Under the pieces are notes generated by a model that was given only the letters and a program-made list of their open reading frames with translations, made no database searches and was not told the DNA's origin. A stretch of DNA of 64,000 nucleotides from Salpingoeca rosetta (lineage: Eukaryota; Protista; Choanoflagellata), in contig JAWQFM010000005.1 of the NCBI GenBank assembly GCA_033442325.1, positions 1,336,329 through 1,400,328 of the forward strand, written 5' to 3'. Positions 1-64,000 of this stretch are shown here, in pieces (positions within the stretch are counted from its first letter, which is position 1; each line of letters starts with the position of its first letter). The translations under genes and the position numbers were made by a program.

Positions 1-22
1 CGTCAACCGCAAGGGCGCAGCA

Positions 23-3000
23 ATGGCGTGGTTGTTCTTACACTTGCCAGCTGTCGTGGCTACTTGTGCATTGGCTGCTTGTGCGAGTGAGCACCCTGCA
101 TTTCGCATCGCGCTGTGCGTTCCGCTGCTGGACGGGATCATTGGTGCTCTGGGCGGTGAGCGCGTGACCCTGCATGCACATCTCGATCAGTGGTGCATCG
201 GCACAAGGTTGGCTGCTGTGCCGCAGTTCCTGCGCCAAGCAGGGACACATGGCCCTGTGGCTGTAGCCAGATCTGGGTGGCCGGCCTACATGCGACCTTG
301 CACATGCAATGCCATTCTCGCCCTGCTGGCGCTGCTGGTGCACAGCGCGTGTGCGTCTTCCATCGCCGCGCCGTGGCTGACGCAAGCCAGTGCCGCTGCC
401 GTCCTTGCCTTGACCTCCATTGTGGCGCAACAGCCGAGGCTGCTCGTTCAACTCGAGCAAGGCTATGGCGTTGCTCCGTTGCAGCTCCTGCAAGTGGCGC
501 CGCTTACATGGCTTGCGTTTCTTGGCTTGAACGCGGCCTGTGCAGCCGTCCATCAGCATCCTTCTGCAACCGCGCCAGCACAGCCGGCGGGGCTGATCTC
601 GTTTTCATTTACGATTGCCCTCGTGTCCGTCCTCTTGCAGCGCCTCGCCTGCACCAACACCACATCAGCCACGCTCCACACGCAAGCCGATGATGCTGCC
701 GATTCGTTCACAGGAGCAGCAGCAGCAACAACAGCAGCAGTCACAGTAGCAAAAGCAGCAACAGCAACACCATCAGCATCAGCAGTAGCAACAGGAAAAG
801 CTGGTGGCACTCGTCGCAGACGCAACGCAAGGCAGCAGACCAGCAGCAACAGTGCTGGTGGTGAGGATTCGGGTGGCAGCCACGCACGCATGCGCATCCA
901 CGGTCAGCGGCGCCAGCGGTTTGACAACTCCCCGTCGCAGCACCGTGCCGTGTTTACCGATGACGGGCGTGATCTGGAAGGCGCCTGGATCGTGTGGGCG
1001 GATGTTGCCTTCCACTTTGTGCTTGAGGCAGTGGCTGCAGTCACCGCTCTCCTCGATACCACGCAGATTGTCTCAGCGCCGGCAACGCTCGCGTTATTTG
1101 CGCTGTGGACCGTGTGCGTGGCAGCAAGCATGCTGGCCCTTGTTCCGGCACAGCACATACACACGGCAGCCAGCCTCCTACACATGCGTGATCCCCCGAC
1201 GTTGCTCGTCTTGATCCGCTGGTGGTGGTGGCTGGGCACTTCGGCGCTTCTCGTAGCAGCCTGCACGGCACTGCCACAGCTTCTGTGCCACGTGATCACG
1301 CATCCACTCCGGGCTGTTGCATTCGCGCTCGTTGTCGTCCCGCCCCTTATCACATGCACACGGCGAACCAGTGGTGGCGGTGGTGGGGATGGAGGATGCG
1401 GTGGCGACAGAGGTGCTGGCGGTGATGGTGATGATGGTGCTGGCGAGGCTGAGGGGCCGAGTGTGAAGACAGGCCTCTTTGATGACAAGAGCATGCTGGC
1501 AGACGGGCCGTCGCTTCCTTTTGACCGGCACGACATTGAAGCAGCGAACCCCTCGTCCTTGTACGCGCGGGTCGTGGCGTCCATTCATGGTGCAAGGCGC
1601 TGGGTCACACGCGTGCGCGTCTCCTTCAAGACAGCACTGCGGAAGTTTCGCGCACGTGCGTCCGCTGCCATGGCAACGCTGTGCGTGCGTGTTGGCGTGC
1701 CTGCTGCAGCAGCCGCTCGCGGCATCAACGTTGTTGTTGGCGGCCGTGGTGGTGCTGGTGGTGGTGGGAACAACGCCGCAGTGGCGCTGGTGCTGTACAC
1801 GACGGCTGGTGCCGTGTGCACCGTGCACGACACGATTGGAGGGTCGTTGCACGTGCTCTCAGTGGCGGCTTTGGTGTGCGTTGCCATGTGCGCAGTGACA
1901 ATACTGCTAGTGACGTCTCGCCTTCCTACCGCCACCCCGAATGCTGCAGCCGCGACGTGGAGGCGAATGGTGGCGCAGACAACGCGCACAGTGACGGCAG
2001 TAGCTGTGCTCACGCTGTTCGTCTACATTGGAACGAGCGCACAGGGTGGTCGCAGAGGCGACAGCGACACCAGCGGGCCTGCAACCGAAACAGCACATCT
2101 TGCGTGGTCAGCACGCTTGTCTCTCATCATCGCGGCTGCCAACATTCTTACCATTTTCGGCCCTCTTGTGTCCGCGTCATCAGCATCAACGTCAACAGCG
2201 CCGGAGCCGGTGGTGGTCGCCGCGTTCGCGTGCCTGCAGGCAGCGTTGCTCGCTTATGACCCCAGCAGCAGTGGGAGTGGCGCCGTCATTGCCGCTGCCA
2301 TTCATTGCATGCACTGCACCGTGGTCAGCTTGGTCGTGGCTCCGTACCTACTCATGGGCGGCAGTGGTGGCAATGATGGTAGTGATGGTGGCAGCAGCAG
2401 GTCCAGCGAGAAGCTGATGTCTATCAATGCCATGCTCCCACACCACGCCGCGCTTCACTCTCTACTCGTTCCAACATGGCTGCAACGCCACGAGGGTGCA
2501 CGCAGACACGACGACCAGGGTGTGGCGGCAGCAGAAGCAGCTTGGCCAGATGTTGCGGACCCAGCCACCTCTGCCTCCACCACAACGACAACATTTGGTG
2601 CCACGAAGGCTGGCGCTAGGAGTGGGCTGCGTAAAGGTTTTCACAGGGCATGGCGTGTGCTGAAGACGGGGTGGCTGCGAGTGCTTGTGGGACCGGAAGC
2701 TGTGGAGTTCACAGCTGCCATTGTCCTGTGGCCCTTGATGGACCGTCACACTGCCACACACAGCACCAACAGCAACAGTGACAACAGCAACAACAGCAGC
2801 AATAGCGGCGGCGGCATTGCCGTTACCAGGACTGCTGCTGCTGCTGCTGCTGCTGTGACTGGTGGGAGAGGATGGGGTGAGGGTGCTGGAGGAAGCCATG
2901 GAAGCGGCAACGGCGCGAAAGACGATGTTGTTGTTGTTGTGCCAATTGGCGAAACCAGCACCAATGAAGGCGACAGTGGTGGCGGTGATGGTGTCAGCAC

Positions 3001-3538
3001 GACTGCATTCTTCGGAAGTCGCTATCGGCGCGTTGCGGTGTTGCTTGTGCACGCGTGTGCGGTGGGTGGCGCTCTTGCGTCGGTGTGTGCGCTGCAATCG
3101 CCAAAACACGTTGTTCGTGTTTGGATGGCCGTGGCGGCCGCTCTGTTTCCGCTTCACCTTCGCTCTTCCCTCCCGTCCTCTGCCCGGAAACGTGTCCCAT
3201 TGGTCCACATTGCAGGTGTGTGTGTGTGTATGTGTGTAGGGGGCGGATTGTGCCTTTTTGTTTGTCGTGTGTGTGTGTGTGTCATGTGTGTGTGTGCATG
3301 ATGTTTGTGGTGTTATGTGGATGTGTCGTGCTGTTGCTTTTACTGTTGTTTCAAGCCCTCACCCTGGTTCGTGTGCTGCATCTTTCACATCTTTAGCGTC
3401 GGTGGCAGGGGTGCTGTTGCCCCACGTGGTGATGAAGGGTCAGCCCTTCTGCTTCACATCAGCACCATGTTCAACTGCGAGCGCCGTATTAATTTCACTC
3501 GCTACAACATCCATGCAGGTACACACACACACACGCGC

Positions 3539-3613
<75 letters not shown>

Positions 3614-4431
3614 CACACGCACGCACGCACGCACGCACGCACAAAGCAAAAACCAAACACACATACACACACGCACCAACACACACACTCACTCACGCAC
3701 GCACGCACATGCCTCCACGTCTGGTTGGTGTGGTTATGGTTTTTTTGTTGCTTGCATGCGTTTCTTGGTCTTCTCACGTTCGACGTTGGCAACGCAATTC
3801 CATTGTTTCTGCCAGCTGATGGGCGCGCTGCCAAGCGTTGCAGACGTGCTGACGACACACGCGCTTCGGCTGCCGTTGTTTGAAGCAGCGCTGGCCAGGC
3901 TCACCGCGTGTTGCATCATGACTGCCATATTGTTGGAAACGTGGCCCCTTATTCCGTTTCATGTTGCGTCCATCATTCTCAATGGCTGCTTCACCGCTCT
4001 TCTGCAATCGGTGTGTGAGCGTGTGTGAGCTTGTGTTTGTTTGTTTGTTTGTTTGTTTGTTTGGTTTTGTGTTTGCTTGCTCGCTTCTTGCTCGCTTGTT
4101 CGCTTGCTTGTAGTTCTGTGTGTGTCAACACACACCGTTGGTTCTTTCTGTTGGTGGCAAGATTTGGCTTTGCTTTTTGTGTCGTTGTATTCATCTCACC
4201 AACTCAAATACTGCCGTGCATGTGATTGCCAGGGTGTTGTCACCGCTGGTGCGTGCATGTGCGCGCTGCTGTGGATTGGAACCGCGGCGTTTGCACCACT
4301 GGCATCTCAAGCACAACGTCTCGCCCAGAGTAAGTGCGTGTGGGTTTACTCATACAGTTCCTTCACATAGCTGTGTGTGTGTGTGTGTGCTGTGTGTGTG
4401 TGTGTGTGTGTGCTCTGTGCGTGCTCTGTGC

Positions 4432-4470
<39 letters not shown>

Positions 4471-5439
4471 GTTCGCTGGGCTGCAACCTCTTATCCACGC
4501 TTACGTGAACACATGCATGTGACGTGGGCAGGTATACTGGGCGTGGCGGTACTGTTGTACCCGCTATTCAAAGCCGTGTACATCGTCATCGTCGTTGCAG
4601 CAGCGTTTTACGACGGTACGCTGCTGCATGGGCAGAGAGTAGCATTGTGGAGGGGTGCAATCGTTGTGCTGCTGGCAATTGCGGTTGCGGTCTGTTGATG
4701 CACTCCCCGGGAAATATGATGTGTCCTAATTTAGTTGCCCGCCGTCCAAATATTTATACACTCTTACGTGCACACACACACAGACGTGTTTCTCGACCTG
4801 TCTGACGCATGGTGGCTGGCGGTGTCCCATCGTGCGTATGCGCTCATGGCGCTGCCGTCGACGCTGCTCGCCCTCCGCCCTGAATTGCATGCGTGTGCAC
4901 TCCACTTTGGGCTCGCCAGGCAACACACCTCCAGCAGATACCAGGTGCAGATGACAGAAGAGGTCTTGGTTGGTTTTGTCTGGTGCAAGTACGACCTTGT
5001 GTGCGTGTGTGTTTGCGTGTGTGTGTGTGTGTTTTACGACGCTGTCACAATGTGTTTCTTGGACGGCTTGCTCACGACAGTGCTGTCATGTGTTTATGCG
5101 CATCAAGATGGACTACGTATATCATCTCCCAGCGCTCTTCCTGCTCTATGTCATCTGTGACGAGAGACAACTCAGGTATCCATGAACAGCATCCCTACAT
5201 GTGCGCGCATGTGTGTGCGCATGTGCTCGATTTTGTATGTGTGGGGCGAAGGCCACTGCGGCTGGGTTGCCTTTCTCGTCACTGTCACTGACACTGCCAC
5301 TGTCGTCTCGCCCTCGCCAACTGCTGCTCACACCCGCCCCTCTTTCTGCTTTGAATGGCACTGCAGAGAGCTCTATGCATTGCTCTTGTGCTGGTACGCG
5401 TTTGCCACGTGGCGGCACGCGTCAGGGCTGTCACCGTGA
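23..5439 (+). CDS. Large hypothetical multipass membrane protein (spliced; may begin upstream of the window)
   Basis: Exon of ~3.2 kb (23-~3216) with many hydrophobic segments separated by Gly/Ser/Ala-rich loops. Small hydrophobic GT-AG exons follow (~3397-3518, ~3817-4010, ~4232-4329, ~4783-4968, ~5133-5175, ~5367-5439), ending in TGA at 5437-5439. The frame is also open upstream of 23. No family recognised; exon boundaries are approximate. Confidence 0.6.
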
Positions 5440-5614
5440 ACAGGGCAACAACAGCAACAGCAACACAACGACACCAACAGCAAACCAACAGCAATCAAAC
5501 AACAATCAAACAGCAATCAACACCAGCACAACAGGAAATAGACGCCAGCACAACAGGAAACAGACGCACACACACACACACACACACACACCCACACACA
5601 CCCACACACACCCA

Positions 5615-5716
<102 letters not shown>

Positions 5717-6132
5717 CCCCACGTTGTTGAGATCTTGTTGTAACGCGTGGCGACACGTGTCAACTTTCGCCGTCTTGCCCCCCCCCCCCCTTCATGTATT
5801 TAGCTCGGCCTCCCCCTCTCCCATTACCGTGTGTACAAATGCTATTTTCGGTCGATCGCTAGCTCGCATACACGTGCATGTGTGCGGAACTCTTCTGAGG
5901 TGCAGTGTAATCGATTACAACAGCGACAGTCAGTCACACATGCGTTGGCGGTGCAAGGAGAAACAAGGTGGTGGTGGTGGTGGTGGTGTGTGTGTGTGTG
6001 TTGGGGGGGGGGAGGGAGACAACAGAAGGCACAAGACTGCGTTGCGTGTTAACAACAACAGACATGGACGAATGGGTGTTGGGGGGTCTGTGTGGAAGAC
6101 GTCAAAGGCACGTCACGTGGCGCCATGTCTGC

Positions 6133-7445
6133 TCAGGCGGCCTGGGGGAGGCCGTGTTGCTTCAGCTGCACACACAGTTGGGAATTGACAAGGACGCGGT
6201 GGCAGATTATGGCAGGGACACACGTGCAGGCGATATGCTTGATGAGATGGTACAAAAGGATATGGAATCAGACAGCGCTTCTTGTTGTTGTTATGAATGT
6301 GATGCCATGTTCATGTCACGAGCAGTCGTGCAGTCGTGCAGACAGGCAGACAGACAGATACACACAAACGAACAAACACACAGAGAAACACACACACAGA
6401 CAGACAGACACACACACACACAGACACACACACACACAAAACACAAGCCGACATCGACTGCACCTGGAGCAGGACGGAGCGCATGCGGGCGACATCACGC
6501 TGGTTGCGGTTGGCCTTTGTGGAGAAGTCCACGAGCGCCGCCACCCGCTGCCACGCGTTGTCGGGGTTCGTGTCATCGCGTGCGTTGATGAAGGCCTCCT
6601 CGTCGTCCCTGGAAGAGAGGGAGGGAGAGGAAGGGTGGCAGCCGAAAGGCGGTGAGACAAAAAAAAAAAACCAAAAACAGTCCACAACAAAGGCATGCGC
6701 GGAGCTAAACCACAAGCATGCAAGTTCCAAGCAAGCAAGTTCCAAGCAAGTAGCACAGAAGAGTCACCGAAAGAAAGAAACGCAACATTGGATATGGGTA
6801 CAAAGGGGCTGTTGTGGTCAAGCCATCCATCAACTTCATCAACTCCAACAACAACAATAACATAACAACTGAAACAGCATTTTTCAACGAAACCAACTTG
6901 TTCTTCTGCAGGTTGTCCTCAATAAGCTGCTTGTGTGTGTCGTGCAGCCCTTCAAGTTCCTGGGTACCCTCCTCCTTCAGGGCCTGCGCGGATGAACACG
7001 AACAAGACATCAACAATGAGGCCAGGGTCGCACCAAGAGGAGTGTAAACGCAAAAGGAAACAGAGACGAGCACAACTGACAAAACATGCGGTCAAAGGGA
7101 AGCGAGCACACATGTACTCACACACATGTACTCACTCGCACACATGTACTCACTCGCACACACACACACGTACCTGGTTGTCCTCTTCGGCCTTGGCATC
7201 CTTCTCCTTGATGCGCTCCTCAAACTCCTCACGCCAGCGCCTGAGAGCATACATATCATGATAAGGGAGGGATGACAAAGGAGTGAGACATGCAAAAGCT
7301 ACCAGGACGTTCAACCCATATGCACCCATACAAGCAGACACACAACACAAACACACAACCAGACAGCCAGGAGACAAACAGACAAACAGACACACACAAC
7401 CCCCACACACAACACACACACACACAAACACACACAAACACACGC

Positions 7446-7478
<33 letters not shown>

Positions 7479-7571
7479 CACACGCAACACACACACACAC
7501 ACAACACACACACACACACACACAAGTAAGCAGACGCACTGGATCGATTCAGGCTCAGCCGCGTCCATCAT
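6133..7571 (-). CDS. CLC: Clathrin light chain (5 exons, ~120 aa, short N-terminus)
   Basis: Spliced translation MMDAAEPESIQRWREEFEERIKEKDAKAEEDNQ|ALKEEGTQELEGLHDTHKQLIEDNLQKNK|DDEEAFINARDDTNPDNAWQRVAALVDFSTKANRNQRDVARMRSVLLQ|LKQHGLPQAA*. It matches the CLC heavy-chain-binding helix (EPESIxxWREE) and the C-terminal WxRVxxLxDF...DVxRMRSVLxxLKQ motif. Confidence 0.88.
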
Positions 7572-7721
7572 TGGTGTTTGTCTTGCTTGGCTCTTGTGTT
7601 TGTTGTGGATTTGGACAATTTGTGTATGACAATGCCAATTTTCAGCACACCATCCACGCTGCACACCACACCATCCAACCAACCACACCAACCAACACAC
7701 CGTCCACGACAAACCGGCACC

Positions 7722-8669
7722 ATGGGCATCCTCGATAGGATCGCGGAGATTGAGGCGGAGATGAAGCGCACTCAAAAGAACAAAGGTGTGTGACCCCATA
7801 CTCACACGCGCACACGTGACAGCCAATGTTTTGCCTGCTTCGTGTTGCTGTGTACGTTGGTTTGTTTCGGATTGTGTTGATGTTGTCTTTTCACACAAAC
7901 CCTCACACCACCTTCCTCTGCCTGTCTTTGCTAGCCACGGAGTACCATTTGGGTGTGTTGAAGGCCAAGCTGGCAAAGCTTCGCTCGCAGCTCATTGAGG
8001 CAGCCAACGAGTCGAGTGGAGGGAAAGGAGAAGGCTTTGAAGTACAAAAATCGGGCTGCAGCCGCGTGGTCATGATCGGTTTCCCTTCCGTCGGCAAGGT
8101 CTGTGACGCGTTTGCGTGTGTGTGTGTGTGTGCGTGTGTGTGTGTGTGTGCTGTTCTACTTGTTGACGCACTCCTTCGTTCCGCACCTCTTCCTTCTTTC
8201 CTCACTGTAACCACGGCATTCATGTGCTGTCCTCCCTGCAGTCCACGTTGCTGAGTAAAGTGACGACAACAGAGAGCGTGTCTGCAGCCTACGCCTTCAC
8301 CACCCTCACATGCGTTCCTGGCAAGCTCAACGTGAGTCTCCACTGGTGTCGCTCAATGGAGCGACCGAGACTGTCGTGGTGGCTACGTCTCCTCCCATCC
8401 TAACCCGCAAGTCCTACGATGTCTTTCCTCCACCCATTTGCTTCCCTCACAAACTTTCTGCATGCATGTGTGTGTGTGGTTGTGACATGTGTGCGTCTTC
8501 GACAGTATCGTGGCGCCACGATTCAGCTGCTTGATCTCCCCGGAATTATTGAGGGCGCTTCACAGGGCAAAGGACGCGGAAAACAGGTCCGTACTCCCAC
8601 CGCCACGTTGTGCTGGCGCTGTTGTTGGTGCTGCGTTGATGTTGTGTGTGTATGTGTGTATGTGTGTGT

Positions 8670-8710
<41 letters not shown>

Positions 8711-10232
8711 CGTTGTGTTTGCACTGCGTGTGCCTTGCACCTACATTGCGTGTACGTCTGTTGTGGCGCTGCCAATACCCACCACCACCACCACCACCAC
8801 CACCAACACGACGACGTGCTGGTGTCTCTGCTTCTGCTTTCTCTTGCAGGTGATTGCCGTTGCGCGGACAGCCGACGTTGTGCTCATGATGCTCGATGCA
8901 ACAAAGGGCGAGAAGCAAAAGTGAGTCACACACTGTCGTAGTTATTCGTTTGTATGTGTGTGTGTATGTCTGCAAGCAAGCATGGTGGCCTGCTCACAAC
9001 TGAGTTGCTGTCGTTGATGATGGCGCGCTGCTGTTGCGCTGCAGAGAACTGCTGACGAAGGAGCTTGAGACGTGCGGCATTCGACTCAACACGAGGAAAC
9101 CAAACATCACGCTCAAGGTGCGGTGCATGCCCTGCCGCTTTGCACGAACACAGAGGAGTGGGACGTGAGGTGTGAACGCGATGTGCGTGCGTGTGACGTG
9201 TGGGTATGCATGGACGTGTGTGTATGCATGGACGTGTGTGTATGCATGTGTGTGTGTGTGTGTGTAGATTGGAAAGGGGCTCATGGTCGACAGACCAACG
9301 CGCTAACAAACAAGTGGCAATACGCACATCTACACCACACACCACACATCATCTCCACCTCGATCTTAACCCAGCTAACCAACCAACCAACCAACCCATT
9401 AAACCTTGGTCTTCTCTGTCTGTTGCCTCTGCGCGCGCGTGTGTATGTATGTGTGCGTGTGCGTGTGCGTGTGCGTGTGCGTGTGCGCGCGCGTGTATGT
9501 ATGTGTGCGTGTGTGTGTGTGTGCGTGTGTGTGCGTGTGCGTGTGTGTGTGTCCGCCTCCTCAGGTGAAGAAGGGTGGCGGCATTTCGTTCAACTCGACG
9601 TGCAAGCTGACAAAAGTGGACGAGCGGATGGTGAAGCTGATCATGCACGAGTACAAGATCCACAACGCCGAGATCCTCTTCAGAGAAGACTGCACCCAAG
9701 GTACGGCCACGCATATACAGTTTGCGTACACGTGTGTGTTTGTGTTTGGTGTGTGTGTATGTGTGTATGTGTGTGTGTGTGTGTGTGCTCTCGGGTGTGT
9801 GCGAGCTTTTTCATGTTTCACACGCACTGACTGACGCGTATGCACTTTTCCACGCACACCCTCTGCACGACACAACACACTTCCCTTCTCTCCCAACATG
9901 TGCAGAGGAGCTGATTGACGTGATTGAGGGCAACCGCATCTACATGCCGTGTCTCTACTGCTACAACAAGGCGGATCTTGTCTCCATTGAAGAGTGCGAT
10001 CGCCTTGCTCGCCTCCCGCACTCTGTCGTCATCAGGTAAGCGTGGCATAGCAGCGGCTGCCGTGGTTGGTGTGGTTGGTGACAAGTCGTGGCTTGTTGCG
10101 GTGTATTTGGTGATGCCTGCGAAGTCGGCGGAAGGCCAAGTTGTTCCAACAAGCATGCACCGTGTCGGACTGGCACAAACACACACGCACGCACACGCAC
10201 AGCACACACACACGCACACACACATACACACG

Positions 10233-10279
<47 letters not shown>

Positions 10280-10762
10280 GCACGCACGCACGCCCACAAC
10301 ACACACACAACGAACGACCAAACGACTCACTCCTCTGTCTCTGCCTGCCGCGTGTGCATGATAGCTCTGGGCTTGACCTGGGATTTGATTACCTGTTTGA
10401 GAAGTTGTGGGAATACTTGGATCTCATTCGCGTGTACACGAAGCGCAAGGGCGGTGCGTAATGCCTTCCAGGGTGTTGCGCATGTGTGTGTGCGTGTGTG
10501 CGTGTGTTTGAGGGGGGCGGCTTGTATTCGTGTGCACGCAAAGCGCGTTTGGCTACATACCTGCATGCACGCGCCCCATTCATTTGCTCACCGCCTTGTT
10601 CGTGATGTGTTTGCGTGTGTGCCTGCGTGTAGCCATGCCTGATTTCACAGAACCGATGGTGATGCGAAAGGACAGCTCCGTCAAGGACGCGGTGAGGCCG
10701 TCGATCACACACACACACATATGGAGAGACACACAGAGAGACCCAAGCAAACAAACGCGCGC

Positions 10763-10819
<57 letters not shown>

Positions 10820-11038
10820 TGAAGAGGCAAGCAAACACGTGCACGCGCACATATGCTCACGCACATTGGCACACGCGTGGACGCATCATGTGCACACACT
10901 TCCTCACCACTGCCTGTTCGCAATCGGTCTGCAGTGCCATGCAATCCATAGGACCCTCGTGCAAACCTTCAAGGCAGCGCTTGTTTGGGTGCGTTTCGTG
11001 TGCCCTCTTATTATTACACGCCTCACCTTTGAACTGTT

Positions 11039-11086
<48 letters not shown>

Positions 11087-11200
11087 GACGCGCGTGCTTG
11101 CTTCATTTACAGGTGCCCACATACACTCCATTCACCCCCGCCGTTGCGTAAATCTGTTTCCATCTCACCTCTGTTGCCCCCAAACCTCTCGCGTGCGTGC

Positions 11201-11243
<43 letters not shown>

Positions 11244-11386
11244 TATGTGTGTGTGTGTGTGTGTGTGTGCGTGTGTGTGCACTGTTGAATGCGTAGGGCA
11301 CGAGCACGAAGCACAACCCACAGCGCGTGGGTATCAACCACGTGTTGGAGGACGAAGACGTCTTGCAGATTATCAAGAAGAACTGA
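7722..11386 (+). CDS. DRG2: Developmentally regulated GTP-binding protein 2 (OBG family, TGS domain)
   Basis: Exons encode [29 protein letters not shown]1 GFPSVGKST, G2 YAFTTLT, G3 [35 protein letters not shown], and the C-terminal [29 protein letters not shown]. The ATEYHLG and RTADV motifs favour DRG2 over DRG1. Confidence 0.95.
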
Positions 11387-12031
11387 CAAGCAAGATCTCT
11401 CACACCTAAACACATGCACATACGAACTCCGACAGCACAACACACACAACACACATGCACACACACACACACACATACAATACACGCAACACACAACGCC
11501 CTCTCCTCGTTGGCTACTTGAGCACTTTGGTACTTGCGTCTTCTTTGGGTGTTTCTGTGATCATCTCCTCTGTGTTGCATAAGGTACAAGCAAATGCAAT
11601 TCGCACGAACAAGGCCTACAGATGGTTTACAGTGCTCGTCGTGTGCACATGCGCGTCAAGTAAGAACAAGAGGAACAGTCGAAAGGGGAGTCCCGGATGC
11701 AAGGCAGGGTTGTCCTTCACATATGAACAACAGCAAACAAGCAAGAGAGTGCTAACTAGAGACCTGTCGTGGAGAAAGAAAGAAAGAAACAACAAAAAAT
11801 CAACTTTTCATGCCACTTTACACAGCATCGCATTGCGTGATGTGAAATCAAGTCACATCATTGAGCAAACATGAAGGGCTGACAGTTGATTTGAACACAT
11901 GCAAGGGTGATGGCAAGAGGAGCAATCACAGTAACAGCACCCCCAACCCGCTGCCACCTAACAGCATCCTCCCAGCCTCAAGAGCAAATAAAGGACGACG
12001 ATTGTAACCATGCTGACACGTCCCTGTGGTG

Positions 12032-12596
12032 TCACACCTTCCGCATGCGTGTCCACAGCTTTGAGAGGCGCACATACGCCTCCGCCGACACCTCACGCAG
12101 TGCACAGCGCAGCAGTGCATCCATGCGTTCGAGCAACTGCATGCACTCCTTCTGTGAGGGGCCTGTGCATATTGCAGATGCGTTGATGCGTGGGCACTCG
12201 CCATCTTCATTGTCATCGTCGTCACCGCCGCTGCCATCGGTCGGTGTTGGCCGCTCCCAGAACGTGAGCTCGAGCTGTGGCAGCGGCGTTGCGCGGGCAG
12301 CACGAGATGACGGCGAGAGGAGGAAGGGGAGGTGAAGCGGAGACACCACGCAGTCGGCGCCAGGCACGCTGATGTGGCTGTTGCCGCTGTAGTGGAGGTC
12401 AGGGTGCGGGCGCGTGGTGGTGGTGGCCAGCGGTGCCACACTCGCGCGCGGCAGATACCGACACTGCAATAGGATCAACAGTGCGGTGGGTTGCGGGGTT
12501 GTGGTGACGAGGGGTGAGTGAGTAACATCAAGGCAATCAAGCAAGCAGTATGAAACTTGTGCACAACGGTGTCCCGCGTCACACACAAGCACACAG

Positions 12597-12632
<36 letters not shown>

Positions 12633-12672
12633 GCGCACAAGCACACAGACACACAGACACACACACAAGCAC

Positions 12673-12703
<31 letters not shown>

Positions 12704-15700
12704 CACAGCACACATACACACAGTCACACACAGACACACCTGGATGGGTGAGGAGGCCATGAGCGAGGAGCCATTTTCGGCAATGCACGGCACAGTTGCG
12801 TTGCGCGTCATAAACACCACCTGTGATGCAACCTGCAGAAACACGTCCATGAAGGACGATGCTTCGGCAAGGTTCACACGCACTGGAGCGGGTTGGGTGA
12901 GCGGGCCAAGCGTGTTCTTGGGCACCATGGCCTGCCGCGCGTCCACCTCCACCGCAAACACGAACTCGTCCTGTTGTGTCAGAAACGATGACACAATGGC
13001 GAACAAGGCAATGCACGCGACGCGCGGCACGTCTCGTTCCAGCAGATCACAGCTCTCCGGCAGCACCAGCAGCGCAGTGAACATGGTCATGCTGCTGCGG
13101 CTGATGCGGAACCCACGGCATGCACCGCCACGCCGCGACCGAGAATCGAGGAAGAAGCGCGGGCTTGGCAGCGGGCGGGGGCGGTGGCGGGGGCGCACAA
13201 GCTGCTGCCACTGCCGCTGCACCAGCTGGTGGTGGATGGGGTCGGCCTGCATGGAGAGAAGTGGGGCCAAGGCCTCAAAGCGATGCAGATCACCACACAC
13301 GCCGTCCCCATTGTGGCCATCACCACAGTCATCACCTGTGCCGCTGCCGCTGCCACGGCGACTGCCCGTGGAGGGTGTGCGGCGCCTGTGAAATGCAGAG
13401 ACGCCGACGCTGCGCGGGCGTGTGGATGCGTTGACGTCCTGTGCTGCTGGTGCTGGTCGCGTTGGCCGCAGTGGTGACGAGCGTCGCCGTCGCCGTCGCG
13501 TCGGGGTGCGCACAGCCGCCGTGGGCCCTCCCGTACCTCGCGCTGTTGCTGGCGCTGTTGCTGTTGGCGGTGCTAGGGAGGCGGGCTGACCAGCGTCGCG
13601 GGGAGCAACGGGTGCGTCGGCCGCGGTGGCGGACGGCGACTCACGGGTTGCACGTGCCCCAGTGTCAGCACTGCGATCGCCGGCACGTGCGCCCTGTGCA
13701 GCGTCTTCGCCCTTGGCTGTGGGCTGGCCGTCGCTGCCTTCCTTTGCGTGCGCGTGCACACGTGCGGCCGAGTACCGGCGGCGGCGTGGCGTCGGCGATG
13801 ATGATGATGATGATGCAAGCGGGGCATCGGACCCCGATTCCGGCACGGACAACGACGAATTGGATGGCGGCTGCGGTGCAACTGCGGACGTGGGCGGAGC
13901 TGGCGGTGGGTGTGGGTGGAGCAGTGATGTGGATGCTGCTGGCTTCGGCGACGATTGGGAGATGCGCTGCGGCTGCACGAGTGCAAAGTAGTGGTTGAGG
14001 ATGGCGGTGGTGATGGCAGCAAGCGACCAGAAGTCGAGGTCGAAGCGAAGACATTCACACGCTAGCATCAGCAAGTCGTCGTGCTGTGCAATGTGCACGT
14101 GCATTGACGGTGTGCTGCTGGTCAGTGGCAGCGGCAGCCCAATGTTGAGCACGGTGTCTTGCAATGCACGCTCCTGGGAGGGGGCCTTTACAACGGCGAT
14201 GGCAGCGGCAATGACAGTGGTGGCAGCAACAGTGAGAAAGCAGCTCTTAGTGTGCAGGCGCGCGCTTGTGTGTGCGTGTGCGTGTACGTGTGTGAATGTG
14301 TGTGCGTGCGTGTGTGTATGAATGTGTGTATGTGTTGTTCAACATTGAGAATGCGCAAATGCTTGCGGAAAAGGGACAGGAAACGTGCACACACACAGCA
14401 CGTACCTGTGTCACGCGTATTCTTGGCGGTGCATGGCACCAGGAAAACGATTGTGCACTGAGCAGCAGCGGTGTGTGGGCTTCAGTCTTCTCAGCGTCAC
14501 TTGCATCAGGAACGTGCGCCCTCCCTTGTTGTTGGTGTTGTTGTTGGTTGTCCTCGTTCGGGCGGAGTACAAGTGGTAACACGTGTCTGCACACGTCCTC
14601 AGCCGCCTGAAACGCGTGGCGAACAGCACAACAAGTGTGAACACGAAGCACTGTTGAGCGAAGAACGGCAGCACAAGCGAACACGGTCGCAACACTGACA
14701 CGTAGCACACGCGATGGTCACTGCGCGCACACACACACAAACCTGCACGCACATACACACAGCGCACATACACACAGCGCACAGAGCAAACGCCGAGACA
14801 AGATCGGAAGAACCTCAACCACAACCCATCATGTGTTGGGCATCCATGTCGATACCTTGTGCAAAACGTCGGCACGAACTGCCCCTGTCAGCTGAAGCAG
14901 AATGGTGTGCGTGTCCAGCGCGTTCGTTGCAGTCGAAGATGCTCCCTCCTGCTGCTGTTGTGTGTGTGTGTGTGTATGTGTATGTGTGTGTGTGAGTGCG
15001 TGTGTGCGTACGTGCGCGTACGTTTGTGTGAGATTGCAGCCGGCATGATAAGAACAGTGCCGTTTGGCAAAACCACAGGTACGCACGGGGGCTGTGTGTA
15101 CATGTGTGTGTGTGAGCGATTGTGTGCACATACACACGCGCGCGAGTCAGTTCCTACCTTGTGAAGGAGCTGAAGCTGCAGTGGTGAGAGTGGCTGAAGC
15201 TGCCCAACCTGTGCCTGCATGCATGCACGATGATGGAGGCAAAGGCAATGCACTGTCAGTGCATGTTGAAGGCGCAAGCTTGCACGACTAACAAACGGAC
15301 ATGCGGCAACAGAAACAAAACAGTCCAAACCAAAACACGACGGCAAGCAATGGAGCAAGGAAGGAATGGGGCATTCAAGCGGCCGAGCGAACAGCCAAAC
15401 AATCAAACCAAGGTAGGCAATGCAACAACGCGCTGGCGCACCGGCTGGGTGTAGAGCTGTTTGTGTTCGATTGTTGGAAGAACGAAATAGGAAGACGGCA
15501 GCCAATCCTTCTCTTCCTCTTCCTCTTCCTCTTCCTCCTCCTCCTCCTCATCATTGTCTTCTTCTTCGTCCACTTCTCTCTCGTGCTCCTCATTGTCATC
15601 ACCACCATCACATGCAACACTGGCCTTGCTCCCACCCTCCACCCCCGTATACACGTGCTTGTGCGCACCAGCACCTGCACCAGTGCCGGCCGGGTGGAAG

Positions 15701-17442
15701 TCTGTGAGCTCGAGTGACGTGTCTGGGGAGGCCACCACGCGCCCCAGGGACGAGCGTCGATAGTCACCGAATGCGGGCTGTGCACTCGGGCGCCTCCCCC
15801 GCTCCTCAAGCAGGTCGACATCAACCACAACGGTCGTTGGCGACGGCATGAATCCTTCGCTGTTTGGTCGCACAAAGCGGTGCGTGCCCGCTGACGCGTG
15901 TGGCGACGCCGGATAACTCGTGACGGTCGTTGTTGTGGTTGTGGTGGTTGCGCTGGCGCCTGTTGCTGCAGTCGCAACACGTGGGCCTCTTGATGCTGTT
16001 GTCGTCATCGAGGCAGCGCCCTGCGACGACGTTGGTGGCGGGGGAGCGATGCGCCCCGAGGGAGAAAGGCTGAAGCGCCGCCGTTGCACAAACGGCGAGA
16101 CGGACTCGTGTGCACGGTGGAGGTGGTCTGGTCCAGCGCCCACGCCTGTTGGCGCCACGCCCGACGCAGACGTTAGCGATGACGATGACGGCGGCGGCGG
16201 CGGTGGCGTGTGGCCCACGGGGGAGCTGCCAAATGATAAGGACCGCGGGTCGGTGATGGTGTGTTCGCGTGACGATGGGCGAGATGCTGATGACAGTCGC
16301 ATTTGGCTCCGTCGCCTCGCACCGCCACTGCCGCCACTGCCACTGCTAAGCGCTGCTGTGCTGCTGGTGCTGCTTGGTGGTCGCAAGTGCACCATCTGTG
16401 CGGCCGAACCGGCGCTGCTCGTCGGTGAAGGCCCCAGCGTCGATGATGGCGACACGCCGCCAGCAACCGTCAGGGTGGTGGCAGTGGTGTTGGCAGTGGT
16501 GGTGGGTCTGTCGTTGGACGCGGGCCGTGACACGGGGCGAGACGCGGCGCGGGAGGAAGGAAAGGAGCAGGCGTACGCTGCGACAAGCTCCTGGGACGAT
16601 GGTCGTGAGTACACGTGTTCGCGCGACGAGGGGCGACTGCGGCCCGAGCTCGCCGACGGTGGGCGTGGGCGGAGGCCTGCGCGCGGAGATGAGCCCCCTG
16701 GTTGAAGTGGCGTCTCGCTGCTGCTGCCGAGGCGACGCGTTGTGTAGCGCTGAGCGGTAGGCGGGGTGGCTGCAGGCCGCATGCCACCACTGTAGCGTGC
16801 ACTGCCGCCCCGTTCACGGGCGATGCTTGGTGAGCGCGATGAGCGAGAGCTGCCAGTGTTTGGGCGTGTGCGTAGGTCCTCCCGACTGCTACCGTGGCTG
16901 ATGCTGACATGCTCCACTCGCATCGCCTCATCGTGCAGGTCTCGGCTGTAGCGGTGGTGGTGGTGATGGTGCCCTGCGCCGGTGTATGACAGGGGAGGTG
17001 TCAGGCGCATACCATCCTTGGAAATGCATTGTGCTGGAGATGACAGCGCTCGAAGCAGTGGTGAGTCGCCGTCAAAGCCGGAGTTGTCGCTGCTGCCGTC
17101 AACACCACCGCCGCCATCATTATTGCCAGGGTGCGCGATGGTGACGGCTTCATCACGATGCTTGTTGGTGTGGGTTGAAGACGGCGGCGCTGGTAAGCTG
17201 TGGCTTGTGACGGGCGCTGTTGGGGTGCGCGTATTGCTGCGGCTTGCTGTTGTTCGTGGACGCGGATCGTTGCTGCTCTGCCGCTGTGCCAGGTCTCCCA
17301 TGTCTGCTGCATCTGGTGCTGGCGAGCACGAGCGTGTTCTTAGCCTCGCAGAGAGCGGCCGTTTGTAGCGGGTGGAGCGCGTGACGCGCGGTGGCGTCGG
17401 GGACGACTGCGCAGGCAGTGCACCCGGCGTGTCCGAGTCCAT
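12032..17442 (-). CDS. Large Ser/Pro/Arg-rich disordered protein with a C-terminal NRPS condensation-like domain (degenerate active site)
   Basis: Exon 17442-15442 is low complexity and has a poly-Glu tract. Later exons give PLSPLQLQLL, TILLQLTGAVRADVLHK|AAEDVCRH, LRFDLDFWSLAAITTAILNHY, LFAIVSSFLTQQDEFVFAVEVDAR, LGPLTQPAPVRVNL...SFMDVFLQVASQV and LLERMDALL, collinear with condensation-domain core motifs. Additional 5' exons beyond the gap at 17555 are possible. Confidence 0.65.
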
Positions 17443-17450
17443 CCTCTTGC

Positions 17451-17554
<104 letters not shown>

Positions 17555-17654
17555 NNNNNNNNNNNNNNNNNNNNNNNNNNNNNNNNNNNNNNNNNNNNNN
17601 NNNNNNNNNNNNNNNNNNNNNNNNNNNNNNNNNNNNNNNNNNNNNNNNNNNNNN
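17555..17654. other. Assembly gap (100 N) next to a (GT)n tract
   Basis: Run of N. Confidence 1.
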
Positions 17655-18509
17655 GGCACCTGGCGCATGCTATGCTAGGATCACCCCGCGCGCACGCACA
17701 CGCACACACACACACACACATACACGCACACACACACACACATACACGCACATACACGCACATACACGCACATACACGCACACACACATACAAGCACGCA
17801 CGCACACCCATTGTACCCACGTACCTGAAAGTGGTTGCACTAATGTCTTGGTGAAGTGGTGAGGCGATGACATGCAACCCAGTCAAGGCCAACAGGCCTC
17901 ACAGCACCGTGCTTGGTGTGCTATTGCAGCAGCTGTTGCGGCTACGGCTTGGTTGAAGCTAGAGAGAGAGAGAGAGAGATAGAGATAAGGGAAGGGACAG
18001 GCAAGTGCGCCGGTGACGGCGTGCGTGTCATGTGAGTGGTGTGACATGACGAAGTGCACGGCTTGTGGTTGTGTGAGTGAACTCGTTCCCTGTGTGGTGG
18101 GTGTGGCTTTTGCACTTCACTCGAGTGTGAGATGCTTGTGGATTGAGTGTGTTGTGCTTGCAAGAAGGGGAGAGCCTCCTTCACATTGTCATCCTCTAAC
18201 ACCATACCTTCTCTGACGTGTCCTGTCTGCTACGCACACCGTGCTCGGCACGACGGCTCACAGTCAATCAATCAAGTCAAGGACAACCAACCCACAAACA
18301 CAAACACACGCTTGCTTGCTTGCTTGCTTGCTTCGTAGCCCTTTGCCGTTGCTCCTTGCTTGTGTGTGTGTGCGAAGAAAAAACAAAATCTATTCTTTTG
18401 CACAAACGCCCGTCCTTCCTGTTGCCAAGCGAAGAAGACACCAAACAGGTGGCGATGCGTGCGCTGAGTGGATGGTGTGGATGGTGCTCGCTCTGCGTTG
18501 CTTGGCTTT

Positions 18510-18554
<45 letters not shown>

Positions 18555-18641
18555 TGGCTTTGCGCTGACCGAGTCATCGTCCAGTCATCGCTGATAATGT
18601 GCTGTGTGGTACATGTGTGTTTGAAAGGGACAGGGCCCGCC

Positions 18642-18738
18642 ATGATGGCAGAGGATGAGATTGTGGAGGTGCGCGCACTGCCGGATCGCGTCGTGGACCG
18701 AGCAACCCACCATGGTGCGCCCTTATTGAGTGTTCCAC

Positions 18739-18786
<48 letters not shown>

Positions 18787-18833
18787 TGCAGAATGTGTGC
18801 GTCGGTCTGTGCTCTCTCAACCAACCGTACCAC

Positions 18834-18910
<77 letters not shown>

Positions 18911-21900
18911 CATGTTCCTTGTCGTGCTGCTACTGGTCACGGCTACTCCCTGTTCTTCGTTGTGTTGTGTGAGTGCGCTGCAAGACCCACCTCACGCTTT
19001 CCCTATTCATGACGACGTGCCAAATAGCTGGTGGGAGCAATGGAGAGCTGTCGCTGACAGAGCGCATCGGCCGTGACAGACACGACCGCCACATCTCTGC
19101 GTGGAACAAACTGCATGCAGACCTCGCGGCCGTCCGAGAAGAGGTGACATGACAACGCAACAGAAAAAAAAGGGGGTTATGAACCACAGTCGTGTTTACA
19201 CACACACAAGCACATGAAGGAGATGCACCCATCATCGTTCCATGGACTGCTCACACGCACACAACAAACAAACAAACAAACAAACAAACAAACAAACAAA
19301 CACACGCACCCGCACACACACTCACACACACGCACACACACTCACGCACACACACACACACACATACGCTGCAAGGTGGACGAGCGCATTATGGAGCACA
19401 GCCAGCGTGCAAGGCAAAAGATCTTGGAGAGCGATGAGGAAGCGAGGGAGCTGCTTGCCCAGCTGCAGGACGACCGTGCACTGCGCACCATGTCATGGCA
19501 GCAAGTGGTCATGTGTCGCACCATGATCACGGAGCATCTGCAGGGCTGCAACTCCATCATCGACACACTCTACAACACGCTCATGGAGATTGAGGCCCAG
19601 CGCGTGGAAAAGGTGTGCTGTGCTGTGCTGGGCCGTATCGCTGTGTCGTGCTGTGCTGCATTGTGAACACTTTTTCTTCTTTTGGTTGGCACACCCCACG
19701 CCATCCAGCTGAGGCACCCTTCACCCACTTGCACCCCTCACCCCTCGCAAACACACATGTGTACGTCTTCAATGTCAGCTGCGCGGGGTGCTGCGCGATG
19801 CGCACCGCTTGATTGTCTCCATTGCGCACGTGCTCCCGTCAGAGGCAGATCGCATGGTGTACGCCGAAGCTGAGGTGTGTGCCCTGTGCATGTTCCTGTT
19901 GCTGGCTCTTGTGTTAGTCCAAACACGCACACACTCACTCACACACGCACAAACGCAAACGCAAACGCACACACAAACACAACCACAAACACAAACACAA
20001 CCACAAACACAAACGCTCGTACACACACATACACAAACACCCCCGCAGGAGATCAATCGCACAATGCTCGACAACTATGTTGCATACGCGGATGTAAAGG
20101 CGCAGCTTCTTGCTGATCGCGTGAACATGGAGGAACACATGGACGTGCAGTGGGAAATCCTTTCCGAACGGTAAAACGCTCGTGCGTGTGTGCGTGTGCG
20201 TGCGCGTGTGCGTGTGCGTGTGTGTGTCGTGTGCGTGTGCGTGTGTGCGTGTGCGTGCGTGTGCGTGCGTGTGTGCGTGTGCGTGTGCGTGCGTGTGTGC
20301 GTGTGCGTGCGTGTGTGAGCGTTCGTGTACGTACGTGGAGTCGTGATGTGCCGAGTGCATAACTGTGCGTTGAGAGTGATGTGCCCATCATGCGAGGCGT
20401 GTTGTGCGCGATTTCGGGGGCTTGCCTGTGGTGTCAGTGTCAGGTTAACTGCCTGGTCCTCATTCACCCTCATCTGACCGCGTCCGTTGTGCCGCAGGTG
20501 GAAGCACTTCAAGGAGCAAGACTTGACCCAGCAATGCTTGGACACCATTCTCGATCTCACAGCTTACGATGTGCGTTGCCCTCTTGTCTGCTGCGCGCTT
20601 GTCGTCACTTGCACTCTCACTCTACCATGCTGACCAACGCACCCCATCTGCACATGCTAACGAAACACACACACGCACATGTGCACATGCGCACATATGC
20701 CACGTCTTGCACATGTGAACAGGAACAACGCTGTTTGCGCTTGGATCAATTCAACCGCGACCTGCACGATCTCATGCAAACCAGGTGTGCGCGTATGTGT
20801 GTGTGCGCGTGTATGTGTGCATGCGTGTGCGTGCGTGTATGCGTGTGTTTGTGTTCACACGTGTATCGATGTGTGTGTGTGTGTTCATGCGTACACCCTG
20901 CTGTGCTGTGTATTTTCTCCGCTGTCTCTACCACCTGTGTTGTTACTTGCACTCACACTCGCCGTGTTTTTGCTATGCACTCACGCCACCCGTGTTGCTG
21001 CTGCTGCTGCTGCTGCTGCTGTCACCAGGATTGAGCTGATGAAGAGCGCCGCGCACCTCTCGCCCGCGTTTGCTGCAGCCAGCGAATATGACGCAAGGCT
21101 GCAGGCGTGGCAGGCAGACATGCGGAACATCCACAACACATACGCGCAGATGCACCACACGCTTCGCTCAGACCTGCAGCGGCTCCTGCAGGAGAAACAG
21201 GACGAGGTGCGTGCAGCGAGTGCCCGCGGTGGAAGATGGAGAGTGCACAGGACCGAAATCACACACTTCTGACGTGTTTTTAGGTGGCGTCAACAACTTC
21301 ATGGCCACGCACACACACACATACACACATACACACATCGCACACATACAACACGCACGCGTTTGAGAACAAGTCGGGTGCTTTTGTATGTATACCATAT
21401 CACCCACAGTCACATCACTTCGAGCCTCACCCTCTCATGCGCCACCACCACCAACACCGCCATCACTCGCGCCAGTGCAACGCTGCGGTGACGTCGTGCC
21501 TGCGGTCGCTGGTCGACGAGAACGTTTGCAGCCCTGAGCGGGCACGGCTGCTGGTGGACAGGGAGTGCAGACATGCGTGTGTTGTTGTGCTGCGCGACAG
21601 CCACAAGGAGACGGAAGCTTTTGTGCAAGCCCTGGATGATGTGGTGCGAACATACGACACTGCTGCTGCTTGTGGTGATGGTGGTGATGGCAGGAGTGCT
21701 TCGCTGGTGTGAGTTGGTGTGTCACGTTTTATCTGCCTTCCGTATCTCACATCAACTTTCACTCACCATGCAACCAACAATGCCGACCCCCCCCCCACCA
21801 CCACCACCACGATCACCATGCACACGACTGGCGCCATGTCTCGAATCACCCAGTCTGCGACGCTGCACGCGGAGGCCGATGCGCTGACAGAGATTTGTCG

Positions 21901-22218
21901 AAGTCTGTATGAGCAGTGGACGGAGTGCGGGCAGATGGTGGCACAGCAGGAGGATGCTGTTGTTGAGAAGATCCACGGCCTGCGCTCACTGCTACGCCAG
22001 AGGCAGGCGGAGACGGAGCAGGCACTTGACATGAAGATTGACGCGTTGCGGCAGGCCGGCAGCAAAGACGCCCTTGCTGGGCTCAAGCGCGCTGTTGAGA
22101 CGCATCTCACGCAGGCGAAGAAGCTGCTGGAGGAGTATGGTGACAGCGCAAAGGGTGTCCCAACCACGCACCCAACCAAGATTAAAGCGCAGGCTGAGGT
22201 TAGTAGTTGACCTGTGCA

Positions 22219-22271
<53 letters not shown>

Positions 22272-25200
22272 GTGCGCAAGGGAAAGTGCCGCTTGATCCA
22301 TGACTCAGCGTCCTCCACCGTCTTTGACACACGCGCATGTTCGTGGCATGTGCTCATAACTGACTCCTCTTCGCGGCGACATGTTGTGCTGTGTTCTGGC
22401 AGGCGTACTTTGAGCGCGTGGAGGCAATTCTGGGCGTCGTTCGTCTCTCTGAGAAGGTGGCGCCGCTCAGTTTTTGTCTGATTTTTTGTTCATGGGCTGC
22501 CGTGACACCAGTGCAACGAACTGCTCGCGTGTTTTCCTTTCACTGTGTGCGTTCTGTTCCGTCTTTCGCGCCGACGTCAACCATTTCACAACCGAAACCA
22601 CCACCACTACCGCCCACAACCAAACCCACACCACTACCACCGACAACACCATCCTCAACAATCACCACCTCCACAACCAGGCGGCTGACCGTGAGGCGGA
22701 TCCACGCCACATTGTTCGCGCACATGGACGCGATTTCCGCATGAAGCGGCGGCGCTGGGCGCCCACCCTCATCGGCGTGCGCAACCACGCACCCGTCTCC
22801 AGCTCACAGTCACGCACGTCCTCACGTGGAAGCACGCGCACACGCGCGAGCGAAGTGCAGGGCGGGGAGAAGCGCGCGGTGTTTCTGAGCACGCTGCCAA
22901 AGCTGCGGCGGGTCGTGAGCCGTGTTGACTCCACGGTTGCTGTTGATGAGGCGGAGGTGGCCAAGGAGCGGCGAGAGCGAGGCCTACAGCCGCCAGGGAA
23001 CAGAAGAAGTACAGGAAGAAACAGCACAAACAGCGTGGCCGTGGTGGGCGAGCTTGGCTCTCTCACCGTCACGCCGCGGCGACGGAGCCGAGTGCGGGCA
23101 AGCGCACAAACGATGATGACGACAGTCAGCGAGGTGACGAATGGTGGCAACAGTCGGGTGCGGCACACCGCAGATGCAACCGCCTCTGAAGCAGGCGGGA
23201 GCCATGCCGGACGCGGCAGCGACACGCAGAGGACAGCAGCAAACGTCGTGGTTGTTGAGGACCACGATGATGATGATGATGATGATGGTGATGGTGATGG
23301 CGACGCAGCTGTGGGTCTGCGTGAGGATGACGAGTATGATGAAGTGCTGGATGAGCGCGATGAGTTCGGCGGTAACGGCATGGAAGACGAAGGCGTTGAA
23401 GAGGAGGACGCAGATCTTATTGGGCTGGATGACGCAGAGCGTGAGCAGCGGAGGCTGGATCCACTCGCCCGTCCCTTTGTTCGCCAGCACATTCCTGCCG
23501 TCCGCCTTGCCTCTGACGTTGCTGCCAGGGAGGTTGTCCACAACATTGCGCTCTCCGAGAACGATGCACTCAAGGTGCGCTGTACACGTGCACACATGTC
23601 CGCGCGTTTGCGTGTGTGCATATTTGTGTTTGCTCGTGTGTTTGCTCGTGTGTTTGCTCGTGTACGTGTATGAGTGGGTGTTTGCATGTGTTTCGATGCA
23701 CGCTCCTCCTTTGTTCTTTACCAATGCGTCGTGCATGAGTCATGAGCGTTATTGTGTGTCGTCGTGTGATGCTGGTATGGTTCACGCTCACCGAGCAATT
23801 GGCCTTGCTGTTGCATGTGTTATGTTGGGACAGATTTGGGCGCACATTTGCAGCTCATGGCTCTCTCACGCGGACGATTTTCAAGCAGAGAGTGTGGAGC
23901 ATGCAGAGGAGGTATGTGGAACTTGGACATGTGCATGCTTGTGTACTTGCGCGCGCGCGCGTGTGTGTGTGTGCGAGTGTATGCGCGCGCGCGTGTGTGC
24001 TTGGTGTGAGTCCTTGCATTCCTCCCACAAACACACACACAACACTACAGCACATGACACCAACCTAATCGCTTGTGTGCCTGTGTGTGTGTGTGTGTGT
24101 GTGCTCCGTGCGTTTCCAGTTTTCGACTGCGCGCCGCCGGGAAGTGGAGGCGGAGGTGGATGCGGCCATTGAAATGCACGACGGGCGCATGCGGGTGAGC
24201 GCCTGTCTTGCTGTTCGGGCGACACGGGGTGCATGGAGACAGTGTGGAGTTTGGACCATTTGTTGGTGGTGGTGATGTTGTTGTTGTGGTTGCAGTTGTT
24301 ATTGGTGGCTTGGGTGTTGCACTTCCCGGTGCTGTTCGACATTGCTATGTTTTGTTGTTGTTGCTGCGTGTACTACCAAGGAAGCGTTTGTTCAATGCAA
24401 CCGACGCAAACAGTCACCCTGAACACATGATATCATGTTACCGTTTACAGCGTATCGAGGAAGATGTGCACAATGTGCGGGCGGCCGAGTTGATGATGCA
24501 CCAGCATCGCGTGTATCAGCACAGCCAGGCCGTCGAACAGGAGCTATTGCAGGAGAAAGACAGGTTCGTGATAGACTGGTGGATGGATGGTTTGGTGAGG
24601 TACATGGTTGTTTGCAGTGCTGTGCATGTGCACATGTATGTCGCATGTGCATGTTGGCATCCCCGTTCATACACTCACATGCCCCATCTGCATGTGCGCC
24701 GCATGTGCGCGTTTGCATGTGTGTGTGTGTGTTCGCGTGTGTGTGTGCATTTGCAGGTCGGGCGAGCTTCAGCAGCAGTTGAATCGGGAGGCGCTTCAGT
24801 TTGAGCGAGCGATTGATCTCGCCTGTGGCGAACTCTGCTCAAAACGGTCGCGCAAGGAACTGCAAATGCACAAGGAAGCGGTGCGTGCACGTACACATGT
24901 GAACGCATATGTGTGCATGTGTGTGCGCTTGAATGTACACGTGCCTGCACCTGCATCTGCATTGCATGCCCTTGTCCCCGCTCCCAGTGCGTGCTGGGAA
25001 TGTGATCTTGCTTGTGCTGAGCAATTGTTTCATCTTCACGCTTGCGCGTGTGTGTGTTTTGTGCGCCAGATTGAGGATCAGTATCGCGGATACCGCAAGG
25101 TGATTCGGGAAGCGCTCATCCAATACAGAAAGGTGGGCACCACGCCGCTGTGCTATGATGTGCTTTGTTTCTTCTTGTTGACGTGATGACGCCTGACTGT

Positions 25201-26188
25201 GTTTCTGACCGTGTTTCTGACCATGTTTCTCACGCACATGTCACTTGTTGCCTCATTGCCAACTGTCACGTGCGGTCGTGTGCACACGCATGCAGTCCCT
25301 GGATGTGTTTCTGCGTCGCTTGAAGGAGAGCAACGCGTCATTCCGCGCATCTTTTCGCTCCTTCACGGAGAACGGAAACTTCAGCTCAGATGAAATTGTG
25401 CAATACAAGCAGGTGCAGTATGACTGTGCACCGCTTGTTTGCTGTTTGTCGTGCCTACATATTTAGGGCATTGCTGCTGTTCATTCGATTTATGTTCTGT
25501 TGTCCACTCCGCTCGCAGCTATCTCTTGTTTTGCCAGCACGCCCGCTTCCTCGCCTGTGTGAACATACATGCATGCGTGTTTGCTTTCCTGTGCTTTGAG
25601 TTGATATCCTAACACAGAACACACACACACACAAACATCTTCACGAACACGCACATATGCAGGTGATTACGCACGTGTTCTCGCGAATCGATCAGATTGA
25701 GGGCGACATTCTCACCGAGCTGGAAGGTGAAGCACCTTTCCTGTGATTCACTCCAATGCTAATCATGGGTGGAGTGGAGACAACTCTCAGTTCCTGGGAG
25801 ATGATCACTCCACCACACATTAAACCACACATTCCACGTTTTACAGATGCACGCGTTGTCTTACTTGTATGTTGTTATCAACACAAGCACCTATTCTCAC
25901 CCGCCCTTCCACCCATGCACACACATGCACACATGCACACATGCACACATGCACATACACTTTCTCATGGCAGGTCTGGAGTCGTCATTTATGGCGCAGG
26001 CGAACGGGCACATGGAGCGGTTCCAGAACGACTACACCATCCACCACCGCGACGTGTCATTGCTGGAGGACACCCGCCACATGATCAGCACGTGCAAGGT
26101 CAAGATTCAGTCCGAAATCAACAAGTGCGACTCTGCCTTCAAGAAGGTCGGTCCATAGCAACGCACTTGTGCGTGTGGTCTTGTTCAC

Positions 26189-26236
<48 letters not shown>

Positions 26237-28876
26237 ATGGCATGTTCCTGGCGTGTGAAGCCGTTACGTTTTGCAACTCTCTCTCTCTCTCGTGAACCCC
26301 CCCCCCCCCACACACACACAATCTTACTCCATCTCACCACCATCACCGCCGTTTCTGCCATGTCGTCTGCACAGCTTGAGGCGACATTTGCGCAGCTGGA
26401 CAAGATCAAGCGCGATGTGACGGGCGAAGCAGATCGCATCTTCTCCCTCATGAAGGCCCTCAGTGACGGTGTGATTGAGCAGGCAGCCTACCTCAACTGC
26501 ATCAAGCATGGTGCCCCGCACAGCTATCACGGCGAGCGCAGCGGCAGCGCACGTGCCAGCCGCTTGAGTGCCGCCTCGCACGCGTCCAAGGGTGCGCGCC
26601 AGTCAACAGCAAAGTCCACAAAGAGCACGGGCAAGCGCAAGGGCCAGAGCTCGAAGCAACCTGTCGCCAATGGCAGGTGTGTATGATTGAAGTCATTGGT
26701 TTTCTGCGTTGGCTTGCCAACCCACCCGCTGTGTGACTTTTGTTTTGATGCAAGGCATTGGCTCTTCAGCCAAAGGTGTGGTTGATGGTTATGTTTGCAG
26801 ACAGACTCGTGTCTTCGCGATTCTGTGGTGAAGCGACATCATATGAGGGCGTGTCGTGGTGTTGGTGCTGGAGTTTCCTCAACACGCGCTATACTGTTCA
26901 CACTGCATGTTGGCGCTGTTGCAGGAACACGGTGCCAGTCGCTGTGCGTGGTTTGCGGTTGATGGTAGAAGACTGGATTCCGGGGCGTCCTGACTCGTTT
27001 ATGCACACCATCACCAGCCACCGCATCACATGCCGATCAGCCATCATCCACCTCGCTGTTCCCTTCTACGAGAAGGGGTGCGTATTTGCGTGTTATGTGG
27101 TTGCGTATGAGTATGCGTGTGCGTGGAAGTGCGTGGCTTGTGGATACGTTGGGCACCTTGTTGTGTTCTCAGTGTACATATACATGTACCTCATAACGCT
27201 TGTGTGTGTGTGTGTATACGGTTGATGTGCCTTCCGCCCATGCAATCTGACTTCTGTTGTCAGTGGCATGTTGAATCGTGCTCACAGAGTTCTGCCTTTG
27301 TTGGGTCTTTCACGATTTTGTTTGCCATGCAATTCCTGCCCACCACCACAGACACGCACGCCACACACTGCGCCCACTCGAGATCCGCGAAACCATCCAA
27401 TCCTACATGGACAACGTTCAGGTGCGGGCGTGTGGTGATGAGCGCTGCGGGCTGAGTGCCTCAGTTGAAATGTGTGGTGGTTGTCACGTGCTTTCACGCC
27501 GTGGTTTAGCAGCAATGGGATGCTATTTCCTGCGATGCCGGTGCACCCGTCGCATTGTGTCGCTGCTGGTCACATGCGAGCTTTGCTTGTGGCTTTGTAC
27601 AGGACATTTTGAACGAGCTCGACGATCGCGCGCGCACGTATTACGAGAAGGCTGTGCAGCTGCTGATTGATTTGCTCGCCCGCATCAACTCCATGTTTAT
27701 GGTCAGCACGCGGGCCGTGTTTGAGAACATCACGTTCAAGTGCGTGTCGCAGCACACGAATGCGATGCACGCCCTGCACGGCGACTCCCTGGCAAAGATG
27801 CGCAAGGCGTGGACGCAGCAGCACCAGCAGCACATGGCACGGCTTCGTCCACAGCTTGCGCACCCCGCGCTTGCTGATGACTTGCAGCAGTTGGACAAGG
27901 AAGAACACAAACGTATACAAGACGTTGATTCCGCCCTGCACGCGCTGACCGAGCAGTCTGTCGAGGCAGATGACGACGCGGTAAGGAGTTTGTGTTGTGT
28001 TGCGTGATGTGTTGTGCTGTGTTGTGTGTTGTGTGTTGTGTTATGTGTTGTGTTGTGTGTATGTGTGTGTGTGTGTGTGTGTTGTGCGCATTTGCTTGTG
28101 CGCGTGGTTGTCAACATCCACTTATCTCTCTCCGTGTGCGTGTGAGGTGTTGTCGAGTGTGTCGTGCACTTCTGTCCTCCTGTCAGTGCACTACGTCTCA
28201 CTTTCCTTTTCCTTGATCGTGTGTTGCAGCTGACGACGTTTGTGAATGATATGAACCAAATGGTGCACAATCTGTGCAACATCTTCGAGGACGTTCTCAA
28301 CCCCAACGAACTCTACTTGCCGTCACGAGGTCAGGCGATCTTTTTGAAGTCTTGTGATTGAAGGACACGTGTATTCGACTGCACACACGCACGCGAGTAC
28401 GCACAAACGCATGCACACGCGCACACACGCACGCGCACACACGCACACACATATACAATTATTCTGACGCTTGCAGTAGTTGCCTCGACTTATCCTCATG
28501 CATTCATACATTGCTTTCCTCGTTCACTGGTGCGCCGGATTTTTGTTTTTTTGTGACAGATCCGACTGCACCTCCTGAGGTTGCAGAGCAGCGGCAGAAG
28601 GGGCGTTTCCCGCTCATTGTGACGGGGCAGGTGATGCCTGGAAAGCACCGCCGCCTCACATCCGCGCACGGCGTGGGCATGCTCAGCACAAGCCTGCACC
28701 ACCGCGCAATAGAAGCGCGTGATGCCAGTGTGCAGGTGGCACGCGAGCACTTTGCAGCAGCAAGCAAGTCCCGCGAACAGACATGGGAAGACGTCAGGGC
28801 TGGGCTGCAACTTGAGCAGACAACGTGGTCTGACACCATCTCCCGCATTCGTTCCCTCACAGAGGACCAGGCGTGA
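18642..28876 (+). CDS. CCDC180: Coiled-coil domain-containing protein 180 (ciliary central-apparatus protein; DUF4455 + DUF4456), >20 exons
   Basis: N-terminal exons EVRALPDRVV, KILESDEEARELL, LMEIEAQRVEK|LRGVL...IAHVLPSEADRMVYAEAE|EINRTMLDN resemble DUF4455. There is an acidic central insert. The C-terminal HMARLRPQLAHPALADDLQQLDKEEHKR resembles DUF4456. Stop at 28874-28876. The start codon is uncertain. Confidence 0.8.
18835..18907. repeat. (CT)n microsatellite, intronic
   Basis: Perfect CT run. Confidence 0.95.
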
Positions 28877-29768
28877 TGGCGCCATGGGAGCCATGCCCAG
28901 CGATGTATTGTGTGCTCTGCTGCGTGGTGCAATTGTGTCAATGTCACACCAGCGTTATTGATGTGCTTTATTCAGTAAACGTTTCTGGCACTCCAACAGC
29001 ACGTTCAGCATGATCGGGCGTATCGTGCGCCCACACCAAGAGGGCGACAGTGATTTCGCGCACAGTTGTGTCAGGGCGTGCGGCTGTGACACACCATGCA
29101 CGGACGGACGACAACCAACACCAACAACCACGGATAGGAGCTTCGGGCGGATACAAAGTGCTTAAACGATAGTCGAGGACACTGTCAAGCAAACCGCCAG
29201 GCAGCCAGGCTCGTGTTCGCACGGTTGTCACATGTCATATCGTGCGCATCATATGTCATGTACTTCTTCGCCAGCCCGAATTCAGAAGGCCTTGCACGTG
29301 CACGCGGCCCCGACGTGCAGTTCTTGGCTGCACTACAGCAACGTGCCTGATACGGTGTCAAGATGCCCTTGTTATTTCCCCGAAGCTCTCACTCAAGCCT
29401 ACCTGCAGACCGGTCGACTTTGTGGTCTCTTTCCCCGAACTGGACCTGCCAGCAGAAACCTCCTCGTGGATGCTCGCACACTTGGTCAAGTGGATACGAC
29501 GCATTCCTAGATATTGAGCGACGTGATGAGATGATGTTATCTGTGGTAGCGCCCTGTGGTTGGCGCTCAAGCGGCAAGGTTCTGTGGCCTCCCGATCATT
29601 TCTCGCCACCATCCACTTATTTACACCCCGACACTTCAAACGCAGCCAGCAGCGACACCGCCTGGCCTGATTCGCACCGCAACACCAGGCGCGGCCAAGC
29701 TATACCGTCAATCGCCTCCTCTCAGCAGAGCACACATCGAGCAGACCATAACACCGTCGATTGCTGCG

Positions 29769-31878
<2,110 letters not shown>

Positions 31879-32305
31879 TCTCCAGCGCAACCGATTGCTG
31901 TTCTGCATGCATCCTCCCCCCACTGAATATATTGAATGGTTTCACCAGCAACATGTCCTCTTGCCTTTCATCCCAAATGGATGTTGGTGATGGTTTCTTG
32001 ATCAATGAACGTGATACCACAAGCAATGGTGCAGGTTTGAAGTGAACATAACTCGGAACATCGGAAGAGAGTGTACCATGACGTCACGAACAAGGACAGC
32101 AACATGGTAACGTGCACGCTGAACGCTTGCGTGACACTGTAGTGGTGGTCAATGGCATATGTGTGAGTGTTTGAAGCATGACAAGTGGAAACCAAACATG
32201 CACGGATCAAGAAGAAGCATGGAGGGGAACGGTCCACCCGTCCATCGAAGCGGGAAATGTTCGCTGATTCTCCGATACAGGGCGGTTTCAGCATCTCACC
32301 CGTGC

Positions 32306-35300
32306 TCACTGGAAGGAGACAACCTTGATGTCCGTGGAGGCTGTGAATGGAGCGCTTGTGGAGGCGTCGATAAACGGGTACGTGCCATCAATCGTTTGCG
32401 CAGTGAATGAGGACTCGCCACCAAAGAGAAGGCCAGTTGTGTTGGTGATGGGGACCATGGCAGCGCCGATCTGATAAGACGGCGGTGTCGGTGTGGCTGA
32501 GACGGACATGGCCTGAAGGTCCAGGCGATACGACACTCGCGTTGACGCGCCGCCCTTGCCGCTGACTCCGTTTGTCACAAGAAGCCAGCCGTTCTGCATC
32601 TCCATCACCGACGCAAATGCAACCGGATCGCGCAGCACGAGCCGAGGCGAGATGGTGGTCACCTTGGTGCCGTCAAAGACGAGGATGGATTGCAGGGCGC
32701 TGCCGTCCGAGAGGCCACCCACCAGCACAGCCTTGTTGAGGGCGTGCGAGTACGCCACAGCAATGCCGCTCGCCGCGGCTGGCAGAGACGTGGTGTTGAG
32801 GATGGTCCAGGTCGTGGCGTTGGTTGTGAGGACCTCGATGCTGGCCAGCGCCGTCCCGTTCGACATCATGCCTCCAATTGCATACAGCGCGCCGTTCACC
32901 ACAACCATGCTGTGCCCAAAGCGTGGCACCTGCAGCGATGGTCGGGCACTCCACTCCCCGCCAACGGCTGAGTAGCACTTGCCTGTCGCTGTGGGAGTGC
33001 CGCTGGCAAACGTGTCGATGCCACCGCACACATATGGCTGGTCACGGAACACGGTGGCAGCGGCATACGCCGTCGGGGTGGGCAGCATGCCCTGCGTCAC
33101 CCACGAGCCGGAGGAGAACACCTGCACCTCCGTTGTGGGCAGGCCAGAGCTGTTGAAGCCGCCAATGACCAGCGTGTCGTTGTGGTACATGAGCGCAGCC
33201 GCGCCCATGACTGGATGGCGGAGGGCACTTGGGATTGGCAGCGGGCCGGGCGGTGCGGGCATTTCCCCCACGTGTGACGCGTTCTTCCACAGGAGGTTTG
33301 CCTGAGCGGCCTGTGCACCAAGGTGCTGTGGGAGGTAGTGGTCGCAATACTCCGTCAGTGCAACAAGGCGGTCGGTGAGCGCTTCGCCCTGCAGATCAGA
33401 AGGGAGGTTGTGGCGTGACTGGTCAAGGACATTGGGGAGGGCGTCCAGCTGAACGCCAACAGGGTACACTTCGCCCTGTGGCAGCTCCAGCTCCGCCTGC
33501 CACGCGGCCGCGTTGTTGCTGGGGTCCTTCACGCGGGGTGGGCAGCGGGGCATGCACGTGGTGTAGTTGAATGTCATGGCCTGTCGCATCTCGGCCGTCA
33601 AGTTGGCTGAGGCCGATGCCGATGCTGAGGCGTCCAGGTCAAAGAAGAACAGCAGTGCTGCCTCGGCACCGCCGCTCAGCGACGTCTTGCCCTCAATCAT
33701 GGCGCGGACCATGGACGACTCCACAGCAGAGACCTGCACGCTCATGGAGCCAAACTGGATGGAGTTTGGCAGATACAAGCCGTACTTGTCCGTGAAGTTG
33801 GCGAAGACAGGCAGGTTGTCGTCATCCACGTCTCTTGGCAGCGCGCGCAGGTCATTCAAGAAATTGGTGGTGAAGCTGAGGCCCGACGCATAGTTGGGGC
33901 GGGAAAGCGTGTAGCGGGTGCAGTGACCAATGGCAATGGCCAGGTCTGCCGTGAAGCTGGCCGTTTGCTGCGTCACCATGGCCCATGTTCCTCCGAGGGA
34001 ATACTCAAACCCGAGCAGCGACGGCCAGAGGAACTTCTTCGATGGGATGACGCTGAAGAGGCCACGCAGCGTGTGCTGCAGCGCCGTGGTTCCGTGCACG
34101 TGCCAGGCCTTTTTGGCGTACTTGCACGTGTCCGAGCTCGCACCGCCTTCGCCATTGATGCCTGGTGGAAGTGTCCAGTCGTATGTGTCGCCAGGCACCT
34201 GCATGACGCCAGACCAGGGCGTGTTGCCGTCCATCTCAAACACGGGATAGCGGCTCCAGCCAGGGTCGGCACCTGTGCGCGACAGGGGGTCCCCGCGAAT
34301 CGTGTGATACCCACGCAGCATCATGTCCACCTGTTGAAACCGGAGGGCTGGCTTGCCTTGCGGCTGCTTGGGGGACACGGCAACCGGCCGGCTGCCACCA
34401 CGCCGAATCCGCCCACTTTGTTGCTGTTGTTCTTGTTGAGGATACGCATTGCTCTGGTGGTGCCTGCCGTGAAGGGGGTGCTTGTGTGCTGCTGACGCAG
34501 GCGGGGATGACAGGGATGACGAAGACCAAGGCAATCCATGCGATGACGATGATGCAGCACCGAAGGGAGCCTGGGACGATTGTGTCTCAATTGGTTGTGC
34601 TGGCAGGGACTGGGTTGCTGGGTGCAGGCCCACCTTGTCGCCCACGGTTGCACCAGGAGGTGCAACAACACCAAAAGCCGCACGCAGACGAAGTGGCAGC
34701 ATGCCATCCCCAAATGCATACAGCTCATCTGTGCTGGGCATGTACACGGTGGTGATGGCGGCGGCAAATTCGTCCCCACCTCGGTTGAAGGACGGCAGCA
34801 CAACCAGCTCGCGTGTAACCATGTTCCAACGCCACACATTTAAGCGACTGCCAGAGTGAGGATCTGTGGCAGCAATGACGACAGTGTCACTTGCACGGCC
34901 AGGGAACGGAGTACCGGACGCCCGACCCAAGTTCTTATGCCTGTCCATTGTGGGGGTGGTGGTGGTGGTGTGGGCGGAGGATGAAGTGGGCAGCGTGTGT
35001 GCCTGACCTGAACACATGGCCATGGGAAGGTACCCAACGACGCGCACCTCGTCGGTGGTCACGTTGTACTTCAGAATGGCCGAGGAGCACGAGCCATCTG
35101 GGCGGCGCCCGCCAAACAGGAAGACGCTTCCGGAACCGTCTGCCACAGCTGTTGCATTGGCCAGGCACAGCAGTGGTGTTGTATGCGGCTGACGCTGCCA
35201 CGAGGGCGAGCTCGCACTTGTGTCAAGGTGGTACGCACGACATGCCGTCTGCGTTGACGCACCAGCCAGCATACCCACAGCCACAATCTTGCCGCTTGCG

Positions 35301-38300
35301 GCGTCCAGCGCGGCCGCGGCGTTGTTCACGGAATCAGGGAGGGAGGGCCCCGAGACCCAAATGCCAGTCGTTGTGTTGTAGATGGCCGACTGTGTCTTTG
35401 ACGTGGAGCCAGCCGGAACGTTGCACACGGACCAGAGCGCGCTGTTGGGCGCGAGCACAAGAGATGACGCGTTGGTGATAGGGGCTGGGCTCACGTGCTG
35501 CCACTGCGGCGCCTGCACGCCCTTGACCATGGGCGGCCGATACAGCAGGGTGACGTCGGACACGGTGCCAAGCCAGCCGCCGGCAACAACAACCGCAGAC
35601 TCGTTGACAAGCACGGCGCGCGAGTATGTGGCGCCCACGGGTAGCATGTTGGGCGCATACTGCCACGTCGGCTGTCGCCTGGCTGCCGAGCAGCCGGGCG
35701 TATGGGCACAGTACGTTCCGTCCAGCATGACGGATCGGATGAGCTCGGCGGTCTGGTTCAGGAGGGCGTGGCTGATGGTGGGGAAGTACGCGGGTGTCAC
35801 CACCTCGGTAATGGGGCGCACACGCGTGGCGATTGGGGACACGTGGCCGCCGTCGCTGTCAAAGATGTTATCAAACCCGGTCGTGTTGATGGTGACGTTG
35901 TTGGTGAGGGGCGGACAGAGCGGCACGCAGGTGGTGCGGTTGGAGCTGGTGTAGCGCACGAGATCAGCGTTGGCGCTCACGTGCGCCTGCGCGTCCTCGC
36001 TGTGGGAGCCGCCCCAGAAGAAGAGGGTTGAGTGCGAGCTTGAGTAGCCAAAGTCGACGTTGGCCCGCAGGGCAGCGTGGAAGTGCGACTCTGTCATCTC
36101 GAAGGACTGGGAGAAGCGCGCGCCAAACGAGGCAGAGCTCACATAGGCGTCGCCAAAGTGCTGCAGAATGCTCACGGCAAGGGCGCGGGCATTGGTGGTG
36201 TTTCCCTCCTTGATCTGCTGCACCAGCAGGTTCACAGCCGCCTTGAAGTCGGGCGACACAGGCGGCGTCAACAGGGAGTCAGGGCCGTCGCTCTTCTTTG
36301 TGTGGACTCCATCGGCGTTGACATTGCGGCTGCTCCGGCTGCTGCGGCTGCTGCGGCTGTTGCGGGGGGCCTCGTTTGGGTCCGTGCTGGCGAGTGGCGT
36401 CACAACAACGCCTTCTTCGCCTGGGCGGGCCTCAATGTAGTTAATGTCAAACAGCTCGCATCGGCCAGAGGCAAAGGCGGTGGTGTGGCGGAAGGTGGTG
36501 GAGGCAGAGGCAGACAAGCCCGCCTCAAAGTTGGCGCTGAAGGCAAAGTCCAGCAGGCCCGGGAAGCCGAAGAAAAGCTCAGCACTCATCCAGGCGCTGG
36601 CTGCAACCTGGGCATCCACTTCGTCCTGGATGAGACCCGTCTCTGTTTGGAAGGAGCAGCGGCGCAGCGAGCGCACGTCCAAGGCGTTGGGCACGCTCTG
36701 GTTGTCGTGTGTTTTGTGAAGCCAGAAGCAGCTCTTGCAGTCTGGCTCAAACACGCGCGCTGGCACCACCTTGCCCGTCACCGTGGACACGCCCATCCCA
36801 GGCAACGATGCACCGGGATGAAGCGGTGGCGATGCAGCACCAGCACTGGTCACGCGGGCTTGCTTTGAGGTCTGGGAGCTGGTGGAGCCAGCGCTGGTGC
36901 GAGGTGCCCTGCTGTTGTTGCTGCTGCTGCTGCTGTCACTGCTACTGCTAGCGCTGTTGGCACTGGTGCCGCTGGCGGTGTTGCTGTTGGCGCCAAAGGT
37001 AGTAGGAACTGCGGTTTGCGAGCACTGGATTGTTGCGCCTGGCGCAATGGTGTATGTCTGCACGCTGGAGACGACGCCCTTGCATTGGCTGTCCTTGCAG
37101 CCGCCAGCAACGACAACGTCCACACCTCCGGGTGCACTCACCGAGGGCATGGTGACTGCCGGGGCAAACGCGGTGCCCTCGGGAAGGCCGCAGCCAGGGA
37201 TCCATTCCGCAGTCGCTCCCTTGACAGGGAGCTGCAGGATGCGCACGTCACTGAGGCTGGCCACGGCGTTCGTGTCTGGTGAGCGGGCTGCGAGGCCAGT
37301 TGCATCGCGGCCACCCATGATGAGGATGTCGTTGCCCACAACGACGGCGGCGTGCCCCATGCGTGGAGTGTCAGCGCCTCCCATGGGCGGGACATGGGCG
37401 TCGCTCCACAGGTCTGTGTCCACGTTGTACAACAGCACCTTTGCATTTAGCGTGCCGTCCGGCAGCACGCCGCCGACGACGTATACGAGCGAGTCGTTCA
37501 CCACCGTGCACGACATGCCGGACAGGGTGAGGGGCATGGGCTGAACTGTGGACCACGAGTCGGTTTCCGGGTCATACACCTCCGTCACAGGCGTGCCACC
37601 GCCAGTAACATGCAGCGCCCCGCAGGCGACAAACGTGCAGTGCAACTGGCGGCGCGTCTGCATGGGCTCCACGTTGATCCACTCGTTCTTCTGGGGCGAG
37701 AAGGAGATGACGGTGGTGCGGCCACTGGTGTTGGTGAAGGGCGGCCCGGCGCCACCGGTGACATACACGCGATCGTTGAGCACGGCGGCGGAGGCGTTGG
37801 CCACGTTGGCGCGCGGGTCCTGCGAGAGCAGCGTCCATGGCGCCACCCCCTGCAATGCAGCGGATGGGTCCTGGGCGGCTTTGGTTGGGGTTGGCGCCGT
37901 TTTTGGCGGCATGGCTGCGGGGACGTAGCGCTGCACGGCGGGCACATCGGGCAGGGACGCTTGGCTCGCTGTTCCACTGAAGAACAGCACGGCGTTGGCG
38001 TTGGCGTTGGCGTTGGCGGTGGAGATGGAGACGTTGGCAAACACGGCAGCATGGCCTGCCATGGGCTGGAAGGACGTGATGCCCGTGTCTGTGGTGGTCC
38101 AGCGAGCAGAGCGTGGGGGGAGCTTGGGGCAGCCACCCGCACGCGTCTTGCAGAAGTCATTGTTGAGGAAGCGCTGGTAGAGCTGTGCGCGCGTGCCGAT
38201 AGCTGGGTCGTTTGGGAAGAAGGCTGGCGTGAGGACGGCGGTGAGGTTCTGCAGGGTGTATGCGACAACGCCCGGGTCCTTCTCGACAGCGAGAGCCCAC

Positions 38301-39395
38301 GCGTTTGCGCCGCGCGTGAGCTGACCGTGGACGGGCGGGAAGGGGATGTAACTTGTCTGCACGGAGATTTTGCTGGAGTTGAAGGCCTCCTGTTCGTTCC
38401 AGCCAGGGGTGCGGTTGTTGCAGAGCACGTCGTCACCAATGGAGCAGATGTGGTTGAGGGTGGCTGAGGAGTGCAGGTCGCCCGACGTCTTGCGGAGATG
38501 CTCGAAGCTTTCCTGGCTGAATGCGGTTACGCGGACCGACTTGCCGCCAAACTCAGCGTCGGCAACAACGGAGTCGCCGTAGGCGTTGGCAAACTGCAGC
38601 ATGTCGTTAAGCTTATCGTTGTACTCGCTCTCGTCGCGCGGGAGCAGCTCGGCCACGTTGGACTTGAAGCCCGCGGTGAGCACGGCGCTGTTGTCGAACG
38701 TGTTGCGCTGAACATGATAGCTTGTGCAGGCAATGCTGTGGCGAACGACCACGTTGTTCTTGTTGACCGTGAGCGAGTTGACGGCAGAGAACCAGTGCGT
38801 CTCTGAGGATGAGTGGAAGAGGCCGTGGTGCTCCGAGTGCGTGTACGCGTTCACCACAGACTTGTAGTCAAACCAGTCGTGCATGGCCTTGACTGAATCC
38901 GTGAGTCGACACTGTGTGAGTGCGAAGGGGGCGGGCGGGGAAGGTGAGACAAGAGTTGTCGTTTGGGTGCTGGGCATTCAGACATTTATAGAGATGCAGA
39001 CACAGATACAAACACACACAAAATACAAACACACACGCATACACACACGCATACACACACGCATACACACACACATACACGCATACACACATACACACAT
39101 ACACGCATACACACATACACACATACACGCATACACACACATACACACACATGCACGCATACACACACATACACACATGCACACATGCACGCACATGCAC
39201 ACATCAGGACGCAAACAGCACACCTTGAAGTTTGGGAGGTAGGTCCAGCCATCGGGAACGGCAACTGTGCCTTCATAGTGCTGGCCTTGTTCGAAGGAAG
39301 ACAGGTTGAAGACGGCGCTACTCATGAACCCAGGCGTGTTGCACCGTGACGAAGAGCATTGCGGATCGCCATCAATAGATGACTGCAGGGAGATG

Positions 39396-39431
<36 letters not shown>

Positions 39432-39795
39432 ACGGAGTCGTAGCGTATGGGATCATCGCTACAAGTCATTGTGGAACTGCTTCAGCACAGCACCACGGAG
39501 AATCACAGGAACGCTCAACAACAACCCAGCATTCACTCTTGCTTGCAGGCAACCTCGAACAGCCAGCCAAAACGTTTTGGTGGTGCATTCGTTCCATATT
39601 GGGTGGTGCCATTTTGTTGTGTCACCCATGCTAACACAGCATTTGTGACGCGCTTCTTGGGGACTGACATGAATAACTGACCTGGAAAGTGAGCACGCCT
39701 TTGCCAACGATGTCCACGTTGTTTGGGGGCGACAGGGCATGACCTTCAGTGCCAAGGAGGGCGAGGACGAGCACAGCGGCAAAAAGGCCGTGCAT
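32306..39795 (-). CDS. Secreted ~2290-aa protein with three tandem (MACPF/perforin-like + Kelch beta-propeller) modules
   Basis: Exons 39795-39682 (signal peptide MHGLFAAVLVLALLGTEGHA), 39382-39224 and 38911-32306 join through phase-0 GT-AG introns. There are three MACPF signature-like motifs (YGDSVVADAEFGG, FGDAYVSSASFGA, YGLYLPNSIQFGS), each preceded by LxxxFxxxVxxL. Module 3 has the typical MACPF start RGYHTIRGDPL...DPG...PVF. Each MACPF is followed by Kelch repeats (VYVTGG, EVYDPETDSW, YVVGG, LYAIGG). Many N-glycosylation sequons. Confidence 0.85.
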
Positions 39796-40624
39796 CTTGG
39801 CATTTAGGGGGGGGGGGGAGGCAGAGATAGTGGAGTGGAATTGCTTGGAACGAAAGGAAATGGACTCAGTGGCAGTGACAAACGGACGGAACAAGGAAAA
39901 TGGCTGCTTCTGCTTGTGAAGGATTGCGACTGATTGCGTGCGAGAGCGTGTGTGTGTGTCACGCCATGACTCATCGCAGTGCTCACCGGTGTTGGAGCAG
40001 CATTGCATGGTTCGAGGACTTCTGCTTCTTGTGCAAACGAAGAAAGCGTGTTGTGTGGAGCGTGGCTGGGATCACATCGGTGGTGGGAGGAGATGTGCTG
40101 AGCTGTCGTTGTTGGCAGCACACTGGTTTGGCCTCGTTATCTCGCTCAACGGCCTCGCGCTCCTGTCGCAGTGCCGTTGTCATCGATTCTTGTTGGCTGT
40201 CGCCTGCATTGCAGCGGCCCGCCGTGGCGTGCATCCGTGTATCAGGGTCGGTTGCTCACACCGTCACCACGTAGAACGAACCAGAAAGGAAGCAAGCAAC
40301 AATCACAGCTTCCCTCACATCCAACAAATGTAGGATGTGTGTGGGCCGTGAAGGTCAGGCAAAGAAAGGCGTGGGAAGGGTCAAAATGGGAAACAAGGAA
40401 GACACACGTGTCATTCAAGGGCACGGTGGAACCAGCGGAATGCTCGTGGAAAAGTTAGGGAGAAGACAAACCGCGCGGAGAATGGGATAGGGGAGCGACG
40501 AGCACACCGACAGTTAATCCGAGGGTCAAGGGACAGACACAAGGCCACACCTTTGTACACACAAAGGTAAACATAGACAGAGAGACAGACAGGCACAGAC
40601 AGGCAGAGAGCGACAGGCAGATAA

Positions 40625-40693
<69 letters not shown>

Positions 40694-40765
40694 AGCACAC
40701 ACACACAGACAGAGGCACGGGTACGGGTACGACATATGAACGCAGAGGGCCTCATCAAGAGGGAA

Positions 40766-44914
<4,149 letters not shown>

Positions 44915-45238
44915 GCCGATCTGCGAGCTTGTACACTTGTGCACCACGACTTGCTTGTATGCTCTGCGTCTCCTCGCCTCAACCACAACGATCAACGACG
45001 GCAGCGGCGATCACGGCCTTGCCGATCACCGACAGCCCAAGCACCACAACCAAACAAACGTTGAAGCAGACCCAGGCGTGCGGAGAGGCAAACAGCAGGC
45101 AGCAGTCCTCTTCGTTGTCTAGTAGGGTGCTGGTTCGGTTGGCGAAATCAGTCGTTTTTTGCTGTTGTTGTCAACGACGACAAACAACGACGGAGCTGTT
45201 GTGCTTGGTGTGCTTGGCGCGAGCACAACAACGGTAGC

Positions 45239-46531
<1,293 letters not shown>

Positions 46532-47112
46532 CACCCATGATGTGACATGTGAAATGATGCCAAACGGCTCCATGCGTTGCGTTGACGCCTATCATACTTA
46601 TTTGAGGATGTACCTCCCGCAGGCGCGCGGCACTGCAACCAGCGCAACACGTTTGATTGATAAACGAACCACCAACCAACGGTGCACTGTTGATACGAGA
46701 GCACACACACACACACACACACACACACTCTCTCTCTCTCTCTCTTTCCCTGACACCATCCACCTATCCTCGTTGCTGGGGAGAGGACCGTGTACTCGGG
46801 GGGAGTGGACTGCAACATTGGCACAACCATGTCAAACAAACCAGCTGGCTATATGGTCGAGAGACAAAAGGAGGACACATCGTCTGGAGTAGGTTCAGAG
46901 ACGGAGAGAGCGAGGAAAGAAACACACGAAGAGACAGGCTGCAGGGCCAGGGGGAAAGAAGGTAGCATGATGGGGACAAAAGGGAGTTGGCTTTGTGGCC
47001 GTGCAACAGAAAACATCAGACGAGAGGGCAGGAAGGCACAAAGCACACAACGACAACAGAGGCGATTTGACAAGAAAGGCAACATCAAGAAGAGCTCGAT
47101 GGTTTCCTGTGT

Positions 47113-64000: not shown

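Follow-up and report, generated by a model that had tools for sequence, protein, structure and literature searches.

Does a secreted protein that carries three MACPF domains, each followed by a Kelch propeller, represent a multi-subunit pore-forming system on a single chain? Pores formed by MACPF proteins such as perforin, MPEG1, and complement are central to animal immunity, and the origin of ordered hetero-oligomeric assembly like that of the complement membrane attack complex (MAC) is an open question. A gene in the 64,000-nucleotide stretch of DNA analyzed here (the window) bears on this question, and we took up its gene model, the folds of its domains, its relatives, and the explanations that compete for its unusual architecture.

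Gene model and domain architecture

The CDS lies on the minus strand of the window at 39795..32306, and all coordinates below refer to that strand. It consists of three exons, in which a minus-strand ORF from 38977 to 32306 (2,223 codons) is joined to two upstream exons via GT..AG introns, giving a spliced product of 2,292 aa. Exon 1 (39682..39795) begins with the ATG at 39795 and encodes a probable signal peptide and the start of MACPF module 1. Following intron 1 (39383..39681; GT..AG, 299 nt), exon 2 (39224..39382; 53 codons) encodes an N-terminal part of MACPF1, and its translation can be aligned with MACPF2 and MACPF3 in their N-terminal parts. Intron 2 (38912..39223; GT..AG, 312 nt) is rich in TG microsatellite and is followed by exon 3 (32306..38911), whose 2,201 codons, closed by a stop at 32306-32308, supply the remainder of the protein. 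The start and end proposed in the initial annotation match this CDS exactly, but the two introns had gone unmentioned there. The spliced product and the database protein PTSG_01870, from the choanoflagellate Salpingoeca rosetta, are identical in sequence, which identifies the host as the bacterivorous animal relative that had been supposed from the letters of the DNA; the database annotates the protein as hypothetical and MACPF domain-containing, and nothing further. None of the sequencing runs containing the stretch is on record as RNA and, among the rows of the Fairclough 2013 tables covered here, the antisense row for this gene holds zero reads.

In PTSG_01870, a signal peptide precedes three modules, each made up of a MACPF domain and a six-bladed Kelch propeller; linkers rich in Ser and Gln join one module to the next. 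Pfam identifies MACPF three times with Kelch families after each, in agreement with the architecture initially proposed, and the domain borders proposed with it lie within a few tens of bases of those found here. The signal peptide (aa 1-20; 39795-39736, in exon 1) is likewise probable: the N-terminus MHGLFAAVLVLALLGTEGHA is hydrophobic and is the sole stretch of the protein with a 19-residue Kyte-Doolittle mean >1.6, the call having been made by inspection and Kyte-Doolittle values and not by SignalP. A Kyte-Doolittle scan of the whole protein revealed no membrane anchor, and the C-terminus follows directly after the last strand of Kelch propeller 3. The lack of an anchor fits a secreted protein, as do the 35 Cys residues and the 30 sequons for N-glycosylation. 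Composition bears out the description of both linkers: linker 1 (36815..37021; aa 722-790) is Ser-rich and of low complexity with an RAPR motif inside, and linker 2 (34355..34624; aa 1521-1610) is Ser/Gln/His-rich with RIRR at aa 1592-1595. Pairwise identity among the three modules is only 18-25%.

Domain folds and hairpin chemistry

With the Pfam MACPF profile (PF01823; curated cut-off 21.5 bits), the whole protein scores 84.1 bits over three stretches, whereas the domains scored singly reach 43.7 bits (MACPF1), 16.5 bits (MACPF2, below the cut-off), and 35.1 bits (MACPF3). The exon-3 part of MACPF1 spans 38108..38911 (aa 92-359), MACPF2 spans 35672..36814 (aa 791-1171) and includes a disordered insert of ~60 aa, and MACPF3 spans 33296..34354 (aa 1611-1963). 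The AF2 model of MACPF1 has a pLDDT of 83 and, in a VIA comparison of model residues 5-336, matches TgPLP1 and the Mp2Ba1 prepore (both Z 22.6), MPEG1 (Z 21.8), and C9 (Z 18.1). In a Foldseek search of the two-domain MACPF1-Kelch1 model against the PDB, only Kelch matches were returned, and the MACPF matches appeared with the wide VIA comparison. Residues 1-372 of the MACPF2 model match the MPEG1 prepore with Z 23.5; a different construct, M2-K2-linker-M3, was set aside because its alignment across M2 was only ~8 rows deep. In both models, DSSP assigns the canonical succession of b1, helical cluster, b2, helix-turn-helix, b3, helical cluster, and b4. As modeled, MACPF1 and MACPF2 thus adopt the MACPF fold, i.e. 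a bent four-stranded beta-sheet with two helical clusters (CH1/TMH1 and CH2/TMH2). For MACPF3, the assignment to the MACPF family is supported by profiles: its orthologue profile matches TgPLP1 at 3.9e-6 and also perforin and C9, and hhalign aligns it with the M2 profile at 99.85% over 321 columns; the orthologue profile of MACPF2 in turn matches perforin-1 (E 1.7e-6). The MACPF fold proposed for all modules is therefore borne out by structural models for M1 and M2 and by sequence profiles only for M3.

The three domains agree to different degrees with the MACPF signature Y/W-G-T/S-H-F/Y-x6-G-G. M1 (YGDSVVADAEFGG at 38543-38581) keeps G...GG, and the last G is replaced by A in M2 (FGDAYVSSASFGA at 36119-36157) and by S in M3 (YGLYLPNSIQFGS at 33746-33784). 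Among 136 aligned modules, only two columns are invariant, both Gly (G183 and G193 of the first sequence). They lie 10 residues apart, which by spacing alone is compatible with the initial G of the M1 signature and the leading G of its terminal GG.

Each MACPF domain is followed by a propeller. Kelch propeller 1 (37022..38107; aa 360-721) is six-bladed and scores 80.6 bits in Pfam; its Foldseek matches are Kelch, and by VIA it matches KLHL17 with Z 30.6 (rmsd 1.8; 254/287 residues aligned) and YjhT/NanM with Z 28.8, which is no better than intracellular KLHL Kelch domains. Kelch propeller 2 (34625..35671; aa 1172-1520) is the most diverged of the three (Kelch_4, 30.8 bits), and its model matches Kelch propellers with Z 21-23. 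Judged from the models, K1 and K2 adopt the Kelch propeller fold; Kelch propeller 3 (32309..33295; aa 1964-2292) scores 64.3 bits with Kelch_1.

The regions corresponding to the membrane-inserting hairpins, TMH1 and TMH2, differ between the modules. In M1, TMH1 (38756..38905) is polar, His-rich, and without beta-amphipathicity, and TMH2 (38372..38515) is polar and not amphipathic, with a Cys pair that is kept among type A orthologues. By contrast, both hairpins of M2 are strongly beta-amphipathic, TMH1 (36488..36628) with an FGFPG tip and TMH2 (35945..36091) with an aromatic FFWGG tip. M3 has a TMH1 (33950..34120; borders from alignment) that is not clearly amphipathic and contains a conserved LPSKKWGWP-type motif, and an amphipathic TMH2 (33578..33718) in which an LLFFF tip is followed by an alternating (A-S)n strand. 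Expressed as beta-amphipathic moments on a measure calibrated on shuffles rather than on proven pore formers, both M1 hairpins have z below or near 0, most M2 hairpins have z of 2-4, and M3 has z of about 1-2.7 for TMH2 only. The same module-specific pattern is seen across orthologues and in a second subfamily described below. An interaction prediction for MACPF1 with MACPF2 scored 0.17 (mark 0.34), which speaks neither for nor against binding.

Relatives, rearrangements, and competing explanations

A profile search identified 169 relatives, several with three MACPF stretches; the corresponding search with whole modules was dominated by Kelch-only proteins. The named members comprise S. kvevrii, S. 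urceolata, Diaphanoeca grandis, a Bicosta minor cluster, and Namystynia, and Pfam confirmed three MACPF domains plus Kelch in three of the named members. The architecture therefore occurs in several choanoflagellates and, besides these, in marine metagenomes; among the large clusters of the ESM Atlas, a shape search found none with a MACPF+Kelch shape. In the MACPF tree, the modules group by position with high support (M1 100/100, M2 100/99, M3 100/99), these clades having been named after the tree had been seen, and the Kelch tree likewise contains clades by position (K1 94/88, K2 99/99, K3 100/97). Because the modules form position-specific clades, the triplication is old.

In the second subfamily (B), the module types occur in the rotated order M3-M1-M2. 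Here, A-M1 is sister to B-m2 (99/96), A-M3 groups with B-m1 with moderate support (90/73), and the AU test does not exclude the pairing of A-M2 with B-m3 (p 0.32). Of the colinear pairings, A-M1 with B-m1 (AU p 0.0006) and A-M2 with B-m2 (AU p 0.005) are rejected, while rejection of A-M3 with B-m3 is only borderline (p 0.066); the Kelch tree does not resolve the relations between subfamilies A and B. Other protists have a split pair, in which gene X, a MACPF-Kelch gene that we refer to as M3-like while its group-HMM scores cannot tell M3-like from M2-like, lies head-to-head with gene Y, which encodes an M1-like MACPF, Kelch, an M2-like MACPF, and Kelch. This pair is present in three contig sets (L005, L010, and L013) from six samples, and the two ATGs are separated by 155 bp (L005) or 221 bp (L010). 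In L005 and L010, both X and Y have signal-peptide-like N-termini, and in L013 both ORFs begin without one. A search for named relatives of gene X by profile yielded metagenome proteins only. P0033 and P0035 were considered as one gene broken by gene calling, which was ruled out by their location on opposite strands. If X is of the M3 type and Y of the M1 and M2 types, then the order in S. rosetta corresponds to Y+X and that in subfamily B to X+Y.

Because the relatives keep all three types, either rotated or as two adjacent genes, these arrangements suggest that the modules act together as subunits of one pore-forming machine. The initial idea of several subunits on one chain thus gains comparative support from the position-specific clades, the module-specific hairpin chemistry, the rotated order, and the split gene pairs. 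On balance, we lean towards the view that choanoflagellates and other marine protists share a conserved MACPF system of three subunits with a putative pore-forming function, and that PTSG_01870 is a form of it in which the subunits are covalently joined. The comparisons of sequence lend indirect support to a hetero-oligomeric, complement-like pore former.

We considered four other explanations. In a variant of the hetero-oligomer reading, PTSG_01870 would be a polyprotein whose linkers are cut by a furin/kexin-type convertase within the secretory pathway, so that three MACPF-Kelch subunits are released and co-assemble. Consistent with such processing, linkers 2 and 1 contain RIRR and RAPR, P0022, P0024, P0026, P0035, and P0179 have linkers with basic clusters of the form Rx[KR]R or RxxR, and X and Y are produced as separate polypeptides in other organisms, but the motifs are missing from P0023, P0032, and some linkers, and RxxR is frequent by chance in basic low-complexity sequence; we regard cleavage as possible though rather doubtful.

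Some MACPF proteins, including astrotactins, Torso-like, and BRINPs, are not lytic, and S. rosetta secretes many multidomain ECM proteins. By analogy, PTSG_01870 could be a non-lytic extracellular adhesion, matrix, or signaling protein in which the Kelch propellers make protein-protein contacts, e.g. in the theca or rosette matrix. Besides the general abundance of such ECM proteins in this organism, the lack of amphipathic hairpins in M1 and the lectin-type genes adjoining the locus would agree with this idea (the pentaxin neighbor given in the 2013 table was not located among the ORFs scanned). Against it, the alternating hairpins with aromatic tips of M2 and M3 are kept in all orthologues, and the nearest folds are those of the pore formers TgPLP1, Mp2Ba1, and MPEG1. 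Because selection for the M2 and M3 hairpins would otherwise be hard to explain, we favor membrane insertion and consider a purely non-lytic function unlikely.

Simple redundancy, in which three equivalent MACPF copies raise the local concentration and reduce the number of chains per pore without specialization or fixed order, is an idea raised for the PLPs of Theileria and Babesia (PMC7522308). For PTSG_01870 it appears improbable: at 18-25% identity, each module is nevertheless conserved by position across species, the hairpin chemistry differs by module, and all three types stay together in the rotated and split arrangements. Finally, an annotation or assembly artefact in which three neighboring genes were misread as one has nothing but the unusual length in its favor and is scarcely credible, given that the stop-free 6.6-kb exon covers all three modules and that three modules are also found within one S. 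kvevrii transcriptome ORF and in single metagenomic ORFs of 2,044-2,520 aa.

Proposed mechanism and comparison with known systems

Returning to the three-subunit pore former, we propose that the signal peptide would take PTSG_01870 into the secretory pathway and that the Kelch propellers, which would occupy the place of the perforin C2 domain or CDC domain 4, would attach to the target surface. One chain or several may then contribute MACPF domains to a ring in which M1, M2, and M3 recur in this order as lateral neighbors, and in which M2 (with both hairpins) and M3 (with its second hairpin) would unfurl into a membrane-spanning beta-barrel. M1, with its polar, His-rich hairpins, would act as an initiator without or with only partial insertion and possibly as a pH sensor, much as tasks are shared out among C6, C7, C8, and C9 of the complement MAC. 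The system would likely be directed against bacteria, either to kill prey inside or close to the food vacuole or for defense. A bolder version, which we advance only tentatively and think has the odds against it, is that choanoflagellates and other marine protists evolved, outside animals, a complement-MAC-like pore whose three MACPF subunits must all differ and must follow one another in a set cycle, delivered as one chain in either rotation or from a bidirectional gene pair. In that case, the His-rich, non-inserting M1 would initiate the pore when triggered by acid in the food vacuole, and the prey surface would be read by the three Kelch propellers, each distinct from the others.

If the proposed system is real, it comprises three specialized MACPF subunits whose stoichiometry is set by their covalent connection, and it can be compared with rotated and split versions that occur in nature. 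It predicts rings whose MACPF domains come in multiples of three, in which M2 and M3 insert and M1 does not. Because S. rosetta is amenable to transfection and editing, this prediction is directly testable. Its study might also reveal by what means a bacterivore kills prey, and which targets Kelch propellers recognize outside the cell.

Several known systems share part of this logic. The short and long CDCLs of Bacteroidota follow a complement-like initiator-plus-polymerizer logic, with related subunits encoded side by side; the proposed PTSG_01870 system would resemble them in combining related pore-forming subunits with initiator and polymerizer roles, but these toxins are bacterial, belong to a CDC-like branch, and lack propellers and a one-chain fusion. 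PV2 (Perivitellin-2) of Pomacea snails pairs a MACPF with a beta-propeller-type lectin as the targeting part. However, this toxin consists of two chains, one of them tachylectin-like, while the propeller of PTSG_01870 is of the Kelch type, fused C-terminally, present three times, and only putatively sugar binding. In structure, MACPF1 and MACPF2 match MPEG1 (perforin-2) best or nearly best (Z 21.8 and 23.5). MPEG1 is a phagosomal, acid-triggered bactericidal pore former of phagocytes, a function that would suit a bacterivore and a His-rich M1. Unlike the anchorless PTSG_01870 with its three distinct MACPF domains, MPEG1 forms homo-oligomers, and its chain has one MACPF, a P2 domain, and a membrane anchor.

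The novelty initially suspected for the triple MACPF-Kelch architecture holds in part. Our literature search found no paper describing the MACPF-Kelch combination, but the MACPF and Kelch domain content of the gene was already tabulated in 2013 (PMC4054682 supplement), predictions for Theileria and Babesia include three-MACPF chains (PMC7522308), and the architecture recurs in choanoflagellates. New here are this recurrence, the position-specific module clades, the conserved hairpin differences, the rotated subfamily, and the split head-to-head pair. The chains in question, Theileria annulata TA18285 and Babesia bovis BBOV_III000410, are uncharacterized and predicted to carry three MACPFs on one secreted chain, raising the same question of chain number per pore (PMC7522308). 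They differ, compared by description and not by sequence, in being ApiPLPs with an apicomplexan beta-rich C-terminal domain instead of Kelch, and no module specialization, rotation, or split genes are reported for them (PMC7522308).

A further comparison is with the complement MAC (C6, C7, C8alpha/beta, and C9). There, the subunits are separate, whereas those of PTSG_01870 are covalently chained, or encoded by two adjacent genes in relatives; Kelch propellers replace the TSP/LDLa/EGF domains; and the PTSG_01870 system has no C5b-type platform and belongs to a separate lineage, with orthology not established and assembly inferred here. What the two would have in common are diverged MACPFs with unequal hairpins and a proposed fixed-order pore built from full inserters and initiators, and C9 itself is matched both by the M3 orthologue profile and by the M1 fold (Z 18.1).

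Gene structure and predicted folds of the MACPF-Kelch modules

The gene under study, PTSG_01870 (39795-32306, minus strand), is built around a minus-strand open reading frame of 2,223 codons (38977-32306), upstream of which two short exons are joined through canonical GT..AG introns. Specifically, exon 1 (39795-39682), intron 1 (299 nt, GT..AG), exon 2 (39382-39224), intron 2 (38912-39223; 312 nt, GT..AG, TG-rich) and exon 3 (38911-32306) follow each other on the minus strand; of note, intron 2 consists almost entirely of an imperfect (TG)n/(TGTGTA)n microsatellite. The gene is intact, its spliced product of 2,292 aa is identical to the database entry "hypothetical protein PTSG_01870 [Salpingoeca rosetta]" / "MACPF domain-containing protein", and the gene start and end proposed in the initial annotation coincide with the ends of the CDS. 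An N-terminal signal-peptide-like segment is the sole strongly hydrophobic stretch, and hydrophobicity analysis of the whole chain gave no membrane anchor; the 30 N-x-S/T sequons and 35 Cys residues suit a secretory protein.

Pfam identified three MACPF domains (M1, M2 and M3, with 43.7, 16.5 and 35.1 bits, the second lying below the cut-off of 21.5), each followed by Kelch families (propellers K1, K2 and K3, with 80.6, 30.8 and 64.3 bits; family-specific cut-offs). Together with the hydrophobic N-terminus, these matches bear out the initially proposed order of a signal peptide and three successive units of MACPF then Kelch. M1-K1 spans aa 1-721, M2-K2 aa 791-1520 and M3-K3 aa 1611-2292, separated by linkers at aa 722-790 and aa 1521-1610, and identity between the three modules is just 18-25%.

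Using an alignment of family modules (136 rows) as input for M1-K1, AlphaFold2 generated a model with pLDDT 83 and pTM 0.78; the M2-K2 model had pLDDT 76, and the low-complexity insert in its MACPF domain came out disordered. When compared with 48,161 PDB representatives using VIA-align, residues 5-336 of the M1-K1 model matched the MACPF of TgPLP1 (Z 22.6, rmsd 2.9, 250 aligned), the prepores of Mp2Ba1 (Z 22.6) and MPEG1 (Z 21.8), as well as GNIP1Aa, Plu-MACPF and C9 (Z 18.1 for C9), and residues 338-682 matched six-bladed Kelch domains (KLHL17, Z 30.6, rmsd 1.8; YjhT/NanM, Z 28.8). Similarly, M2 matched MPEG1 (Z 23.5) and K2 matched Kelch proteins (Z 21-23). By DSSP, both models have the canonical succession of strand, helical cluster, strand, helix-turn-helix, strand, helical cluster and strand. 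The initial reading had been made to depend on the modules modeling as MACPF domains; by AlphaFold2 and VIA-align M1 and M2 do so, and the reading is therefore not refuted for these two modules. At the profile level, M2 orthologues matched perforin-1 (1.7e-6), M3 orthologues matched TgPLP1 (3.9e-6) as well as perforin-1 and C9, and M3 aligned to the M2 profile over 321 columns (probability 99.85%). Judging from the sequence profiles, it is improbable that M3 would fail to adopt the MACPF fold. The recently solved PDB 9xda/9xdb, a 1,120-aa 'MAC/Perforin domain containing protein' with 20 chains, was weakly matched by the M2 (E 0.045) and M3 (E 0.0035) profiles and is possibly a useful large-MACPF comparator.

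Module types and module order among relatives

Searching 1.84 billion representatives with a profile built from the three MACPFs recovered 169 relatives, several of which have 1,946-2,520 aa and three MACPF stretches. With our own profiles, a Kelch region follows every MACPF in all of these long relatives except P0026; Pfam reports three MACPFs plus Kelch in three long relatives, P0026 among them. The architecture search suggested at the outset thus returned the MACPF-Kelch triple in other choanoflagellates (Salpingoeca kvevrii, S. urceolata, Diaphanoeca grandis and a Bicosta minor cluster, so that both choanoflagellate orders are represented) and in metagenomes, the remaining members lying on marine or other metagenome contigs. 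P0026 (EukProt EP01062), a complete three-module protein from a transcriptome, is labelled as the diplonemid Namystynia karyoxenos, which could reflect horizontal transfer, a wider distribution, or choanoflagellate/prey contamination. Farther single-module relatives are present in Emiliania huxleyi and a picozoan.

In a maximum likelihood tree of 51 MACPF domains, with clades named after the tree was seen, each S. rosetta MACPF clusters with the same-position module of its closest relatives (M1 100/100, M2 100/99, M3 100/99), and the propellers are likewise position-specific (K1 94/88, K2 99/99, K3 100/97). Therefore, the triplication had already taken place when S. rosetta and S. kvevrii diverged, and all three positions were retained. 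The three modules are non-equivalent. With borders taken from the two models for M1 and M2 and from the alignment for M3, the two hairpin regions of each MACPF (TMH1 and TMH2) differ between modules in a manner conserved across orthologues. In M1, both are polar and His-rich with no beta-amphipathic signal (z, the moment versus shuffles, below or near 0), and TMH2 has a conserved Cys pair. In M2, both alternate and carry an aromatic tip, most orthologues giving z 2-4, and in M3 TMH1 is not clearly amphipathic while TMH2 alternates (z about 1-2.7).

A second group, subfamily B (including the Bicosta-like P0178/P0179, P0026 and P0032), also has three modules after a signal peptide. Numbering these B-m1 to B-m3 by position and those in the S. 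rosetta order (subfamily A) A-M1 to A-M3, A-M1 and B-m2 are sister groups (99/96), A-M3 groups with B-m1 with moderate support (90/73), and A-M2 with B-m3 is not rejected (AU p 0.32). The colinear pairings A-M1/B-m1 (p 0.0006) and A-M2/B-m2 (p 0.005) are rejected, and A-M3/B-m3 is borderline (p 0.066). Hairpin chemistry is consistent with the rotated pairings: B-m2 hairpins are polar and His-rich as in M1, B-m3 TMH1 is amphipathic in most members and the GFPFLFD motif occurs in B-m3 of P0179 as well as in some A-M2 orthologues, and B-m1 is amphipathic in TMH2 alone and has an M3-like LLIFFG tip. Based on tree and chemistry, subfamily B has the S. rosetta order in rotated form, M3-M1-M2.

Three GC-rich (63-74%) metagenomic eukaryote contig sets from six samples (L005, 1-13396; L010, 1-12932; L013, 1-6351) carry a head-to-head gene pair. 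Gene X (709-723 aa) encodes an M3-like MACPF plus Kelch, an assignment for which group-HMM scoring does not separate M3-like from M2-like, and gene Y, on the opposite strand, encodes two MACPF-Kelch units, the first with an M1-like and the second with an M2-like MACPF. The X and Y ATGs are 155 bp (L005) and 221 bp (L010) apart. N-termini of both genes are signal-peptide-like in L005 and L010; both L013 ORFs begin without one. In L005, the putative signal-peptide ATG of Y lies in a different frame from the main ORF and has a donor-like GTGAGC after it, which suggests an intron. In L010, the neighbours are a Saf4/Yju2 splicing factor and a sulfatase. By module type, the S. rosetta order equals Y+X and subfamily B equals X+Y; the split arrangement thus likely accounts for the rotation. 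Genes that are separate in one lineage and fused both ways elsewhere make a classic argument for products acting together, and of the arrangements for which fusion order does not matter, a ring repeating M1-M2-M3 is the simplest.

Proposed mode of action and neighbouring loci

From family knowledge and the comparative pattern, we suggest that the protein would be secreted or delivered into a lumen, that the Kelch propellers would bind the target and the MACPFs associate side by side, and that M2 and M3 would insert into the membrane with M1 as initiator or pH sensor. Basic motifs (Rx[KR]R or RxxR) in many linkers, including RIRR at aa 1592-1595 of PTSG_01870, allow a variant in which the chain would be processed there as a polyprotein; however, these motifs are not universal.

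The convergent neighbour PTSG_01869 (30542-31519, plus strand) has a SUEL-type D-galactoside/L-rhamnose-binding lectin domain (Pfam 64.2 bits), and the gene after it, PTSG_01868, is given as a pentaxin in the 2013 genome table (PMC4054682 supplement); we did not locate this pentaxin among the ORFs scanned. A small cluster of secreted lectin/immune-type genes may adjoin the MACPF gene. Ordinary neighbours are an exon-sized ORF with a DUF4456 match (27555-28007, plus strand; 119 bits) and a mitochondrial carrier gene (47113-48078, minus strand; 227.8 bits), PTSG_01874 in the 2013 table (PMC4054682 supplement). The sole other MACPF gene found in the S. rosetta genome, L002 (G000:C16:682840-686235), is an ORF of 743 aa whose N-terminus is hydrophobic and which contains one MACPF (41.6 bits) and no Kelch; a divergent ORF adjoins it. 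It may be the gene with MACPF and 'ribosomal protein S2 site' entries in the 2013 expression and differential-expression tables (PMC4054682 supplement).

Relation to known MACPF proteins

The Kelch and MACPF content of PTSG_01870 already appears in the InterPro table of the genome paper from 2013, where its Blast2GO label is "kelch-like protein 12" (PMC4054682 supplement). Our literature search returned no paper naming PTSG_01870, and none joining MACPF with Kelch, or MACPF with choanoflagellates, in substance. Three-MACPF chains have been predicted in Theileria (TA18285) and Babesia (BBOV_III000410), and the authors noted that fewer monomers might suffice with such chains (PMC7522308). Because of these predictions, a multi-MACPF chain as such is not new; what is new is that MACPF is paired with Kelch propellers, that the three module types are conserved and differ chemically, and that relatives have them in rotated order or divided between two genes.
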